This document shows, piece after piece, positions 1 through 64,000 of a stretch of 64,000 nt of DNA. The position numbers and the translations under genes were made by a program. Origin of the DNA: an uncultured Solirubrobacterales bacterium (GTDB taxonomy: Bacteria > Actinomycetota > Thermoleophilia > Solirubrobacterales > 70-9); contig CAWCJB010000004.1 of assembly GCA_963795675.1 (NCBI GenBank), positions 306,376-370,375 on the forward strand. Direction: 5' to 3'. Under the pieces are notes generated by a model. That model saw only the letters and a program-made list of their open reading frames with translations. It had not been told where the DNA came from and ran no database searches. Position 1 is the first letter of the stretch, and the number at the start of each line of letters is the position of its first letter.

Positions 1-261
1 GGGTGACCCTGGACGAACCTCCCCTTTTGTGAGGGAAGGGTCACCCCCGTCTCCCCTCTCGGCGATGACCGCGAGCAACGTCGTCGGGGCATCTGCCGCG
101 CCCGACCCGAACGTGTAGCGCCCGATCCGATCCCGCGGATCCAGCGCGGCGAGGAACTCCGCCGGCATCAGCTCGCTGTAGGCCTCCTGCCAGGAGCGCA
201 CATGTAGTTCGGCTACCGCAAGCTCGTCGCCGCGACAAGCCTCACGCAGCTCCACCGCCAT
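1..261 (-). CDS. GNAT-family N-acetyltransferase, partial (3' end lies outside the window)
   Basis: Absent from the ORF track because it runs off the window edge. The ATG at 259-261 (minus) overlaps the cupin stop by 1 nt (TGATG). The translation MAVELREACRGDELAVAELHVRSWQEAYSELMPAEFLAALDP... fits the usual GNAT N-terminal pattern. Confidence 0.5.
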   Translation of the reverse strand, partial: MAVELREACRGDELAVAELHVRSWQEAYSELMPAEFLAALDPRDRIGRYTFGSGAADAPTTLLAVIAERGDGGDPSLTKGEVRPGSP

Positions 262-632
262 CACTCCTCCTCGAGCAGGACCGTGTCCTCGTGCGAGTAC
301 GGCGGCGAGCAGGCGCAGACGACGACCAGGTCGACCTCACCGTCGTTATGCAGCCGGTGCGGCGTGCCGGGCGGGATCGCCACGCAGTCGCCCGCCGCGA
401 CCGCCCGCTCCTCCTCGCCGACCCGCAGCCGCCCCGCTCCCGCCGTGACCAGGTAGAGCTCTTCCGAGCGTCGGTGCAGGTGTTCGATCGTCGTCCCACC
501 CGGAGCGACAGTCGCCTCGGCGAGGCTCAGGTTCGTCGCCTCGGCCGCGTAGCCCGGCCCCGCCCACTCGCGGATCGTCGACCCGTCGCGGGTGACGTAG
601 GCCTCCAGCTGCTGGCGACGGGCGTGCTCCAT
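261..632 (-). CDS. cupin domain protein
   Basis: 123 aa ORF. Cupin motifs G..TIEHLHRRSEELYLV..G and IPPGTPHRLHN. Confidence 0.75.
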   Translation of the reverse strand: MEHARRQQLEAYVTRDGSTIREWAGPGYAAEATNLSLAEATVAPGGTTIEHLHRRSEELYLVTAGAGRLRVGEEERAVAAGDCVAIPPGTPHRLHNDGEVDLVVVCACSPPYSHEDTVLLEEE

Positions 633-681
633 ATCCTCTGCATAGCTTGACCGAGACGAGCGAGAGATTCGGTGAGGGCAG

Positions 682-1386
682 GTGGACGACCTTCGTCCTG
701 ATCCCCGGCGCGGGCTCCGACCGCGCGTGTACGAGGCGTCGATCGCGGCGCTCCGCGATCTGGGCCACGACGGGATCGCCCCGCCGCTGCCGCTCGACGA
801 CCCCGACGCGGGGCCGAGCGCCCACGCCGACGCGGTGATCGCGGCGCTCCCCGACCCGCGGCCGGAGCCGCTGGTGATCGTCGGCCAGTCGCTCGGCGCC
901 TACACCGCGGCGGTCGTCGCCGACCGGCTCGGCCCGCAGCGGCTGATCCTGCTCGCGCCGATGATCCCGAAGCTGGGCGAGGCGGCGGGCGACTGGTGGA
1001 AAGACACCGGCCACGCGGAGGCGATCGCATCGCTGACCGCGCGCCTCGGCCCGCCCGAGGACTGGGACGAGGCGGCGCTCGATGAGGTCTTCTACCACGA
1101 CGTCGACGCGGCGACGCTGGCCGCGAACGACGAATACGAGGGCCGCCCGGCGCCCGGCATGTTCGCCGAGCCGCTGAGCGTCGAGCGCTGGCCCTACTTG
1201 CCGACCACCGTCCTTGCCCCGCATGACGACCGCCTCTTCCCGCTCGAGTTCCAGCGTCGCCTCACCCGCGAGCGCCTCGGCGAGGGGGTCGAGTTCGCGG
1301 AGCTGCCCGGCGGCCACCTGCCGATGCTCTCGCGCCCGCGGGAGCTGGCCGCGCGGCTGGTCGAGCTGTCTTCAACTCGGCCTTAG
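682..1386 (+). CDS. alpha/beta hydrolase, N-terminus apparently frameshifted
   Basis: GQSLG nucleophile elbow and a C-terminal GGHLP motif. The expected N-terminal strand FVLIPGAGSD lies in another frame (ORF 647..838). Confidence 0.7.
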   Translation: MDDLRPDPRRGLRPRVYEASIAALRDLGHDGIAPPLPLDDPDAGPSAHADAVIAALPDPRPEPLVIVGQSLGAYTAAVVADRLGPQRLILLAPMIPKLGEAAGDWWKDTGHAEAIASLTARLGPPEDWDEAALDEVFYHDVDAATLAANDEYEGRPAPGMFAEPLSVERWPYLPTTVLAPHDDRLFPLEFQRRLTRERLGEGVEFAELPGGHLPMLSRPRELAARLVELSSTRP

Positions 1387-1410
1387 CTTCACCCCATAGC
1401 TTGGGCTGTC

Positions 1411-2049
1411 GTGCAGTCCCCGCTCCGTCGCTCCTTCCTTCGCGTCGCCCCCTTCCTGGCCGCGGCGCTCGCGCTCGGCGTGATCGCCGCCGGCTGCGGT
1501 AGCGGCTCCGGCTCGGCGAGCAATGCCGCGGTGACGCTCCCGGCCATCCCCGGCGGCGACGCCGTCCCCGCCAAGAACGCGCCGCCGATCAAGCTCACCG
1601 ACCAGTACGGCAAGAAGGTCGACCTGGCGAAGCTGAAGGGGCACTCGGTCCTGGTCGCCTTCCTCTACACCCACTGCACCGATCTCTGCCCGATCGTCGC
1701 CGGCAAGGTCCACACCGCCTACTCGCACATCCCGCAGGGCAAGCGGCCGCTCTTCCTCGCCGTCTCGGTCGACCCCGCCCACGACACCCCGGCGAGCGCC
1801 GCCTACTTCAACAAACGCCACCGCACCAGCGGCGAGATCGACTGGCTGCTCGGCTCCCAGGCCGAACTGGAGAAGGTCTGGCAGGCGTGGGGCGTGAAGC
1901 CCGAACACAATGCCAACGATCCCGAGGAAATCGAGCACAACGCGGAAATCTTCGCGATCGACCCGCAGGGACAGATCCGGGCACTCTTCCCGCCGACCTT
2001 CAAGCCGGAAAAGCTGGCGCTCGGCACCGAGGCCCTGGCGCAGTTGTGA
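1411..2049 (+). CDS. SCO1/SenC-family copper chaperone (thioredoxin fold), lipoprotein
   Basis: CTDLCP (CxxxC) motif in LVAFLYTHCTDLCP. Lipobox AAGC after the signal sequence. Confidence 0.8.
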   Translation: MQSPLRRSFLRVAPFLAAALALGVIAAGCGSGSGSASNAAVTLPAIPGGDAVPAKNAPPIKLTDQYGKKVDLAKLKGHSVLVAFLYTHCTDLCPIVAGKVHTAYSHIPQGKRPLFLAVSVDPAHDTPASAAYFNKRHRTSGEIDWLLGSQAELEKVWQAWGVKPEHNANDPEEIEHNAEIFAIDPQGQIRALFPPTFKPEKLALGTEALAQL

Positions 2050-2564
2050 GGAGGGCCTGGCGGGCGGCGCCGCGGGGCCGCTGGGTGGCGGTCGCGGGGC
2101 TCGTCGTCGCCGCGCTCGTGGTCGCCGAGTTGGCCAGCGGCGGCGGCTCCGAGCAGACCGGGCGCGCGGCGCCACCGCTGCCGTCGAAGGCGCTGCGCCC
2201 GCCCGCCGTCGATCTCGCCGCCCTGCGCGGCAAGCCCGCCCTGGTGGACTTCTTCGCCAGCTGGTGCGCGCCCTGCGCGGAAGAGGCGCCGACCCTGCGC
2301 AAGCTGTCGGCGGCGCTCGGCGACCGCGCCACCGTCGTCGCCGTCGACTGGGACGACGCGGGCGGCCCGGCGCGCGCCTTCGTCCGCAAGCACGGCTGGG
2401 ACTTCCCGGTGCTCGCCGACACCTCCGGCACGGCGGGCGAAACCTACGGCCTGGTCGGGCTGCCGACCTCCTTCGTGCTCGACCCGCAGGGCCGCATCGT
2501 CGCCACCTTCCGCGGCCCGCAGAGCGAGGCGAAGCTGCGCCAGGCGCTGCTCGAAGCCGCCTGA
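2046..2564 (+). CDS. TlpA/ResA-like thiol-disulfide oxidoreductase
   Basis: FFASWCAPC (CxxC redoxin motif) and an N-terminal TM segment. The GTG at 2046 overlaps the SCO1 stop (GTGA). The track ORF 1887..2564 is extended upstream through the SCO1 gene. Confidence 0.8.
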   Translation: MRRAWRAAPRGRWVAVAGLVVAALVVAELASGGGSEQTGRAAPPLPSKALRPPAVDLAALRGKPALVDFFASWCAPCAEEAPTLRKLSAALGDRATVVAVDWDDAGGPARAFVRKHGWDFPVLADTSGTAGETYGLVGLPTSFVLDPQGRIVATFRGPQSEAKLRQALLEAA

Positions 2565-2696
2565 GCGCGCCCTCCCAGGCCGCCTCAGCGCGCCTGAACC
2601 CCCTGCAAGCACCCACCCATCGGGCGGATCGACCGGAACAACGGGGAAGGGGTGTGTTGAAGCAGGTACGGACTCATGCAACTACGGAAGGACGAC

Positions 2697-3842
2697 ATGA
2701 TGCACGCCAAATCCCGGCCGGTCGCCCTCCGGATGATCGTCGGGGCAGTGGCCGCAATGGTCGCGCTCCTCGCCTTCGTCCCCGCCGCCTCCGCGGCCCG
2801 GGACCCGATCTCCGGCGGCACCACCGATTTCCACCTGAAGAAGGGCTTCCTGAAGAAGCTGACCAACCTTGGCATCGGCCTCGCCGGCGTCGGCACCGGC
2901 CAGACCAGCGGCAACAAGATCAGCCTGCCGGTCGCCGAAGGGATGTTCGACCCGACCAACGCCCAGGGCCACATCACCAGCCCCGGCGGCTTCCAGCTGG
3001 TCAAGGGCTCGCGCTCGGTGCCGATCAGCGGGGTCGAAGTGAACACCGTGCACAACATCGTCCGCGCGACGATCGCCGGCGCTCACATGCAGCTCGGCAC
3101 CTTCGGCACGCCGACCGCCGCCCGTGAAGGCTTCGGCGCCCGGATCAAGGCGGGGCAGCTGACGCTGACCCAGAAGGCCGCCACCCGGATCTCGAACAAA
3201 CTCGGGCTGCAGGGGAGCCAGCGGATCAACCAGCGGGTGATGAGCAACGAGTTCAGCACCACGGTGCCCTCGAGCCTGACCATCCTCGGTCAGAACGAAG
3301 CGACGCTGGAAGGCTCCGCCGCGACCTTCAAAAAGTTCGGCGAAAAGGGCGTCAACCTGTCGAGCGGGATCAAACCGATCGCCCCGGCGAAGAACTCGAA
3401 AGTCACCAACTTCACCTTCCCGATCGCGGGCGGGACGTTGGCGACCAACTACACGACCGGCCAGATCGTCACCACCGGCGGAGTCGAAATCGTCAAGAAC
3501 GGCAAAACCCTTTCGCCGACGATGAAAATCACCAACATCTACGTCGAATTCGCCCAGAAAACGGCAACGGTCGAACTCGAAATCACGCCGACTCCGCCCT
3601 TCCCCGGGGCGACCGGCCGCTCCTCGATCGTCGACCTCGTCTTCCCGGCGAACGCGATCCAGAGCAACGCGACGACGCGCCAGGTCACGATCAAAGGCGC
3701 CGAAGCGAAACTACAGGCGGTGGCCGCGACGACGCTCAACTCGGTGTTCAACCAGGGCGACGAAAAAGCGCCCCCGGCGAGCAGCGAATTCGCCGCGGGC
3801 GAACTGTTCGGCACCTTCTCGATGGTGCTGCAGGCTCAGTAG
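2697..3842 (+). CDS. secreted protein of unknown function with two beta-rich internal repeats
   Basis: Signal peptide ...AFVPAASAARDP. GGAAGGA Shine-Dalgarno 4-7 nt before the ATG ATG at 2697/2700. The two halves share the pattern ...P(V/I)A.G......G.I...GG..(L/I)VK.G... No family recognised with confidence. Confidence 0.6.
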   Translation: MMHAKSRPVALRMIVGAVAAMVALLAFVPAASAARDPISGGTTDFHLKKGFLKKLTNLGIGLAGVGTGQTSGNKISLPVAEGMFDPTNAQGHITSPGGFQLVKGSRSVPISGVEVNTVHNIVRATIAGAHMQLGTFGTPTAAREGFGARIKAGQLTLTQKAATRISNKLGLQGSQRINQRVMSNEFSTTVPSSLTILGQNEATLEGSAATFKKFGEKGVNLSSGIKPIAPAKNSKVTNFTFPIAGGTLATNYTTGQIVTTGGVEIVKNGKTLSPTMKITNIYVEFAQKTATVELEITPTPPFPGATGRSSIVDLVFPANAIQSNATTRQVTIKGAEAKLQAVAATTLNSVFNQGDEKAPPASSEFAAGELFGTFSMVLQAQ

Positions 3843-3857
3843 GGACGGGCCGCAGGG

Positions 3858-3928
3858 GCGGGAACCGGGGAAGACCCTTCACTCACGAACTGCAGGGAGG
3901 TTCGTTCAGGGTCTTCCCCGGTTCCCGC
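3858..3928. terminator. long stem-loop between convergent genes (bidirectional terminator candidate)
   Basis: 21-bp arms: gcgggaaccggggaagaccct (3858-3878) pairs with agggtcttccccggttcccgc (3908-3928). It overlaps the last codons of lspA. Confidence 0.55.
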
Positions 3929-4437
3929 TCGTTGCGCCGCCGTGGGCGCATCGAGAGCAGAGCGCCGGCGATCATCACCACGACCGCCGCGTTCAGCGCC
4001 AGGTCGGCGAGGTTCATGCTGCCGCCGTGGGCGCTGGGGCTGAGCCAGTCGACCACTCCTCCGTGCAGCGGGCCCGGACCGCGGAGCAGCCGGTCGAGGC
4101 CGTTGCCGACCGCGCCGCCGAGGAAGAGGCCGAAGCCGATCGCGGTGAGGCGATCGAGGCGCGAGCGGAAGATGACGACGGCGAGGATGATCGCGGCGGC
4201 GACCGTGAAGGCCGAGATCAGGACCGTGTGCCCGGCCCAACTGCCTCCCGGCCCGGCGTAGTTGCGGAAGAGCTGCAGGTGGACGCCGCCGACGAGGTGG
4301 ACCGGCCCGTCGGCGAGGTAATGGACGGCGAGCAGCTTCGCGATCTGATCCGCTGCGATGACCGTGGCGGCGACGATGAAGGCGAGCCGCCGATAGGTGG
4401 TTGAGCCCGTACCGCCATGTCGCCGTCGATCGGGCAC
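3883..4437 (-). CDS. lspA: lipoprotein signal peptidase II
   Basis: 184 aa with four hydrophobic segments. Motifs ...LFRNYAGPGG... and ...MNLADLALNAAVVVM... are typical of LspA. Confidence 0.8.
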   Translation of the reverse strand: MPDRRRHGGTGSTTYRRLAFIVAATVIAADQIAKLLAVHYLADGPVHLVGGVHLQLFRNYAGPGGSWAGHTVLISAFTVAAAIILAVVIFRSRLDRLTAIGFGLFLGGAVGNGLDRLLRGPGPLHGGVVDWLSPSAHGGSMNLADLALNAAVVVMIAGALLSMRPRRRNEREPGKTLNEPPCSS

Positions 4438-4475
4438 ACCAAGGAAGGTACTCCGGGCGGGCGACCGCCCCCGGC

Positions 4476-5837
4476 TCAGGGCTCCGTGTGGACGACGACG
4501 TCGACGATCCGCGCCGCGCCCTCCGGCCGGTTGCGGCGGATCTCCTGCTCGAGCCGGCGCGCCATCTCGTGCGCCGCCTCGAGGGTGGCCTCGGGGCTAG
4601 CGACGACGTCGACGAAGACGACCAGCCCGACTTCGGTCGCCAGTAGGCGCAGACGCCGTGGCGGTTTGCCGGTCCGTTCCTCGACCAGCGCCGCGATCCG
4701 CGGCGCCGCCGGGTCGTCGTCGTCAGTTCGGGCGACGAGCGGCTCCTCCAGCGGCTCCAGGTGAGTCTGCACGTCGTCGACCTCCGCCTCGGCCCGCAGC
4801 GCCGCCTCGATCCGCTCGGCCACCTCGTGGGCGGCCGCGAGCGGCGTCGCCGCGTCGAGCTTCAGGTGCATGGAGACGCCGCAGCGGCCGTCGTGGCGGT
4901 AGATCGCGATGTCGTGGGCTTCCTGCACGGCGGGTTCGGCGAGGGCGATCGCGAGGGCGCGGGCGCGCAGGTCGAGGCCCTCGCGCAGCGGCTCGACGTG
5001 GACGACGACGTCGGCGGTGGGGAGCGCCCGGCGGACCGCCGCCTCGACCCGGTCGGCGGCCTTGTGGCTGGCGACCAGCGCCTGGTCGGGGGCGGCGCCG
5101 ATCGTCGCGTCGGCGAAATAGTGGCCCCCGGACTCGCGCAGCCGCAGCTGCCGGAGCTCGACCTCGTCCAGCGAGCGGATCGCCGCTTCGGCGGCGGCCT
5201 GGGCCTCCAGCGGCGTGGTATCCATCAGCACGCGTGAGTTCTCGTAGATCAGGCGGGCGGCGGCGGTGAAGATGATCGCGGCAACGATCAGCGAGGCGAT
5301 CGCGTCGCCCTGGTCGAAGCCGAGCGCGACGGCGGTGATGCCGCAGAGGACGGCGATCGAGCCCGCCATGTCGCCGGCGAAGTGGAAGGCGTTGGAGCGG
5401 AGCGCCGCGGACTTGTACTCCTTGGCGCTGCGGACGGAGATGGAGACGCGACTGAAGTCGACCACGAGCGCGAAGCCGATGACCGCGAAGACGTACCAGC
5501 GCGGGTCGAAGCCACCGTCGCCGCCTGAGCCGAGGCGATCGACCGCCTGGATCACGACGAAGGCGCCACCGCCGGAGAGGATCGCCGCCTCGCCGAGCCC
5601 GGCGAGGTTCTCGGCCCGGCGGTGCCCGTAGGGATGCTCGCGATCGGGCGGCTGGCCCCCGAGCCGGATCGCGAGCAAGGTCAGGATCGCGGCGATGACG
5701 TCGCCGCTCGACTCGATCCCGGCCGAGACGAGGGCCAAGGACCCGGTGGCGATGCCGGTGCCGAGCTTGAGGACGACGAGCAGGACGGCGGCGCCGATCG
5801 AGACGAGGGCGGTCTGGGTCTGGCCGCGGGGGGTCAC
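4476..5837 (-). CDS. cation diffusion facilitator (CDF) family metal efflux transporter with an extended C-terminal region
   Basis: TM region with SAGIESSGDVIAA and HFAGDMAGS metal-site motifs. It is followed by three tandem ...VVVHVEPL / VQTHLEPL / VVVHTEP-terminated modules. Confidence 0.8.
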   Translation of the reverse strand: MTPRGQTQTALVSIGAAVLLVVLKLGTGIATGSLALVSAGIESSGDVIAAILTLLAIRLGGQPPDREHPYGHRRAENLAGLGEAAILSGGGAFVVIQAVDRLGSGGDGGFDPRWYVFAVIGFALVVDFSRVSISVRSAKEYKSAALRSNAFHFAGDMAGSIAVLCGITAVALGFDQGDAIASLIVAAIIFTAAARLIYENSRVLMDTTPLEAQAAAEAAIRSLDEVELRQLRLRESGGHYFADATIGAAPDQALVASHKAADRVEAAVRRALPTADVVVHVEPLREGLDLRARALAIALAEPAVQEAHDIAIYRHDGRCGVSMHLKLDAATPLAAAHEVAERIEAALRAEAEVDDVQTHLEPLEEPLVARTDDDDPAAPRIAALVEERTGKPPRRLRLLATEVGLVVFVDVVASPEATLEAAHEMARRLEQEIRRNRPEGAARIVDVVVHTEP

Positions 5838-5850
5838 CCGGGGAGCCTAT

Positions 5851-5912
5851 GGGGAGAGTCGCGATCATCCCCTCTACACGGCGGCTATGAGGGGAGGATC
5901 GCGACTCTCCCC
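5851..5912. repeat. 24-bp inverted repeat (one mismatch) with a 14-nt spacer
   Basis: ggggagagtcgcgatcatcccctc (5851-5874) pairs with gaggggaggatcgcgactctcccc (5889-5912). It spans the stop codon of the DUF559 gene. Confidence 0.7.
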
Positions 5913-6883
5913 CGGCGCCTCAGCTGGGACGTGGTCGCCCGGAGGACGCGCGCCACGCGGTCCGGCTCGTACTTGATCTGGGCGTGGGTGAAGCGCAGGT
6001 GGGAAGTGCCGGCAGCGGAGTGGCTCTGATCGCGTTCGCGGTCCTTGGTCTGTTGGGCGGGAGTGCGGTGGTAGGTGATGCTGTCGGCCTCGATGACGAG
6101 GTCGAGTGCCGGGAAGTGGAAGTCGACTTCGTGGCCGTTGACATAGACCGAGGTGCGCGGAAGCGGCAGGCCGGCGGCGCGGACCAGCGGGAGAAATGCG
6201 CGCTCGAGCTCTGAGCGCGTGTAGCGGAAGGTGCGTCGGTCGAGGATCGCGCGCAGTCGCGCCACGCCGCGCTCGCCGTGGTGGTCGTCGAGGACTCTGC
6301 GGAGATCGTCGGTGCGGATGAGCCCGAGCCCGTCCGCCTCATTGATCGACCGCTCCATGACGGCCCGGTCGTGTCGGGTGGCGAGGTCGATCAGGGTCTG
6401 GGCAGGCGAGGTGACGGGGATGCCTTCGTAGTAGCCGACCGAGTCGCGGCGCAGGCTGGGGCGGCGATGGAGCTTGATCCCGGGCACGCTGCGATCGGTG
6501 GGAAGAAGGGTCGAGACCTCGATGCGCCCCGCGAGCTCGCAACCGATCGCGAACAGAGCGGCGGCACTGTCATGACTGAGGACGACCGCCGTCGCCGGCC
6601 TGCGCTCCGGACGGAGCAGGACGCCGCCATCGAGAGCCACATCCCCACCACAGGCGAGTACCGCCGCCATCCATCGACCGTTGGCCGTCAAGGTCGGACG
6701 CCCGACGGCGTAGGTCCCACGGGCGACAAGATGAAGACGGCCCCGAGCCAGGCGATGCTCGATCCCACTGGTCGTCAGTCCGAGCGCCAACAGTTGCCTC
6801 CGAGTCACCACCCCGTGTTGAGTCCGCGCCAGACCCCACGCCCCAGCCGTCCGCTCTGCCGTTTGCTGAGTTGACCCCGTCAT
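5885..6883 (-). CDS. AbiEi_4-like N-terminal domain plus DUF559 (Vsr-like endonuclease fold) protein
   Basis: N-terminus ...HGVVTRRQLLALGLT..GIEHRLARGRL.... C-terminus ...VDFHFPALDLVIEADSITYHRTPAQQTKDRERDQ..AAG...LRFTHAQI is typical of DUF559. Confidence 0.7.
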   Translation of the reverse strand: MTGSTQQTAERTAGAWGLARTQHGVVTRRQLLALGLTTSGIEHRLARGRLHLVARGTYAVGRPTLTANGRWMAAVLACGGDVALDGGVLLRPERRPATAVVLSHDSAAALFAIGCELAGRIEVSTLLPTDRSVPGIKLHRRPSLRRDSVGYYEGIPVTSPAQTLIDLATRHDRAVMERSINEADGLGLIRTDDLRRVLDDHHGERGVARLRAILDRRTFRYTRSELERAFLPLVRAAGLPLPRTSVYVNGHEVDFHFPALDLVIEADSITYHRTPAQQTKDRERDQSHSAAGTSHLRFTHAQIKYEPDRVARVLRATTSQLRRRGRVAILPS

Positions 6884-6954
6884 AGTCGGGTCAAGTCAGC
6901 AAATGGCGGTGGTTCTCCCCCCGACCCGCGCCCGGGGCGCGGAGGTTGCGGGGA

Positions 6955-7197
6955 TCAGAGGGGCCGGAGGCGGTTGAAGCGGGTGGCGGCGCCGCTGGGG
7001 TAGAGCAGCGCTTCCTCGCGTTTGAGGAGGCCGGAGGCGAGGAGGGCCTCGACTGCCGACTCGATCTCCGCCGCGCCGAGGCCCTCGGTCACGGCCTCGA
7101 GGTCCGCTTCTGTGATGCCCTTGTCGCCGACCACGAGGACGGCTCTCAGGACCTTCGCCTGGGCTTCTCTTTCCTCTCTTCCGGGCCTCCCCGCCAT
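6955..7197 (-). CDS. small hypothetical protein (80 aa), possibly winged-helix-like
   Basis: ATG start and high GC at third codon positions. An SOS-box palindrome lies 21 nt upstream. Confidence 0.5.
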   Translation of the reverse strand: MAGRPGREEREAQAKVLRAVLVVGDKGITEADLEAVTEGLGAAEIESAVEALLASGLLKREEALLYPSGAATRFNRLRPL

Positions 7198-7217
7198 ACG
7201 AACGAGGGTAGCAGGAA

Positions 7218-7235
7218 TACGAACATATGTTCGTA
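7218..7235. promoter_or_regulatory. LexA (SOS/Cheo) box candidate
   Basis: Perfect 18-bp palindrome TACGAACATATGTTCGTA containing CGAAC-N4-GTTCG. Extra CGAAC/GTTCG half-sites flank it. The region is AT-rich in a GC-rich genome. Confidence 0.6.
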
Positions 7236-7250
7236 TGTTCGTGCCGGAAT

Positions 7251-7985
7251 TTAGACCATGCCGAGGCCGCCGCTGACGCCCAAGGTCTCGCCCGTGACGA
7301 AGGTGGCGTCATCGGAGGCGAGGAAGGCCGCGGCGGCCGCCACCTCAAAGGGTTGGCCGAGCCGGCCGAGCTGGGTTTGGGAGCGCATGTTGTCGATCAG
7401 GCGCTCTCCCACCTCCCCCAGCTCCTTGGCGGCCATCAGGAGCGGCGTCTCGATCGGCCCGGGGGCGATCGCGTTCGCGGTCACGTTGTAGCGGCCGTTC
7501 TCCCGCGCGATCACCTTGGTGAAGCCGATCACGCCCGCCTTGGCGGCCGAGTAGACGGCGGAGCCCTTGGACCCCACCCGGCCCGCCTCGCTGGAGATGC
7601 TGACGATCCGGCCGTAGCCGGCCTCCTGCATCCCCGGCAGCGCCGCCGCGGTGCAGTTGATCACCCCGTTCAGATTGATGTCGAGCACCCGCTGCCACTG
7701 CTCCGGCGTGGTCTGGGGGAAGAAGCCGAACTCGTCGGTGCCGGCGTTGTTGACCAGGATCGCGAGATCTTCGATCTCCTCGACCGCCGCCCGAGCCGAG
7801 TCGAGGCTGGTCACGTCGAGCTCCAGCGCATGGCCGTTGATCTCGCCCGCGATCCGCTCTGCGCCGGGCACATCGATGTCACCGACCCAGACCTCGGCGC
7901 CCTCGGCGGCCAGCCGCTCGGCGATCGCCGCGCCGATCCCGCTGGCGCCACCGGTCACCAACGCCTTCCTGCCGTCGAGCCGCAT
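7251..7985 (-). CDS. short-chain dehydrogenase/reductase (FabG-like)
   Basis: MRLDGRKALVTGGASGIGAAIA (TGxxxGxG), NNAG, and S...YSAAK catalytic motifs. The track ORF is extended upstream to 8183. Confidence 0.85.
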   Translation of the reverse strand: MRLDGRKALVTGGASGIGAAIAERLAAEGAEVWVGDIDVPGAERIAGEINGHALELDVTSLDSARAAVEEIEDLAILVNNAGTDEFGFFPQTTPEQWQRVLDINLNGVINCTAAALPGMQEAGYGRIVSISSEAGRVGSKGSAVYSAAKAGVIGFTKVIARENGRYNVTANAIAPGPIETPLLMAAKELGEVGERLIDNMRSQTQLGRLGQPFEVAAAAAFLASDDATFVTGETLGVSGGLGMV

Positions 7986-8028
7986 GCGGCGGACAATAGA
8001 CTGGCGCCCCTTGCTTAGCCAGGAAACT

Positions 8029-8955
8029 ATGCGCGTCGCCCTCCTCGCGGGCGGCACCGGCGGGGCCAAACTCGCCGCCGGGATGCAGGAGGAGCTCGGC
8101 CCCGACCTCACCGTCATCGCCAATACCGGCGACGACATCGAGACCCTCGGCGTCCACGTCTCCCCCGACCCCGACCTGGTCACCTACTGGCTCTCCGGCG
8201 AAATCGACGCCGAGCGCGGCTGGGGTCTCCGCGACGACACCTTCCGGGTCAGCGAGCGGATGGCCGAGGTCGGCGCCCCCAACTGGTTCAGCCTCGGCGA
8301 CCGCGATCTCGCCACCTGCCTCTACCGGCGTGAGTTCCTCCGCGAGGGCGGCCGCCTCACCGATGCCCAGGCGCAGATCGCCCGCGGCCTAGGCGTCCGC
8401 GCCCGGGTTCTGCCGATGACCGACGAGGCCGTCCGCACCAAGGTCCTCACCGACCTCGGCCGCCGCGACCTGCAGGAGTACCTGATCCTCGACGGCGGCA
8501 AGCCGGAGGTGTTGGGGGTGGAGCTCGACGGGATCGCCGAGGCCCATCCGACCACCGAGGTCGTCAACGCCCTCCGCGCCGCCGACCTGATCGTCGTCGG
8601 ACCCTCCAACCCGGTGATCAGCATCGGCCCGATCCTCGCTGTGCCGGGGATGCGCGAAGCGATCCAGGCTTCCGTCGCCCCGGTCGTCGCCGTCTCCCCC
8701 TACGTCGGCGGCCGCATCGTCAAGGGCCCGACCGACCGCTTCATGGAAGCCCTGGGGCGGCCGACCACGGCGGCGGGCGTCGCCTCCCTCTACGCCGGGC
8801 TGATCGACGCGATGGTCGTCGACGAGGGCGACCCCGACCCTCCCCCGGCCGAGATCCCGACCCTCGTCGCGCCGACCCTGATGGACGGCGCCGCGGGCCG
8901 GGTCCGCCTCGCCCGCACGGTGCTCGACTACGCGGCGACGCTGATCGAGGCATGA
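8029..8955 (+). CDS. cofD: 2-phospho-L-lactate transferase (F420 biosynthesis)
   Basis: MRVALLAGGTGGAKLA...VIANTGDD...SPDPD..TYWL... is typical of CofD/FbiA. The start lies at residue 127 of track ORF 7651..8955. Confidence 0.85.
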   Translation: MRVALLAGGTGGAKLAAGMQEELGPDLTVIANTGDDIETLGVHVSPDPDLVTYWLSGEIDAERGWGLRDDTFRVSERMAEVGAPNWFSLGDRDLATCLYRREFLREGGRLTDAQAQIARGLGVRARVLPMTDEAVRTKVLTDLGRRDLQEYLILDGGKPEVLGVELDGIAEAHPTTEVVNALRAADLIVVGPSNPVISIGPILAVPGMREAIQASVAPVVAVSPYVGGRIVKGPTDRFMEALGRPTTAAGVASLYAGLIDAMVVDEGDPDPPPAEIPTLVAPTLMDGAAGRVRLARTVLDYAATLIEA

Positions 8956-9590
8956 GGGCGACGGCGGTGGTGCCGGTGAAGCGCTTCGCGGTGGCGAAGT
9001 CGCGGCTCGACCCGGGAGTCGAGGAGACCCGCAAGCCAGACCTGGTGGCCGCGATGGTCGCCGACGTCCTCGAGGCGATCGGGTCGGCGCGGCTAATCGA
9101 GCGCACGATCGTGGTCAGTCAGGAGCCGCGGGCGGCGGAGCTCGCCGCGGCGGCGGGAGCCGACCTCCTCAGCGACTTCGACGATGCGAATCACTCCGCC
9201 GCGGCGCTGGCCGGGATCGCCGCCGCCGAGGCGGCCGGGGCGGGCTGCGTCGCCCTCCTTCCCGGCGACTGCCCCCTCCTCGACCCGCGTGAGCTGGACA
9301 AGATGCTGACCGGCGTCCCCGACCCCTACGTCGCCGTGATCCCGGACCGCCACGGGACCGGCACCAACGCACTGGTGCTGGCGCCACCGCGGGCGATCGA
9401 GCCGAGCTTCGGCGAGGGCAGTCGCGAGCGCCACGTCGCCGCGGCGCGAGCCGCCGGCATCCCCTACGGCGTCGAGGAGCTGCCCTCGCTGGGACTCGAC
9501 CTCGACACGCCCGCCGACATCGTGGCCCTCACCATGCGCGTGGAGATGGGCGGCGGGGCGCGGCGGACGGCGAAGGCCCTGGGGATATGA
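8952..9590 (+). CDS. cofC: F420 biosynthesis guanylyltransferase (CofC/FbiD family)
   Basis: N-terminus AVVPVKRFAVAKSRL. ATGA overlap with the cofD stop. Sits between cofD and cofE. Confidence 0.8.
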   Translation: MRATAVVPVKRFAVAKSRLDPGVEETRKPDLVAAMVADVLEAIGSARLIERTIVVSQEPRAAELAAAAGADLLSDFDDANHSAAALAGIAAAEAAGAGCVALLPGDCPLLDPRELDKMLTGVPDPYVAVIPDRHGTGTNALVLAPPRAIEPSFGEGSRERHVAAARAAGIPYGVEELPSLGLDLDTPADIVALTMRVEMGGGARRTAKALGI

Positions 9591-10405
9591 GTCTGGACAG
9601 CGGCGAAGCAGCCCGATCATCACCCCCTAAAAGCCGGTTAGGGGGTGATGATCGGGCTGCCGAAGTGCGCGTCCGGCCGATTCTTGGCGTGCCGGAGATC
9701 GCGGCCGGGGACCCGCTAGGGGAGCTCATCGCACAGTCGGCCGGGGACCTCACCGACGGCGACGTGCTCGTCATCTCCCAGAAGGTCGTCTCCAAGGCCG
9801 AGGGCCGGACCAGGCGGCTCTCATCGGTGATCCCGAGTGCGGAAGCGAGCAAGCTCGCGCGGATCCTCGGCAAGGAGCCGAACATGGTGCAGCTGATCCT
9901 CGAGGAGTCGGCCGAGGTGGTGCGGGCCGAGCGCGGGGTGCTGATCGTCGAGACCCGGCACGGCCTGGTCTGCGCCAATGCCGGGATCGACAACTCGAAC
10001 GTGGCCGGGGACGACACTGTGCTGCTGTTGCCCGAGGACCCTGACGAGTCGGCGCGACGACTGCGGAGCGAGATCGGCGGCGCCGCGGGGGCGCGGATCG
10101 GGGTGGTGATTGCCGACAGCTTCGGCCGCGCCTGGCGGATCGGCCAGGCCGAGGTGGCGATCGGCTGTGCCGGGCTGACGCCGCTGGATGACTGGCGGGG
10201 ACGCCAAGACGCCAACGGGCGCGAGCTGCTGGCGACCCAGATCGCGATCGCCGATGAGGCGGCGGCCGCCGCCGACCTCGTCCGCGACAAGGTGGCGGCG
10301 GTGCCGGCCGCGGTGGTCGGCGGCCTCGGCCGCTGGGTCACCGAGGAGGACGGCCCCGGCGCGGCGGCGATCCGCCGGCCGCGCGAGGACGACCTCTTCC
10401 GCTAG
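9587..10405 (+). CDS. cofE: coenzyme F420:L-glutamate ligase, single-domain form
   Basis: ...ILGVPEIAAGDPLGELI...VISQKVVSKAEGR...ANAGID.SN.... ATGA overlap with the cofC stop. There is an alternative in-frame GTG at 9665, downstream of the palindromic insert. Confidence 0.8.
   Translation: MSLDSGEAARSSPPKSRLGGDDRAAEVRVRPILGVPEIAAGDPLGELIAQSAGDLTDGDVLVISQKVVSKAEGRTRRLSSVIPSAEASKLARILGKEPNMVQLILEESAEVVRAERGVLIVETRHGLVCANAGIDNSNVAGDDTVLLLPEDPDESARRLRSEIGGAAGARIGVVIADSFGRAWRIGQAEVAIGCAGLTPLDDWRGRQDANGRELLATQIAIADEAAAAADLVRDKVAAVPAAVVGGLGRWVTEEDGPGAAAIRRPREDDLFR
9608..9660. repeat. perfect 23-bp inverted repeat (7-nt loop) inside the 5' end of cofE
   Basis: gcagcccgatcatcaccccctaa (9608-9630) pairs with ttagggggtgatgatcgggctgc (9638-9660). 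It is flanked by direct cgaag repeats at 9604-9608 and 9661-9665. Confidence 0.85.
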
Positions 10406-10412
10406 CCGGCGC

Positions 10413-10580
10413 TCAGTTTCTGTGCATGGCGTCGCGGACCTTGTCGATGCCCTCCTTCAGCTTGCCCGAGGCCTTGTCGGCCTTGCCCTCGTTCTTCAAG
10501 TCCTTGTCGCCCGTGAGGTTGCCGGCGGCCTCCTTGACGCGTCCTTTGGCCTCATCGGTGTTGCTTGGCGTATCAGCCAT
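10413..10580 (-). CDS. CsbD-family stress protein
   Basis: 55 aa: MADTPSNTDEAKGRVKEAAGNLTGDKDLKNEGKADKASGKLKEGIDKVRDAM. This is the C-terminal part of track ORF 10413..10997. Confidence 0.8.
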   Translation of the reverse strand: MADTPSNTDEAKGRVKEAAGNLTGDKDLKNEGKADKASGKLKEGIDKVRDAMHRN

Positions 10581-10633
10581 CTGATCCCTTTCCTTCGTTG
10601 TCTTGAAGGACAGGTACCCCGGGCGGAGCAGGG

Positions 10634-11626
10634 CTACGCGAAGACGACGAGGACGGCGGAGCCCTCGATGCGGCCGGCGCGGACGTCCTCCAGCGCCTGC
10701 TGAGCGTCCTCCAGCGGGTACGTGGTGACCGCGGCGCGCACCGGGACGTGGGGGGCGATGCGGAGCAGGTCCTCGCCGTCGGCCCGGGTCAGGTTGGCGA
10801 CCGAGCCGAGCGTCCGCTCCTCCCAGAGCAGGTCGTAGGAGAAGGCCGGGATCTCGCTCATGTGGATGCCGGCGCTGATCACCCGGGCACCGGGCGCGGT
10901 CGCCTTCAGCGCCTGCACCATCAGCGGGCCGACCGCGGCGAAGACGATCGCCCCGTCGAGCTCCTCCGGCGGCAGATCCGAGGACCCTCCCGCCCACTCG
11001 GCGCCGAGGCTGCGGGCGAACGCCTGGCCATCGGCATCCCCGTCGCGGGTGAAGGCGAAGACGCGCCGGCCTTCGTGGACGGCGACCTGGCAGAGGATGT
11101 GGGCGGAGGAGCCGAAGCCGTAGAAGCCGATCCGCTCCGCCTCGCCGACCAGCCGCAGCGCCCGGTAGCCGATCAGCCCGGCGCAGAGGAGCGGCGCCGC
11201 CTCGGCATCGGAGTAGAGGTCGGGGAGCGGGAAGCAGAAGTCCTCGGCGGCGACGGCGAACTCGGCGTAACCACCGTCGACGTCGTAGCCGGTGAAGCGG
11301 GCGTGCTCACAGAGGTTCTCCCGCCCCGAGCGGCAGTACCGGCAGGTGCCGTCGGCCCAGCCGAGCCATGGCACCCCGACCCGCGTCCCGACCGCGAAGC
11401 GCTCCGCTTCCTCGCCCGTCCCGACCACCTCGCCGACGATCTGGTGCCCCATCACCAGCGGCAGCTTCGGCTCGCCCTGGAGCTCGTCGTCGTAGATGTG
11501 GAGGTCGGTGCGGCAGACCCCGCAGGTCTTCACCGCGAGCTTGATCTGGCCCGGGCCGGGCTCCGGCTCGGGGAGGTCGGCGGCTCGCAGCGGTCGGTGC
11601 GGGCGGTCGAGGACCATGGCCCGCAT
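10634..11626 (-). CDS. zinc-dependent alcohol dehydrogenase (MDR family)
   Basis: CGVCRTDLH, GH.IVGEV, and structural-zinc CxxC..C motifs. 330 aa. Confidence 0.85.
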   Translation of the reverse strand: MRAMVLDRPHRPLRAADLPEPEPGPGQIKLAVKTCGVCRTDLHIYDDELQGEPKLPLVMGHQIVGEVVGTGEEAERFAVGTRVGVPWLGWADGTCRYCRSGRENLCEHARFTGYDVDGGYAEFAVAAEDFCFPLPDLYSDAEAAPLLCAGLIGYRALRLVGEAERIGFYGFGSSAHILCQVAVHEGRRVFAFTRDGDADGQAFARSLGAEWAGGSSDLPPEELDGAIVFAAVGPLMVQALKATAPGARVISAGIHMSEIPAFSYDLLWEERTLGSVANLTRADGEDLLRIAPHVPVRAAVTTYPLEDAQQALEDVRAGRIEGSAVLVVFA

Positions 11627-11630
11627 CGGC

Positions 11631-13823
11631 CTAGTAGGTCTCGAGGATCTCGTAGAGCGTCGTGCGCTGGGCGGGCTCGCGGCCGGCCTTGCGGGCTGCC
11701 GCGACCAGGTCTTCGACCTCCAGTTTCACCCCGTGCTGGGACCCGGCCATGCGCGAGATGTTCTCCTCCATCAGCGTCCCGCCGAGGTCGTTGACGCCCC
11801 AGCGGAGCGCCTCGGTGGCGCCCTCGAGCCCCATCTTCACCCAGCTGGCCTGCAGGTTGGTGATCGACCTGCCGAGCGCCAGGCGGAAGGCGGCGGTGTG
11901 CTTCAGGTTCTCCCGCACGGTGATCTCTTCGATCCCGTGGGTGCGCCCGAGCAGCGTGTTGAAGGGGATGAAGCTGAGCGGCACGAACTCGGTGATGCCG
12001 CCGGTCCGTTCCTGCAGCGAACGCACGACCGTCATGTGGCGGGCGAGCTCGCGCGGCTCCTCGATGTGGCCGAACATCACGGTCGAGGTCGAGCGCAGGC
12101 CGGCCCGGTGGGAGGCTTCGATGATCTCGACCCAGCGCCCGGCGGGGAGCTTGTTCGGCGAGATCCGCTGCCGGACCCCGTCGTCGAGCACCTCGGCCGC
12201 CGTCCCCGGGGTCGAGCCGAGTCCGCACTCGAGCAGGTATTCGAAGACTTCCCCGGGCTCCTTGCCGGAGCGCTCGCAGGCATGGTTGATCTCCATCGGC
12301 GAGTAGGCGTGGAGGTGCAGCTGCGGCGCCGTCTCCTTGGCGAGCGCCAGCCAGCGCCCGTACTCCTCCAGGGTCAGGTCCGGGTGGATCCCCCCCTGCA
12401 TGCAGAGCTCGGTGGCGCCGAACTCGACCGCCTCCTCGATCCGCGAGGCGAAGTCGGGCTCGGCGACTTCGTAGGCATCGGGGGAGCGCTTGCCCTGCCC
12501 GAACCCGCAGAAGGCGCAGCCGACGACGCAGATGTTGGTGAAGTTGATGTTCCGGTTGACGACGAAGGTGGCGACGTCACCGGCCAGTTCCTGGCGCAGC
12601 TCGTCGGCGGCGACCCGCATCTCCTCGATCACCTCCGGCCGCGTCTCGGCGAACAGCGCCGTCATCTCATCCTCGGTGAGCGGCGTCCCCTCGCGCCCTT
12701 TCGCGATCGCCCGGGGAGCCAGCCCGGCGTCGAGATCCTCTTCCGAGCGCCTACCGGAGCCACGCCGCGGGATGAAGCTCCAGTACTTCAGCTTGATGAC
12801 GTCAAGGACGCCCTGCTCCATCCAGTCCATGTCCATGTACTGGGGATAGACGCAGAGTCGCTCGGTCAGCGCATAGCCCCGCGGCGCCAGCTCCTTGCGC
12901 ACCTGATGCGGCGAGGGGAACGGCTCCTCCGGCGAGATGTGGTCGCCGTTGGCGCTCAGCCCCCCGAGGTCCGTGGCCCCGGCTTCGACCAGCTCGGGCC
13001 ACCAGTCACTCAGGTTCGGCGGCACCTGCACCCCCACGTCCGGCATCAGGCGCTTGCACTCCTGGATCAGGCGCTTGATCTCGTCGAGGTCGACCGGTTC
13101 CGCCCAGGAAGGAAGCGGCACGTCGGCAGCAGCCGGCTCGTCGCCGCTCCAGCGGGCCTTCGACGCCTCGTCGGCGATCTCCGCCACCTCGGCCCCGTAG
13201 TAGCGCGGATGGGGGACGAAGTTCTGGAGGATGACCTCCTGGATGTGGCCGTACTTCTCGTGGACGGCTGCGATCGCTTCCAGGGATTCGACCCGTGACT
13301 CAGGGGACTCGCCGATGCCGACCAGGATGCCGGTCGTGAACGGGATCTTCAGCTCGCCGGCGGCTTCGATGGTCGCCAGCCGTTCCTTCGGATGCTTGGT
13401 AGGGCTGCCGGCGTGGACGGTCTCCATCAACGACTCGTCGACCGACTCGAGCATCAGCCCCTGGCTCGCGGTCACCTCGCGCAGCCTCGTGAGGTCTCCC
13501 TTCGAGAGCACGCCGAGATTCGTGTGCGGCAGCATCCCCCGCTCCATCGCCTTTTCGCAGGCCCAGACCACATAGCTGGTGAAGTCGTCGTGCCCCCAGG
13601 CGGCCAGGCGTTCGGCGACCACGGGGTTGACCTCCGGCTTCTCGCCGGTCAGGACCAGCAGCTCCTTGGTGTTGCGTTTGACCGCTTCGTCGAGGATCCG
13701 TTCGACGTCGACCGGCGCGTGCAGATGCGCCTGGTGCGTGGCGAAGGCGCAGTACTTGCAGTAGCACTGGCAGGTCCGCGAAAGCGAAAGGGTGAAGTTG
13801 CGGGAGAAAGTAACCCGTTGCAC
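11631..13823 (-). CDS. fbiC: FO synthase (fused CofG/CofH radical-SAM enzyme)
   Basis: Two radical-SAM cores (CQCYCKYCAF and CVVGCAFCGF). The GTG at 13823 is preferred because the track start at 14009 would overlap the upstream aquaporin gene. Confidence 0.85.
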   Translation of the reverse strand: MQRVTFSRNFTLSLSRTCQCYCKYCAFATHQAHLHAPVDVERILDEAVKRNTKELLVLTGEKPEVNPVVAERLAAWGHDDFTSYVVWACEKAMERGMLPHTNLGVLSKGDLTRLREVTASQGLMLESVDESLMETVHAGSPTKHPKERLATIEAAGELKIPFTTGILVGIGESPESRVESLEAIAAVHEKYGHIQEVILQNFVPHPRYYGAEVAEIADEASKARWSGDEPAAADVPLPSWAEPVDLDEIKRLIQECKRLMPDVGVQVPPNLSDWWPELVEAGATDLGGLSANGDHISPEEPFPSPHQVRKELAPRGYALTERLCVYPQYMDMDWMEQGVLDVIKLKYWSFIPRRGSGRRSEEDLDAGLAPRAIAKGREGTPLTEDEMTALFAETRPEVIEEMRVAADELRQELAGDVATFVVNRNINFTNICVVGCAFCGFGQGKRSPDAYEVAEPDFASRIEEAVEFGATELCMQGGIHPDLTLEEYGRWLALAKETAPQLHLHAYSPMEINHACERSGKEPGEVFEYLLECGLGSTPGTAAEVLDDGVRQRISPNKLPAGRWVEIIEASHRAGLRSTSTVMFGHIEEPRELARHMTVVRSLQERTGGITEFVPLSFIPFNTLLGRTHGIEEITVRENLKHTAAFRLALGRSITNLQASWVKMGLEGATEALRWGVNDLGGTLMEENISRMAGSQHGVKLEVEDLVAAARKAGREPAQRTTLYEILETY

Positions 13824-13914
13824 CCCGGCAAAGCTACAGGGCGCGCCAGCTCGGCCGGACGCGCCCTGTTCCCATCTGGGGGTCAGGCCTGGCGGGACGC
13901 GCCAGGCCCTCGCC

Positions 13915-14700
13915 CTAGTCTTTTTTCGGCTCGGCCGGGCCGGCGCCTTTGCCACCGCGGGCGGCGGCGGGAGCGACCCGCTGCGGCGGCTCGACCGGGG
14001 ACGGGCCACCGGCCTCGATCACGAAGCGCCAGACGCCTACCGCGACGAGCGCGCCGACCACCGGACCGACCAGGTACGGCCAGACGCCGCCCCATTCGTT
14101 GGAGACGAGCGCGGCGCCGAACCAACGGGCCGGGTTGAAGCAGGCGCCGGTCAGCGGACCGCCGACCATGACCATGAAGACGAAGGTGAGGCCGATCGCC
14201 AGCGGGCCCCAGTCCTTGAGGCTCTTCTCGGAGAAGACCACCGCGAGGATCACCAGCACGAGGGCGAAGACGCCGATCGCCTCGACCGCCGCCCCGGCGA
14301 CGTTGCCGGAGAGCAGGCTGCTGACCGAGCCGGCGCCGTAGTGGACGGCGCGACCCTCATCGAGCAGCAGGCCCTTGGTGAGCAGCGCGCCGAGCACCGC
14401 GCCCGAGAGCTGGGCGAGGATGTAGATGATTCCGTCGATCAGACTGATCTTCTTGATCGTGAACGCGGCCAAGGTGACGGCCGGGTTGAAGTGCCCGCCG
14501 CTGACCGCGCCGAACATGCAGATCACACCGAAGAGCGTCAGTCCCTGGACGAAGCCGACCACGGCGAAGTCCGAACCGAACGACGACTGGGCGCCGGTCG
14601 AGACGTAAAGAGTGACGACGCTGGTGATGAAAAAGACCAGCAAGAACGTGCCGATCAGCTCCGCAAGGTATGCGGAAAGTCCTTTTTGCTCCAGCTCCAC
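13915..14700 (-). CDS. MIP-family channel (aquaporin/glycerol facilitator)
   Basis: Two NPA boxes (GGHFNPAVT and CFNPARW). GTG at 14700 is preceded by AGGAGG 10 nt upstream. Confidence 0.85.
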   Translation of the reverse strand: MELEQKGLSAYLAELIGTFLLVFFITSVVTLYVSTGAQSSFGSDFAVVGFVQGLTLFGVICMFGAVSGGHFNPAVTLAAFTIKKISLIDGIIYILAQLSGAVLGALLTKGLLLDEGRAVHYGAGSVSSLLSGNVAGAAVEAIGVFALVLVILAVVFSEKSLKDWGPLAIGLTFVFMVMVGGPLTGACFNPARWFGAALVSNEWGGVWPYLVGPVVGALVAVGVWRFVIEAGGPSPVEPPQRVAPAAARGGKGAGPAEPKKD

Positions 14701-14820
14701 TCTTCGTTCCCCTCCTAGAAATTTTGTCCCAAACGGATGGTCGCGGACATCTTGTCCTGACCAAAAATGAAGCGGCGGCAGTCTACCCACATTTCCTCAA
14801 AGAATTAGGGTGCCGTCCAG

Positions 14821-15780
14821 ATGAGACGGGCTGTCGCGCTGCTGGCGGCCGCCCTGCTGCTCGCCGGCGTCGCCGGCTGCGGCGGGAGCGGTGCGGAACC
14901 GGGCGTGCCGAAAGGCGCGACCATCGTGCTTGATTTCACCCCGAATGCGGTGCATTCCGGGATCTACGCAGCGCAGGCCGAGGGCTTCTACGAAGACGCC
15001 GGGATCGACCTCCACATCCAGGTCCCGGGCGAATCGACCGACGCGCCGAAGCTGCTCGCCGCCGGGCGCACCGACTTCGCGATCCTCGACATCACCGACC
15101 TCGGCATCGCCGACGAGAAGGGGCTCGAACTGGTCGGCCTGATGCCGATCGTGCAGCGGCCGCTGGCCGCGGTGCTGGCCCGCCGCGACGGCCCGGTCAA
15201 ACGCCCGCGTGACATGGACGGCAACACCGTGGGGGTCACCGGCCTCCCCTCCGACACCGCCGTGGTCCGCTCCGAGGTGGCCGGCGACGGCGGCGATCCG
15301 GACGGGGTCGACGAAGTGACGATCGGCTTCAACGCGGTGAGTGCGCTGGCGGCGGGCAAGGTCGACGCGTCGACCGGGTTCTGGAACGCCGAGGCGGTCG
15401 AGGCCGAACGCAAAGGCATCCCGCTGCGCGTCTTCAAAGTCGACGAGTACGGGGCGCCCCGCTACCCAGAGCTGATCCTGACGACGACGCGCAAGGAGCT
15501 CGAAGACGAACCGGCGATGGTCGAAGACATGGTCGCGGCGACGCGACGCGGCTACAACTTCGCCGTGTCCGAGCCGCAGGCGGCACTCGGCGACCTGCTG
15601 GCGGCGAATCCGAGCCTCGAACGCGCCGACCAGGCCGCCCAGCTAAAGGTCCTCCTCCCCGCCCTGAAGCCCCTGCCCTTCGACGAGGCGGTGCTGAAGG
15701 AATGGTCCGCCTGGGCAAGCGAACACGAACTGCTGCCGCAACCGGCAGACGTGCGCAAGACGTTCGACCTCGGTGACTAG
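14821..15780 (+). CDS. ABC-transporter substrate-binding lipoprotein, NMT1/THI5 (NitT/TauT-like) family
   Basis: Lipobox VAGC. ...LDFTPNAVHSGIYAAQAEGFYEDAGID... is typical of NMT1-like binding proteins. Confidence 0.7.
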   Translation: MRRAVALLAAALLLAGVAGCGGSGAEPGVPKGATIVLDFTPNAVHSGIYAAQAEGFYEDAGIDLHIQVPGESTDAPKLLAAGRTDFAILDITDLGIADEKGLELVGLMPIVQRPLAAVLARRDGPVKRPRDMDGNTVGVTGLPSDTAVVRSEVAGDGGDPDGVDEVTIGFNAVSALAAGKVDASTGFWNAEAVEAERKGIPLRVFKVDEYGAPRYPELILTTTRKELEDEPAMVEDMVAATRRGYNFAVSEPQAALGDLLAANPSLERADQAAQLKVLLPALKPLPFDEAVLKEWSAWASEHELLPQPADVRKTFDLGD

Positions 15781-15784
15781 CCCC

Positions 15785-15819
15785 CTGACCCTTGTCGCCC
15801 TGTGGGCGACAAGGGTCAG
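15785..15819. terminator. stem-loop between convergent genes
   Basis: 16-bp perfect stem ctgacccttgtcgccc / gggcgacaagggtcag with a 3-nt loop. Confidence 0.7.
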
Positions 15820-16140
15820 TCAGTCGAGCAGGGCGGCGACCAGGTCCGGCAGTTCGCGGGACATCCGCGAACGCGGCACCACTTGCGCCAGGCCGGCGGC
15901 GTCGGCGCGCTTCTTCGTCTCGGCGTCGACGTGGGAGTAGTAGCCGAGCACCGGGACCCCGGTCGCGGCCAGCTCCTCGGGATCGGCGACTTCGAGGTCG
16001 GCGACGATCAGCTCGGCCTCGTCGAGCGGCGCCCCGGCCACCGACTGGGCCAGCACCACGTGGTGCCCGGCCGCGGTCAGCCCGGCGTCGACCCGGCTGG
16101 CGAGCATCAGATCGGTGGCGATCGAGACGACGCGGGCCAT
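15820..16140 (-). CDS. hypothetical protein (106 aa)
   Basis: MARVVSIATDLMLASRV.... ATG at 16140. C-terminal part of track ORF 15820..16470. No family recognised. Confidence 0.5.
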   Translation of the reverse strand: MARVVSIATDLMLASRVDAGLTAAGHHVVLAQSVAGAPLDEAELIVADLEVADPEELAATGVPVLGYYSHVDAETKKRADAAGLAQVVPRSRMSRELPDLVAALLD

Positions 16141-16165
16141 CGGTACCGCTAGTCCCGGCGCCGCA

Positions 16166-16328
16166 AGTGCCGTGCCGGGTGACGTTCGCCCGGTTCTGGC
16201 GCAGTCATCGGCGTGGCTGGCAAGGACGCAGACCCGAAGGCGTGGCAGCGCCACGTCGAGCGGTCGAGGACGCTGCCAGACGCGGCGAGGGCAAGCCAGA
16301 GAGGGTGAACGTTGCCTGGCACGGCACT
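16166..16328. mobile_element. 163-bp MITE-like element, copy A
   Basis: Terminal inverted repeats agtgccgtgccgggtgacgttc / gaacgttgcctggcacggcact (19 of 22 bases paired). About 88% identical to the reverse complement of 24443..24605. Confidence 0.8.
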
Positions 16329-16690
16329 CAGATGTTGCGGCGCTCGCGGAACTCCTCGCGGACGCTTTCCGGGCGTCCCCACATCTGCACGACCTCGGAG
16401 CGGCCCTCGCGCACCTCGGCGACGCGGAGCTCTCCCGCGATCCCCTCGGCGTCGAGCTTCGCCAGCACACCTTCGACCGTCTCCGCCGCGGCCGCGTGGC
16501 CGAAGCTGTGGGCGACGACCAGCCGCCAGTGCCACTCGCGCCGGTCGTAGACCTGGGCGTTCACCTGGCTGACGAAGACCGCGGTGTCGATGTAGCGGCT
16601 CTCGTCCTCGATCCGCAGGTCGACCTCGAGGTCGGTCCAGTCGGGCGGCAGGGCGTCGACGATGCGCTGGAAGTCCTCGGCGAGTGCCAT
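16328..16690 (-). CDS. hypothetical protein (120 aa)
   Basis: MALAEDFQRIVDALPPDWTDLEVDL.... This is the real C-terminal part of track ORF 16328..17800, with coding-like composition. Confidence 0.5.
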   Translation of the reverse strand: MALAEDFQRIVDALPPDWTDLEVDLRIEDESRYIDTAVFVSQVNAQVYDRREWHWRLVVAHSFGHAAAAETVEGVLAKLDAEGIAGELRVAEVREGRSEVVQMWGRPESVREEFRERRNI

Positions 16691-16710
16691 CGCCGCCAAG
16701 GCTACCGCTC

Positions 16711-18021
16711 TCAGCCGGCGACGAACTCGTAGAGGAGGAAGACGTTCAGCGCGATGATCATCGAGGCGAGCACGCCGGCCACGGCGGTCAGCCAGAGCGG
16801 ATTGACCAGCTTCCCCATCACCTCGCGCTTCGAGGCGATCAGGATCAGCGGCACGAGCGCGAAGGGGATGCCGAAGGAAAGGACGACCTGCGAGCCGACC
16901 AGCGCGTCGGTCGGGTTGACGCCGATCGCCAACACCACCAACGCCGGCGCCAGGGTGATCGCCCGCCGCAGGAAGATCGGGATCTGCCGGTGGATGAACC
17001 CCTGCATCACCACCTGCCCGGCCATCGTGCCGACCGAGGAGGAGGCGAAGCCGGAGGCCAGCAGGGCGATGCCGAAGATCGTCGCCGCCCCCGGCGAGCC
17101 GACCTGCTGCAGGCCGTGGTAGGCGCCTTCGATCGTCTCGATCCCGGTCATCCCGCTGCCGTGGAAAAGGGCCGCGGCGACGATCATCATCGCCAGGTTG
17201 ACCGCGCCGGCGATCGCCAACGCGATCACCACGTCGATTTTCTCGAAGCGCAGGATGCGCCGGCGATCGTCGTCGTTGCGGCCGATGATCCGGTTCTGGG
17301 TGAGGGCCGAGTGCAGGTAGATGACGTGGGGCATCACCGTCGCGCCGACGATGCCGGTCGTCAGCAGGATGCTCTCGGTGCCGCCGAAGCCAGGGACGAA
17401 CAAGCCGCGGGCGACTTCGCCGCCGTCCGGGTGGGCATCGAAGAGCTCGTAGGCGAAGGCGACGACGACGACGCCGACCAGCACCGTGATCGCCGCCTCC
17501 AGCCGGCGGAATCCGTACCGCTGCAGCGCCAGCAGGGCAAAAGTGCCGACGCCCGCGATCAACCCGGCGGTGAAGAGCGGGATGCCGAATAGGAGGTTGA
17601 GGCCGAGGGCCGCGCCGACGATCTCGGCCAGGTCGCAGGCCATCGCCACCACCTCGGCCTGTAACCAGAGGCCGATCGAGGTGCGGCGGGAATAGCGTTC
17701 GCGGCAGAGCTCGGCGAGGTTCTTGCCGGTGGCGATGCCGAGCTTCGCCGACTGCGTCTGGACCAGCATCGCGACCAGGTTGGCGGCCAGCACGACCCAC
17801 AGCAGCAGGTAGCCGAACTTGGCCCCACCGCTGATGTTGGTGGCGAAGTTGCCGGGGTCGATGTAGGCGACGGCGGCGATGAAGGCCGGGCCGAGAAACG
17901 GCCAGACGCGGGCCATGCCGCGGCTTTCGCCGCGCAGCGAAGCGTGGGCGGCGCGGGCGACGGCGGCCTCACCGGGGAGCGCCTGCTCGGCTTCCGAGCG
18001 GGCCGCGGGCGGTGCCGTCAC
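16711..18021 (-). CDS. mntH: NRAMP-family divalent metal (Mn2+/Fe2+) transporter
   Basis: [20 protein letters not shown] signature. 436 aa, multi-TM. The GTG start overlaps the mntR stop (GTGA). Confidence 0.85.
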
Positions 18022-18470
18022 GCCTTTGCCCCCGGCGGCGGAGGCGGGGTCGGGGGCAGCAGGTCGGGGCCGGGGATCGGGTTGCCGTGCGGGTCGTGGC
18101 TCGGTTCGCCGAGCTTCGCCGCGATCAGCGCCTCGAGGTCCTCGGAGATGTAGTGCTCGAGCACCTCGGCCTCGGCGTGGACGCGGTCGCTCGGCATGCC
18201 GAGCGCCTCGGCGAGGAAAGCCTCGATCAGGCGGTGGTGGCGGATCACCTCGAGCGCGACCCGTTCGCCGGCGTCGGTCAGGGCGACGCCCTTATAGGGC
18301 GTGTAATCGGCGAAGCCGAGCTCCGCCAGCTTCTGCAGCATCGCCGTCGCGGTCGCCGGGGTGACGCCGAGACGGACGGCGACCTCGCCCGATGGGACGA
18401 GACCGTCGCGATCGATGCCGAGCACGTAGACCGCCTTGGCGTAGTCCTCTATGGCTTGGGAATTAGACAC
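18018..18470 (-). CDS. mntR: DtxR/MntR-family metal-dependent transcriptional repressor
   Basis: (V)[16 protein letters not shown]...[21 protein letters not shown]...[15 protein letters not shown]. The alternative start is the GTG at 18491. The rest of track ORF 18018..19727 is spurious. Confidence 0.8.
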
Positions 18471-18497
18471 GTCTAAAAATAGTTTAGACACATCTAA
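18463..18497. promoter_or_regulatory. two tandem DtxR/MntR-type operator palindromes
   Basis: TTAGACACGTCTAA (18463-18476) and TTAGACACATCTAA (18484-18497), 21 bp centre to centre. They overlap the candidate mntR start codons. Confidence 0.6.
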
Positions 18498-18545
18498 ATC
18501 AGAAAGCTCCGCGCCCCGCGATCGCGGGTTTCTAGACTCTGGGGA

Positions 18546-19490
18546 ATGAACGTGGTCGTTGAGCTCGATGCCCAGTACCGACAGCTGCGCGAGGAATGCG
18601 GGGTGCTGGTGCGGGAGCGGGGCATCGTGGCCGTTACGGGCCCTGACGGCGCCGAGTACCTGCAGGGGCAGGTGACCAATGACGTCGAGGCGTTGCAGGC
18701 CGGCGAAGGGCAGTACGCGGCGCTGCTCGACCGCAAGGGGCATATGCAGACCGATCTGCGGATCCTGCGGGTCGGCGAGGAGGAGATCCAGGTCGACCTG
18801 GAGCCGGCGCCGAAGGACCAGGCGCTGCGACACCTGACGATGTACTCGATCGGCCGCGACGTGGCGGTCGCCGACGCGACCGCGGAGCGGGCGCTGCTCT
18901 CGCTGATCGGCCCGCGCGCTGCCGAGATCGCCGCGACCCCGCCGCTGCCAGAGTTCGCCAACGAAGCAACCAGCATCGCCGGGGTCGAGGCGCTCGCGGT
19001 GGGCACCCGCGACGGGATCGACCTCTTCTGCGCCGCCGCCGACCGCGACCGGCTGCTCGCCGCGTTGATCGAGGCCGGGGCGGTCGAGGTCACGCCCGAG
19101 GCGGTCGAGATCGTCCGGGTCGAGGCCGGGGTCCCCCGCTTCGGCGCCGAGATGGACGCCCGCACGATGCCCGCCGAGGCGGCGATCGTCGACGACGCCG
19201 TCTCCTTCACCAAGGGCTGTTACATCGGCCAGGAGACGGTCGCCCGCCTCCATTACAAGGGCAAGCCGAACAAGCACCTTCGTGGCCTGAAGCTGAGCGC
19301 CGCGGCGGCGCCCGGCGCCGCCCTGCGGCTCGGTGAGAAGGAGGTGGGGACGCTCGGCGGGGCCGTCGTCTCCCCCGCCCTCGGGCCGATCGGGCTGGCG
19401 ATCGTCCGCCGCGAGGCAGAGCCCGGCACCGAGCTCACCGTAGGTGAAGATGGCGTTACGGCCGAAGTTGTCGCCCTCCCCTTCGGCTAG
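18546..19490 (+). CDS. ygfZ: YgfZ/GcvT-like folate-binding protein
   Basis: Signature KGCYIGQE. 314 aa with an aminomethyltransferase-like fold. Confidence 0.8.
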
Positions 19491-19502
19491 ATTCACCGCG
19501 AG

Positions 19503-19988
19503 ATGGTTCTCGGGAGAGCCAGAGTCGCGGCGGGCGGCGCGCTGGCGGCGCTGATCTTGGCCTTGGTCGGCGCCGGTTGCGGCGCCGAGAGCCACCCCAA
19601 CGAACCGCGCCCCGCGGTGCCCATCCGGGTCAGCGTGACGATCGGCGAAAACGGCATCTTGGTGAAACCGTCGACGATCGCGATGGGCCCGGAAAAGCAC
19701 CAGCAGCTGCCGCAGAACCAGGACCACCCGCAGCCGAACATCAAGACCCAGAAACCGGTCGCGGTCGTCTTCGTCACCGCCAACCAGACCGGGGAGAAGG
19801 AGAAGGTGACGGTCAAGGGGCCGAAATCGGCGAGCTCGCCGGAGATCTCGCCGCGCAGCCCCCGCACCTTCTCGGCCGAACTGGCGACCGGCAACTACAC
19901 GATCTCGGCCGGGTCGAACGGCGCCCCGGCGACCTTGAAGGTCGGCCCCTACCGGGCCTCCTCACAGAACGACCTCCTGCTGCCGTAG
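19503..19988 (+). CDS. hypothetical lipoprotein
   Basis: Lipobox GAGC in [16 protein letters not shown]. 161 aa. Confidence 0.6.
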
Positions 19989-20060
19989 TAGCTAGGCGCG
20001 TTGGGCCCTTGAGGAGGGCGGGGAAGGAAGCGGCCTTCGAGAGCTGGCGCCCGGGGAAGG

Positions 20061-20487
20061 GACGCGGCCATCTCGGAGGCGACCCTGGCAGGCTGAGGCC
20101 GCCTCCGAGATGGCCGGGTCTGTGGGGGGAGTGAGGGTGCGGGTCCTGTGCGGGTCTCGACGGGGAGTGCGCGGGAGATGTGCGGAACTCCACGTCTCCT
20201 CATGAGACGTCACACCCGCCCCATCGGTCAGCACTTTGCTGTGGAGAGAAGGTTGCTCTATACGACAGAAAAGCTCCACAGCGCCGATCTGGGACCGACC
20301 GCGCCTTCTCGAAGGTGACGTCTCCGTGATGTTGCGTCCTCTCCGTGCCGTCTCCCCCCAGATCGTGCCGTCCCCGTGTGTCCCCCCGCAGGGGCACCGT
20401 CCCTGCGCCGGCTCCTCCCCGAAACCTCCGTCCCGGGCGTCTCGGAGGCGGCCTCAGCCTGCCCGGGTCGCCTCCGAGACGCCCGGG
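20061..20487. repeat. composite palindromic element E1 (L hairpin 20061-20120, R hairpin 20432-20487)
   Basis: Each end is a 17-20 bp stem with a 20-nt loop, and the two ends are inverted copies of each other. Related to 34401..34736. Confidence 0.8.
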
Positions 20488-20553
20488 CGCGTCGTCCCCG
20501 GCCGCAGGGGCCCGGGCCCTCGCCCGCCTCGCGGCACAAGCCAGGCCCACTCC

Positions 20554-21417
20554 CTAGCCGTCGATGAAGACCGGCGTGCCGAGGGGGACGCGGGCGAAGA
20601 GGTAGCGCATCGTCGCGTCGGTCGCGCGGATGCAGCCGAGGCTTTCGGCGCCTCCGACCGCCCCCGGGGTGCCGTGGATCGCCAGCCGGTTGCCGCCGAT
20701 CCAGCCCGCCGGCAGTTCCGCGTACTGGTGGCCGCTCAGCGCCAGCGCGCAGCAGCCGTAGTAGGGGCTTTCGTCGAAGCTGACGCCGTCGGTGACCCCG
20801 TAGCGGCCGGGCGGCGTTTCCGTCCCCGGCCCACCGACCGTGACCTCGAAGCGGCTGACGACCTTGTGGCCGTAGCGGAGTTCGAGGCTGCGCCCGGCGA
20901 GCGAGGCATGCAGCGAGTAGCGGGTCCAGTAGACGTCGACCTTGGTCGGGTCGCGGGCGATCCAGCCGAGCTGCCCGTTCGGCAGTTCGGGCGCGGTCAC
21001 CCCGAGCCAACCGGGCTTGGTCGCGACCACCGAGAAGGAGACCGGCGAGCCGAATTCGGTCTTGTCGCCGAGCTTGGCGACGACCGGACCGCCGGGAGCG
21101 GAGCGCAGATCGACCTTCGCCCCTTCGCCGATGTGGGCGATCTCGAAGGCGACGCCGTGGGGCGGCCGGTCGGCAAGGGTCGGCAGCCGCACGGGGCGGG
21201 CCGGAGCCGATCTGGGCACCTTGGCGCCGACCGAGGCATGCCCCGGCTTCGCCTTGTCGCCGCTCGCCGTGTGCCCGCCTGGCACGCGGACGATCACCGT
21301 CCTCGTCGGCGAGGCGTCGCCGCCTTCGTCGAGCACGGTGAAGAGGAGGGCGAAGCCGGCGACCACCGCCACCGCGGCGGCGAGGGCGCCGAGCGCCGTG
21401 AGCAATCGATCTTGCAC
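20554..21417 (-). CDS. L,D-transpeptidase (YkuD domain)
   Basis: C-terminal ...AIHGTPGAVGGAESLGCIRAT... catalytic motif. GTG at 21417 is preceded by GGAGG. The track start is 21534. Confidence 0.8.
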   Translation of the reverse strand: MQDRLLTALGALAAAVAVVAGFALLFTVLDEGGDASPTRTVIVRVPGGHTASGDKAKPGHASVGAKVPRSAPARPVRLPTLADRPPHGVAFEIAHIGEGAKVDLRSAPGGPVVAKLGDKTEFGSPVSFSVVATKPGWLGVTAPELPNGQLGWIARDPTKVDVYWTRYSLHASLAGRSLELRYGHKVVSRFEVTVGGPGTETPPGRYGVTDGVSFDESPYYGCCALALSGHQYAELPAGWIGGNRLAIHGTPGAVGGAESLGCIRATDATMRYLFARVPLGTPVFIDG

Positions 21418-21514
21418 TTCGCCTCCATGGTGGCGCACAGAGCTAAATCCGCGCTCCTTGCGTCCTTCGGAGTGGCGCTTGGCGTCCGCCCGGCGCGCAA
21501 CCATCGTCAGTCCT

Positions 21515-22750
21515 ATGACTGCCGTCCTCGCCATCGCCGTCCTGGCCCTCGTCGCCGCCCTGATCTACGTCCTCGTCGGGCGCCAGGAGGAGCCTGCCGC
21601 CGAGCCGGTCGACGTGCGCGCCGCTGTCGCCGAAGCGACCTCGGCCGCGGTGGCCGACCTGCAGCGGATGAACCAGGAGTCGCGCAAAGTCGACACCGCG
21701 ACGGCCGAGGCGGCGCTGGCGAAGCGTGAAGCCGAATTCCGCCGCCTGACCGAGCCGATCGGCCAGAATCTGCAGCGGATCGAACGCGAGGTGGCGACGA
21801 TGAGCCGTGACCGCAAAGCCGCCGACGGCGCGGTCCGCTCTCTGCTCGACGAGATGAAGCTCGGCCTCGGCGATCTCGGCACTCAGACCGGCTCTTTGGT
21901 CAAAGCGTTGCGCCAGCCGAAGACGCGCGGCGAATGGGGTGAGGTGCACCTGAAGCGCTGCGTCGAGGCGGCCGGGATGATCGAGCACGTGGACTTCGAA
22001 GTGCAGAAAACTCTGCACGGCGACGACGGCCTGCTCCGCCCTGACGCAATCGTGACGCTGCCAGCCGGCCGCAAGGTGGTGATCGACTCGAAAGTGCCGC
22101 TCGATGCCTACCTTGAGGTAGTAGACGCCCAGGACGAATCGTCCCGTCGCACTGAGTTAGGTCGCCACGCACGCCAGGTCCGCGACCACATCACGAAACT
22201 CGCCTCGAAGCGATACCAGGAGCAGTTCGAGAGCGGCGACACGCCCGACTTTGTGGTCTGCTTCATGCCCTCTGAGGCGCCCCTCTACGCCGCCTTCGAA
22301 GCTGAGCCCGACCTCTACGACTACGCGCTCGAACGGAAGATCCTGATCGCTACGCCGATCACGCTGATCGGGTTGCTGCGGACGGTAGAGCTCGGCTGGC
22401 GTCAAGAGCAGATTGCCGACGAGGCAAAGGTAATCGCGAAAGAGGCCAGAGATCTCTACGGGCGGATGGGCGTCTTCCTCAAGCATCTTTCAAAGAGTGG
22501 TCGACAACTTGCTTCGGCGGTCAACGCCCACAACGACGCGGTCGCCTCGGCCGAGAGCCGCGTGCTCCCGTCTCTGCGCCGCTTCCAGGAGCTGGGCGCG
22601 GCGCGCGGGGAAGAGGTGGAGGTGCCGAAGGCAATAGACGGCTCCGCCCGTCGTGTGGTCGCCGCCGAGCTGGAAGAGTTGGAGCGGAGCGGCGAGCAGG
22701 ACGACTCCGTGGTCGAGCTCCCCAGGCGGACCGGAACCGACAACGCCTGA
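21515..22750 (+). CDS. rmuC: DNA recombination protein RmuC
   Basis: N-terminal TM segment, a coiled-coil region, then ...RPDAIV.LP.GR.VVIDSKVPL.AY... and ...DFVV.FMPSE.... The ATG lies at residue 192 of track ORF 20942..22750. Confidence 0.85.
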   Translation: MTAVLAIAVLALVAALIYVLVGRQEEPAAEPVDVRAAVAEATSAAVADLQRMNQESRKVDTATAEAALAKREAEFRRLTEPIGQNLQRIEREVATMSRDRKAADGAVRSLLDEMKLGLGDLGTQTGSLVKALRQPKTRGEWGEVHLKRCVEAAGMIEHVDFEVQKTLHGDDGLLRPDAIVTLPAGRKVVIDSKVPLDAYLEVVDAQDESSRRTELGRHARQVRDHITKLASKRYQEQFESGDTPDFVVCFMPSEAPLYAAFEAEPDLYDYALERKILIATPITLIGLLRTVELGWRQEQIADEAKVIAKEARDLYGRMGVFLKHLSKSGRQLASAVNAHNDAVASAESRVLPSLRRFQELGAARGEEVEVPKAIDGSARRVVAAELEELERSGEQDDSVVELPRRTGTDNA

Positions 22751-22769
22751 GGTCCCCTGCCCATCTAGG

Positions 22770-24071
22770 ATGGGCGCGCAGGCGGGAAACCAAAATGGAG
22801 GCAAAGCTTTGGCTGTCGACACCAGCAATCTGACCACTCTCAGCGTCGAGCCGGGGACGCTCCCGGAGACGATGGCGGCGTGGGTGATCCGGCAGGAGCG
22901 CGAGGGCGAGCCGAAGGACGCCTTCCAACTCGAGCAGATCGAGGTCCCCGAGCCGGGCGCCTTCGAGGTCATCGTGCGGGTGATGGCCGCCGGGGTCAAC
23001 TTCAACAACGTCTGGGCGGCGCTGGGCAAACCGGTCTCCGTCTTCGGTTATGGCGACCATCCGGAGTTCGGCCACCACATCGGCGGCTCCGACGCCTCCG
23101 GGATCGTCTGGAAAGTCGGCGAGGGTGTCACCCGTTGGAAACCGGGCGACGAGGTCGTCGTCCACTGCAACCAGGCCTCCTACGAGGATGTCGAGGTGCA
23201 CGGGCTCGACCCGCTCGCGGCGCCGAGCCAGCGGATCTGGGGCTACGAGACGACCTGGGGCTCGTTCGCCGAGTTCACCAAGGTGCAGGCGCAGCAGCTG
23301 CTGCCCCGCCCCCAGAACATGAGCTGGGCCGAGGCCTGCTCCTACGGGCTCACCTACTTCACCGCCTACCGGATGCTGATCGACCAGTGCAAGCTCCAAC
23401 CCGGCCACAACGTCCTGATCTGGGGCGCCGCGGGCGGCCTCGGCGTCTTCGCCACGCAGCTCTGCAAGGCGGCGGGCGCCAACGCGGTCGGCATCGTCTC
23501 CAACGACGAAAAGGGTGAGCTGGTCAAGCAGCTCGGCGCCGTCGACTACATCAACCGCTCCGAATTCGGCGAGATGATGCGGACCGACGCCAACCTCACC
23601 GACCCGGCTGCGGACAAGGAGCGCTTCCGCGCCTCGCGCGGCTTCGCCGCCCGGGTCAAAGAGATCCTCGGCGACGCCCCCGACATCGTCTTCGAGCACG
23701 TCGGCCGGGCGACCTTCCCGACCTCCGTCTATGTGGTCAAGCCGTTCGGCAAAGTCGTCATCTGCGGCGCCACCTCCGGCTTCCAGCTCGACTTCGACGT
23801 CCGTTACCTGTGGATGCGCCAGAAGCAGATCATCGGCTCCCACTTCGCCAACGCGTACGAGTGCATGCGGGCGAATCAGCTGATGGCCGAGGGCAAGGTC
23901 CGCCCCGTCCTCTGGCAGACGATGGAGTTCGACGGCGTCCCCACCGCCCACCAGCTGATGCATGAAAACAAGCACCTCGGGAAGATCGCCGTCCTGGTCG
24001 GCGCCGAGTCCGAGGAAGCGGGCAAGACCGAAGAGGGCCCTGGCGCGATCCGGGCCGAGGTCGGCGCCTGA
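22770..24071 (+). CDS. ccr: crotonyl-CoA carboxylase/reductase
   Basis: ...MAAWVIRQEREGEPKDAFQLEQIEVPEPG..EVIVRVMAAGVNFNNVWAALG.PVS.... An alternative TTG at 22809 has GGAGG upstream. Confidence 0.8.
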   Translation: MGAQAGNQNGGKALAVDTSNLTTLSVEPGTLPETMAAWVIRQEREGEPKDAFQLEQIEVPEPGAFEVIVRVMAAGVNFNNVWAALGKPVSVFGYGDHPEFGHHIGGSDASGIVWKVGEGVTRWKPGDEVVVHCNQASYEDVEVHGLDPLAAPSQRIWGYETTWGSFAEFTKVQAQQLLPRPQNMSWAEACSYGLTYFTAYRMLIDQCKLQPGHNVLIWGAAGGLGVFATQLCKAAGANAVGIVSNDEKGELVKQLGAVDYINRSEFGEMMRTDANLTDPAADKERFRASRGFAARVKEILGDAPDIVFEHVGRATFPTSVYVVKPFGKVVICGATSGFQLDFDVRYLWMRQKQIIGSHFANAYECMRANQLMAEGKVRPVLWQTMEFDGVPTAHQLMHENKHLGKIAVLVGAESEEAGKTEEGPGAIRAEVGA

Positions 24072-24106
24072 CGGCGCCCGCGACGACGATGCGAAAGGAT
24101 TAGGCG

Positions 24107-24421
24107 ATGCTCTACGTCTGCAGACTCGATTGGCACATCGCCCCGCTGCGTGGGGACCGTTGGCTCGATGCCTGGGAACCGGTGGCAGCCAAGTGCACTG
24201 CCTACGGCGCCAAGAGCTGGTCGCTGACCCGCGAGAACGAGGATCCGCTGGCCTTCCAGCAGACGATGGTCTGGGAGGGCAAAGAAGACTTCGAACGCTA
24301 TTGGTACTCGCAGGAGGTCGCCGACGCTCGCCAGTCGGTGGTCGCCTGGTACGACATCCCGCTGCTGCCGACCTGGCACACCCTGCTCGCCGCCGAGTCG
24401 GTAGTCGCGTCCGGCGCCTGA
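24107..24421 (+). CDS. hypothetical protein (104 aa)
   Basis: ATG start and coding-like composition. No family recognised. Confidence 0.5.
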   Translation: MLYVCRLDWHIAPLRGDRWLDAWEPVAAKCTAYGAKSWSLTRENEDPLAFQQTMVWEGKEDFERYWYSQEVADARQSVVAWYDIPLLPTWHTLLAAESVVASGA

Positions 24422-24442
24422 CCAGGCAGACGCGATGAAGAG

Positions 24443-24605
24443 AGTGCCGAGCCAGGCAAGGTTCGCCCTCCCTGGCTTGCCCTCGCCGCGCCCGGCGGCG
24501 TCCTCGACCGCTCGACGTGGCTCTGCCACGCCTTCGGGTCTGCGTCCTTGCCGGTCACGCCGATGCCTGCGCCAGAACCGGGCACCCCTTGCCTGACAAG
24601 GCACT
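24443..24605. mobile_element. 163-bp MITE-like element, copy B (inverted relative to copy A)
   Basis: About 88% identical to the reverse complement of 16166..16328. It has its own terminal inverted repeats agtgccgagccaggcaagg / ccttgcctgacaaggcact. Confidence 0.8.
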
Positions 24606-25848
24606 TGGGATCGTCGGCCTCGGCTACGTCGGACTTCCGCTCGCCCTCGCCTTCGCCGAGGCCGGAAACGACGTCGTCGGCCTCGACACCGACCCCGGCA
24701 AGCTCGCCGACCTGGCCGCCGGCCGCAGCTACATCGAGGACGTCGACGACGCCGAGCTGGCGGCGCAGGCGGAACGCCTCAGCGCCACCTCCGACTACGC
24801 CGATCTGGAGGACTGCGAGGCGATCGTCGTCTGCGTCCCCACCCCGCTCTCCAGCTCGCGCGAGCCCGACCTCTCCTACCTGCGCGAGGCGGCAGCGTCG
24901 ATCGCCGAGCACCTCCAGCCCGGCCAGCTGATCGTCCTGGAGTCCACGTCGTATCCGGGCACGACCCGGGAGGAGCTGCTTCCAGCCCTTGCCGCCGACG
25001 GCGGAGCCGTCGGCGTTGATTTCTTCCTCGCCTTCTCACCCGAGCGCATCGACCCGGGCCGCTCCGACCACACGATCCGCACCACGCCGAAGCTGGTCGG
25101 CGGCATCACCCCCGCGTGCACCGAGCGGGCGGCCGCCCTCTACCGACAGATCTGCGACACGGTCGAGGTCCTCAGCTCACCAGAGACCGCCGAGCTGGCG
25201 AAGCTCCTGGAGAACATCTTCCGCTCGGTCAACATCGCCCTCGTCAACGAAATCGCCCAGCTCTGCGATCGCCTCGACATCGACGTCTGGGAGGTGGTCG
25301 ACGCGGCGGCGACCAAGCCGTTCGGCTTCATGCGCTTCGACCCCGGCCCCGGGATGGGCGGCCACTGCCTCCCGGTCGATCCCTTCTACCTCGCCTTCAA
25401 GGCGCGCGAGCATGACTTCTATCCGGAGTTCGTCGAGCTGGCGGGCAAGGTCAACCAGGCCCAGCCGGAGTTCTGCGTGCGGCGAATAGAGCGCGGTCTC
25501 AACGGGGCGGGGAAGCCGGTGAAGGGCTCGAAGATCCTGATCCTCGGCGCCAGCTACAAGCCCGGCATCGGCGACACCCGCGAATCGCCGGCCCTGCGGA
25601 TCATCGCCCTGCTGCGTGATCTCGGCGCCGAGATCTCCTACCACGACCCCTTCGTGCCGGAGCTGCCCGATCAGGGACTCAAATCGGTCGACCTCGCCGC
25701 GGGGCTGGCCGCCACCGACCTGCTGGCGATCGTCACCGCCCACCCGAACGTCGACCACGAGGCGGCGGTCAAGGCCGTGCCGCTGGCGATCGATTTCCGC
25801 GGCATCAGCCGCAAGTTCGACGACGCCGACGACGTCGAGCGCCTCTGA
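24589..25848 (+). CDS. nucleotide-sugar dehydrogenase (UDP-glucose / UDP-ManNAc dehydrogenase family)
   Basis: GIVGLGYVGLPLALAFA Rossmann motif and ...GGHCLPVDP... catalytic Cys. The only plausible start codons (TTG 24589, GTG 24517) lie inside MITE copy B. Confidence 0.8.
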   Translation: MPDKALGIVGLGYVGLPLALAFAEAGNDVVGLDTDPGKLADLAAGRSYIEDVDDAELAAQAERLSATSDYADLEDCEAIVVCVPTPLSSSREPDLSYLREAAASIAEHLQPGQLIVLESTSYPGTTREELLPALAADGGAVGVDFFLAFSPERIDPGRSDHTIRTTPKLVGGITPACTERAAALYRQICDTVEVLSSPETAELAKLLENIFRSVNIALVNEIAQLCDRLDIDVWEVVDAAATKPFGFMRFDPGPGMGGHCLPVDPFYLAFKAREHDFYPEFVELAGKVNQAQPEFCVRRIERGLNGAGKPVKGSKILILGASYKPGIGDTRESPALRIIALLRDLGAEISYHDPFVPELPDQGLKSVDLAAGLAATDLLAIVTAHPNVDHEAAVKAVPLAIDFRGISRKFDDADDVERL

Positions 25849-25885
25849 TCCGCATTTACCCCCGCTGAGGAGGGGTAAATGCGGA
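25849..25885. terminator. stem-loop between convergent genes
   Basis: 14-bp stem tccgcatttacccc / ggggtaaatgcgga with a 9-nt loop. Confidence 0.65.
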
Positions 25886-25894
25886 CGGACCGCT

Positions 25895-26185
25895 CTAGCC
25901 GCGCTCCAGCGGGGCCATGGTGAGCCCGGCGGAGTCGAGCATCTCCCAGTAGTGCTCGGCGGGCTCGCGCGGGCCGGTCCAGACGATCGCCTGGCCGGTG
26001 TTGTGGATCTGTTCGGCGATCCGGTGGCCCTGCTCGAGGCTCACCCCGGGCAGCACCCGGGCCAGCGTCTGGGCAACATGATCGAAGGTGTTGTGGTTGT
26101 CGTTCCGCACGATCACCCGCCAGTTCCCGCCCAGGCCTGAATCGGGTCCTGCGGAGCGAGGTTTCTCGATCGTCGCGGAGGACAC
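25895..26185 (-). CDS. clpS: ATP-dependent Clp protease adaptor ClpS
   Basis: ...WRVIVRNDNHNTFDHVAQTLARVLPGVSLEQGHRIAEQIHNTGQAIVW.... GTG at 26185. The rest of track ORF 25895..27739 is antisense to the acyltransferase gene. Confidence 0.85.
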   Translation of the reverse strand: MSSATIEKPRSAGPDSGLGGNWRVIVRNDNHNTFDHVAQTLARVLPGVSLEQGHRIAEQIHNTGQAIVWTGPREPAEHYWEMLDSAGLTMAPLERG

Positions 26186-26212
26186 GTCCGCGATTATGCA
26201 CCGGAAGGAAGG

Positions 26213-28069
26213 ATGAGCAGGCCCAAGGACAGCCGCTTCCCCTACATGCCGGGGATCGACGCGATGCGAGCACTCGCGGTGCTTGCCGTGTTCGGCTACC
26301 ACGCGGGCCTCGACTGGGTCCCCGGCGGCTTCCTCGGGGTCGATGTCTTCTTCGTCATCAGCGGCTACCTGATCACCTCGCTGCTGCTGCGCGAGGTCCG
26401 CAGCACCGGCCACCTCGAGATCGGCCGCTTCTGGATCCGCCGCGCCCGCCGCCTGCTCCCCGCCGTCGGCGTGCTGATCGCGGTGGCGATGATCGTCTCG
26501 GCGATCGCCGAGCCGGACAAGATCGACCAGATCCGCGGCGACGCGCTCGCCTCGCTCTTCTACTTCGCCAACTGGCACTTCATCTTCGACCACACCTCGT
26601 ACTTCGAACAATTCGGCCGGCCGAGCCTCTTCACCCACCTCTGGTCGCTCTCGGTGGAGGAGCAGTTCTACCTCTTCTGGCCGCTGGTCTTCGCGGTCGG
26701 GATCAAGATCTTCGGCCGCGGCCGGCTGCTGCTCGGGGTGCTCGCCGGGGCAATCGGCTCGGTCGTCCTCGCCTGGATCCTCTTCGACCCTGGCCACGAC
26801 GCCTCGCGCGTCTACTACGGCACCGACACCCACGCGATCGGCCTGCTCGCCGGCGTCGCCCTGGCGCTGGTCTGGAGCCCGACCGAGCTGCGCCTCCCGT
26901 CCCACCGGTCCGGGCCGCTGGTCGGGCCGATCCTCGATGCCCTCGGGGTGATCGCGCTCGGCTACCTGATCCTCAGCTTCGCCCACGTCCACGACTACGA
27001 CCTGGCGCTGTGGCACGGCGGCTACCTCTGGATCGCGATCGCCACCGTGCTCCTGCTCGCCGCCCTCGCCCATCCGGCGGCGCGGCTCGGCGGCATCATC
27101 GGCCGGCCCGCCCTGCTCTGGCTCGGGCTGCGCTCCTACAGCTTCTACCTCTGGCACTGGCCGGTGCTGGCGATGACCCGGCCCGGCGTCGACATCGACC
27201 TGCCGCGCGGGATCCTGATCCCGCTGCAGCTGCTGCTCTGCCTGGCGCTCGCCGACCTCTCCTACCGCTTCGTCGAGCTCCCCTTCAACGGCAAGGCTAA
27301 ATTGCCGAAGATGACCGACCGTCGGCTCCGCGTCGTCCGCCCCGCCCTGCTGGCCACCGTGCTCGGCGTGATCCTGATCGTCGGCTGGAGCGGCATCGTC
27401 AGCGCCGGCAGCCCGAGCCCCGAGTCGGCCGCCGCCTCGACCGCGACCGTGGCCAAGGTCCATGCCAAGCTGCGGCCGCGCGAAAACGACCCGGCGCCGC
27501 CACCCGCGAAGGAAAAAGGCAAAGGCGCGGAAGTAGAACACCGCGCGAAGCAGAGGAGGCAGCTGCGCCCGGCGAAGCACTGGCCGCGGGTCGTGATGCT
27601 CGGCGACTCGGTGATGATCGGCGCCGAGAAAAACCTCGCCGCCCGTCTCGGCCCCGGCTTCTCGATGGACGCCAAGGTCGGCCGCCAGGCCGACGAATTC
27701 ATCGCCATCGTCGAAAAGATCAAGCACGGCGGCCACCACCCGACGGCGATGGTGATCCAGTGGGGCAACAACGGCCCGCTCTACTCCGAAGACATGGAGG
27801 CGCTGCGCAAGGCGACGACCAACGTCGGCCAGCTCTTCCTGATCTCAGACCACGCCCCGGTGTCCTGGCAGGACGAGTCGAACGAAGCGATCGCCGAAGC
27901 CTCGAAGCTCTGGCACAACACCACCGAAATCCCCTGGGCCAAGGCGGCCGAAGAAGGCGGCGAAAGCCTCTTCTGGGACGGCATCCACCTGACCCCGAAC
28001 GGCGCCGGCCTCTACGCCCGCCTGGTCAGCAAGGTCGTCCACGAAAAGGTGGCGTTCCCACGTCGTTGA
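26213..28069 (+). CDS. acyltransferase-3 family membrane protein with a C-terminal SGNH domain (OatA/OafA-like O-acetyltransferase)
   Basis: GIDAMRALAVLAVFGYH...GVDVFFVISGYLIT. About 10 TM segments. The C-terminal part has VVMLGDSV.... Confidence 0.8.
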   Translation: MSRPKDSRFPYMPGIDAMRALAVLAVFGYHAGLDWVPGGFLGVDVFFVISGYLITSLLLREVRSTGHLEIGRFWIRRARRLLPAVGVLIAVAMIVSAIAEPDKIDQIRGDALASLFYFANWHFIFDHTSYFEQFGRPSLFTHLWSLSVEEQFYLFWPLVFAVGIKIFGRGRLLLGVLAGAIGSVVLAWILFDPGHDASRVYYGTDTHAIGLLAGVALALVWSPTELRLPSHRSGPLVGPILDALGVIALGYLILSFAHVHDYDLALWHGGYLWIAIATVLLLAALAHPAARLGGIIGRPALLWLGLRSYSFYLWHWPVLAMTRPGVDIDLPRGILIPLQLLLCLALADLSYRFVELPFNGKAKLPKMTDRRLRVVRPALLATVLGVILIVGWSGIVSAGSPSPESAAASTATVAKVHAKLRPRENDPAPPPAKEKGKGAEVEHRAKQRRQLRPAKHWPRVVMLGDSVMIGAEKNLAARLGPGFSMDAKVGRQADEFIAIVEKIKHGGHHPTAMVIQWGNNGPLYSEDMEALRKATTNVGQLFLISDHAPVSWQDESNEAIAEASKLWHNTTEIPWAKAAEEGGESLFWDGIHLTPNGAGLYARLVSKVVHEKVAFPRR

Positions 28070-28111
28070 TGGGCCGAAAACTCAAGCCAGGCTTGAGTTT
28101 TAGGCCCATCA
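28067..28111. terminator. long stem-loop between convergent genes
   Basis: About 20-bp stem gatgggccgaaaactcaagc / gcttgagttttaggcccatc with one mismatch. Confidence 0.65.
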
Positions 28112-28117
28112 ACACCG

Positions 28118-28741
28118 TCAGCGGGCGCGGAAGGCGGTGCGCAGGCCGAAGTGCGGCTTGACGATGTGGTGGCGCTTCGGGGCGGCGCCGCAGTGGGAGC
28201 CGAACTCCTGGGTCCAGACGTGGGCGCCGGAGTGGCCTTCGAGGTTGCCGACCGAGAGGGCGACGCCGATCTGCGAGTAGCGGCCGAGCAGGTTGGCGCG
28301 GTGCTCGGGCGAGTGCAGCCAGGCGATGAAGATCTGGCGCACGCTGCCGAGGTCGCCGGTGCCCCAGGCGAGGTTCTCCCCCGCCCGCCAGCAGCGCGCC
28401 GCAAGGTAACCGGAACGCTGCATCCAGTAGGTGAATTGGCGCCCGCAGGCGTAGTGGCTGAAGGCGTCGCAACGGAGCACGTCGTCGGTCTTGCGGACGG
28501 CGGAGTGGTCGAGGCTGGCGGCGTTACCGAGATCGCCGAGGCCGGTGTGCTGGCGGGCGAAGTTGGTCATGCACCGCATCGCCTGCTCCTGCACCCGGTC
28601 GGGCAGCGACATGTCGGTCTGGTGCGGGCAGACCGAGGTCGGCGCGACCAGGGCGCTGAGCCGACGAGCCTGCGCGGTGCCCGCGATCAGGGCGCCGAGG
28701 ACGGCGAAGGCGGTGAACGCGACGATCAGCTTGCGGGCCAT
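28118..28741 (-). CDS. secreted CAP/SCP/PR-1-like domain protein
   Basis: Signal peptide. ...AWLHSPEHRANLL...IGVA... is typical of the bacterial CAP (YkwD-like) domain. Confidence 0.75.
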   Translation of the reverse strand: MARKLIVAFTAFAVLGALIAGTAQARRLSALVAPTSVCPHQTDMSLPDRVQEQAMRCMTNFARQHTGLGDLGNAASLDHSAVRKTDDVLRCDAFSHYACGRQFTYWMQRSGYLAARCWRAGENLAWGTGDLGSVRQIFIAWLHSPEHRANLLGRYSQIGVALSVGNLEGHSGAHVWTQEFGSHCGAAPKRHHIVKPHFGLRTAFRAR

Positions 28742-28879
28742 GCAAGGTGACTCGCCAGGACCGCGGCTTAGTTTTGCTCAGATGGCCATTTCTGGACGTG
28801 TGTACGAGGCGCCCCCGTATGAAGCGCAAGCGTCCTTGCCGCGGCAGGCGCCCCGGGGCCGGCCATCTGGGCCAGGCGC

Positions 28880-29434
28880 TTACTTGCTGCGGGCGCCGAA
28901 ATCGACCGTGTAGGTCGCCGCGCGGGCGCCGGAGCCGTCGAGCGGGAAGCCGCGGGCGACGCCGACGCCGGCGTCGCGGAAGTGCGGATCGAGGATGTTT
29001 GCCCGGTGCACCGGGCTGTGCATCCAGTCGCGGACCACCGTCATCGGCGAGCCGCGGTGGCCGTCGCCGCCGCCGATGTCCTCGCCGATCACGAATTCAC
29101 CCGCCGCGGACAGGTAGCCGGCCCGTGAGATGCGGTGGTCCATCGAGCCGCCCGGACCTTCGTGGGAGAAGTAGCCGTGGACGACCATCGAGACCGAGTG
29201 GGCCGAGGCCGAGGCCCGCAGCGCCTTGTTGTAGGCGAGCGGATGCAGCCTGTAGCGGCCGCGGATCCGGTTCAGCAGACAGAGGACCGAGGAGCGCATC
29301 TGGTGCAGGCTGAGCTGCCGTGGAGCCGCCGTGGGGCGTCCACAGGGCGCCTTGGCCGCCGCTCCCGCACTCGGCGCGAACCCCGCCGCCAACACCGCGA
29401 TCGCCAGGATCAGGGCCGGCAGAGCAAGAAACAT
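28880..29434 (-). CDS. secreted CAP/SCP/PR-1-like domain protein (paralog)
   Basis: MFLALPALILAIAVLAAG... signal sequence. ...DWMHSPVHRANILDPHFRDAGVGVA.... ATG at 29434. Confidence 0.75.
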   Translation of the reverse strand: MFLALPALILAIAVLAAGFAPSAGAAAKAPCGRPTAAPRQLSLHQMRSSVLCLLNRIRGRYRLHPLAYNKALRASASAHSVSMVVHGYFSHEGPGGSMDHRISRAGYLSAAGEFVIGEDIGGGDGHRGSPMTVVRDWMHSPVHRANILDPHFRDAGVGVARGFPLDGSGARAATYTVDFGARSK

Positions 29435-29521
29435 GGAGTTTTTGAGAGCTTTTTGTGGGCTTCTACTCACAATTGATGCCGGGACTATACGGACTCCATA
29501 ACCGGTCAACGTGAAAGATTT

Positions 29522-30232
29522 GTGGTTCCGATGCGCCGCTTCGCTCACATCGCCTCGATCGCTCTGATCACCGCGGGCCTACTCGTGGTGGTCGACGTCG
29601 GCATCACGCTCGCCTACCAGGAGCCGCTCTCCTCGATCTACAGCTCGATCAAGCAGTCGGAAAAGGCGAGCCAGCTGAAGACCCTGGAAGCCGAATTCCT
29701 CACCGCCGGAGAGGCGAAGGAAATCCAGCAGGCAAGCGAACAGGCAAAGCAGAACGACCCCGAAGCCCTTCGCCAGGACTTCGCCCGGCTGGCCGAGCGG
29801 CTGGTCGGCGAATCGAAGCCCGGCGACGCGCTCGGCCGCATCGAAGCCCCCGCGATGAACGGCCTGAACATGGTCTTCGTCCAGGGCACCGACGAGTCGA
29901 GCCTCGAGCTCGGCCCCGGTCACTACCCCGAAACGGCGATGCCGGGCCAGGGCAAGACGATCGCGATCGCCGGCCACCGGACCACCTACCTCGCGCCCTT
30001 CCGCCACATCGACTCGATGAAGCAGGGCGACGAAATCACCCTGAAGATGCCCTACGGGACCTTCGTCTACGCGGTCCAGAAGACCGAAATCGTCGATCCA
30101 TCGGACGTCGGCGTGATCCACGAAACCGGCTACGAGCGGCTCGTCCTCTCCGCCTGCAACCCGCTCTACAGCGCCTCCGAACGCTTCATCGTCTTCGCCA
30201 AGCTGGTGCGCTCGGAACCGCGGCCCGAATAG
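29522..30232 (+). CDS. sortase (class E/F-like transpeptidase)
   Basis: N-terminal TM segment. IAGHRTTY (His), VLSACNP (catalytic Cys) and ERFIVFA (Arg). Confidence 0.75.
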   Translation: MVPMRRFAHIASIALITAGLLVVVDVGITLAYQEPLSSIYSSIKQSEKASQLKTLEAEFLTAGEAKEIQQASEQAKQNDPEALRQDFARLAERLVGESKPGDALGRIEAPAMNGLNMVFVQGTDESSLELGPGHYPETAMPGQGKTIAIAGHRTTYLAPFRHIDSMKQGDEITLKMPYGTFVYAVQKTEIVDPSDVGVIHETGYERLVLSACNPLYSASERFIVFAKLVRSEPRPE

Positions 30233-30245
30233 CGGGCCGGACCGG

Positions 30246-30932
30246 CTAGAAGCGGACCGGCGTGCGGACGACGATCGCGGCGAATCCCGCGACCACGCCG
30301 ACGCCGTTGTTCGGCGCCCCGGCCGAGAGGGCGGTCGTTTCGCCTTCCAGTTCGCCGCAGGCCGGGTCTTCGGCTTCGACCACCAGTTCGCCGGCCAGGT
30401 AGCCGCTGATCTTGCAGGTACCCGCCGCTTCGCCGGCGCCGCCGATAACCCGCAGCCGCAGCACCACCGCTTTCGCTTCTTTCAGCGAGACGATGTTCTT
30501 CTTGACCGCCAGGAAGTCGATGCCTGCTTCGGTGATCCGCGCGATCTGCGCCTTTTTCTGGCCGGGGAAGACGCGCAGCTCGAGCTTCCCGCCGCCGCCC
30601 GCCCGCAGCTGCAGGCCGAGGAAGGCTTTCTTCGCCACCTTCGGCGGCGTTGCCGGGTTGATCGAGCCGGTGGCGGCGATTTCAAGATCTGAGCCGACCA
30701 CCGGGGTTTTGTAGGCGCACTCTTCGGTGAGCTTGCCGACGGTGATGTTGAGCGTGGTCTGGCTGCCCCCGCGGGCGCAATCCTTGCCGCTCAGCTTCAG
30801 CACTTCGCTGCGCTGGGCGGTCGTTTCGAGCGCGTTGCGGTAGATCGCGACGAAGGCACCCGAGGCCGCCCCGGCGACGGCGAGGCCGAGGATCGAGACG
30901 GCGAGGGTGGCGATGAGGAGCTTGGCTTTCAT
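30246..30932 (-). CDS. secreted hypothetical protein (228 aa)
   Basis: MKAKLLIATLAVSILGLAVAGAASGA signal peptide. C-terminal part of track ORF 30246..32936, whose remainder is antisense to the mutase gene. Confidence 0.6.
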   Translation of the reverse strand: MKAKLLIATLAVSILGLAVAGAASGAFVAIYRNALETTAQRSEVLKLSGKDCARGGSQTTLNITVGKLTEECAYKTPVVGSDLEIAATGSINPATPPKVAKKAFLGLQLRAGGGGKLELRVFPGQKKAQIARITEAGIDFLAVKKNIVSLKEAKAVVLRLRVIGGAGEAAGTCKISGYLAGELVVEAEDPACGELEGETTALSAGAPNNGVGVVAGFAAIVVRTPVRF

Positions 30933-31046
30933 TGGGTGGAGTACGCACCGCGGGTTGTGCGGGAGTCGCCAACCTAAACACAGCCCACGGCGGTTGTTGC
31001 GTACCAATACCCCCCTGGGCGGGGGATCCCAAATATCATCTGCGAC

Positions 31047-33041
31047 ATGAGCGACCACCGACTTCCCGAGCGCGACCGCCCCTGGGTCATGCGCACCTAC
31101 GCCGGCCACTCCGACGCGAAACGCTCCAACGAGCTCTACCGCGGCAACCTGGCGAAGGGCCAGACCGGCCTCTCGATCGCCTTCGACCTGCCGACCCAGA
31201 CCGGTTACGACCCCGACCACGTGCTCGCCCGCGGCGAGGTCGGCAAGGTCGGCGTCTCGGTCGCCCACAAAGGCGACATGCACCAGCTGCTCGACGGCAT
31301 CCCGCTCGACGAGATGAACACCTCGATGACGATCAACGCGACGGCCGCCTGGTTGCTCGGCCTCTACGTCACCGTCGCCGAGGAGAGCGGGGTCGAGCGC
31401 GCGGCCCTCTCCGGCACGACCCAGAACGACATCATCAAGGAGTACCTCTCGCGCGGCACCTACGCCTTCCCGCCCGAGCCGAGCCTCCGCCTGATCGCCG
31501 ACATGGTCGCCTTCAGCGTCAACGAGGTGCCGCGCTGGAACCCGACCAACATCTGCAGCTACCACCTGCAGGAGGCGGGCGCGACCCCGGTCCAGGAGAT
31601 CGCCTACGCCCTCTCCACCGCGATCGCCGTGCTCGACGAGGTGAAAGCCCGCGGGCAGGTCGCCGAGGAGGACTTCGCCAAGGTCTTCGGCCGCATCTCC
31701 TTCTTCGTCAACGCCGGCATCCGGGTGATCGAAGAGATCGCCAAGCTGCGCACGATGGGGGCGCTTTGGGAGCAGATCGGCCGCGAGCGCTACGGGGTCA
31801 CCGACGAGAAGATGCTGCGCTTCCGCTACGGCGTCCAGGTCAACAGCCTCGGCCTCACCGAGGCCCAGCCGGAGAACAACATCCAGCGGATCGTGCTCGA
31901 GGCGCTGGCCGTGACGCTCTCCCGCGACGCCCGCGCCCGCGCCCTGCAGCTGCCCGCCTGGAACGAGGCGATGGGCCTCCCCCGCCCTTGGGACCAGCAG
32001 TGGAGCCTGCGGATCCAGCAGGTGCTGGCCGAGGAGACCGACCTGCTCGAGTACCCCGACATCTTCGCGGGGTCGGTCGTCATGGACGGCCTGGTCGAGG
32101 AGCTCTCCGCCGGCGCCCGGGCCGAGATGGAGGTGGTCGAGAAACAGGGCGGCGCGGTCAAGGCGGTCCCCTACATGAAGGCGCGCCTGGTCGAATCCAA
32201 CCGCGAGCGGGTCGCCCGGATCGAGCGCGGCGAGCAGAAGGTGGTCGGCCAGAACAGCTTCCAGGAGACCGAGGAGTCGCCGCTCACCGCCGGCGCCGAC
32301 GGCGGCATCATGACCCCCGACCCCGAGGTCGAACGGGAGCGGATCGAGGCGCTCAGAGCCTGGAAGGCGAGCCGTGACCAGGGCGCGGTCGACGCGGCGC
32401 TGGCGGAGCTCGCCCGGGTGGCGGCCGCCGACGAGGAGAACATCATGCCCGCGACGATCGCCGCCGCGAAGGCCGGGGCGACGACCGGCGAGTGGGCGCA
32501 GACGATGCGCGACGTCTTCGGCGCCTACCGCGGCCCGACCGGCGTCGACGGGGCCGCCGCGCCGACCAACAAAGCCCAGCTGGAGACGATCCGCCACAAG
32601 GTCGAGGAGACCGAGAAGCGGATCGGCCACCCGATCAAGATCCTGGTCGGCAAGCCCGGCCTCGACGGCCACTCCAACGGCGCCGAGCAGATCGCCCTGC
32701 GCGCCCGCGACGTCGGCATGGAGGTGATCTACCAGGGCATCCGCCTGACCCCGGCCGAGATCGCCACCTCCGCTCTGCAGGAGGACGTCGACGTGGTCGG
32801 CCTCTCGATCCTCTCCGGCTCCCACCTGGAGTTGATCCCGGAGGTGGTGCGCCTGCTGGGTGACGAGGGGCTCGACATCCCGGTCGTGGTCGGCGGGATC
32901 ATCCCGGTCGCCGACGCCCAGCGCCTGCGCGACCAAGGCGTCGCCGGCGTCTACACGCCGAAGGACTTCGACGTCAACAAGATCATGGGCGAGATCGTCG
33001 AGCTGGTCGGCGCCCGGGCCGCGGCGAGCGCCGGAGTCTGA
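31047..33041 (+). CDS. ecm: B12-dependent acyl-CoA mutase (catalytic plus B12-binding domains fused), probably ethylmalonyl-CoA mutase
   Basis: RPWVMRTYAGHSDAKRSNELYRGNLAKGQTGLSIAFDLPTQTGYD. C-terminal ...GLDGHSNGAEQIA... (DxHxxG-type B12 loop). ccr lies nearby. Confidence 0.65.
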   Translation: MSDHRLPERDRPWVMRTYAGHSDAKRSNELYRGNLAKGQTGLSIAFDLPTQTGYDPDHVLARGEVGKVGVSVAHKGDMHQLLDGIPLDEMNTSMTINATAAWLLGLYVTVAEESGVERAALSGTTQNDIIKEYLSRGTYAFPPEPSLRLIADMVAFSVNEVPRWNPTNICSYHLQEAGATPVQEIAYALSTAIAVLDEVKARGQVAEEDFAKVFGRISFFVNAGIRVIEEIAKLRTMGALWEQIGRERYGVTDEKMLRFRYGVQVNSLGLTEAQPENNIQRIVLEALAVTLSRDARARALQLPAWNEAMGLPRPWDQQWSLRIQQVLAEETDLLEYPDIFAGSVVMDGLVEELSAGARAEMEVVEKQGGAVKAVPYMKARLVESNRERVARIERGEQKVVGQNSFQETEESPLTAGADGGIMTPDPEVERERIEALRAWKASRDQGAVDAALAELARVAAADEENIMPATIAAAKAGATTGEWAQTMRDVFGAYRGPTGVDGAAAPTNKAQLETIRHKVEETEKRIGHPIKILVGKPGLDGHSNGAEQIALRARDVGMEVIYQGIRLTPAEIATSALQEDVDVVGLSILSGSHLELIPEVVRLLGDEGLDIPVVVGGIIPVADAQRLRDQGVAGVYTPKDFDVNKIMGEIVELVGARAAASAGV

Positions 33042-33045
33042 GGGT

Positions 33046-33783
33046 TTGGACCTCCGTTACGTGACCTGGGCCGAGGTCCAGGGCGGTCCGGAAGCGCAAT
33101 ATCTCGCCGACATCGCGAAAGCCGCGGAAGACCCCGCGGTGAAGCGGATCTGCGACATCGGCGGCGGCGCCAATCCGCTGATCTCGCTCGCCCAGGCGAA
33201 GGCCGCCGGGATCGAGGAGTACGTGGTCACCGACATCGACGCCGAGGAGCTGGCGAAGGCCCCGGACGGCTACACCAAGGTCCACGCCGACGCCGCCACC
33301 CCGTGGCCGGAGGGCATCGGCTCCTTCGACCTCGTGTTCAGCCGCTACGTCGCCGAGCACGTCCCCGATCCGGCCGCCTTCCACCGCACGATCTTCGCCC
33401 TGCTGCGCCCCGGCGGCCGGGCGATGCACTTCTTCCCCACCCTGTATGAGCCGGTCTTCGTCTTCAACAAGCTGGCCCCGGAAGCACTGACCGCGAGGCT
33501 CCTCCACCAGGCCCAAGAGGGCCGCGAGGAGGGCGGCGACCATCAGAAGTTCCCCGCCCACTACCGCTGGTGCCGAGGGGCGACGAAGTCCCAGCTCCGC
33601 CGCCTCCAGGGCGTCGGCTTCACGGTCGAGCGCTACGTCACCGTCTTCGGCCACGGCTACTTCTGGAAAGCCCCGCGGCTCGAACGCCTGGCCGACGCGA
33701 TGACCGTCTGGCTCTGCCGCCGGCGGGTCGCCCTGTTCGGCGCCTACGCGATGGTGACGCTGCGCCGGCCCGCCGCCGACTGA
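33046..33783 (+). CDS. class I SAM-dependent methyltransferase
   Basis: ICDIGGGANP (motif I) and ...LLRPGGRAMHF.... The TTG start lies 5 nt after the mutase stop. Confidence 0.7.
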   Translation: MDLRYVTWAEVQGGPEAQYLADIAKAAEDPAVKRICDIGGGANPLISLAQAKAAGIEEYVVTDIDAEELAKAPDGYTKVHADAATPWPEGIGSFDLVFSRYVAEHVPDPAAFHRTIFALLRPGGRAMHFFPTLYEPVFVFNKLAPEALTARLLHQAQEGREEGGDHQKFPAHYRWCRGATKSQLRRLQGVGFTVERYVTVFGHGYFWKAPRLERLADAMTVWLCRRRVALFGAYAMVTLRRPAAD

Positions 33784-33812
33784 CGGCGTAGCGGGTGCGC
33801 GACAATAGGCGA

Positions 33813-34379
33813 ATGAGCGATTTTCAAGACGACCGCTCGGCCTGGCTGCGCTGTTACCGCTGCTGGTCGCAGAACCTCGAGATCCAGATCCACTACGACG
33901 CGATCCGCCGCGTCGACCCGGCGACCGGGGCGCTCGCCGAAGGCGTCGACGAGGTGCAGGAATCGGTGGTCCAGTGCCTCGACTGCATGCACGACCAGCC
34001 CCACCTGACCTTCGAGGACGACCGCGTCGCGCCGATCGACGAGCGCTGGCCGCGGATGGTCGCCGGGACGCCCTGGGTCGCCTCCTGCACGGTGCAGATC
34101 GACGCCGAGCGGGTCGAGACCTGCTCCGGCCCGGAAGCGGCCGAGTTCCTCACCTACGGGGCCTTCGGCGACGCCGGGGTGCGCGAGTTCTTCACCCACG
34201 TCCGCTTCCACAAGCATGACGACGACCAGATCGTCGTCCACCTGCTGGTCGAGCTCTACGCCCGCTCCGCCCAGGAGGCGACCGAGGTGCTGGAGGAGGC
34301 CGCCGAGGGCGTGCTCGAGATCACCTCGCTGGCGGAGGAGTCGCGCCCGCCGGCCCACGCCTCGGGCGAGGCGCACTGA
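33813..34379 (+). CDS. hypothetical protein with a CxxC...CxxC zinc-ribbon-like N-terminus
   Basis: CYRC and CLDC pairs. 188 aa from the ATG at 33813; the track start is the GTG at 33795. Confidence 0.5.
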   Translation: MSDFQDDRSAWLRCYRCWSQNLEIQIHYDAIRRVDPATGALAEGVDEVQESVVQCLDCMHDQPHLTFEDDRVAPIDERWPRMVAGTPWVASCTVQIDAERVETCSGPEAAEFLTYGAFGDAGVREFFTHVRFHKHDDDQIVVHLLVELYARSAQEATEVLEEAAEGVLEITSLAEESRPPAHASGEAH

Positions 34380-34400
34380 GGCTGCGGGGGACGCTGAAGG

Positions 34401-34736
34401 GACCCGGCCATCTCGGCGGCGACCCGGGCAGGCTGTGGCCGCCGCCGAGATGGCCGGGTCTGAATGGACGCTGAAGGTGCGGCGAGGGGCGGGGATCGTG
34501 GCCGAGGACGGTGGATCGCCACAGAGAAGCCGAGAACCCGAACGGTCAGAAAACTGCGTGGTTAGAAATCCGCGCTATGCGCGGTTAAGGAACCACGCAG
34601 ATTCCTGACCGTTCGAAGACGCGGCAACTCAGTGACAGACGTGCCGTCCCTGTGACGGTTCCTGCCCGAAAACCTCCCGTCCCGGGCGTCTCGGAGGCGG
34701 CCACAGCCTGCCCGGGCCGCCTCCGAGACGCCCGGG
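34401..34736. repeat. composite palindromic element E2 (L hairpin 34401-34460, R hairpin 34681-34736, central 77-bp palindrome 34539-34615)
   Basis: Same end hairpins as E1, with compensatory substitutions. The core sequence is unrelated to the E1 core. Confidence 0.8.
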
Positions 34737-34767
34737 CTCACCGACCCCAGCCGCTAGCCTTGCGCGC

Positions 34768-35988
34768 TTGACGACGACGAGCGGTACCCAGCGGCCCCCG
34801 GCCGAGTGCGACGTCGCGATCGTCGGCGGCGGCATCGTCGGCCAGGCGGTGGCGCGCGAGCTGCTCTCCCGCCGGCCCGGCGCGAGCCTCTGCGTGCTCG
34901 AGGCCGAACCGCTGATCGGCGCCCACCAGACCGGTCGCTCCTCCGGCGTGATCCACGCGGGCATCTACTACGAACCGGGCTCGCTGAAGGCGCGGCTCTG
35001 CGTCGAAGGCGCCCGCGAGCTCTACGACTACTGCGACGCGAAAGGCATCCCGTACCGCAAGTCGGGCAAGCTCGTGGTCGCGGTCGAGGACGAGGAACTG
35101 GGCCGGCTCGACGAGCTCGAACGCCGCGGGATCGCCAACTCGGTGCCGCGGCTGCGCCGCCTGCGCGGCGACGAGATCGCCGAGATCGAGCCGAACGCGC
35201 GCGGCGTCGCCGCCCTCCACTCGCCCGCCACCGGGGTGGTCGACTTCGTCGCCGTCGCCACCTCCTACGCCGCCGACATGGAGGCGGCGGGCGGCTCCCT
35301 CCACCTCGGCACGACCGTGCGCCACGCCGTGCCGCTAGAAGGCAGGCTGGCGATCGAGCACAGCGCCGGAACCACGATCGCGCGGCAGGCCGTCTTCTGC
35401 GCCGGGCTCTGGTCGGACCGCCTCGCGGTCGCCTGCGGCGCTCCCGCCGATCCGCGCATCGTCCCCTTCCGCGGCGGCTACCTGAAGCTCGGCCCGGCCG
35501 AGGCGGAGCTGATCCGGGCCAACGTCTATCCGGTCCCCGACCCCGACATGCCCTTCCTCGGCGCCCACCTCACCCGGAACTTCGCCGGCGACGTCCTGAT
35601 CGGCCCGAGCGCTCTGATGGCCCCGGCCCGGGACGCCTACGACCTGCGCCACGTGAGCCGCCGCGACCTCGGCGAGACGCTGCGCTGGCCCGGCACCTGG
35701 AAGATGATGCGCAAGCAGTGGCGGGCGGGCCTGGTCGAGATGCGGAACGCCGCCTCGGCCGCCTCCTTCGTCGCCGCGGCGGCCCGCATGGTCCCCGCCC
35801 TCGCGGGAGCCAAGCCGCAGGCGGGCCCGGCCGGGATCCGCGCCCAGGCGCTCGGCCGCGACGGCAAGCTGGTCGACGACTTCGTCGTGCATAGGACCGA
35901 GCACGCGATCCACATCCGCAACGCCCCCTCCCCCGCCGCTACCTCCTCACTCGCCCTGGCGCGGCTGATCGCCGACCGGCTCGAGTAG
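34768..35988 (+). CDS. lhgO: FAD-dependent L-2-hydroxyglutarate oxidase/dehydrogenase
   Basis: DVAIVGGGIVG dinucleotide motif. ...HQTGRSSGVIHAGIYYEPGSLKARLC... is typical of LhgO/YgaF. Confidence 0.75.
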   Translation: MTTTSGTQRPPAECDVAIVGGGIVGQAVARELLSRRPGASLCVLEAEPLIGAHQTGRSSGVIHAGIYYEPGSLKARLCVEGARELYDYCDAKGIPYRKSGKLVVAVEDEELGRLDELERRGIANSVPRLRRLRGDEIAEIEPNARGVAALHSPATGVVDFVAVATSYAADMEAAGGSLHLGTTVRHAVPLEGRLAIEHSAGTTIARQAVFCAGLWSDRLAVACGAPADPRIVPFRGGYLKLGPAEAELIRANVYPVPDPDMPFLGAHLTRNFAGDVLIGPSALMAPARDAYDLRHVSRRDLGETLRWPGTWKMMRKQWRAGLVEMRNAASAASFVAAAARMVPALAGAKPQAGPAGIRAQALGRDGKLVDDFVVHRTEHAIHIRNAPSPAATSSLALARLIADRLE

Positions 35989-36459
35989 CTCTTTGAGGTT
36001 GCGCAGGCCGCGGTAGATCCGGCCTTCGGCGGTCGAGACCTTGACCCCGAGCGTCTGCGCCACTTCCGCCACCGAGAGGTCGGCGCCGTAGCGCAGCGAG
36101 ACCGCCTCGCGCTCGAGCTCGTCCAGCTGGGCCAGGGCGGCGGCGACGGTGCCGCGTTCCTCGACCCGGTCGATCTCGGTGACGACATCCGGGGCGCCGG
36201 CCTCGTTCTTGCGCAGCGCCCGCTCCTCGGCCTCGTGACGGCGGTGCAGGTCGCGTAGCCGGTTGAGCGCGATCGAGTAGATCCAGGTCTTCACCTTCCC
36301 CCGGTTCGGGTTGAAGCGCGAGCGCGAGCGCAACACCCGTTCGAAGGTGTCGGCGAGCACTTCCTCGGCCGTCGTCCGGTCCCCGGTCCGGTAGACCAGG
36401 AACCGCAGCAGCGGGTCGGCGTGCTCCGCGTAGAGTTGCTCGAACTGGTCGTTTTTCAT
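35947..36459 (-). CDS. ECF-type RNA polymerase sigma-70 family factor
   Basis: Region 2 (...LLRFLVYRTGDRTTAEEVLADTFERV...) and region 4 (...VSLRYGADLSVAEVAQTLGVKVSTAEGRIYRGL...). Confidence 0.85.
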   Translation of the reverse strand: MKNDQFEQLYAEHADPLLRFLVYRTGDRTTAEEVLADTFERVLRSRSRFNPNRGKVKTWIYSIALNRLRDLHRRHEAEERALRKNEAGAPDVVTEIDRVEERGTVAAALAQLDELEREAVSLRYGADLSVAEVAQTLGVKVSTAEGRIYRGLRNLKELLEPVGDQPRQGE

Positions 36460-36512
36460 CCGTTTGCAAATTCCAGTTGGGAAATGGCGTTCTTCTTCGT
36501 ATAAGGCATCAA

Positions 36513-37079
36513 ATGGACCACTCGAAACGCAACCGCACTCCTGAGGAGTTCGATTCCATCGAGGACGCCCTGCGCGCCGACCGGCATCAGGCGACCCCGC
36601 TGGAGCTCGACCGGATCAAGCTGCAGGCGATCCGCCAGGCCGAGCGACCGCGACCGAGCCTCTACGCAGTCAAGAAGGGAACGCTTATGAAGTCGAGACT
36701 CGCTCTCACGCTCATCCTGGTGGCCGGGTTCATGCTCAGCACGACCGGCGCCACGCTGGCCATCTCCGGCAGCTCGGGCAGCGGCAGCGCCGCCACCAAC
36801 CAGTACGTCCAGCCTCATAACGAAGAAGGCACTCACGGTGAACAGGGCACCAAGGGCGTCAATGGCAAGGGCGGCAACGAAAACAACACGCTGAACGAAA
36901 CGGAAGTCGAAGTCACCCCGGCCCCGGCCGCCGAACAGCAGGCCGTCGTCAGCAGCGGCAGCTCGCTGCCTTTCACCGGCTTCATCGCGATTCCGCTGCT
37001 GGTCATCGGCGTAGGTCTGATCCTCGTCGGCGCCACGCTGCGATTCAAATCCCGCAAGGACACCCCCGCCGGGCTCTAG
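36513..37079 (+). CDS. membrane/cell-wall protein: charged N-terminal segment, TM segment, Gly/Ser/Asn-rich region, LPFTG sorting signal
   Basis: LPFTG (nt 36966-36980) is followed by a hydrophobic helix and an RFKSRKD tail. GC1/GC2/GC3 of about 70/43/83% across 36513-36686 indicates that segment is translated. An internal ATG at 36687 has a good Shine-Dalgarno and is an alternative start. Confidence 0.65.
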   Translation: MDHSKRNRTPEEFDSIEDALRADRHQATPLELDRIKLQAIRQAERPRPSLYAVKKGTLMKSRLALTLILVAGFMLSTTGATLAISGSSGSGSAATNQYVQPHNEEGTHGEQGTKGVNGKGGNENNTLNETEVEVTPAPAAEQQAVVSSGSSLPFTGFIAIPLLVIGVGLILVGATLRFKSRKDTPAGL

Positions 37080-37106
37080 TGCTCCGAGTAGCCCTCGGTA
37101 GGTAGT

Positions 37107-39239
37107 TCAGAGGATCGGGAGGCGGGCATTTATTGCCCGCCTCCTCCATTTCTGGGGGTCGTTGGTACGGAACATTTCCACCGCTTCCTGGGCCAGCGCC
37201 ACTTTCGGGGCCAGTTCGTAGGCCTTGCGGGCCGCCGGCCGCGGGTCCTCGCCGGCGGCGCCCTCAACCAGCGCCAGCCCGTAATACGATTCCCATTCGC
37301 CCGGGTCCCGGTCGACCGCCGTTTCCAGCATCTGGACCGCGAGCTGATGTTGGCCGGTGCGCGAGTCGCAGAAGCCGAGCACCTGGTAGGGCTCGGGCCG
37401 CACCGAGAGGACGTGGATCGCGTCGAGCGCCTCACTTGAGGCCTCGCCGCAGTTGCCCGCCTGAAGGTTGCGGACGGCGGAGTTGAGCAAGCCCTGCGAG
37501 ATCGCCACCAGGGCCGGCGAGACGACCAGGACCAGGCAGCCGATGCCGAGCGCCACGCGCGGCATCCGACCCGGCGCCCGCGGGATCCAGCTCGCGCCCT
37601 CGCCCTGCCGCGCGGCGATCGCCATCCCGCCGATCGAGAAGATGAAGAACGCGGTCGCGGGCATCTCCCAATCCCAGTCGGCCGCGGCGTGGGCGGCCCA
37701 AGCCAGCATTGCGCCGATCAGCGCCGCGTAGAGGACCCGGTCGGGGCCGCGGACCCGGGTCACCAGGCCGACGAGGATCGCGATCAGCGCGACCGCGAGG
37801 AAGATCAGCCCCGGCAGGCCCAGCTCGGCGAGCATCTCGAGGTAGAGCGAGTGGGCGTTGATGACCTTGAATTCGCCGTTGCCTTCCTGCGCCCAGACGC
37901 GCGCCCAAGTGCCGGCCCCGGTGCCGTCGAGAGGGTGCTGGTCGAACTTTTCGACCGCCAGTTCCCACTGCACCAGACGGCCGTTGCTGTTCAGGTTGGT
38001 GAGCCGGTCCTGCAGCGCTTCCGGGTCGACCGGCGGCTTGGTGGCGGTGAAGTCGTGGAAGCCGTTGCTGATCTTCTGCGGCGCGTCGACGGCGACCCCG
38101 GCGGCGACGACCACGATCACGGTGGTGGCGACGAAGGCGATCCAGTTGCGCCGCTTGGTCGCCGCCGAGATCTCGATCGCGGCGAGGCGCCGATCGAGCG
38201 GCCGCAGGGCGAAGCGGAGCACGCCGGCGGCGACCGCCAGACCGATCAGCTCCCAGGCCAGGGTCTTGCCTTCGGCGACCCCCGCCGGGCTGCCGTACTT
38301 GCCGGTCGAGAGCACATCGGTGCCGACGCATAAGAGCACCGCGACCGCGGTCGGCGGCACCACCGCGATCGCCGCCGGGATCAGGTCACGGCGGGCGGCG
38401 ACGAGGACGAAGACGACCGCGCCGACCAGGAGCGAGCCGATCGACCCGCGCGAGAAGGTGAAGTAGATGGTCGCGGCGAGGACCGGGATCGCCGCCGCGG
38501 CGAGGCTCTGGGCGACCGGCTTTTCCTCGCTGCGCGTGGCGAGCCCGGCACAGAGGAGGATCGCCACGGCGACGAACAGGCCGAGCGCGTTCCAGTAGGT
38601 CAGCGGGTAGCTCAGCCGGTAGTTTTCGAGCGACGGGGGGATCGAGTGGATGCCCGGCGTGACCCGGGTGATCAGGGCCATGATCGCGACCACGGTCATC
38701 GTCGCGGCGAGGATCCGCAGCGCCCACACGAACCGCTCACGGGTCCAGCCGATCGAGCCGAAGAGGACCAGCGCCAGCCAGTACATGAGGACGCGGTCGA
38801 ACTCGATCATCGCCTGCGCCGGGGCGTGCGACCAGAGCGAGGAGAGCAGGGTCCAGATCGCGAAGCAGCCGAGCGCGACGACGGCGCAGACGAGCGCCGG
38901 GCCGAAGCCTTCGAACGGCTGCTCGGCGAGGACCAGGCGCAGGGTCAGGGCGATCCCGAGCACCACGGCGACGATCGCCGGGGCGCCGGCGAAGAAACCG
39001 CCGGAGCGGAAGGCGAGATAGGCGGTGACCGCAGCCGGGCCGCAGACCAGGATGCCGGCGAGGATCGGCGCGACGGGGGATCGGGACGAATGGGCGGCCG
39101 ACGCCGCTCCCGAGGTTTCCGGCGAGCTCAGCTCCACTGAACCGGGGACCATATTCGCTGCGTATCCACTGGGAAGATCGGCGTCCACGCGGTCTCCTCG
39201 GCAGCGATCCCGGGCACCCTGAGCGGTTTTCTTGGACAT
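37107..39239 (-). CDS. O-antigen ligase/polymerase-like (Wzy_C) membrane protein with a C-terminal TPR region
   Basis: Multi-TM, with the ...FSRGSIGSLLVGA... Wzy_C-like loop. The C-terminal 150 aa are TPR-like. ATG at 39239 is preferred over the track start at 39449. Confidence 0.7.
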   Translation of the reverse strand: MSKKTAQGARDRCRGDRVDADLPSGYAANMVPGSVELSSPETSGAASAAHSSRSPVAPILAGILVCGPAAVTAYLAFRSGGFFAGAPAIVAVVLGIALTLRLVLAEQPFEGFGPALVCAVVALGCFAIWTLLSSLWSHAPAQAMIEFDRVLMYWLALVLFGSIGWTRERFVWALRILAATMTVVAIMALITRVTPGIHSIPPSLENYRLSYPLTYWNALGLFVAVAILLCAGLATRSEEKPVAQSLAAAAIPVLAATIYFTFSRGSIGSLLVGAVVFVLVAARRDLIPAAIAVVPPTAVAVLLCVGTDVLSTGKYGSPAGVAEGKTLAWELIGLAVAAGVLRFALRPLDRRLAAIEISAATKRRNWIAFVATTVIVVVAAGVAVDAPQKISNGFHDFTATKPPVDPEALQDRLTNLNSNGRLVQWELAVEKFDQHPLDGTGAGTWARVWAQEGNGEFKVINAHSLYLEMLAELGLPGLIFLAVALIAILVGLVTRVRGPDRVLYAALIGAMLAWAAHAAADWDWEMPATAFFIFSIGGMAIAARQGEGASWIPRAPGRMPRVALGIGCLVLVVSPALVAISQGLLNSAVRNLQAGNCGEASSEALDAIHVLSVRPEPYQVLGFCDSRTGQHQLAVQMLETAVDRDPGEWESYYGLALVEGAAGEDPRPAARKAYELAPKVALAQEAVEMFRTNDPQKWRRRAINARLPIL

Positions 39240-39398
39240 CTGTCCAGTGCAACGGCCGATGCAGTCGAATAGGAACCCCGCGCCGATGCCGAGAGGAACC
39301 CTGTGAAGATGCCAAGTCGAGTCAATAGGCTCTCTAGGAAACTGGGTGATGTTTCTATCCTTGGGTTTCCCGGTTACATACTGAGTAGTGGGTAAAGC

Positions 39399-40886
39399 AT
39401 GGAGTCTTCGGCCGTAGACCACCCAGAACGCGCGCATGGCGAAGCGCATGGCGAAGCCCTCCCGGGCTCACTCTCCCTCGGGCCGAAGACCGAGCGCAGC
39501 CGCCCCCGCGACCGCGGCGTGGTGCTCGCCAAAATGCTCTTCGTCGGCGATCTCGTCGCCGGCGTGCTGGCCGGGCTCGCCGCCCTGCTGATCCTCGGCA
39601 ACTCGATCACCGACACCCCGATCTTCGTCCTCGTCGTCGCCCTGCTCTGGACCCTGGTCGCCTTCAGCATCGGCCTCTACCGCACCGACCAGCTCTCCTC
39701 CTGGGCCTCCGCCGTCTCCGAGATCCCGCGCGGCATCGTCGCGATCCTGCTGCTGACCTGGCCGATCTACGGCCTCGCGGCGCTGATGGGGATCGAGCCG
39801 GCGATCGGCACCGCCTTCGTCACCGTCGGGGCGATGGCGGTCCTCGCCGGATCCGCCCGCACCGTCGTCCGCGCCGGCCTGCACCGCAATCCGGCGCTGC
39901 GCCAGCGCACCCTGATCCTCGGCTCGGGCGTCGTCGCCGGCCAGGTGGTCTCGAAGATCAAGTCGAACCCTCAGTTCGGGCTCGACCCGGTCGGCCTCGT
40001 CGACAACGTCGTGCACGACATCGGCACCCCCGACCTGCCCCGCTTCGGCGGCTTCTCCGACCTCAGCGAGATCATCGAGATGCAGAGCATCGACCGGGTG
40101 ATCATCGCCTTCTCCCGGGTCAGCCACGAGGAGCTGCTGGAGGCGATCCGGGCCTGCCGCGACGCCGGCATCGCCGTCGACGTCGTTCCCCGCCTGTTCG
40201 AGTTCCTCGACGGCATCCGCTCGCTCGACCAGATCGGCGGTCTGCCGCTGCTCTCGATCAGCGTCCCTGTCCTCGCCCCGGCGATGGTCGCCGCCAAGCG
40301 GATGCTCGACGTCGCCGGCTCGGCGGTCCTGCTGCTGCTCTTCGCGCCGGTCATGCTGGCGACGGCGATCGCGATCAAGGTCGAGTCGCGCGGCCCGATC
40401 TTCTTCCGCCAGGAGCGCGCCGGCCGCCGCAACAAGAGCTTCAACCTGATCAAGTTCCGCTCGATGTACATCGACGCCGAGCAGCGCAAGGCGGACCTCG
40501 ACGCGATGAACGAAGCCGACGACGGGGTGATGTTCAAGATCCGCGAGGACCCCCGGATCACCAAGGTCGGCCACTTCATCCGCCGCTTCTCGATCGACGA
40601 GCTGCCGCAGCTCTTCAACGTCCTGCGGGGCGAGATGAGCCTGGTCGGCCCGCGGCCACTGATCTTCCGCGAGACCGCCCACCTGGAAGAGCGCTGGCAC
40701 CTGCGCCGGCTCGAGCTGCGCCCCGGCATCACCGGCCCCTGGCAGGTCTACGGCCGCTCGGACAGCCCCTTCCAGGAGATGGTCCGCTTCGATTACCAAT
40801 ACGTCGCCGGCTGGTCGCTGGCCCGCGACATCGAGTTGCTGCTGGCGACGCTGCCCGCGGTCCTTTCGGGGCGAGGCGCGTATTGA
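39399..40886 (+). CDS. polyprenyl-phosphate sugar phosphotransferase (WbaP/CpsE-like initiating enzyme)
   Basis: ...PIFFRQERAGRRNK.F...KFRSM...DELPQLFNVLRGEMSLVGPRP.... Confidence 0.85.
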   Translation: MESSAVDHPERAHGEAHGEALPGSLSLGPKTERSRPRDRGVVLAKMLFVGDLVAGVLAGLAALLILGNSITDTPIFVLVVALLWTLVAFSIGLYRTDQLSSWASAVSEIPRGIVAILLLTWPIYGLAALMGIEPAIGTAFVTVGAMAVLAGSARTVVRAGLHRNPALRQRTLILGSGVVAGQVVSKIKSNPQFGLDPVGLVDNVVHDIGTPDLPRFGGFSDLSEIIEMQSIDRVIIAFSRVSHEELLEAIRACRDAGIAVDVVPRLFEFLDGIRSLDQIGGLPLLSISVPVLAPAMVAAKRMLDVAGSAVLLLLFAPVMLATAIAIKVESRGPIFFRQERAGRRNKSFNLIKFRSMYIDAEQRKADLDAMNEADDGVMFKIREDPRITKVGHFIRRFSIDELPQLFNVLRGEMSLVGPRPLIFRETAHLEERWHLRRLELRPGITGPWQVYGRSDSPFQEMVRFDYQYVAGWSLARDIELLLATLPAVLSGRGAY

Positions 40887-42070
40887 GCGGCGGCCGCGGG
40901 CAGCGGCTGCCCCGCATCCTGCACGTGTCGGAGGCGTTCGGCGGCGGCGTGCAGGAGATGGTGACGACGCTCTCCGAGCGGCTCGAGGCGGCCGGCTATC
41001 CGGTCGCGATCGCCTACGGACGCCGGCCGGAGACCCCGGTCGACGTGCGCGAGCGGGTCGCCCCGGGGGTCGAGCTCTTCTCGCTCGGCTGGGAACGGCG
41101 GACGCTGCCTGAACAGGTGCGCGCCTGCCGCAGATTCCGCCGGCTGGTCAAGACCTGGCGCCCCGACGTGGTCCACCTGCACTCCTCCTTCGCCGGCCTC
41201 GCCGGGGCGGTCGCACTCGGCGGTCTCGGCGTGCCGACCGTCTACACGCCGCACGGCTACTCCTTCACGATGGGCGACCAGAGCCCCGCTCGGCGCCGCG
41301 CCTTCCGCCTCGCCGAGCGGCTCACCGCGAGCCGCGCGACCGTGGTCGGGACCGTCTCCGAGGCCGAGGCGGCGGCGGCGCGCACGGTTGCCGCGGCGAC
41401 CAAGGTGCGGATCGTCCACAACGGCATCCCGGAGCTCGACCGGGTCGCCGTCGAGGGGCCGCTGCCGAGCCGTCCCGGTCCACCGCGGGTGCTGGCGATG
41501 GGCCGGGTCACCCCCGCCCACCTGCCGCTCGAATCGGCCCGCCTCCTCGCTGCCGTCGCCGACCTCGCCGAGGTCGAATGGGTCGGCGGCGCCGGCGCGG
41601 GCGAGATCCCGGTCTCGACGATCACCGACCAAGGCGTGCCGATCAGCGGCTGGGTCGACCGCCCCGCCGCGCTGGCGAAGCTCGGCGCGGCGACCGTCCT
41701 CCTGCACTGGACCGGCTGGGACGGGCTGCCGCTCTCGGTGCTCGAGGCGATGGCCGAGGACGTGATCGTGATCGGCCACGACATCCCCGCGGTGCGGGAG
41801 ATCCTCGGGCCGGGCCAGGTCCGCGAGACCGAGACCGAAGCCCGCGAGCTGCTCCGCCACACGCTGGAGGACCCGGAGCTTCGCGAGGCGATGTTGCTGG
41901 AGCAGCGGCGGCGGCGGCCGGCCTACGGCGCGGCGCGGATGACCGAGGGTTGGAAGGAGCTCTACGCCTCCCTCCTCGCGGCGCCCGCGGACGGCACTGC
42001 GACGAGGTTCCCGTCTGCTCATGCAGGAGATGATGCGGCCGCTCATGCAGTCGCCGGGCGGGACCGATAA
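40883..42070 (+). CDS. glycosyltransferase family 4 (GT-B fold)
   Basis: ...RILHVSEAFGGGV.... C-terminal E..G...LEAMA motif. TTGA overlap with the upstream stop. Confidence 0.75.
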   Translation: MSGGRGQRLPRILHVSEAFGGGVQEMVTTLSERLEAAGYPVAIAYGRRPETPVDVRERVAPGVELFSLGWERRTLPEQVRACRRFRRLVKTWRPDVVHLHSSFAGLAGAVALGGLGVPTVYTPHGYSFTMGDQSPARRRAFRLAERLTASRATVVGTVSEAEAAAARTVAAATKVRIVHNGIPELDRVAVEGPLPSRPGPPRVLAMGRVTPAHLPLESARLLAAVADLAEVEWVGGAGAGEIPVSTITDQGVPISGWVDRPAALAKLGAATVLLHWTGWDGLPLSVLEAMAEDVIVIGHDIPAVREILGPGQVRETETEARELLRHTLEDPELREAMLLEQRRRRPAYGAARMTEGWKELYASLLAAPADGTATRFPSAHAGDDAAAHAVAGRDR

Positions 42071-42100
42071 GGCACCGGTAACCAATCTAGGATTGCTCTG

Positions 42101-43441
42101 ATGGAAGTCCGGGAACTACTTCAACTCTTCTGGCGACGGCGTTGGCTGATCGCCCTCACGGTCGTCGCCACGACCGCGATCGCCGCCGTCTTCGCCTTCG
42201 CGCGGACCGACGAATACGAATCGTCCTCGACGATCGCGCTGACCCCGACCCAGACCGCGGCCGGCTTCGTCACCCCGGACACCCTCGACGCGCTGCTCGG
42301 CACCTACGCCCAGACCGCCTCGTCGGAACTGATGGAAAACGAAGCGGAAGTCGAAACCGGCGAAGAACTCGAAGGCAAGATCGAAACGGCCACCCACGCC
42401 GGGACCGGGATCCTCGAAATCATCGGCGTCGCCAACTCGCCCGAGGCGGCGCAAACGACGTCCACGGCGATCTCGCGCGCTTTCGTCAACTACATCGGCT
42501 TCAACAAACTGCTCGAACCCGAAGTCGTCGACCCGGCCAACCTACCGACCGATCCGGCCGGGCCGAGCGACGCGCTGATCATCGCGATCGGGATCCTCCT
42601 CGGGCTGATCGCCGGGGCGATGCTGGCCTACGCGGTGGAGCAGGTGCGCGGCCGGATCGAACGGGCCTCCGACATCGCCGCGGTGACGCCGCTGCCGATC
42701 ATCGGGGTGCTGCCGCGCGAGCGGAAGCTGTCCCGCTCCCCCTCGCGCCTGATCTGGGAGGACCTCAGCCTCACCGGCCTGCACGAAGGCATCCGCGCCC
42801 TGCGCACCAACCTCGAGCTGCTGATGGAGGATGGCACCGCCGTGGTCCAGGTGACCAGCCCGGTCGCCGGCGAGGGCAAGTCGATGATCGTCGCCAACCT
42901 CGGCGTCGCCCTGGCCCAGATCGGGGTCGAGACGCTGATCGTCGACGCCGACCTGCGCCGGCCCACCCAGCACGAGATCTTCAACGTCAGCAATGACCTC
43001 GGCGTCTCCAACCTGCTGACCGGCGGGGTCGAGACGAAAGTCCGCCGCGCCTCCACCCCGTACGAGAACCTGACCGTGCTGCCGAGCGGCCCGCTGCTGC
43101 CGAATTCGACCGAGATGCTGCACGTGCGCGGCCGCTCGCTGGTCGAGACGCTGCGCAAAACCGGCGCCTTCGTGCTGGTCGACTCGCCGCCGCTCCTGCC
43201 GGTCTCCGACGCCCGCATCCTCGCCGGCCGCTCCGACCACGTGATCCTCACCGTCGCCGCCAACAAGGAGAAGCCGAGCACCCTGCGCAGCGCGATCGAG
43301 TCGCTCCAGTTCTCCGGCGCGGCGATCCTCGGCGTCGTCCTCAATCAGGCGATGGAGGACCGCGAGGGCTACGACTACTACCGCCAGTCCCCCTCGAACA
43401 GAAGCAAACCGCAGCAGCCGACGGTCAACGCCCCGAGCTGA
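42101..43441 (+). CDS. polysaccharide co-polymerase (Wzz domain) fused to a BY-kinase ATPase
   Basis: N-terminal Wzz-like TM domain, Walker A SPVAGEGKS, and a C-terminal tyrosine cluster GYDYY. Confidence 0.8.
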   Translation: MEVRELLQLFWRRRWLIALTVVATTAIAAVFAFARTDEYESSSTIALTPTQTAAGFVTPDTLDALLGTYAQTASSELMENEAEVETGEELEGKIETATHAGTGILEIIGVANSPEAAQTTSTAISRAFVNYIGFNKLLEPEVVDPANLPTDPAGPSDALIIAIGILLGLIAGAMLAYAVEQVRGRIERASDIAAVTPLPIIGVLPRERKLSRSPSRLIWEDLSLTGLHEGIRALRTNLELLMEDGTAVVQVTSPVAGEGKSMIVANLGVALAQIGVETLIVDADLRRPTQHEIFNVSNDLGVSNLLTGGVETKVRRASTPYENLTVLPSGPLLPNSTEMLHVRGRSLVETLRKTGAFVLVDSPPLLPVSDARILAGRSDHVILTVAANKEKPSTLRSAIESLQFSGAAILGVVLNQAMEDREGYDYYRQSPSNRSKPQQPTVNAPS

Positions 43442-44805
43442 TGGCCTTCCGCCGCTTCGGAGGCGGTGACATCGTCGCCGTCGCGCTCCTCGTCTCGCTC
43501 GCGATGGCCTACGGAGCGGTCCATTCGCCGCTGATCGCGGTCGCCCTGTTGGTCGCGATCGTCTTCGCCGGCTGGGTCGTGATGCGACCCGACCTGGTGC
43601 TGCTGGTGGTGGTCGCCGCGCTGCCCTGGAACGACATGCTCCAGTACCCGACCGCGACCCTCTCGCTGGTCAAGCTCCTCGGCCTGGCCCTGGTGGTCGC
43701 CTACTTCCTCCACGCGGTGCGCCAGAACGACGTCATCCGGCTGCCCCCGGTCCTCGGCTTCGCGCTCGCCTTCGGCCTCGTCATCGGCCTCTCGCTGATC
43801 GCCTCGCCGGAACCGAGCGCCGGGCTGGCGAAAGCCTTCCGCTACGTCTTCTTCATCCTCTTCCTCTTCCTGCTGATCCAGATGATCGACGACCGCCAGC
43901 AGGCGATGCGACTGCTGCGCGTGCTCGTCGCCGCCTCCGCCGCGGCCGCCTTCTACGGCTGCTTCCAGTTCGTCACCGGGGCGGTCGAACGGGCCGCCGG
44001 GCCGATCGCCGACGCCAACGACTTCGCCTACATGATGGCCGCGGTCCTCCCCTTCGCCCTCTTCCTCTGCGCCGAGGACCGCCGCTGGCGGCCGCTCTGG
44101 ATCCTCTCCACCCTGCTGCTGCTCGGGGCGACCTTCGCCACCCTCTCGCGGGGGGCGATCATCGGCCTCGCCGCCCTCCTGCTGTGGGCGATCCTGACCA
44201 GGCGGATCGGCATCGGCGGCACGCTCGCGGTCGTCGTCGCCGCGGTGCTGGTGGTCGCCGCCGCCTTCACCTTCTGGGCCTCGACGGTCGAACAGCGGCT
44301 CAACGAGAAGAACAAGATCGCCGCCGCGAACACCGAATCGCGCGCCGCGTTCTGGGCGGCCGGAGAGGAAATGTGGGAAGACCACCCGTTCCTCGGGGTC
44401 GGGCCCGGGCGGTTCGGGATCGAAGCGAAGAACTACATCAAAAACAGCCCGATCGCCCTCGAAGACCCGGTCGTCCACAACAGCTACCTGGAGATCCTGG
44501 TCGAGGCGGGCCCGCTGGCGCTGCTGCTCTTCCTCGGCATGTTGGCGGCGGGCTGGACGGGCGCCACCAGGGCCGCCCGGCTGGCGCGCTCGCGCCAGGA
44601 CCAGACCACGGTGCGGCTGGCGACGGCGGCCAAGGGCAGCCTGCTGGTCGCGGTCGTCTCCGGCTTCTTCCTCTCCGAGCAGGTCGCGCCACCGTTCTGG
44701 ATCGCCTGCGCGCTGGTCGGCAGCGGCGCCCTCTACGTCGCCCGCGAGAGCAAAGAGCGCGTCGGCGGCGAGGCGGCATCTCCGGCCCTCGCCGGCGTCG
44801 CGTGA
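43441..44805 (+). CDS. O-antigen ligase/polymerase-like (Wzy_C) membrane protein
   Basis: About 10-12 TM segments. ...LSRGAIIGLAALLLW... loop. The start abuts the upstream stop. Confidence 0.75.
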   Translation: MAFRRFGGGDIVAVALLVSLAMAYGAVHSPLIAVALLVAIVFAGWVVMRPDLVLLVVVAALPWNDMLQYPTATLSLVKLLGLALVVAYFLHAVRQNDVIRLPPVLGFALAFGLVIGLSLIASPEPSAGLAKAFRYVFFILFLFLLIQMIDDRQQAMRLLRVLVAASAAAAFYGCFQFVTGAVERAAGPIADANDFAYMMAAVLPFALFLCAEDRRWRPLWILSTLLLLGATFATLSRGAIIGLAALLLWAILTRRIGIGGTLAVVVAAVLVVAAAFTFWASTVEQRLNEKNKIAAANTESRAAFWAAGEEMWEDHPFLGVGPGRFGIEAKNYIKNSPIALEDPVVHNSYLEILVEAGPLALLLFLGMLAAGWTGATRAARLARSRQDQTTVRLATAAKGSLLVAVVSGFFLSEQVAPPFWIACALVGSGALYVARESKERVGGEAASPALAGVA

Positions 44806-44815
44806 AGGTCCCCGC

Positions 44816-45886
44816 GTGAAGGTCCTGCTGGCGACCTCGCTGCACGGCGGGGGGCCGGTCGAGCATGCCCTCACCCTGGCCCGGGCGCTCACCGCCGCCG
44901 GGGTCGAGGTCGAGGCGAGCTGCGGCGACACCGAGCTGGCCGAGCGGTTCGCCGCCGCCGGGGCGGCGCCGCACGTCCTGCCACTCGAGCGGACCGCCGA
45001 CCCGGGCGGCGCCAAGCAGCTCTCCGAACTCGCCCGCGAGGTCGACGTCGTCCACGCCCAGGACCGCCGCACCGGCCTCCTCACCCGCCTCTGGCGCCCC
45101 GACGGCACGCCCCGCGTCTACACCGTCCACGGCCTGCCCGATCCCTACCTGCCGATCCCGGCCAACGTCGGCCGCCGCCCCGGCCTGCGCAACCAGCTCG
45201 CCTACCGCGGCCTCGACGCCTGGCTGGCGCGGCGCTCCGATGCGCTCGTCGTCGCCTCCCAGGCGCTCGCCGAGCAGCTGCGCCGGCGGCTCGGCTTCCC
45301 GGCCGGGCGGATGGAGGTGATCCCGAACGGGGTCGAGCCGCTGCCCGCCACCAACGGCGGCGAGCTGGTCGCCTCGATCTCGATGCTGGAGCCGGTCAAG
45401 GGCCTCGACGCCTTCGTGCGGGCGGCGGCGATCATCAAGGACACCGGCGGCGCGGCGGACGGAGTCCGCTTCCAGATCGTCGGCTCCGGCGGCGCGGCGG
45501 CGGAGCTGCGCGATCTGGCCACGAGCCTCGGCGCCCCGGTCGAGTTCCCCGGCCACGTCCCGGCGCCGGAGGTGCTGTCGCGGCTGCGGGTCTTCGTCCT
45601 CGCCTCCTGGTTCGAGAACTGCCCGATGGCGCTGCTGGAGGCGATGATGGCCGGCGTGCCCGCGGTGGTGACCGGCGTCGGCGGGGTCCCCGAGCTGGTC
45701 GCCGACACGACCCTCGTGGTGCCACCCGGCGACCCCGCCGCGCTGGCCGCCGCCCTGCGCCGACTGCTCGAGGACCCTGGCCTCGCTGCCAACCTCGGCG
45801 CCCGCGCCCGCGAGCGCGCCCTCGCCAACTTCACCGCCGAGCGCAACGCCCGCAGCCTGATCGACCTCTACGCGCGGATCATCTGA
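44816..45886 (+). CDS. glycosyltransferase family 4
   Basis: MKVLLATSLHGGGPVEH.... C-terminal ...FENCPMALLEAMMAGVPAV.... Confidence 0.75.
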   Translation: MKVLLATSLHGGGPVEHALTLARALTAAGVEVEASCGDTELAERFAAAGAAPHVLPLERTADPGGAKQLSELAREVDVVHAQDRRTGLLTRLWRPDGTPRVYTVHGLPDPYLPIPANVGRRPGLRNQLAYRGLDAWLARRSDALVVASQALAEQLRRRLGFPAGRMEVIPNGVEPLPATNGGELVASISMLEPVKGLDAFVRAAAIIKDTGGAADGVRFQIVGSGGAAAELRDLATSLGAPVEFPGHVPAPEVLSRLRVFVLASWFENCPMALLEAMMAGVPAVVTGVGGVPELVADTTLVVPPGDPAALAAALRRLLEDPGLAANLGARARERALANFTAERNARSLIDLYARII

Positions 45887-45896
45887 GGAGCGGCGG

Positions 45897-46985
45897 ATGC
45901 GACTGGAGTTCGCGATCTCGGAGATGGGCGTCGGCGGTGCCGAGCGGGTCGTCGTCGACCTCGCCCGCGACGCGGTCGGGCGCGGCGACAAGCTGCTGCT
46001 GCTGGGCGCGCCGGGGCGCAACGACTCGGATCTGGCCGCGACCGGGATCCGGCGCGTCGCCCTGCCCACCGGTCGCACGCCGCTCGACCTCGCCCGCGCG
46101 GTCGGCCGCACCGCCCGCGCCACCCACGGCTTCGGGCCCGACCTGATCCACGCCCACAACGTCAAGGTGACCGCGGTGGCGCGCCTCGGCTCCCGCCTCG
46201 CGGGGCTGCACCGGCCACCGCTGCTGACGACCTACCACGGCGTCCCCCACGCGGAGGTCGACGCGGCCGCGCGCATCCTCGGGCTCGCCGACCTGGTCGC
46301 CTGCGTCTCCACCGACCTGATGGAACAGCTCGCCGCCCGCGGCGTCCCGCCGGAGCGGCTGGCGGTGGTCCCCAACGGGGTGCCCGACCCGAAGCCGACC
46401 AGCGCCGAGACGATCGAGGCGCTCGACGCCGAGCTCGGCCTCGACGCCGACACCCCGGTGGTCAGCGTGGTCGGCCGCCTGGTCGCACAGAAGGCCCACG
46501 ACCGCTTCCTGCGTGCCGCCAGTCTCGTCCACCAGAGCGTCCCCGAGGCACGGTTCCTGATCGTCGGCGACGGCGAGCTGCGGGCGTCGACCGAAGCCCT
46601 CGCCGACCAGCTCGGCCTGGCGGACGCGGTCGTCTTCACCGGGATCCGCGGCGACGCGACCACGATCATCGCCCGCTCCGACCTGCTCGTCTTCTCATCC
46701 GACTGGGAGGGCCTCTCGATCGCCGCGCTGGAGGCGCTGGCGCGGGGCGTCCCGGTCGTCTCGACCGCGGTCGAGGGCACCCGCGAACTGCTCAGCGAAG
46801 GGGCCGGCGTCGTCGTCCCCCACGAGGACGAGGCGCTGGCGGCGGCGATCGTCGAGTGCCTCGGCGACCCTGAGCGGCGGGCCGAGCTCGGCGCCACCGG
46901 GCGGCGGATCCACCGCGAGCGGTTCTCGACCGCCCGGATGGCCGCTGCCTACAGGACCTTGTACGAGCGGCTCCTGGCCGCCTGA
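45897..46985 (+). CDS. glycosyltransferase family 4
   Basis: ...EMGVGGAERVVVDLA.... C-terminal ...WEGLSIAALEALARGVPVV.... Confidence 0.75.
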   Translation: MRLEFAISEMGVGGAERVVVDLARDAVGRGDKLLLLGAPGRNDSDLAATGIRRVALPTGRTPLDLARAVGRTARATHGFGPDLIHAHNVKVTAVARLGSRLAGLHRPPLLTTYHGVPHAEVDAAARILGLADLVACVSTDLMEQLAARGVPPERLAVVPNGVPDPKPTSAETIEALDAELGLDADTPVVSVVGRLVAQKAHDRFLRAASLVHQSVPEARFLIVGDGELRASTEALADQLGLADAVVFTGIRGDATTIIARSDLLVFSSDWEGLSIAALEALARGVPVVSTAVEGTRELLSEGAGVVVPHEDEALAAAIVECLGDPERRAELGATGRRIHRERFSTARMAAAYRTLYERLLAA

Positions 46986-48469
46986 TCGGCGGCGGCGCGG
47001 ACCTCGAAGGTCTTCGACTCGGCGACGATCTTGCCGCGGCTGTCGTAGCCGATGATCTCCAGGGCGCTGGCGCGCTTCTTCGCGATCCCGCCGACGCGGC
47101 TGCGGCGCTTGCGGGTCTGGGCGACCTTTCTCTTGTTCTTGACGACCTTGTAGGAGACCGCGCCCGAGCCCTGCCGCGGCGTCCAGGCCAGGTCGACGCT
47201 GTGTCCGCCGACCGTGACGACCACTTCGATCGGCACCGGGGTCGGCAGCGTCGGATGGGTGGGCTTCGTCGGCGTGACCGGTACTTCCGGCGAGCCGGCC
47301 GCGGCGGTCCCGGTCAGGACCAGGGCGGAGTGCGCGGGCATGGTGGTGCCGGTTGCCCCTTCCAGGCCGGAGCCGGAGTAGGTGCCGCCGAAGCTGACAC
47401 TCTGCGCCGCTTCGGTCGGGTTGACCAGGACCAGGCCGGCTTCGAAGGCGCGCCGGTGCACGCCGCTCGCTTCTTCGGTCTCGGCCCCGGTGGCGTTGCC
47501 GATTTCGTATTCGTATTCCGGCAGCCAGGTTTCTTCGGTGTAGTTCGGGGTGAAGGCGTAGGAGGCCGAGTCGTCGCCGCCGAGCAGCACCGAGGCGTAG
47601 CCGTAGCGGGCGGCCTGCGTCTCGCCGCTGGCGCCCTGGGTGAAGCCGATGAAGATCTTGCCCTGGGAGGCGGCGTATTCGGCCTCTTCGACCTGGCTCT
47701 GCCACTGGTAGGCGGGGCGGTACCCTTCGCCCGCGCCGCGGCCCCACTTGACGAACATCTCGTCGAGGCCGCCGCTCAGGTAGCCGAGCCAGCGGTTGTA
47801 GGTCGGCTGCGCCTCGACCCACATCGCGAAGTTGCCGATCGCCAGCTTGCCGCGTGCCTGGATCTTCGGACCGATGTAGGCGAGGGCCGATTCCATCGCC
47901 GCCGAGTAGGAGGCGTCGTTCGGGTACTTCGCCACCTTGGCCGGGTCGTAGGCGTACTTGATGCTGGCGTTGGCGTCGTCGATGAAGACCCCGTCCCAGC
48001 CCTGCGCTTCGACTTCGCCGATCACGTTTTCGTACCAGCGCTGCTGGTAGGCGGCCGAGCCGATGTCCATCGCCCACAACCATTCGTAGCCTTCCGAGGT
48101 GAACTTGCTTCCGCTGGTGTTCTTCAGGAACCAGGATTCGGGGGCTTCGCCGGAGGCCACCCCGGTCGACGCGGTGGCGTCGGTCCCGGCGCCGGGACCG
48201 CTGAAGGAGAGGTTCTTGTAGACCAGCACCTTGGTGCTCGGGTTGGCGGCCTTCAGTTCATGCAGCCGTTTCGTTTCCCAGGCCTGCAGGATCACGTAGT
48301 TGTCGCGGTGCGGCGTGTATTCAGCGCTCGCGGAGGCGCTGTCGAGGGCCGGGAAGACGTGGCCGAGCGGGCTGGCGCCGGCGGCGCCGGCGGTCACGCC
48401 GAAGAGCGCCACGAGGGCGCTGAGGGCGAGGGCGAAGCGGAGGGCCAGGAGTCTCATCCCTCCCGCCAT
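46949..48469 (-). CDS. secreted putative glycoside hydrolase (GHL15/GH114-like TIM barrel) with a C-terminal Ig/FN3-like domain
   Basis: Signal peptide MRLLALRFALALSALVALFG.... ...VLVYKN...WFLKN...WAMDIGS..YQQRW...GWDGVFIDD.... The start is one of 48457, 48469 or 48493. Confidence 0.55.
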   Translation of the reverse strand: MAGGMRLLALRFALALSALVALFGVTAGAAGASPLGHVFPALDSASASAEYTPHRDNYVILQAWETKRLHELKAANPSTKVLVYKNLSFSGPGAGTDATASTGVASGEAPESWFLKNTSGSKFTSEGYEWLWAMDIGSAAYQQRWYENVIGEVEAQGWDGVFIDDANASIKYAYDPAKVAKYPNDASYSAAMESALAYIGPKIQARGKLAIGNFAMWVEAQPTYNRWLGYLSGGLDEMFVKWGRGAGEGYRPAYQWQSQVEEAEYAASQGKIFIGFTQGASGETQAARYGYASVLLGGDDSASYAFTPNYTEETWLPEYEYEIGNATGAETEEASGVHRRAFEAGLVLVNPTEAAQSVSFGGTYSGSGLEGATGTTMPAHSALVLTGTAAAGSPEVPVTPTKPTHPTLPTPVPIEVVVTVGGHSVDLAWTPRQGSGAVSYKVVKNKRKVAQTRKRRSRVGGIAKKRASALEIIGYDSRGKIVAESKTFEVRAAADQAARSRSYKVL

Positions 48470-48579
48470 CGACCGTCCAGAAGGCCAGTGCAAGCCGTTT
48501 GGACGAACTTCCCTTGCGTGGCTGGACGTCTGTTGGACCCCCTGGTTAATCTGAAGTCGGTGCGGGGTCCCCGGAGAGC

Positions 48580-50031
48580 GTGAAGACGCCTGACGTGATC
48601 GTTGTCGGCGCCGGCGCGGCCGGTGCCTGGGCGGCCAAGGAGCTGGCCGAGCGCGGGCTCTCCGTCACCGTGCTCGATGCCGGGCCGCTGGTCGCGGCGC
48701 CCGACGGCACCGGGCTGGCGCGAAGGCCGGTGCAATCGCACTGCTACGCCTGCACCGAGGAGGCCGCCTACCTCTTCGTCGATGACCTCGACAACCCCTA
48801 CGAGGTGGCCCCTGGCACCCAGTTCAGCTGGCTCCGCGGCCGCCAGGTCGGCGGTCGGATGCTCACCTGGGGGCTGACCTCGCCGCAACTGGAGGACGAC
48901 GAGCTGAAGGCCGCCTCCGCCGACGGGATCGGCGAGAACTGGCCGCTCGCCGCCGCCGACCTCGCCCCCGCCTACTCGCGGGTCGAGGAGTTCCTCGAGG
49001 TCGGGCGAGGCCCGCTGAACGCCGCCGAGCGCGGGTTGAAGGAGGCGGTCGAGGCCCGCTGGCCGACCCGCCGGGTCGAGGCGAGCCCGAAAGCCTGCAA
49101 GGAACCGCTGCGGCCGCTGCAGGCCGCCCTCGCGACCGGTCGCGTGACGCTGCTCGCCGACACGATCGCCGAGCGGCTGCTGGTCGGAGCCGACGGCGAC
49201 CGGGTGAGCGGCGTGGTCGTGGTCGATCGGCGCAGCGGCGCCCGCGACGAACTATCGGCCCGGGCTGTCGTCCTCTGCGCCTCGACGCTCGAGTCGACCC
49301 GCCTGCTGCTCAACTCGGCCGGTGGCGATCACCCCGACGGCCTGGCGAACTCCTCAGGCGCCCTCGGCCGCTACTTGATGGACCACACCTCTGGGGTCTA
49401 CTTCGAGGGCCGCGCTCCCCGCCGCGAGAGGTCGGCGGAGGAGTCGCCGAGCGAAGGCGGCTTCCTGGGCGGATTCCGCAACGTCACCGAGCCGGTCGAC
49501 GGGTTCCATCGCAGCTACGAGGTCGAGTTCCAGGTGCTCCCCGGCAGCGGGCGGCGGAGGCCACTGCGGCGCGACACCAGGGACACCTTCTGGATGTGCG
49601 CCTTCGGCGAGATGCTGCCCGACCTGGAGAACCGGGTCGAGATCGATCCGGGCCGGACCGACGCCTGGGGTATCCCCACCCTGCTGGTCAGCGCCCGCCA
49701 CTCCGACAACGAGCGGGCGATGGCGGCCGATCAGGCCACCACGCTGAAGGAGATGCTCGACGTCGCCGGCTTCGAGATCACCGGCAGCGAAACCAAGCTC
49801 GCCCCGATCGGCATGACGGCCCATGAGATGGGCACCGCGCGGATGGGCGCCGACCCGGCCACCTCCGTCCTCAACTCCTGGAACCAGGCCTGGGACATAC
49901 CCAACCTCTTCCTCACCGACGCCGCCAGCTTCACCTCCAGCGGCCACCGCAACCCGACCCTGACGATCATGGCCCTGACCGTCCGCGCCTGCGGCCGGCT
50001 GGCCGACCTGCTCGAGGGCGGCGACCTCTAA
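48580..50031 (+). CDS. GMC-family FAD-dependent oxidoreductase
   Basis: DVIVVGAGAAGAWAAKELAERG. C-terminal ...HEMGTARMG... and ...NPTLTIMAL.... Confidence 0.8.
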   Translation: MKTPDVIVVGAGAAGAWAAKELAERGLSVTVLDAGPLVAAPDGTGLARRPVQSHCYACTEEAAYLFVDDLDNPYEVAPGTQFSWLRGRQVGGRMLTWGLTSPQLEDDELKAASADGIGENWPLAAADLAPAYSRVEEFLEVGRGPLNAAERGLKEAVEARWPTRRVEASPKACKEPLRPLQAALATGRVTLLADTIAERLLVGADGDRVSGVVVVDRRSGARDELSARAVVLCASTLESTRLLLNSAGGDHPDGLANSSGALGRYLMDHTSGVYFEGRAPRRERSAEESPSEGGFLGGFRNVTEPVDGFHRSYEVEFQVLPGSGRRRPLRRDTRDTFWMCAFGEMLPDLENRVEIDPGRTDAWGIPTLLVSARHSDNERAMAADQATTLKEMLDVAGFEITGSETKLAPIGMTAHEMGTARMGADPATSVLNSWNQAWDIPNLFLTDAASFTSSGHRNPTLTIMALTVRACGRLADLLEGGDL

Positions 50032-50073
50032 GCGGCGACAGCACAACCGATGCACCCGACGGCAGGAAAGCCG

Positions 50074-50319
50074 CTAGGCCGTGCGACTCTCGAAAAAGCG
50101 ACGCGTGGGCGGAAGCAGGAGCAGGCAAAGTTGGAGTAACCCGAACGCGTTGGCCCACCAGGTACCGCTTCCGATCACGAGGCCGATGACGCCGATCAGG
50201 GCAAAGCCCGCGACCGTTGCGATCCAGAGCCAGCGAACTGCGCGGAGCAGAAAGTAATCCCAGGCGGCCCCAAAGACGACGAAGAAGATCGCGGGTTTGA
50301 CGTGGTTCGATCGCGCCAA
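50074..50319 (-). CDS. small membrane protein (81 aa)
   Basis: Three hydrophobic segments. No family recognised. Confidence 0.4.
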   Translation of the reverse strand: MARSNHVKPAIFFVVFGAAWDYFLLRAVRWLWIATVAGFALIGVIGLVIGSGTWWANAFGLLQLCLLLLPPTRRFFESRTA

Positions 50320-50426
50320 GAGGAAGACCAGATTGACACCCGTAGTCGCGACGTACGCTCAAAGCGACCAAGGAATTTTCTCAGGGTTGATCCCCATGAA
50401 AGCCCGGCCGAAGGTCGCGGGTTCGC

Positions 50427-51314
50427 TCAGTGGCTTTCGGCCGCCGACTGAAGGTGCGATTCAAACTCGCTGGTCGCGTTGAACACTTCGTCCGGGTCCG
50501 GTAGCCCGATCTTCGGCACCCGACCGAAGTCGACGTAGTCGATGGTCATGTCGGTGGTGGTCGACTCTTCCTCTTCGCCCACCGTGCCCGAGACGACCAC
50601 CTGCATCCGCCGCACGCGGTCCTGCCCGTCGATCCAGACGTCGGTATGCAGCGCCGAGACGTGAAGCTTGACGCCGAATACTTCTTCGGCAGCAGGCAGG
50701 ATGCCCCGGAAGTGCGTGGTCGGCACCCCGCCGATGTCCTCCTTGCCGATCTCTTCCGCGCCCTGGACGCGTTCGAGGATCTTCAGTCCTTCCTCTGGCC
50801 CGGCATCGGCCGAGGCCGCGGAGCCGAGGCCTTTGACCGCAGACGAAAGATCCAGCTCGAGCCACTTCTTCCCTTCCGGGAACGATTCGAACTGATCCGA
50901 GCTCACATAAGTCGTCGTGCCGTTCACGATGGCCAGGGCCTTAACTTCGCGGCCGGTCTTGTGGCCCTTGACGGTGAACGTCCCGCGGGACCGGCCGCTG
51001 TCGTCGAAGACCAGGGATCCGGTCTCGGTGAGCCCTTCAGGCGTGGTCGCCGAGGTGACCGTGGCATGGAACACGGCGCGCCCTCCCGGCTCACGCTGCG
51101 TGATCTCGGCCGCATTCGCGATCGCGTTGAGCGGCCCGCCGCCGCTGCCGCCCCCTTGCGCCACGACGAAGGCGACGATGGCGATGGCCACCACCGCCAG
51201 GCCGGCGCCGACCCACCGACGGGCCCGCTGACGTCCAGGCGCATCGCCTTCGACCCCCGCAGATTTCAGCCCGCCCCCCACGCTTGGATGAGGATAATCG
51301 TTTCGGTACGCCAT
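50427..51314 (-). CDS. membrane-anchored/exported hypothetical protein
   Basis: MAYRNDYP..., one TM segment (WVGAGLAVVAIAIVAFVV), then a soluble domain of about 230 aa. The track start is 51368. Confidence 0.5.
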   Translation of the reverse strand: MAYRNDYPHPSVGGGLKSAGVEGDAPGRQRARRWVGAGLAVVAIAIVAFVVAQGGGSGGGPLNAIANAAEITQREPGGRAVFHATVTSATTPEGLTETGSLVFDDSGRSRGTFTVKGHKTGREVKALAIVNGTTTYVSSDQFESFPEGKKWLELDLSSAVKGLGSAASADAGPEEGLKILERVQGAEEIGKEDIGGVPTTHFRGILPAAEEVFGVKLHVSALHTDVWIDGQDRVRRMQVVVSGTVGEEEESTTTDMTIDYVDFGRVPKIGLPDPDEVFNATSEFESHLQSAAESH

Positions 51315-51469
51315 CGGCTTGGGGAAGGAGTACGAAAAACGAACCGTGATGGCCCCGAGACCTCCCACGCGCTCACGTTCGATTGGTCGGCACCTTTAGA
51401 GGCGGTGTAGGTTGCGCGGATGCGCCGGATCCCTTTCCCATCAAGACTCGATACGACGGAGAAACTCAG

Positions 51470-51970
51470 ATGAGAGCTTCCAAGAAGATCGGCCGCCTTT
51501 GCACAACTTCCGTGCTCCTTAGCCCCTGTGTCTTCGCTGTACTAGTGAGCTCTGCGAGTGCGATCGGTGGTTCCACCGTGACCTTCGAGGAACTTGACAA
51601 GGGCTCGACCTTCCATTTCGTCGACAACGCGCCGAAAGCCACGCTCAAGAACGGCGCGTTGTTCAGCCCGGGCGACATGCTGATCGTCACCAACCCGCTC
51701 GCGATGGGAGGCAAGGTCGTAGGCAAGATCCGGACCGTCTGTACGGCGACCGGTGCCGGCAACACCAAGAACCCAGCCGCGGCCGGCTTCGACTGCACCG
51801 GGATAGGCAGGATTCCGGGTGGATCCTTGGTCCTCGTAGGGGAACTGGGCGAAGGGCCTGTGGAAGGTGCCATCACGGGTGGCACGGGGATCTACGCGGG
51901 AGCGAGGGGCACCTTCGTCTCCAGGAACGGAAAAAGCTTCTCGACGACCACGGTGACGCTGCTCGAATAG
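51470..51970 (+). CDS. secreted small beta-barrel protein (dirigent/allene-oxide-cyclase-like)
   Basis: Signal peptide. ...GD.LIVTNPL...G..VGKIRTVC.....ITGGTGIYAGARGTF... pattern. GGAGA Shine-Dalgarno before the ATG at 51470. Confidence 0.5.
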   Translation: MRASKKIGRLCTTSVLLSPCVFAVLVSSASAIGGSTVTFEELDKGSTFHFVDNAPKATLKNGALFSPGDMLIVTNPLAMGGKVVGKIRTVCTATGAGNTKNPAAAGFDCTGIGRIPGGSLVLVGELGEGPVEGAITGGTGIYAGARGTFVSRNGKSFSTTTVTLLE

Positions 51971-52123
51971 GGACCATGGTCTTCGACCGGCATCCTCGGC
52001 CATGCGGGATCAACGGAAGGAGGTGAGTGAGATATTCGTGCGACCGCCGAACATGTTGACTTTGTTCGCGTCGGGAGCCCTCAGGTCGTGAGAACGTGCT
52101 TAGCGGCGACGGAGCCTGCGGTG

Positions 52124-53134
52124 CTAGTTGTGGACGATGTAGGCGCGTCGACCGTCAGGCGCGACCGAGATCACGAGCGGGAATGGTCCGACTTCGATCG
52201 CCTTGCCGACCACCTTGTCGGTCTTGGTGTCGATCACCGAAAGGGTTCCCGGTCCCAAACCGGTCACATAGGCGCGAGCGGCGACAGGGCTGATCGCGAT
52301 GGACGTCGGCCGATGCGCCACCCGTATCGGAGCGGCAGCCGGTCGACCGGTCTTGGCCGAGATCACCGAAACCGTGCCTTCTCGCGCATTGGCGACATAG
52401 ACGCGCTGCCCGTCAGGGGTGATGGAGACCGAGGTCGGACTCTTTCCCGTCCTGATCTTCCTGGCGGCGACAGTGTTCGTCGCGGTCCGGATGACGGAGA
52501 GGGTGTCGTCGCGAATGTTGGCCACGTAGACGCGACCGCCATCCGGAGCGACGGCGAGCGCCAGCGGATCCCGTCCGACCTTGATCGCGCGAGCGTCGAC
52601 CTCGTCGGTCGTGGTGTCGATCACAGATACGGTGCCGGCGCGGGTGTCGGTGACGTAGGCGTGAGTGCCGTCGGGCGAGATCGCGATGGCCGTCGGAGCG
52701 CGGCCGACCTTGATCGTCGCCACCACAGTGTCGGTCGCGGTATCGATCGCGGAGACCGAGTTGCTGCCGGAGTTGACGGCGTATACCCGGCTGCCGTCCG
52801 GGGTGATCGCGATTCCTTCCGGGTCGGGCCCGATCCGTATCGGGCTGCCGATCAGTCGGTCGGTCGCGAGATCGATCACCGCGACGCTCCTGTTTCCGGA
52901 GGTGACCACATAGGCCTTCTGACCGTCTGGACTGATCGCGATCGAACTCGCGTAGGGCCCGACCTTGATCGGCTTGGCCGCCGGCCGGTCGGTCGCGGTG
53001 TCGATGACCGCCACCGTCCGACGGGGAGCGAGGATTCCGCTTTGAACTCTTGCCTCAGCGACGAATGCGAACATCAGCGACCCCGCGACCAACAGCACGA
53101 GAGCGGCCCATCCACGGAGGCCTTTCTGAATCAC
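52124..53134 (-). CDS. YVTN-family seven-bladed beta-propeller repeat protein, exported
   Basis: Seven repeats of ...P..IAI(S/T)PDG..(A/V)YV.N.....VSVID..T.....I.VG.... N-terminal signal/anchor. Confidence 0.8.
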   Translation of the reverse strand: MIQKGLRGWAALVLLVAGSLMFAFVAEARVQSGILAPRRTVAVIDTATDRPAAKPIKVGPYASSIAISPDGQKAYVVTSGNRSVAVIDLATDRLIGSPIRIGPDPEGIAITPDGSRVYAVNSGSNSVSAIDTATDTVVATIKVGRAPTAIAISPDGTHAYVTDTRAGTVSVIDTTTDEVDARAIKVGRDPLALAVAPDGGRVYVANIRDDTLSVIRTATNTVAARKIRTGKSPTSVSITPDGQRVYVANAREGTVSVISAKTGRPAAAPIRVAHRPTSIAISPVAARAYVTGLGPGTLSVIDTKTDKVVGKAIEVGPFPLVISVAPDGRRAYIVHN

Positions 53135-53212
53135 CGGCCGAACCTAGCGTGTTCAGCCCGCGGAGCCGCCGCGCTCCGGATCGCCCCACCTGACGCGCTT
53201 TGGTTCATAGTC

Positions 53213-54898
53213 TCAACTTGAGCTGCCGATGCCAAGGGAGGCGATATCGACTCCGAAGGTCGGGTTCGAAACTATCTTCCCAAGGTCGATCCGCCTTGAG
53301 ACGAAGACCGGCACGAGGTTGTTGCCGATCGGAACCCACGGGGCGAAGTGCATGTAGGTCCGGTCCAGTGCGGCGTAGCGGCCTTCCGGCGTCGTCGGCG
53401 CGGGCCGCGTCTCAAGGCGGTCGATCATCTGCGTCAGGTCAGGGACGAAGAATCGCGACAGGTTCTGGTTGTAGTAAGGGGTGGCGCGAGTGCCGAGCGT
53501 TTCCCTGAAGAAGTCATCCGGATCCGGATAGTTGGCGAAGTAGCCGCTGAGCCCGGCGTCGGGATTTGCCTGCCCGGGGCCTTCGATCAAGGCGAAATAG
53601 CGTTCCGGTTCGAGGACCTTCAGGTGGACGGTGAACCCGAGTTCTTCGAGAACCGCGGCGAAGTAGACGTTGAACTCGACTGGCGTGAGGTCGCCGGGTT
53701 CGCCGTAAGTCCAGAGGGTGATGTCGCGGACCGACGGGTTCGCCGCGCCGATCATCTGCCGCGCCTTGGCCATGTCGTGGGGATAGAGAGAGGACTTCCT
53801 GTATCCCGGCAGGTCGGGCGGAAGGATCTGCTGCGTCGGTGACACCTGGCCGCCGGAGAGGAGGCTGAAGACGTTGCGGTTGATGGCGAAGTTGACCGCG
53901 CGGCGGACCCGGACGTCGTCGAAGGGGGGCTTCGAGGTGTTCAGCCAGAAGTATTCGGTGCTGAGGGTGGGCTCGAGGCGGACGCGAGACGGGAACCGGT
54001 GCCGCAGGGACACGTAGTCGGCACCGGACATCTCTTCGGATATCCAGTCGATCTTCCCCTTTTCGACGCCCCTTATCGCCTTCGCCACGCTGCGGACCAC
54101 CCTGATCCTGATCGTGTCGAGATGCCCGCTCGGGATCCGCGGCATCAACTTGTGGTTGCGCGACCGCCACTCGGGGTTCCGCTCGTAGGTCCAGCCGCGC
54201 CGCGTCGAGTGGGTGATGACGTAAGGACCGGTGGCCGGGGGCGGATCGAACGTTTGATTGTGGATCGGCGTGCCCGGCGGCACCGGCGCCGTGAACGTCA
54301 TCGCCAGCTTGCGGGCGAAGGACCGTTCCGGCCTGACCAGATGGATCACGATGCTCCCCGTCCGGTCGTCGGTGACGATCCCTGGCATGCCCCCAAGCCC
54401 CGTCCTCTCGAACCTTTTGGCGCCGACGATGTCGTCGTAGAAGTAGTCGGGGCCGTAGCCCGAATCGAGGCGGAACATCCGTTCGACCGTGAACCTGAAA
54501 TCCGACGCCCGGACCGGCTCACCGTCCGAGTAACGGAGGCCTCTGCGGAGGTGCAGCGTGTAGGTGCGGCCGTGGTCGGTGATCCGCGGCAGACTCCGGG
54601 CGAGACCGGGAATGACCTCGCTGCCGGCCTTGCCGCCTGCGTGTCTATAGGTGAGCAGCGGGATGTAGGTGTCGTAGATCACGTCCAGGCTGTAGTTGCT
54701 CCAGGCCACCTGAGGGTCAAGGTCGGGACGCCAGGTGTATGCACCCGTGACGGTCCGCGCGGCTCGTCCATGCGGCTCTTGTTGACGCCCATGGGGTGGC
54801 TTACCGCCGGCGCCTGCGGACCCTGCGTTGCTCAAGAGGGCGGCAGCCGCGACGAGGATCCCGAGCCAATACCTATTGAGCCGCAAGGGCGAGATCAT
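53213..54898 (-). CDS. ABC-transporter substrate-binding protein, family 5 (peptide/nickel type), orphan
   Basis: 561 aa with a signal peptide and SBP_bac_5-like length and motifs. No permease or ATPase genes are adjacent. Confidence 0.7.
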   Translation of the reverse strand: MISPLRLNRYWLGILVAAAALLSNAGSAGAGGKPPHGRQQEPHGRAARTVTGAYTWRPDLDPQVAWSNYSLDVIYDTYIPLLTYRHAGGKAGSEVIPGLARSLPRITDHGRTYTLHLRRGLRYSDGEPVRASDFRFTVERMFRLDSGYGPDYFYDDIVGAKRFERTGLGGMPGIVTDDRTGSIVIHLVRPERSFARKLAMTFTAPVPPGTPIHNQTFDPPPATGPYVITHSTRRGWTYERNPEWRSRNHKLMPRIPSGHLDTIRIRVVRSVAKAIRGVEKGKIDWISEEMSGADYVSLRHRFPSRVRLEPTLSTEYFWLNTSKPPFDDVRVRRAVNFAINRNVFSLLSGGQVSPTQQILPPDLPGYRKSSLYPHDMAKARQMIGAANPSVRDITLWTYGEPGDLTPVEFNVYFAAVLEELGFTVHLKVLEPERYFALIEGPGQANPDAGLSGYFANYPDPDDFFRETLGTRATPYYNQNLSRFFVPDLTQMIDRLETRPAPTTPEGRYAALDRTYMHFAPWVPIGNNLVPVFVSRRIDLGKIVSNPTFGVDIASLGIGSSS

Positions 54899-55525
54899 GG
54901 GCAGCGACCAGCGGTCCGTCCGGCGATGGCCTGGACGCCGCTGATGATCGGTTCGGTGACTTCGTTGCTCTTCGGTCGGAAGATGCCGACCATGAACAAG
55001 CAGCTCCCCTCAGTGAACAGGCCGCTCCCGACCCCGACTTCTAGCCCGAGTTCGTCAGCCGCCTTGCTAGGGAGAAACGCAAAGGCGACAGCCTTGGAGA
55101 CGCCGGGGACCTTGAAGCGTCGCAGGATGGGTAATTTCGGCGTCCCTTTGTTTCGCATCGCTCGCAGATCGAAGTCTTCCTTCAACCTGGCCTTCATCTC
55201 AGCTCTCGCGCCTGCCGCCGTTTCGAACTCGAAAACACTTGAGATGCCCCTGGCCGCCGGTTCGGTCCGGTCGTGGAGCCGGACGAGGGCCGCTTCGACG
55301 AAGCCCTCCGATGCATAGCGCCTGATTTCGGGCTCGGCAGGACTTTCTCCTGCGCCGTCTCTCACCGCCGAGACCGTCCGGAACACCTGGGCCTTGCCGG
55401 GCAACGACCCCAGGCATGTTTCCCGGCTTCACCAGATAGGAGACGAGCGGGGAGGGGTCGCTGGCGTTTGCCACTGAGGGCAATATCCCGACCAAAACCA
55501 GCGTCGCGGCGGCCAGAAACCACAT
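54895..55525 (-). pseudogene. exported hypothetical protein interrupted by a +1 frameshift at a G4 (C4 on the plus strand) run
   Basis: Signal peptide MWFLAAATLVLVGILPSVANA (ORF 55199..55567) continues in the frame of ORF 54895..55404 after 55408-55411. ATGA overlap with the downstream SBP start. Confidence 0.55.
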
Positions 55526-55606
55526 CGTCCGCCGACAGGAGCCCGAGATCGGTTCAATCGCCGTCATAAAGTCCTTCGGTTTCAGGTCGCCCAGCTTTCC
55601 TAGGTC

Positions 55607-55855
55607 TCAGGTCGCCGAGATCAGTGCGCCACCTAACGGTACTTCGCTTCCCCAGCGATAAACGCCGAACACGATCAGAGTAACGAACAGGCCGAGTACC
55701 GCCGCTAGCAGTTCGCCTCGAATCAGACAGGCGACAATTGCAAGCCCGCAAACCGCTGCCATGACAAGCCAAGTACCGACATTCCATTCATTTTCCTGCC
55801 CTAAGTATGGCGCCGTTGGTGACAACTCTGGCCCGGTCATCTGATTTCTTAGCAT
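55607..55855 (-). CDS. small two-TM membrane protein (82 aa)
   Basis: Two hydrophobic helices. Located in the lower-GC region. Confidence 0.4.
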   Translation of the reverse strand: MLRNQMTGPELSPTAPYLGQENEWNVGTWLVMAAVCGLAIVACLIRGELLAAVLGLFVTLIVFGVYRWGSEVPLGGALISAT

Positions 55856-55900
55856 GCACCCGCTCCATGAGCCCTTACGCCTCGGAACGCAGCGCGACGG

Positions 55901-56242
55901 TCATTCGGGCTCGCAGCCCTTGAGGGACAAGGTGGCTGGATCAATTGCTTCGCCGTTCGCACGCGCACGCTCTTCAGCCTTTCTGCTCTCTTCGAGCACC
56001 ATTTGGCGTATCTCCTTGCATTTTCTCTGGACCTTCGCGGTGCTGCTGCTAGTCAGACCTCTGGCCCCGGCTTCTCCGCCGGTTTGGTTGCCACCGGTTC
56101 CACACGACGCCATCCCAACGGCGAGCACAAGAACCACACACATCATCGAGACCACCGAGAGACGCGAACTGCGGATAGGACGGAGCCGTACCGTCGCCTT
56201 GCTTGAGCACTGAATCATGTTGACCTCTCTCGCCGCATCCAC
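55901..56242 (-). CDS. small lipoprotein; candidate immunity protein for the orphan RHS tip
   Basis: Lipobox-like VLAVGMASCG. Lies immediately downstream of the orphan RHS cassette. Confidence 0.5.
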   Translation of the reverse strand: MDAAREVNMIQCSSKATVRLRPIRSSRLSVVSMMCVVLVLAVGMASCGTGGNQTGGEAGARGLTSSSTAKVQRKCKEIRQMVLEESRKAEERARANGEAIDPATLSLKGCEPE

Positions 56243-56297
56243 GGCCTACGACTCCGGCCCGGCCGGAGCGCCTTCGACGCGATGGTAACAGCAGCAG

Positions 56298-57311
56298 CTA
56301 GGCATCTATCACCACCACTTGGCCACACTTTTCTCCGCTCGCATTCGCGCCAGCCAAGAGCACGCAATATTGCAGCGAACCTATTTCATCCAAACGGAAT
56401 TTCATTCCGATCGGCAGGGACCCGTTCAATTCTGGCGGATTATGGAGTCCTGAAATGGGCCCGGTTCCGCCAGCCGCAATATAGAACGCCCTGACCTCAA
56501 CCGGTTCGCTACACGAGTAGCTGATGTTGCCGGTGATATACGCGGTGTCGCTACCGACGGAGCCGACAATGTGGGAAAGTGACGGATGAATCGTGCAGGG
56601 TCCGACCTGTGACGCCGGGGGGCGACGCGGCTCTCCGCCGCTTCCGCCCCCCCGGTGGGTGGAGGCATTCTTCGGGGGATGTTGCTTGCCCGCTGCACCG
56701 GCACTCCCACCTGCGCACTTTCCCCCTGGCTTGTTCCTGATGCACGTACCTTCCAGGTCAAAGGTATTGACCGGATTCTGATCGACATAGTCATACGCAT
56801 TTGCCGATCCCCCCGTGACAGGATCAGAACTCAGGAACCGGCCAAGCTGCGGGCTGTAACTTCGGGCACCCATCTGGATCACGCCGGACTGGAGTTCGGT
56901 ACGCCGTAATTTTCCACCCAGCCAGCCGAATCTCCCCGCGCTACCCGACACCGGCTCGCCAAATTCATCGAATCGATAGGTAGCCAGCAGTTTCGTCGCC
57001 GTCGGACTCGAACTCGCCGAGGCCACCACATCGCCGTGCAGCTCCGTGAGGTCAAAGGTCGTCCCGCCGCTTTCCTGCACCGCGGCGAGTTCCCCGCCGA
57101 TCCCGGCTATGTCGCGGGTCCAGTTCGTGCCCCGTTCGGTCCACGCGACCGAGTCGGAAGGACCGTCGTAGTGGAAGTTCCGCCGGAAGGTGTCTGGTAG
57201 GCCGAATCCCGCCAGACAGAGCCGATCACGTCCATGGAGTTCAGCTGAGTTCGGTGGAGTCGGGGACCACATTCGGGACCAAGCTTTGGGAGGACAAGAC
57301 GAGAGGTACAA
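56298..57311 (-). CDS. orphan RHS repeat-associated core plus alternative C-terminal tip (CT2); probably not independently initiated
   Basis: Residues 46-189 are collinear with residues 1450-1594 of the large RHS protein ([15 protein letters not shown]...[32 protein letters not shown]). The tip then diverges. Confidence 0.75.
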   Translation of the reverse strand: MYLSSCPPKAWSRMWSPTPPNSAELHGRDRLCLAGFGLPDTFRRNFHYDGPSDSVAWTERGTNWTRDIAGIGGELAAVQESGGTTFDLTELHGDVVASASSSPTATKLLATYRFDEFGEPVSGSAGRFGWLGGKLRRTELQSGVIQMGARSYSPQLGRFLSSDPVTGGSANAYDYVDQNPVNTFDLEGTCIRNKPGGKCAGGSAGAAGKQHPPKNASTHRGGGSGGEPRRPPASQVGPCTIHPSLSHIVGSVGSDTAYITGNISYSCSEPVEVRAFYIAAGGTGPISGLHNPPELNGSLPIGMKFRLDEIGSLQYCVLLAGANASGEKCGQVVVIDA

Positions 57312-57425
57312 GCAGGATTCGACCTACTTGTATTTGTTCTCCCCGATCCCGCTCGGCTGAAAGGTCGGGGTTGTCGCGTCGGGCGGCTTCAGGTCGTCGA
57401 GACGTGCCCGGCGGCGGCCCGGGTG

Positions 57426-57761
57426 CTAGTTGTGGACGATGTAGGCGCGTCGACCGTCAGGCGCGACCGCTATCGCGAGCGGGAAGGGTCCGACCTCGAT
57501 CGGCGTGCCGACCCTAACGTTGCTATTGGTGTCGATCACCGAAAGAGTGCCCGGTTCCATGCTGGCCACATCCGCTCGATCGGCAACAGGGCTGAACGCG
57601 ATGGTCGTCGACCTATGCGCAACCCGTATCGGGGCGCAGGCCAGCCTGCCGGTCTTGGCTGAGATCACCTGAACCGTGTCGTCCCGCGCGTTGGCGATGT
57701 AAAGGCGGCGACCGATCGGCGAGATCAACGCCCGTCCGGATCCGGCCGTGACTTTGCTGGT
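57426..57761 (-). pseudogene. truncated copy of the 3' third of the YVTN gene
   Basis: Translation is collinear with the last 110 aa or so of 52124..53134. An in-frame TGA lies at 57762-57764. The DNA similarity continues about 60 nt past the stop. Confidence 0.75.
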
Positions 57762-57863
57762 TCAGATGGGGTCACTTCCCCAGTTCAGGTGGGTCGGCCG
57801 GCGTTCTTGGATCCATAGCTCTGGCTCGTTGATGATGTACCAGATGCGCGGGCCGTTGCGGGC

Positions 57864-58601
57864 TCAGCCACACTCCGCGGGGGCAATTCCGCGTAGGTAC
57901 GCCCCTCGCCCTCCTTCCATACCTGCGACAACCGACACCTTCTGCCCGGCGGTCAGGCAGGGCTCGACCAGATAGGCGAATATGGAAACGTCCCTGCGCA
58001 GCCCGAACTTCCTGGCGAGAGTTCCGCTCATTACCGCCACAATTGGGCGCGGCCCGGGTGCGAGGCCTTGATCGGCGACCGACAACGTAAGGTCTTCCAC
58101 CCTCCCTTCGACCGCTCCGGACACGACGGTGACCTTCGAGACGCCGTTCCGGCCCGGATTGAGTCCACTAGGCCCTATCCGGCACTGCGCATGACAGATC
58201 GGCGCCCCCGCGGAGACATGGACGCAAGCGCCTCCGCTGGTGGCACCTCTCGATGGTTGTTCCAGCCCATAGCACAGTTCCCTGGACCCGTGATGGGCGC
58301 GGAGGTGGGCGACGAGGCGAAACCAGCCGCCCAGCCTTCTTCCGCACCCTATGACGGTCGGACTGACGAGGACACGGTAGGGTCGAGGGTATAGGCTCGG
58401 CGGGATCTTGATCGGCGGATCTTCCGATCCTCGGCATCCGCCGTAATCAGACCTGACCATCGCCGACACATCGACCTGCTTCGACGCGACCTGCTTCGAC
58501 GGTTCAGGTCCCTGCGCCGTTCTCTCCACGGCATATGCAACACCTATCGACACGAGCACCAGGAGCACCGAGAGCAGCGCGATTTTCCCTGGTCGTCTCA
58601 T
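57864..58601 (-). CDS. exported Cys-rich hypothetical protein; candidate immunity protein for RHS tip CT1
   Basis: Signal/anchor MRRPGKIALLSVLLVLVSIGVAYA. Lies immediately downstream of the RHS gene. Confidence 0.5.
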   Translation of the reverse strand: MRRPGKIALLSVLLVLVSIGVAYAVERTAQGPEPSKQVASKQVDVSAMVRSDYGGCRGSEDPPIKIPPSLYPRPYRVLVSPTVIGCGRRLGGWFRLVAHLRAHHGSRELCYGLEQPSRGATSGGACVHVSAGAPICHAQCRIGPSGLNPGRNGVSKVTVVSGAVEGRVEDLTLSVADQGLAPGPRPIVAVMSGTLARKFGLRRDVSIFAYLVEPCLTAGQKVSVVAGMEGGRGAYLRGIAPAECG

Positions 58602-58654
58602 CGGTCGACGGGTCGGGGGGTCACGGTGTAATTCGAGGCTGGCTGATTCATCTA

Positions 58655-61600
58655 TTAGTAATGATTTTCGACCACGATTTCATGCTCGTAGCATTTTCGT
58701 TCACTCTGAGCATCGCCGACCGCGACGACGCATACGGTTAGGATTTCCCCCGTAGACACGGCCCCGGAATAGGCGACGGGGGTTAGCAGCAGGGTGCCGC
58801 TGGGACCCCTGGCAGTCGCGGTTTCGCTGGTTTGCCCCCTGAAGGTCAGGTAGGCCGAAACGGAGACCGATTCTCGGGCTTGGTAGTTGAACGCCGCCCC
58901 TACGAGGCCACCGGCGCATTTGCAGCCCCCGCCAGTTACGGTGATGGTGTGGCTTTGTATTAGCGGTGGCTTTCTTGGCTGGCTACCCTTGTGGCCCCCG
59001 CCGCCGTTCCTTCCCTTGCCATAGTGATTTTCATGGCCCGGGCTTTGCCCAGGGCATACCCTGCCGGAATGCTGCCTCGCGTGAGCACACGTACCTCTGA
59101 GGTCAAACGCATTTATCGGATCCTGGTTCGTGTAGTCGTATGCGTTGGCTGAGCCGCCCGGGACTGGATCAGGGGTCAGGAATCGACCGAGTTGCGGGAT
59201 GTAGCTCCTGGCTCCCATCTGGATCACGCCCGATGATAGTTCGGTACGTCGCGATTTGCCTCCCAGCCAACCGAATCGGCCCGGAGTGCCCGACTCCGGT
59301 TCGCCGAATTCGGAGAATCGAGAGGTGCCAAGGAGTGCCGTCGCGGTGGGACTCGAACTCGTCGAGGCCACCACGTCTCCGTGCAGGTCGGTGAGGTCGA
59401 AGGTGGTCGCCCCGCCGCCTTCCTGCACTGCGGCGAGTTCCCCTCCGATCCCGGTGATGTCGCGCGTCCAGTTAGAAGCGCGTTCGGTCCACGCGACCGA
59501 GTCGGAAGGACCGTCGTAGTGGAAGACTTCGGTCCCTTCGAGGCCTCCACCGCCCTGCAGGCGGGCGCGCTGGCGGCCCGTGCCGTCGAGTTCGTAGCTG
59601 TTGGTGATCCCGGCCTGTTCCTGGCGGGCCACCATGTTCGTGGCGTAGTAGGCGGTGGTCAGTTCATGGCCGCCGGCGTCCGCGGCCGGCAGTTTGGTGA
59701 TGCGTCCGAAGGCGTCGTAGGCCAGCCCTCCGCCCATCAGGCGGTCGGCCGCGTCGTAGGTGTAGTTCTGGATCGCGCCGCCCGAGGTCACGCACGCCCC
59801 GCCGATCCCCGGTTCACGCGTCGCCTTGGTCAGGCGGTTGGAGTCCGCGTCGTAGATGTAGGCACGGGTCGTGCATTCGCCCCTGGCCGGGGTTTCCTGA
59901 GCTTCGCTCAGGCGACCATCTTTGTCGTAGACGTAGTGGTCGCTGACCAGCGAGCCGTTGTCGGTGATGATCTGGCCATAGATCGAGCGTTCGAGCTGTT
60001 CTTCGAACCAGGTGCAGCCTTTTTCCCCGCACGAGCTCGTCTTCGTGTAGGCGAGTTTCACCGGTTCGCCCGCCACGTTGTAGCCCGTCGTCGCCGTGAG
60101 GCCGTTCGGCATGCCTCTGGCGATCAGCGAGCCGTCGGCGTCGTAGGTCCCGGTGAAGGTCCCCACCCCGGAAACTTCCAGGCTGGTGAGGACGCCGGAG
60201 TGTTCGTCGTAGTGGAGGGTCTGCGTCCCCTTCCCGTCGGTGACCGTCGCCGGCCGCCCGTCGAGGTCATAGGTGGCCGTCGTCCTGTTGCCGTCGGCAT
60301 CTTCATAGGTTTCGACCCGACCGAGGGCGTCATAGGTCGTGGTCGTCGCCTGGCTGTCGAAGCCGGTGCATTCTTTTTCTTCGCAGACGGACTGCTGCTT
60401 CGTCGGCAACCCGGTGGTCGGGCTGTAGGTGATTTCGGTCTTCGGGACCGCCATGCCCCCGCCTTCGACATGGGTCGTCAGCTGGCGACCGGCTTCGTCG
60501 TAGACGCTGGTCGTCGTCCGGACGCTTTCGAAGCCACCGGCCGGGCTTTCTTCGACCACCTGGGTCGGCTCGTCCAGATTGTCGTAGGCGGAGAACTTCT
60601 TGACCAGGAGTTTCGGGCGGTTTTCGCCGCTCGCCTGGGCGCCCGGTTCGATCTTGCAGGGAAGCCCCGCGTAGCTGGGCGCGCCCTGGCATTCGCCGCT
60701 CCCGGTCGCCTGGTAGTAGACGGTCTTCGTCGTCCCGGCACCTGCCCCTTCGGGGCTGCTGGGCTGGCGGGTTTCGAGGACCTGGCCGGTCGTTTCGTCA
60801 TAGACGGTCACCGACCGGAGGTCGAGGCCGGTGGGGTCGACGACCGTTTCGTAGGGCTTCAGGAGGTTCCATCTGTAGTGGATCAGGGTTTCGCGCCGGT
60901 CGGCGTCGGATGGATGGCCGGCGATGGCGGCGCCGGTGATCTCGGTCGTCGGCAGGGCCGGGGGCGGGGTGCCGGGCGGTGGGGTCGGCGCCCCTTCGTC
61001 GTAGCCGATCACTTCGTGGATCCGGGCTTCCGCCGTTTCGCCCGATTCCAGTCGCACGTGATGCAGCGGACCCCACGATTCGAGCATCTCCGTCCCTTCG
61101 GCGTTGTAGACGGAGTGGGTGTCGAGTTCGTGCGAGCGTTCGGCGGGGTGTTCTGACTGCAGGGCGAGGAGCCGGTTCTCGGGGGTGAGTTCCCGGACGA
61201 TGTCGCCTTTGGTGTTGAATTCCTGCGTGCCGATCGAGGGGCCCGGCTGGCCGGGGGGAGACGGGGAGGCCGTGTCGACCTCGCGTCCGGTGGGGTCCAT
61301 GTAGTGGACGGTCGCCTGCGAGTAGTCGCGGTAGGGCGGCGTCGACTCGACCCACTGCTCGACGGTGTTCGCGCCGGTGTCGGCGATCCAGATGTAGCCG
61401 CCCGAGACGACGGCGTCGGCCGGTTTCACGAGGGCTTGTTCGCCGTTGGAGGGGATCCCGAGTTCGCCGACGTATTCGCCCGAGGTGGTGAATTGCTGAA
61501 GCCGACTGTTGCCGGTGTCGGCGACCCAGATATGGCCTTCTTCTCCCCAGGCGACGCCTTCGGGAGCGCTCATCTGTCCTTCTTCGCCGCCGACTGAGCC

Positions 61601-64000
61601 GAATGACCCCTTGTTCTGGAGGAAGGTGGTGGTGTTGTACTTGAGCTCGACCACCCGGTTGTTGCCGCTGTCGGCCACCACGGCTTCGAGCCCTTCGTCG
61701 CCGACGGATATCCCGGTCGGGCCTTTCAGCCCGGTATAGGTCGCGAGGTCTTTGCCCGTCGAGAGGCTCAGGAGCTGGACGCGGTTGTTGCCGGTGTCGG
61801 CCACCCAGAGCCAGACGCCTTCGATCCCCACCCCGGTGGGGCCTTTGAACTGCGCGTTCCCGCTGCCGAGCGATCCGATCGTCTTCACGAACCCGCCGGT
61901 CGAGGTGAAGACCTCGATCCGGTTGTTGCCGGTGTCGGCGACGTAGACCCGCGAGCCGTTGGCCACGATCCCCCGCGGATGGCTGAGCTGGCCGTTACCC
62001 GAGCCGGAGGTGCCGAACTGCCTGATCAGGGTCCCTTCGGAGGAGAACTCCTCCACGCTGCTGTGTTCGGTGTCGGCCACCCAGACGTGGCCTTCGGGGT
62101 CGACCGACAGGGCCCGTGGCGAGGAGAATCCGCCGCCCGCGACTTCGGCCCCGGCGAATTTCGCCGCCCGGGTGAACTGTTCGTGGGGGACCTGGGTCGG
62201 CGGGAACACCGCGGTCGCGTCGACCGGGTAGTCGCCCTGCCCCCATCCGGCGACCGTCGACGGGCTCATCGTGTAGGGGGAGCCGGGTCCGCTCAGCGGG
62301 ACGTCGTAGACGACCGAGGTCCTCGCCTTTTTCGGGCTCGCCAGGAGACTCGCGCGGCCCGCGCTTTTCAGCCTGCCGTGGCTGCCGTAGGGGTAGTAGG
62401 TCATTTCCCACGGTTCCTGGCCCGGGGGGCTGATGGAGGTCATCTGCGCATTGATTTCGGGCGACGAGTATCCGTAGCCTTCGACCAGTTTCGGGCTGAT
62501 CCGGGGGTCCCACTCTTCGCTCAGCTGGCCCGCCGTGTCGTAGCCGTAGTCGGCCACCACCTGACTCGTCCCGTGGGCGTCGTAGTAGGTGATCGTCGCG
62601 AGGCGTTCGCCCGTGCCGCTCCCTCCCCAGTGGCTCACCGGCAGGTATCCGAAGAGCAGCGTGCGGCATCCGGGAACGCCTCCCGAGCTCAGTTCACCAC
62701 AGGTCACCCCCGGCTGGGGCGGCGCGACCTCGCGCATCAGCCGCAGCGATTTGCCGTGCGGTTCATAGACCATCTTGACCGCGCCGGGACCGGTCTTGAA
62801 GGTGATCGCCTTCGGCAGGTAGGTGTGTTCGCTGCTCTTGACGAAGATGGTGTGGGTGCCGTTCGGGTCGGTGAGGCCGATGTGTTCGGCGTCTTCCCTC
62901 ACGAGGTCGAATTCCTTCGCGTATGCCGGCGCGACGTAGGTCGAGCCTTCGATGCCGAATTCGATCGCCGAGCCTTCGCTGTCGATCAGTTCCATCCACC
63001 GTTCTTCGGGCTGGGCTTCTTCGACCATCCATTCTTCGCACGATTCGGCCGGGCAGCCCGACCCGCATGCCACCGTTTCGCCTTCTTCGTCCCAGCATTC
63101 GCGTTCGTACCTCGGCGGGGTGGCCGGGATCACCCGTTCTTCCAGGCTGACCCAGGCGAGGCCCTGGTTTTCGGCTTCCGCGGGGACCGTGGGCTGCCAC
63201 GCGTACCCGAGGGCTTCCGACTGCCCTGGCAGGTTGCCGCCGATCGTGGAGTCGTAGGTGCGGGCGAATTCGAGCGTCGCTTCGGTGCCCGGGACCGGGA
63301 CCGATACGTCGGTGCGCTGGACGGTGAAGGCGCCGGTCAGCAGGTCGACGGTCCCCGGCCCGATCGATTCGGTCGCGTCGGTCGGCACGCGGCTCCCGTT
63401 TCGTTCGTGGACGAATTCGGTCGTCACCGGGACCGTCGCGCCGCCGCTCGCCACCCGGGAGTTGTCGAAGACCGCGCGGAATTCGACGCCTTCCTGGCGG
63501 ATGTATTCCCAGTGGAGCGCCGGACAGGTGCGAAGGTCGAGGTAGACGGGTTCGCTGCGCCGGGCTTCGGTGGAGACCGGCATCGGCCAGGAGACCGGTT
63601 CGCCCCCTCCGTCCAGCACGCATTCGGCGGGTAGCGTCCTGAACGTCGTCGACAGGCCGGGGGCCTTCATCTGGAAGGTGAGACCGGTGTAACCCGGTGG
63701 ATTGGTCCCCCATTCGGCCTGGAGGGTGAAGTAGCTCGCCCGCTTTTCCCCCGCCTGCGGATAGAGGAGCTTGACGGATTCCGGGGCCGCCGGATAGGCG
63801 GCCGTGTTGAAGGTCCAGGCCGACGGCACCGGGTCGGCGACCCCTTCGGGGCCGACGGCTTCGATCGTCAAGGTATGCGGATCTTTTCCTTCCAGGTGCT
63901 GCGGCAGCGCATAGGGCGAGGAGCAGGCGACCGGTTCTTTGTCGAGGGTGCAGTGGAAGGTCGCCCCTGCCGCGTTGGAGTGGAATTCGACCGGCCCTGG
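58655..64000 (-). CDS. RHS/YD-repeat protein with an internal six-bladed NHL propeller and a polymorphic C-terminal tip (5' end outside the window)
   Basis: YD repeats (YDA.GR, YD.DGR...), six NHL blades (aa 575-842 of the track ORF) and an RHS core ending ...[17 protein letters not shown]. The frame stays open upstream of the listed TTG all the way to position 64000. Confidence 0.9.

Follow-up and report, generated by a model that had tools for sequence, protein, structure and literature searches.

A tip, its partner and a displaced second cassette in the DNA of a soil actinobacterium, an uncultured member of the Solirubrobacterales, form an RHS polymorphic-toxin locus, a known kind of system that here carries new tip and partner families. 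We consider it moderately probable that the locus encodes a polymorphic RHS toxin exported by the Sec route. On this reading, its tip, which does not look enzymatic, acts outside the cytoplasm, and a partner protein tethered on the cell exterior neutralises it. We infer both the toxicity and the envelope target of the tips.

The window, meaning the whole stretch of DNA analysed, comprised 64,000 nt of contig CAWCJB010000004.1 (GCA_963795675.1, forward strand 306,376-370,375; GTDB lineage Bacteria; Actinomycetota; Thermoleophilia; Solirubrobacterales; 70-9). Coordinates are window positions, the region under study was 52064-64000, and all listed genes lie on the minus strand. Reading that strand, the order was the main RHS gene with tip CT1, P245, a YVTN' fragment, an orphan core with tip CT2, a lipoprotein, a two-TM peptide, a split ORF, a solute-binding protein (SBP) gene and the full YVTN gene. 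An earlier note on this DNA had given the same order, and each of its elements was found at the given place. The features are as follows.

58655..64000, minus strand: main RHS/YD-repeat gene; frame open to the window end, at least 1781 codons, 5' end off-window
61352..62164, minus strand: NHL-repeat beta-propeller inserted ahead of the YD shell (PF01436 NHL, E 3.7e-32, three stretches)
59093..59248, minus strand: RHS-associated core domain (TIGR03696, 45.7 bits against a cut-off of 32.5, residues 1542-1593)
58967..59086, minus strand: His/Gly/Pro/Lys-rich linker of about 40 aa from core to tip (tip alignment, 8 loci)
58655..58966, minus strand: CT1 tip domain of 103 aa, predicted to fold as an Ig-like beta-sandwich; two Cys are invariant
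57864..58601, minus strand: P245, 245 aa; exported or membrane-anchored Cys-rich beta protein, candidate CT1 immunity protein
57409..57728, minus strand: YVTN' fragment, comprising the final 100 codons and a further 17 nt of a YVTN beta-propeller gene (ORF 57426-57728)
57161..57283, minus strand: conserved element of about 125 nt at the orphan 5' boundary (79-85% nt identity to L002 9755-9877 and L007 1264-1386)
56298..57311, minus strand: orphan ORF, core plus CT2 (TIGR03696, 52.8 bits against a cut-off of 32.5)
56743..57188, minus strand: RHS core fragment of the orphan, about 147 aa and collinear with the core of the main gene (BLASTP hit to that gene, E 3e-82)
56298..56742, minus strand: CT2 linker and tip, with the last 109 aa as the tip domain (56298-56627)
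55901..56242, minus strand: small lipoprotein, candidate CT2 immunity protein; lipobox LA[VL]GM[AT]SCG, likely start 56218
55607..55855, minus strand: two-TM peptide, 82 aa; hydrophobic stretch at residues 24-70
54895..55567, minus strand: exported protein split over two frames (parts 55199-55567 and 54895-55404)
53213..54898, minus strand: family-5 solute-binding protein gene (SBP_bac_5 PF00496, E 1.2e-55)
52124..53134, minus strand: full YVTN beta-propeller gene, 336 aa (TIGR02276, E 5.3e-58, six repeats)

The frame of the main RHS gene was uninterrupted over 5.3 kb, and its 1781 open codons up to the window end agreed with the giant gene of more than 1780 aa, 5' end off-window, that the earlier note had described. 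The profile searches proposed there matched both RHS_repeat (PF05593, E 4e-9) and TIGR03696 in this gene. DUF6531 and TIGR01643 were matched as well, the latter at E 9e-4, above the family cut-off. SGL/ScyF-like matches were located at residues ~570-840 of the listed RHS ORF. The position of the NHL propeller directly ahead of the YD shell is a teneurin-like order, a likeness in architecture only, and the relative P0059 matched TEN_NHL with 44.5 bits against a cut-off of 27.1.

The core of the main gene ended in ...[19 protein letters not shown], where self-cleavage is presumed, with the motif taken from the translation. In the core-end sequence ...[23 protein letters not shown], the last motif was D-L-x-G-[TE] in all relatives, compared to the canonical DPxGL. 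The linker that follows was variable and of low complexity, ended in (K/R)(P/R)P(L) in the alignment of tips from 8 loci, and occurred in one common form with a CT1-type tip (L006) and a CT2-type tip (L013). The truly variable unit was the last ~100-110 aa after the linker, which corrects the earlier note. Sec-type signal peptides opened the RHS proteins of the relatives L009 and L010 (both full-length) and L014. The main RHS protein is thus presumably Sec-exported, a route judged from these relatives as its own N-terminus lies off-window.

The structure prediction that had been proposed for CT1 gave a confident generic Ig-like beta-sandwich of five strands (AF2, pLDDT 91.2, pTM 0.82, from 6 input sequences only). 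Foldseek returned only generic sandwich matches for the model (best E 4.6e-3, TM 0.4-0.55). The CT1 family had only 5 representatives among 1.84 billion proteins, and its invariant residues were H8, R33, E34, S35, C81, S90, E91, R92, C94, Y95 and H97. Given the invariant H, E, R, S and Y, catalysis by CT1 stays conceivable. C81 and C94 were cross-strand neighbours in the last hairpin of the model. The maximum Kyte-Doolittle value of CT1 over 19 residues was 1.51, and neither CT1 nor CT2 had a hydrophobic segment. After a weak Foldseek match to GbpA, a metal or 'histidine-brace' site formed by H8, H97 and Y95 was considered.

Neither tip had a sequence match in Pfam, NCBIfam, PADLOC or PDB, and the Pfam search at E up to 10 returned nothing except one spurious 11-bit match. 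This included the lactococcin 972 family, which Pfam-A presumably contains and which was not recognised among the top 50 Foldseek PDB matches either. The earlier note had seen no recognisable nuclease, deaminase or ART motif in either tip. A match to a known non-toxic domain, which would have counted against its reading, was likewise not found by sequence for either tip.

CT2 had been described as a different tip. It is indeed separate, but probably not unrelated: hhalign of CT2 against the CT1 profile gave a probability of 76% and E 2.3e-5. As each of the two invariant Cys of CT1 aligned with a Cys of CT2, a distant relationship between the tips is probable as judged by sequence. A Cys pair conserved in CT1 and CT2 alike points to an oxidising compartment. 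The CT1 polar residues were not kept in CT2, where ARES was replaced by CSEP and SERKCY.H by SGEKCGQV.

P245 was confirmed as the exported Cys-rich protein of the earlier note, with a predicted signal or anchor segment (hydrophobic residues 3-28) and 8 Cys. Across 25 relatives, seven of the eight Cys were invariant and one nearly so. The AF2 model (pLDDT 65) placed a TM helix at residues 7-28 ahead of a beta ectodomain, and the predicted protein would resemble tandem beta-sandwich domains on a membrane anchor. No significant match to P245 was obtained in Pfam Tox-/Ntox/Imm, NCBIfam, PADLOC or PHROGs.

The proposed comparison of related genomes, in which unconserved partner genes would have counted against the earlier note, revealed that the partners were kept beside their tips. 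A P245 homologue directly followed the CT1-type tip in all 10 locus types with downstream DNA (the window, L001, L003, L004, L006, L009, L010, L012, L018 and L028), with tip identities of 56-97% and P245 identities of 73-92%. Tip and partner identities co-varied (r = 0.88, 28 pairs that are not independent). The tip diverged faster than P245, with mean identities of 65% and 76%, respectively; a partner more conserved than its tip is not the usual picture for immunity proteins. In four further locus types (L002, L011, L014-17 and L022-27), intact P245 lay beside decayed RHS debris, and one P245 sequence (P0030) was present on 13 contigs. An intact P245 next to toxin debris is the pattern expected of orphan immunity genes. 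A P245 unlinked to RHS, as L001 and L002 seemed to offer, was rejected when DNA comparison revealed tip and core remnants at both loci.

The layout of a displaced orphan core and tip was supported, as the core fragment was homologous to the main gene and carried another tip with its own small downstream gene. The orphan core, 147 aa where about 145 had been estimated, was 76-90% identical in DNA (446 nt) to the main core (56743-57188 against 59088-59536; repeats D3, D7 and D10). This homology ended at the FHYDG codons (57188), with a conserved non-RHS element upstream, and the orphan had no N-terminal body and no evident start or promoter. The promoter/terminator scan returned 0 promoter-like sites. 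PADLOC returned nothing, and PHROGs returned an RHS-core match for the orphan. In L012 and L028, 3-4 core fragments each were present, and other tips there were followed by small membrane proteins.

The copies of the ~125-nt element in L002 and L007 both adjoined P245 genes, and the one in L007 ran into a tRNA-like T-arm. As a candidate tRNA or att remnant, the element was rejected: ARAGORN detected no tRNA with default settings and, with relaxed ones, nothing but a 'tRNA-Arg with a 100-nt intron', which is implausible. Rfam gave nothing meaningful for it, three sequences displayed no convincing covariation, and viral contigs contained no match.

A word-indexed search of 5.8 billion proteins contained no homologue of CT2. 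The sole relative, 76% identical, was detected by a DNA-pattern scan of metagenomes on contig L013 (1654 nt), on an RHS frame that stayed open upstream of the tip to the contig start, past the boundary of the orphan. The gene right after this tip was a homologue of the small lipoprotein (64% aa identity), in which the lipobox was kept, as was the helical C-terminal part with its 2 Cys. The pairing of CT2 with the lipoprotein is thus known from two loci, the window and L013. The conserved lipobox supports the lipoprotein assignment made in the earlier note, with a likely length of 105 aa from the MIQ start codon instead of 113. It had no significant match in Pfam, NCBIfam, PADLOC or PHROGs, where two weak matches reached E 0.03-0.1. 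The prediction that both candidate immunity proteins are exported was supported by the signal or anchor of P245 and by this lipobox.

The genes further downstream were largely as described. The two-TM peptide was present, with a GC3 of only 0.55, the weakest coding status of the set and no homologue in any compared locus. The protein described as frameshifted was split over two frames, with a GC3 of 0.74-0.75 backing the second frame downstream of ~55404; the cause may be either a true frameshift or an assembly error. The start of the SBP gene overlapped the upstream stop by 4 nt, and no permease or transporter gene adjoined it, in line with an orphan SBP. The full YVTN gene was likewise confirmed with its six repeats.

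The truncated YVTN copy was recovered as a 100-aa fragment that shares 72% protein identity with the full gene, over residues 238-336 of the latter. In DNA, the repeat pair 57409-57708 and 52107-52406 was 81% identical. In L001 too, P245 was followed by this truncated YVTN' piece, inside a 1577-nt alignment (92.5%) that ended at 57409. Judged from these alignments, YVTN' appears to travel with the CT1-P245 module. GC3 was 0.64-0.70 in the cassettes versus 0.80-0.84 in the RHS body, SBP and YVTN genes, and GC content dipped at 55500-56500 of the window; because of this difference, a foreign origin of the cassettes is suggested. A dedicated tyrosine recombinase moving the cassettes was considered and rejected, as the integrases of L003 and L011 matched in the catalytic motif only (45% over 40 aa) and the window contained none.

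In the mechanism that we propose, the shell would self-cleave at ...FDLRG(T) and free the tip at a neighbouring cell. The tip, a putative disulfide-stabilised Ig-like sandwich, would work on the outer membrane face or in the wall of a monoderm target, binding something essential without catalysis. P245, tethered outside the membrane, would capture the tip and so protect sibling cells. Action outside the cytoplasm is proposed because of the signal or anchor and the 8 Cys of P245, the lipobox of the second partner, and the two invariant Cys of the tips. The CT1-P245-YVTN' module may have entered through recombination within the core, for which one crossover of a circular fragment is the simplest route, and its arrival would have pushed the former tip CT2 and the lipoprotein downstream. 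The displaced CT2 cassette may serve as a silent reserve, with the lipoprotein still conferring immunity. More tentatively, and with somewhat less than even confidence, CT1 and CT2 could represent a new superfamily of RHS warheads that are Ig-like, locked by a disulfide and not enzymatic. Acting from outside, these would kill monoderm neighbours or arrest their growth, either by sequestration of a wall precursor or by blockage of a surface enzyme, and tethered extracellular decoys would counter them. Lacking a route into the cytoplasm of the target, the Sec-exported RHS proteins of these actinobacteria might be limited to tips of this envelope-acting kind.

The same tips could instead belong to a cytoplasm-acting enzyme toxin of an unrecognised family, with the exported neighbours as accessories for export, maturation or surface retention, or as linked passengers, and not as immunity proteins. 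The invariant His, Glu, Arg, Ser and Tyr of the CT1 family and the slower evolution of P245 relative to the tip are consistent with this, and characterised RHS tips are mostly intracellular enzymes (PMC3482391). However, the tip-to-partner gaps of 45-80 nt contained no cytoplasmic immunity candidate in any locus, CT2 lacked the invariant polar residues of CT1, the Cys pair in both tips hints at an oxidising compartment, and an export accessory hardly explains the partner-only loci. We regard such an enzyme as unlikely. A recognition or adhesion pair, in which the Ig-like tip is a polymorphic ligand and P245 and the lipoprotein are membrane-tethered receptors on siblings, appears quite unlikely. 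It would follow the logic of teneurin adhesion or of Proteus IdsD/IdsE self-identity. An Ig-like sandwich is more often a binding or adhesion module than a toxin, and the generic fold of the tip is of this binding type; P245 also looks like tandem beta-sandwiches on a membrane anchor, the NHL and YD parts resemble teneurins (TEN_NHL, 44.5 bits in P0059), and the tips have no enzymatic signature. Against this, orphan arrays and partner-only loci with decayed tips fit protection and not matching, the tip position after the RHS core is that of encapsulated toxins, and a receptor without its ligand is of little value, yet P245 was intact on 13 contigs beside RHS debris.

The locus might also be a decaying, non-functional remnant of mobile-element traffic, its adjacencies reflecting recent common descent only. 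Rearrangement scars are indeed present (the truncated YVTN copy, the split ORF and the orphan without a start), integrase genes or fragments and transposase genes abut RHS fragments or related cassettes in L003 and L011, and the relatives, all from a single order, share at least 55% identity. Nevertheless, this is very improbable, as the main RHS frame was open over 5.3 kb, full-length RHS genes with a CT1-type tip were present in at least four further lineages (L009, L010, L018 and P0059), and P245 was intact in 41 clusters with 63-92% identity and invariant Cys.

RHS toxins are well studied in Gram-negative bacteria, in which secretion machines inject enzymatic tips. To our knowledge, little is understood of the way in which monoderm soil bacteria harm neighbours with their Sec-exported RHS proteins. 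The locus is a compact case, with a ~100-aa tip, a confident all-beta model, no enzyme signature, a conserved predicted disulfide pair, and two tip variants, each with an exported partner of its own. Should the tip act by binding from outside, it would represent a new mode of action for polymorphic toxins and might reveal a new vulnerable envelope target in Actinomycetota. A pair that mediates recognition would instead be the bacterial equivalent of teneurin-type adhesion. In both cases, the locus offers a textbook example of tip displacement and of how orphan immunity genes are retained.

The closest known systems are Rhs of Salmonella and E. coli and WapA of Bacillus and Streptococcus. Shared features are the YD shell with a TIGR03696 core, a variable tip with a small cognate gene, downstream orphan cassettes that retain part of the core and are open to recombination with the main gene (PMC3967940, PMC3482391), and, for WapA, Sec-type export in monoderms (PMC12704120). 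In contrast, the tip and partner here belong to no described family, the partners are exported and not cytoplasmic, the core ends in D-L-x-G and not DPxGL, and an NHL propeller precedes the shell. Non-catalytic toxin tips have precedent (PMC3482391). Tse5 (RhsP1) of Pseudomonas aeruginosa is an RHS-encapsulated, envelope-targeting pore former with a non-cytoplasmic membrane immunity protein (PMC10684867), and our locus resembles it in the encapsulated tip and non-cytoplasmic immunity, the envelope target here being inferred; the Tse5 tip, however, is hydrophobic, helical and T6SS-delivered, whereas CT1 and CT2 lack a hydrophobic segment. Lcn972 is a small, unmodified beta-sandwich bacteriocin that binds lipid II and hits Gram-positive wall synthesis from outside without pores, with family members also in Actinobacteria (PMC9964109). 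The likeness of the small all-beta sandwich is one of possible mechanism only, as Lcn972 is a free bacteriocin with ABC-type immunity and not an RHS tip. TelC, an LXG toxin of Streptococcus intermedius, is toxic only outside the cytoplasm, and its immunity protein TipC carries a signal sequence (PMC5555719). No sequence or fold similarity between CT1 or CT2 and TelC was found, and TelC is a T7SS substrate and lipid II phosphatase with a novel enzymatic fold, whereas here an RHS carrier bears a small sandwich without an enzyme signature. Exported immunity, which the earlier note had called unusual, holds by prediction for both partners but is less unusual given this precedent (PMC5555719). The logic of TelC and TipC, a polymorphic toxin of a monoderm that is active outside and an immunity protein with a signal sequence, matches the one proposed here.

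The minus-strand gene order read in the earlier note was borne out by a six-frame ORF listing and translation. The features are as follows.

58655 to 64000 (window end), minus strand: giant RHS gene (main gene), 5' end off-window, ending in tip CT1
57864-58601, minus strand: P245, a 245-aa exported Cys-rich protein, candidate immunity protein for CT1
57426-57728, minus strand: YVTN', a YVTN fragment
56298-57311, minus strand: orphan, a second RHS core with tip CT2
55901-56242, minus strand: lipoprotein, candidate immunity protein for CT2
55607-55855, minus strand: two-TM ORF
54895-55567, minus strand: split exported ORF
53213-54898, minus strand: SBP gene, family 5 by profile match
52124-53134, minus strand: full YVTN propeller gene

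The frame of the main gene was free of stops across 1781 codons from 58655 to the window end. Profile searches, as the earlier note had recommended, detected DUF6531, an NHL-repeat propeller (E 3.7e-32), RHS repeats and the RHS-associated core (TIGR03696, 45.7 bits against a cut-off of 32.5). The core was followed by a linker of about 40 aa rich in His, Gly, Pro and Lys, and then by a tip domain of about 100 aa. The RHS gene products of three related loci (L009, L010 and L014) bore signal peptides.

The NHL beta-propeller (61352-62164) was located ahead of the YD shell, and the same layout was observed in the related RHS proteins P0059 and L009, the latter with additional Laminin_G_3 domains ahead of the shell. 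P0059 scored above the cut-off of the Pfam model for teneurin NHL. This order of NHL and YD shell, here in a soil actinobacterium, resembles that of teneurins.

The linkage of CT1 to P245 was analyzed in 15 locus types with a P245 homologue, searched with the window's proteins. A complete CT1-type tip lay directly upstream of P245 in 10 of the 15, so the partner was conserved in the comparison that had been named as a test.

Arrangement of CT1-type tips and P245 among the locus types
CT1-P245 on a full-length RHS gene: 4 types (window, L009, L010, L018)
CT1-P245 ending an array of 3-4 core fragments: 2 types (L012, L028)
CT1-P245 after a partial RHS core only: 3 types (L003, L004, L006; the L004 and L006 contigs, of about 2 kb, may hide a longer RHS gene)
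CT1 tip domain without any core, then P245: 1 type (L001)
Terminal part of a CT1-type tip, at the edge of the contig, with P245: an eleventh type (L007)
Intact P245 beside RHS debris only: 4 types (L002, L011, L014-17, L022-27)

Among the collected loci, no CT1-type tip with downstream sequence was without P245. A single P245 sequence from the debris-type loci was present on 13 contigs; orphan immunity genes would be expected to show just this pattern, a partner kept next to a decaying tip. Tip and partner identities co-varied (r = 0.88, from pairs that are not independent), and the CT1 tip diverged faster than P245. In L014 (1699-3828; also L015-L017), a 709-aa ORF upstream of P245 started like an RHS N-terminus, with a signal peptide and about 400 RHS-like residues, and continued into unrelated sequence without a YD shell. 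By its sequence, it looks like a rearranged RHS 5' remnant.

In P245, a signal/anchor helix was followed by a disordered spacer and then by a beta ectodomain. Eight cysteines were conserved in the aligned relatives (seven invariant and one nearly so), and a model of moderate confidence weakly resembled tandem Ig-like domains. All relatives in species-representative genomes came from Solirubrobacterales or Actinomycetota MAGs. Export of both candidate immunity proteins, as previously proposed, agreed with the helix of P245 and the lipobox of the CT2 partner.

The orphan ORF encoded 337 aa and matched TIGR03696 at 52.8 bits. At the protein level it aligned to the terminal part of the main gene (E 3e-82), and its DNA at 56743-57188 was 76-90% identical to 59088-59536; both alignments confirmed a second core collinear with the main core and carrying a different tip. 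The CT2 tip had no homologue in the protein search, and a metagenome scan found one contig, L013, with a 76%-identical tip. The L013 RHS frame was open to the contig start and reached past the orphan's boundary. A lipoprotein homologue with the same lipobox and C-terminal helix lay immediately 3' of this tip, and the CT2-lipoprotein pairing thus recurred in the cross-genome comparison suggested earlier. A CT1-type tip in L006 has the same linker as the L013 tip (CRNKKYPECRIPPPKQGHH...), which indicates that exchange occurs between the linker and the domain of about 100 aa.

The CT1 family is tiny: six relatives were found in a word-indexed search of 5.8 billion proteins and five, one a 2510-aa RHS/NHL protein, in an exhaustive HMMER profile search of 1.84 billion representatives. 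The tip matched no Pfam family even at E up to 10, except for one spurious 11-bit match, and nothing in NCBIfam, PADLOC, PHROGs or PDB sequences at the thresholds used, in line with the view that the tips hold no recognisable motif. An AlphaFold2 model from six sequences (pLDDT 91, pTM 0.82) had five strands, and Foldseek returned only generic Ig-like or FN3-like sandwiches (TM 0.4-0.55; best E 4.6e-3 in PDB and 1.3e-3 in BFVD). Among the invariant residues are Cys 81 and Cys 94, placed opposite one another in the final hairpin of the model. A profile comparison gave a 76% probability (E 2.3e-5) that CT2 is related to the CT1 family, with both cysteines in alignment; the CT1-invariant polar residues were not kept, which argues against a common catalytic site. 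As modelled, the warhead is Ig-like and seemingly non-enzymatic, in two matched variants.

YVTN' (100 aa) shared 72% identity with the C-terminal end of the full YVTN protein, and the repeat ran 17 nt beyond its stop codon. The same truncated copy followed P245 in L001, inside a 1577-nt alignment at 92.5% that ended at window 57409, which assigns YVTN' to the mobile module. GC3 was 0.80-0.84 in the RHS body, SBP and YVTN genes, 0.64-0.70 in CT1, P245, CT2 and the lipoprotein, and 0.55 in the two-TM ORF; by these lower values the cassettes look foreign.

In L003 (8964-9836, 11289-12515), a full tyrosine integrase was directly upstream of an orphan core-CT1-P245 cassette; downstream was an rve transposase, and a TrwC relaxase was close by. 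An RHS YD fragment of L011 (10754-11215) was joined in frame with the C-terminal portion of a different integrase, which had only the catalytic motif in common with that of L003. L012 (1-9950) and L028 (1-3950) contained arrays in which 3-4 RHS core fragments bore other tips. One array tip was Gly/Ala-rich and hydrophobic, another preceded a 98-aa membrane protein and was itself duplicated in tandem, and an IS21-like transposase pair was inserted in the L012 array. Small membrane proteins came after other tips of the L012 array, a hint that envelope-acting tips are common in the lineage.

A conserved non-coding element of about 125 nt (core TGGTCCCCGACTCCACCGAACTCAGC) was located at the orphan's 5' edge (57161-57283, minus strand) and also adjoined P245 genes in two other genomes (L002 9755-9877; L007 1264-1386). 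The L007 copy continued into a stretch resembling the T-arm and acceptor end of a tRNA. The window copy met the RHS core precisely where the NFHYDGP codons lie, and these codons matched the L007 tRNA-like stretch at 17 of 21 positions.

The two overlapping frames of the reported frameshifted exported protein were present, changing near 55404; because related MAG loci lie on long, long-read-like contigs, an indel error in the assembly is as likely as a true frameshift. A 4-nt overlap between the stop of this split ORF and the start of the SBP gene points to a former operon. Beyond the YVTN gene, 50427-51970 held a 313-aa ORF (minus) and a 195-aa ORF (plus), unannotated and predicted to be exported or membrane proteins, and a GMC-type oxidoreductase ORF was at 48580-50031.

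The architecture, the tip-partner pairings and the export signals supported the displaced-tip reading of the locus. Pure decay is very improbable: the long open RHS frame contradicts it, as do homologues that are intact in several lineages. A cytoplasmic enzyme toxin whose neighbours are not immunity proteins would agree with the invariant polar residues of CT1; it is nevertheless unlikely, given their loss in CT2 and the lack of a cytoplasmic candidate immunity gene between tip and partner. Similarly doubtful is a recognition or adhesion pair, which would suit the Ig-like folds and the teneurin-like layout but leaves the partner-only loci unexplained.

For a displaced-tip toxin, we propose that the RHS shell would self-cleave at the core end, and that the released tip, a disulfide-stabilised sandwich, would act by binding outside the cytoplasm of a monoderm target, with siblings protected by the tethered partner protein. 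The CT1-P245-YVTN' module may have arrived via recombination in the core, with the former CT2 cassette staying behind as an orphan.

Since RHS tips without a characterised function are frequent and there are precedents for immunity proteins that are exported, a specialist would be moderately surprised. The locus is of a known kind, in which an RHS polymorphic toxin is accompanied by a displaced orphan; its tip and partner families are undescribed, rare and probably envelope-acting. Precedents exist for orphan Rhs recombination (PMC3967940), non-catalytic toxin tips (PMC3482391) and an Rhs pore former (PMC10684867). Lcn972 is a lipid II binder with a sandwich fold (PMC9964109), and in TelC/TipC the toxin is active only outside the cell and the immunity protein has a signal sequence (PMC5555719).

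Follow-up and report, generated by a model that had tools for sequence, protein, structure and literature searches.

The DNA analysed here, hereafter the window, is a stretch of 64,000 nt from the forward strand of contig CAWCJB010000004.1 (assembly GCA_963795675.1, positions 306,376-370,375) of an uncultured Solirubrobacterales bacterium. The host is a monoderm soil bacterium of the class Thermoleophilia. The genes of interest are a large RHS/YD-repeat gene that ends in the C-terminal tip CT1, a small partner gene directly downstream of it, and an orphan ORF of 337 aa consisting of a remnant of an RHS core and a second tip, CT2 (Table 1). The large protein matches PF05593 (E 4e-9), TIGR01643, and DUF6531 in Pfam and NCBIfam, and its Rhs-associated core (TIGR03696, Rhs_assc_core, in NCBIfam) spans residues 1542-1593 of the large ORF (E 7e-12). 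As the reading frame is open up to base 64000, the true N-terminus must lie outside of the window. The numbering used in the initial annotation (1738 aa, with CT1 as residues 1595-1738) was thus counted from an internal TTG and has to be abandoned as a count from the true N-terminus.

Table 1. Position of the RHS gene, the two tips, and the neighbouring features in the window
Feature	Position	Strand	Description
RHS/YD-repeat delivery protein	59090..64000	(-)	DUF6531, four NHL repeats, RHS repeats, Rhs-associated core
CT1 (144 aa)	59089..58658	(-)	Starts directly after FDLRGT
CT1 linker	58979..59089	(-)	C-x10-C loop, Gly/His-rich basic stretch, PRKPP start; predicted disordered
CT1 beta-sandwich domain	58658..58978	(-)	Predicted from AlphaFold model and family alignment
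Partner gene (245 aa)	57864..58601	(-)	Sec-type N-terminal signal MRRPGK-IALLSVLLVLVSIGV-AYA, then 8-Cys domain
Orphan core-end remnant	56745..57311	(-)	DNA 76-90% identical to 59088-59525
CT2 (148 aa)	56744..56301	(-)	Starts directly after FDLEGT; C-x8-C loop, Gly-rich linker, PRRPP, beta-sandwich domain
113-aa ORF, putative	55901..56242	(-)	Lipobox-like VGMASC; directly downstream of CT2

Layout of the tips and the orphan module

The boundaries initially assigned to both tips are exact, and the tips start where the RHS-associated core stops. In known Rhs proteins, the core motif marks the start of the cleaved and encapsulated cargo; in the FDLRG motif of the large protein, a Leu is found where Pro is usual. 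The core-encoding part of the gene (59090..64000) has a GC3 of 0.84, and that of the tip cassette is lower. The main and orphan ORFs share 50% identity over 319 aa (BLASTP, E 3e-82), and their similarity at the DNA level (direct repeats D3 and D5) ends at the tip boundary: exactly at the core end, a DNA identity of 76-90% drops to a protein identity of 24%.

Each tip appears to be built from two sections, a disordered one with a Cys loop and a Gly/His-rich basic-proline linker, followed by a beta-sandwich of the Ig-like type, about 100 aa long, the last hairpin of which would be stapled by an invariant C-x12-C pair. A first Cys loop is present in both tips as had been proposed, but not with the proposed C-x9/10-C spacing, since CT1 has C-x10-C and CT2 has C-x8-C; the CT1-type relatives have x7 or x8, and the relative P0008 lacks the loop. 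Both sequences also contain the Gly-rich basic linker and the PR(K/R)PP motif that had been described, and the linkers of the relatives are His-rich with looser basic-Pro motifs (QPKRP, HKRPP, and HRKPP). The terminal signature C-V-x3-G-x3-S-x2-K-C is found at the end of both tips exactly as annotated, and 12 residues separate its cysteines (i, i+13). This pair is C120/C133 in CT1 (encoded at 58691-58732) and is encoded at 56325-56366 in CT2. The C-x12-C spacing is invariant in seven of the seven tips listed, including P0008, and the number of cysteines is even in every tip examined.

Homology of the tips and extent of the family

The evidence supports that CT1 and CT2 are homologous, strongly diverged members of one small family of C-terminal RHS cargo domains that has no annotation, in line with the initial annotation, which had described them as diverged members of one family. 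Several lines of evidence that do not depend on each other lead to this view, namely a profile-profile score, a bridging sequence (P0008), homologous partner genes, and matching predicted strands. The competing idea that two unrelated beta-rich, Gly/Ser/Ala-rich domains ending in a Cys hairpin resemble each other by composition or convergence draws on several observations. The identity between CT1 and CT2 is just 24% (BLASTP, 109 aa, E 4e-5), the local score of the domains alone (47; shuffles 28±5) is matched by 14 of 2000 shuffles, the single CT2 sequence reaches a probability of 56% against the CT1 family in hhalign, and the Foldseek matches are generic sandwiches. However, none of 2000 shuffles (35.4±6.4) attains the Smith-Waterman score of 87 between CT1 and CT2, and the alignment of the CT1-family profile with a profile of CT2 and P0008 yields a score of 44.1 (hhalign, probability 93.5%, E 2.3e-7). 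Column shuffling, which leaves the composition unchanged, gave 11.5±2.3 with a maximum of 21.2 (n=300), and the reversed control gave 10.5. Furthermore, P0008 matches both CT2 and the tip of locus L009 (E 1.7e-10 and 2.7e-7, respectively, in a database about 0.2 Mb in size), the gene downstream of P0008 is homologous to that downstream of CT1 (E 9e-11, eight of eight Cys aligned), and the C-x12-C spacing does not vary. A similarity of composition only, which the initial annotation had named as the case against its own proposal, is ruled out by the shuffle controls, and the competing idea can be regarded as effectively refuted.

P0008 shares 34-36% identity with CT2 and 30-34% with the CT1-type tips. 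The relatives of CT1 comprise P0001-P0006, P0009, P0010, and the tips of L008 and L009, and the CT1 family alignment has 42 invariant columns. As the family is very small (about a dozen loci, the named ones all from Solirubrobacterales or Actinomycetota MAGs), conservation carries little information. The domain is found on full-length RHS proteins as well as on orphan modules. Its recurrence at other RHS C-termini, for which a search had been suggested, was observed in L008 and L009, where CT1-type tips end full-length RHS proteins. In related loci, the orphan modules with CT1-type tips adjoin an integrase or transposase. That a single locus has two paralogous tips had been called unusual, which is a fair but minor point; the main RHS genes of L004 and L005, the two other loci that could be checked, have no match to the tip family.

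An exhaustive phmmer search with CT2 returned only CT2 itself and P0008, a word-index homolog search with CT2 alone retrieved no relatives, and a homolog search with a mixed alignment (A3) added just two more CT1-type fragments. Scanning of metagenome contigs with the partner profile delivered four loci, all of the CT1 type. Neither tip nor partner had a match in the plasmid collection, the orphan protein of the window is absent from the gene-position index, and among public sequencing runs only soil and freshwater metagenome DNA was hit (at most 12% of the sampled words), with no RNA. In their source records the relatives are named "hypothetical protein" throughout, except for one "RHS repeat-associated protein". 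The family was rightly called unrecognised: Pfam contains no family, and in particular no Tox- or Ntox-type model, for CT1, CT2, or the P0008 tip at E<=10, NCBIfam contains none for CT1 or CT2 at E<=1, a sequence-profile search of the PDB with the tips gave nothing significant (best E 0.58), and Foldseek found generic Ig-like sandwiches only.

Predicted fold, partner gene, and possible function

The AlphaFold model of CT1 is all beta, with pLDDT mostly above 90 for residues 44-140 and below 50 for residues 1-33. The CT2 model is likewise all beta with moderate confidence (pLDDT 65) and shows the same strand pattern, although the two models were derived from separate alignments; the annotated beta-rich domain of about 100 aa is thereby borne out in both tips. 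When compared with the PDB by Foldseek, the best matches of the two models (E 3.8e-3 and 1.3e-3) are all Ig-like domains, with query-normalised TM values of 0.44-0.58 and sequence identities of 6-22%, and neither model has a match at E<=1e-3. The entries 6byg and 6byc (GH2 exo-beta-mannanase) are within the top 50 of both. Against BFVD, the CT1 model gave two marginal unnamed matches (E 4e-4 and 9e-4), the rest being FN3/Ig-like. No nuclease and no cell wall- or membrane-degrading enzyme was matched in Foldseek by either model. The predicted domain hence resembles an Ig-like sandwich at the level of fold class only. Two other folds were considered, that of the L,D-transpeptidases (YkuD) and that of ColE3-like RNases, and both were rejected because neither had a profile or structural match. 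Sandwiches of the Ig-like class typically serve as binding or spacer modules and are not typical toxins, which was counted against the toxin reading favoured below.

Each of the CT1-type tips found is followed directly by a copy of the partner gene. These copies share 69-94% identity with each other and about 28-31% with the P0008 partner. Judged by inspection, six of six partners have an export signal, in which the n-region is basic, the hydrophobic segment is 15-17 aa long, and a small-x-small site reads AYA or VVA. The partner matches no Pfam family (E<=10) or NCBIfam family (the best NCBIfam match, E 0.05, is noise), and a sequence-profile search of the PDB returned nothing for it either. 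From locus to locus, tip identity and partner identity drop together, and the tips evolve faster than the partners. Moreover, in L004 and L014 the partner is intact beside a frameshifted tip, which fits an immunity gene. Judging from these sequence patterns, 57864..58601 most likely encodes the cognate immunity protein of CT1.

Downstream of CT2, a tblastn search of the whole window with five partner proteins detected no second partner gene or pseudogene, and this lack of a partner homolog was likewise counted against the favoured reading. The putative 113-aa ORF at this position is unrelated to the partner family; it has weak lipoprotein-signal matches in NCBIfam, and its GC3 does not differ enough to separate it from an antisense ORF. 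Neither this nor an 82-aa ORF downstream of CT2 has a homolog in any related locus. If coding, the 113-aa ORF is possibly a replacement immunity gene.

On balance, we favour the view that CT1 and CT2 constitute one cargo family and the exported partner its immunity protein, in a toxin system that acts on the envelope by non-enzymatic means. It is the Sec-type signal and the eight cysteines of the partner that make an envelope-acting toxin with an exported immunity protein the best reading. The disulfide-bonded, extracytoplasmic function suggested in the initial annotation is weakly favoured by the even Cys counts, the exported 8-Cys partner, and the N-terminal signal peptide of the full-length RHS relative L009. 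From the exported partner, the even Cys counts, and the lack of catalytic-looking residues common to both subfamilies, we infer action at the envelope without enzymatic activity. The locus would then be a Sec-type RHS polymorphic-toxin system in which the large RHS protein carries CT1, and the tip would act in the cell envelope or on the target membrane from its outer face. It would probably work there through binding or perturbation of a target and not through a conserved enzymatic site. The next gene encodes the exported 8-Cys protein, which diverges in step with the tip; most likely this is the immunity protein of the tip, and it would block the tip at that place. CT2 could replace CT1 through recombination across the core ends that are 76-90% identical.

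It is unlikely, in our estimate, that the tip is instead an enzyme acting in the cytoplasm, for example an all-beta metal-independent RNase (as in ColE3 and several Ntox families), with the linker serving translocation. Disordered Gly-rich linkers do serve import in some bacteriocins, and the CT1 subfamily has invariant polar residues (H47, R72-E73-S74, S129-E130-R131, Y134, and H136). These could form an active site that was lost or changed in CT2, an observation which was held against the favoured reading. Many RHS tips are indeed all-beta nucleases (table in Zhang et al. 2012, PMC3482391). However, CT2 and P0008 have not kept these residues, and a single Ser is the only polar residue common to both subfamilies. 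Pfam has no toxin or Ntox model for the tips at E<=10, and the Foldseek matches are without a nuclease. Furthermore, the partner has an export signal and eight conserved cysteines, whereas the immunity proteins of cytoplasmic nucleases are, to our knowledge, all cytoplasmic.

Another explanation is that the tip serves in adhesion or recognition as an Ig-like module, with the partner as its surface ligand or receptor, the RHS scaffold being used in kin recognition or signalling. The Ig-like fold class, the lack of a catalytic signature common to both subfamilies, and the extracytoplasmic location predicted for both proteins would all be compatible with such a role, and Poole et al. (PMC3150448) bring up signalling as a role for a Myxococcus YD-repeat protein that bears a signal. 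We nevertheless consider it improbable, since orphan modules with core remnants, mobile elements, and lower-GC cassettes are hallmarks of polymorphic toxins, the tips evolve faster than the partners, and the partner is kept beside frameshifted tips. In addition, the tip lies after the core motif, which in known Rhs proteins is established as the point where the cleaved and encapsulated cargo begins. A more specific version of the envelope-acting toxin system is a new class of RHS cargo, in which a small, disulfide-stapled Ig-like domain would harm monoderm target cells from outside of the cytoplasmic membrane without enzymatic action, through binding to a component of the envelope or perturbing it. 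The 8-Cys immunity protein would be secreted or membrane-anchored, and the two subfamilies, the CT1 type and the CT2/P0008 type, would be specificity variants that arose in an arms race of tip and partner; this we put forward only as a tentative and rather doubtful proposal.

Relation to known toxin and Ig-like systems

The finding is a new cargo family within an otherwise ordinary bacterial polymorphic-toxin system and leaves the general understanding of RHS systems unchanged. If it is confirmed, the polymorphic toxin catalogue gains two families, a toxin-like one of cargo domains and an immunity-like one, both from Solirubrobacterales, a poorly studied soil lineage; no literature on RHS in Solirubrobacterales or the class Thermoleophilia was found. 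Since the partner is exported and rich in Cys, it suggests action at the monoderm envelope, which has been studied far less than nuclease tips. The two diverged paralogs and the sequence that bridges them, some accompanied by a cognate partner and some not, also lend themselves to work on how the specificities of tip and immunity protein drift apart.

Like Rhs/WapA-type systems (PMC3150448; PMC3482391), the locus has a YD/RHS shell and the motif of an Rhs-associated core, which is of the DPxGL type; sequence conservation stops precisely where the core does, and a small gene directly follows the tip. Orphan rhs-CT/rhsI modules have been described by Poole et al. 2011 (PMC3150448) and Zhang et al. 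2012 (PMC3482391), and the orphan module here also keeps a core piece that could support recombination. Mobile-element genes are located nearby in related loci, and the Sec signal of the full-length relative L009 is as in WapA-like proteins of monoderm bacteria. A cognate small gene that varies with the tip is present for CT1 and P0008; for CT2 there is only the unrelated 113-aa ORF. In contrast to those systems, neither the tip nor its partner has a match among the described toxin and immunity families, the main and orphan tips share one family, and the orphan in the window lacks the family's usual partner gene.

The Tae/Tai and Tle/Tli pairs of T6SS are envelope-acting effector/immunity pairs with exported immunity proteins. 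The putative immunity protein described here likewise has an export signal and conserved cysteines, which implies that neutralisation would take place outside of the cytoplasm. Tae and Tle effectors are recognisable enzymes (amidases and lipases) that T6SS delivers into the periplasm, whereas the tip is a predicted beta-sandwich without a common catalytic motif, from a monoderm host and with a Sec-exported RHS protein for delivery. In Pfam, NCBIfam, and Foldseek, the tip had no match as a recognisable cell wall- or membrane-degrading enzyme.

Finally, in overall fold class the predicted domain resembles the Ig-like domain of GH2 glycosidases, the gamma-adaptin ear/GAE domain, and antibody V domains. 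To these it has no sequence relationship, and two features are specific to its family, namely the C-x12-C staple of the C-terminal hairpin and the location at the tip of an RHS protein.

Locus architecture and tip boundaries

The locus occupies the final 14 kb (50000-64000), where the GC content is about 0.63 versus about 0.70 elsewhere. The large RHS gene contains no stop codon over 63872-64000, so its true N-terminus lies beyond the window, and the listed ORF (1738 aa) is a reading truncated at its N-terminus, whose secretion signal or N-terminal domains fall outside. The protein consists of a DUF6531 domain, four NHL repeats, RHS repeats, and the Rhs-associated core domain (TIGR03696, residues 1542-1593). 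The direct-repeat families D4 and D6 inside this gene (61357-62095; spacing 69, 138, or 279 nt) reflect the NHL repeats at the DNA level and are no separate element.

Features of the RHS locus
Feature	Position	Strand	Remark
Large RHS gene	58655..63871 (as listed)	minus	frame open to base 64000
CT1 (tip of the large RHS protein), 144 aa	59089..58658	minus	begins after FDL(R/E)GT
Partner, 245-aa ORF	57864..58601	minus
YVTN/YncE-like beta-propeller gene fragment, 100 aa	57426..57728	minus
Orphan ORF, 337 aa	56298..57311	minus
CT2 (tip of the orphan ORF), 148 aa	56744..56301	minus	begins after FDL(R/E)GT
Small ORF, 113 aa	55901..56242	minus
Small ORF, 82 aa	55607..55855	minus	two hydrophobic segments

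The orphan ORF is 50% identical to the core end of the large RHS protein over 319 aa (E 3e-82); the DNA of the two core ends is 76-90% identical, and the repeats end at the tip boundary (56743 and 59088). Both tips start exactly where the initial annotation had placed them. The layout that it described for both is also real, although CT1 has C-x10-C and CT2 has C-x8-C as the first cysteine loop (instead of x9/10), and the terminal C-V-x3-G-x3-S-x2-K-C, found in both tips, has 12 residues between its cysteines. GC3 drops from 0.84 in the RHS core to 0.64-0.70 in both tips, the orphan core, and the partner of CT1; together with the lower GC of the region, this fits horizontal exchange of the cassettes.

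The YVTN/YncE-like beta-propeller gene at 52124-53134 (minus strand) has a second copy of its 3' end (52107-52406 and 57409-57708; 81% DNA identity), namely the 100-aa fragment that separates the partner of CT1 from the CT2 orphan. The approximately 5.3 kb separating the two copies, which hold an SBP_bac_5 gene, a 169-aa ORF, small membrane ORFs, and the CT2 orphan, look like an insertion or rearrangement.

Kinship and distribution of the tips

Compared directly by BLASTP, CT1 and CT2 are 24% identical over 109 aa (E 4e-5), and their Smith-Waterman score of 87 was reached by none of 2000 shuffles (35.4±6.4). For the domain without the linker, the score was 47 versus 28±5 and was matched by 14 of 2000 shuffles, so that the pairwise score of the domain by itself is only marginal. 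It is the relatives of the tips that settle the question. The CT1 family is small, comprising P0001-P0006, P0009, P0010, and two tips carried by full-length RHS proteins (1875 aa in locus L008 and 1860 aa in L009); these CT1-type tips are 55-87% identical to CT1, and 42 columns of the first alignment are invariant. A word-index search with CT2 gave no match, and phmmer, run exhaustively against 1.84 billion representatives, returned only CT2 itself and P0008 (E 8.5e-5, 36% identity). P0008, an orphan RHS module, links the two groups through its tip: it matches CT2 (E 1.7e-10) as well as the tips of L009 (E 2.7e-7) and L002 (E 4e-6; database of about 0.2 Mb), and combines CT2-like YSC..PV and YCVL motifs with a CT1-like SER.C motif.

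When a profile of 10 CT1-type tips was compared by hhalign with a profile of CT2 plus P0008, they aligned over 70 columns with a score of 44.1 (probability 93.5%, E 2.3e-7). Column shuffles of the CT2 profile, which preserve its composition and conservation, scored 11.5±2.3 on average and 21.2 at most (n=300), and the reversed profile scored 10.5. As these controls lie far below 44.1, the similarity is not compositional. CT1 and CT2 are thus very probably homologous members of one family. The profile comparison, the P0008 bridge, and the homology of the partner genes bear out the earlier reading of one diverged family; both its observation and its main interpretation hold.

All genome matches are MAGs labelled Solirubrobacterales, one of them only Actinomycetota, which is consistent with the 70% GC of the window. 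With five loci in 185,579 species genomes and four in JGI metagenome contigs, the family is rare; the plasmid collection contained no member. Three settings were observed: full-length RHS proteins (L008, L009), orphan modules, which adjoin an integrase (L001) or a transposase (L005), and frameshifted remnants beside an intact partner (L004, L014). The main RHS gene in L004 and L005 showed no match to the tip family, and among the loci seen, main and orphan tips are paralogous only in this window. In the RHS protein at L008:351-5978, a segment of about 200 aa (...AYAFDETSGTTAHDAAAHHEATVENGSW...IEANKGA) is exactly duplicated in tandem, the insertion lying behind the NHL repeats; it arose either recently by duplication or as an artefact of assembly.

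Predicted fold

In the AlphaFold model of CT1, built from a six-sequence CT1 alignment, the linker (residues 1-33) is disordered (pLDDT below 50), and residues 44-140 form a confident all-beta domain (pLDDT mostly above 90) with strands at 44-56, 60-83, 91-107, 116-124, 129-137, and 141-143. Judged from the predicted strand limits, C120 and C133 are in matching register on the two arms of the last hairpin and could plausibly form a cross-strand disulfide. The CT2 model, built from CT2 and the P0008 tip only and with no CT1-type sequence as input, reaches lower confidence (pLDDT 65, pTM 0.57) and has the same strand order and lengths.

Foldseek matched both models to generic Ig-like sandwiches (GH2 Ig-like domain, antibody V, gamma-adaptin ear (GAE), and MHC Ig), the GH2 exo-beta-mannanase entries 6byg and 6byc being common to both lists, and nothing in the PDB reached E 1e-3. 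In BFVD, two marginal matches to unnamed proteins were found (E 4e-4 and 9e-4), the others being FN3/Ig-like and above 1e-3. Pfam (E<=10), NCBIfam, and the PDB sequence-profile search gave no match, let alone a confident one to a characterised domain; the libraries used therefore do not recognise the family, as had been proposed.

Partner gene and putative mode of action

A gene of about 240 aa homologous to the window's partner lies directly 3' of every CT1-type tip (73% identity in L001; further copies in L006-L009 and L011-L014; 69-94% among all copies). The gene 3' of P0008 encodes, if read from a TTG start at L005:11253, a 245-aa distant homolog (31% identity, E 9e-11) in which all eight cysteines align. 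Two tip subfamilies pair with two partner subfamilies, and tip and partner identities drop together, as would be expected of co-diverging cassettes of common origin. In L004 (10097-10317) and L014 (2124-2439), the CT1-type tip is frameshifted and split over two frames, and the partner directly 3' is intact and 77-94% identical to that of the window. A partner kept beside broken tips fits an immunity gene better than a cofactor. For CT2, no partner homolog was found anywhere in the 64-kb window. The 113-aa ORF directly 3' of it carries a lipobox-like VGMASC with weak lipoprotein-signal matches, and its codon-position GC does not separate the candidate coding strand from the antisense ORF; neither it nor the 82-aa ORF has relatives in the related loci.

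In each of the six partners, a basic n-region is accompanied by a hydrophobic stretch (15-17 residues) and a small-x-small site, which reads AYA or VVA; eight cysteines are conserved. Every tip has an even cysteine count (4 or 6), and the columns invariant across both subfamilies hold only Gly, Ala, Leu, Val, two Cys, and one Ser. Taken together, these features suggest that the tip may act outside the cytoplasmic membrane of the target cell, where it would probably bind or perturb a component of the envelope or membrane, and that it would be blocked there by the exported partner; we give this toxin and immunity mechanism an even chance. The CT1 subfamily could instead be enzymatic with a subfamily-specific active site, as H, R-E-S, S-E-R, Y, and H residues are invariant within it. 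A role in adhesion or recognition, with an Ig-like tip and a surface partner, is also possible. The main interest of the family is that it may be an RHS cargo that acts on the envelope without enzymatic activity, in an actinobacterial order that has been little studied. The L009 relative starts with a signal peptide, which suggests Sec export of the RHS protein, as in WapA-like proteins.

Polymorphic toxin systems of the RHS type consist of an RHS shell, a variable C-terminal cargo past the core motif, and a cognate downstream gene, and their orphan modules retain enough core sequence for recombination (Poole et al. 2011, PMC3150448; Zhang et al. 2012, PMC3482391). The window locus has the same architecture of shell, cargo, downstream gene, and orphan module, and its tips and partners are a new, very small family inside this well-known kind of system.
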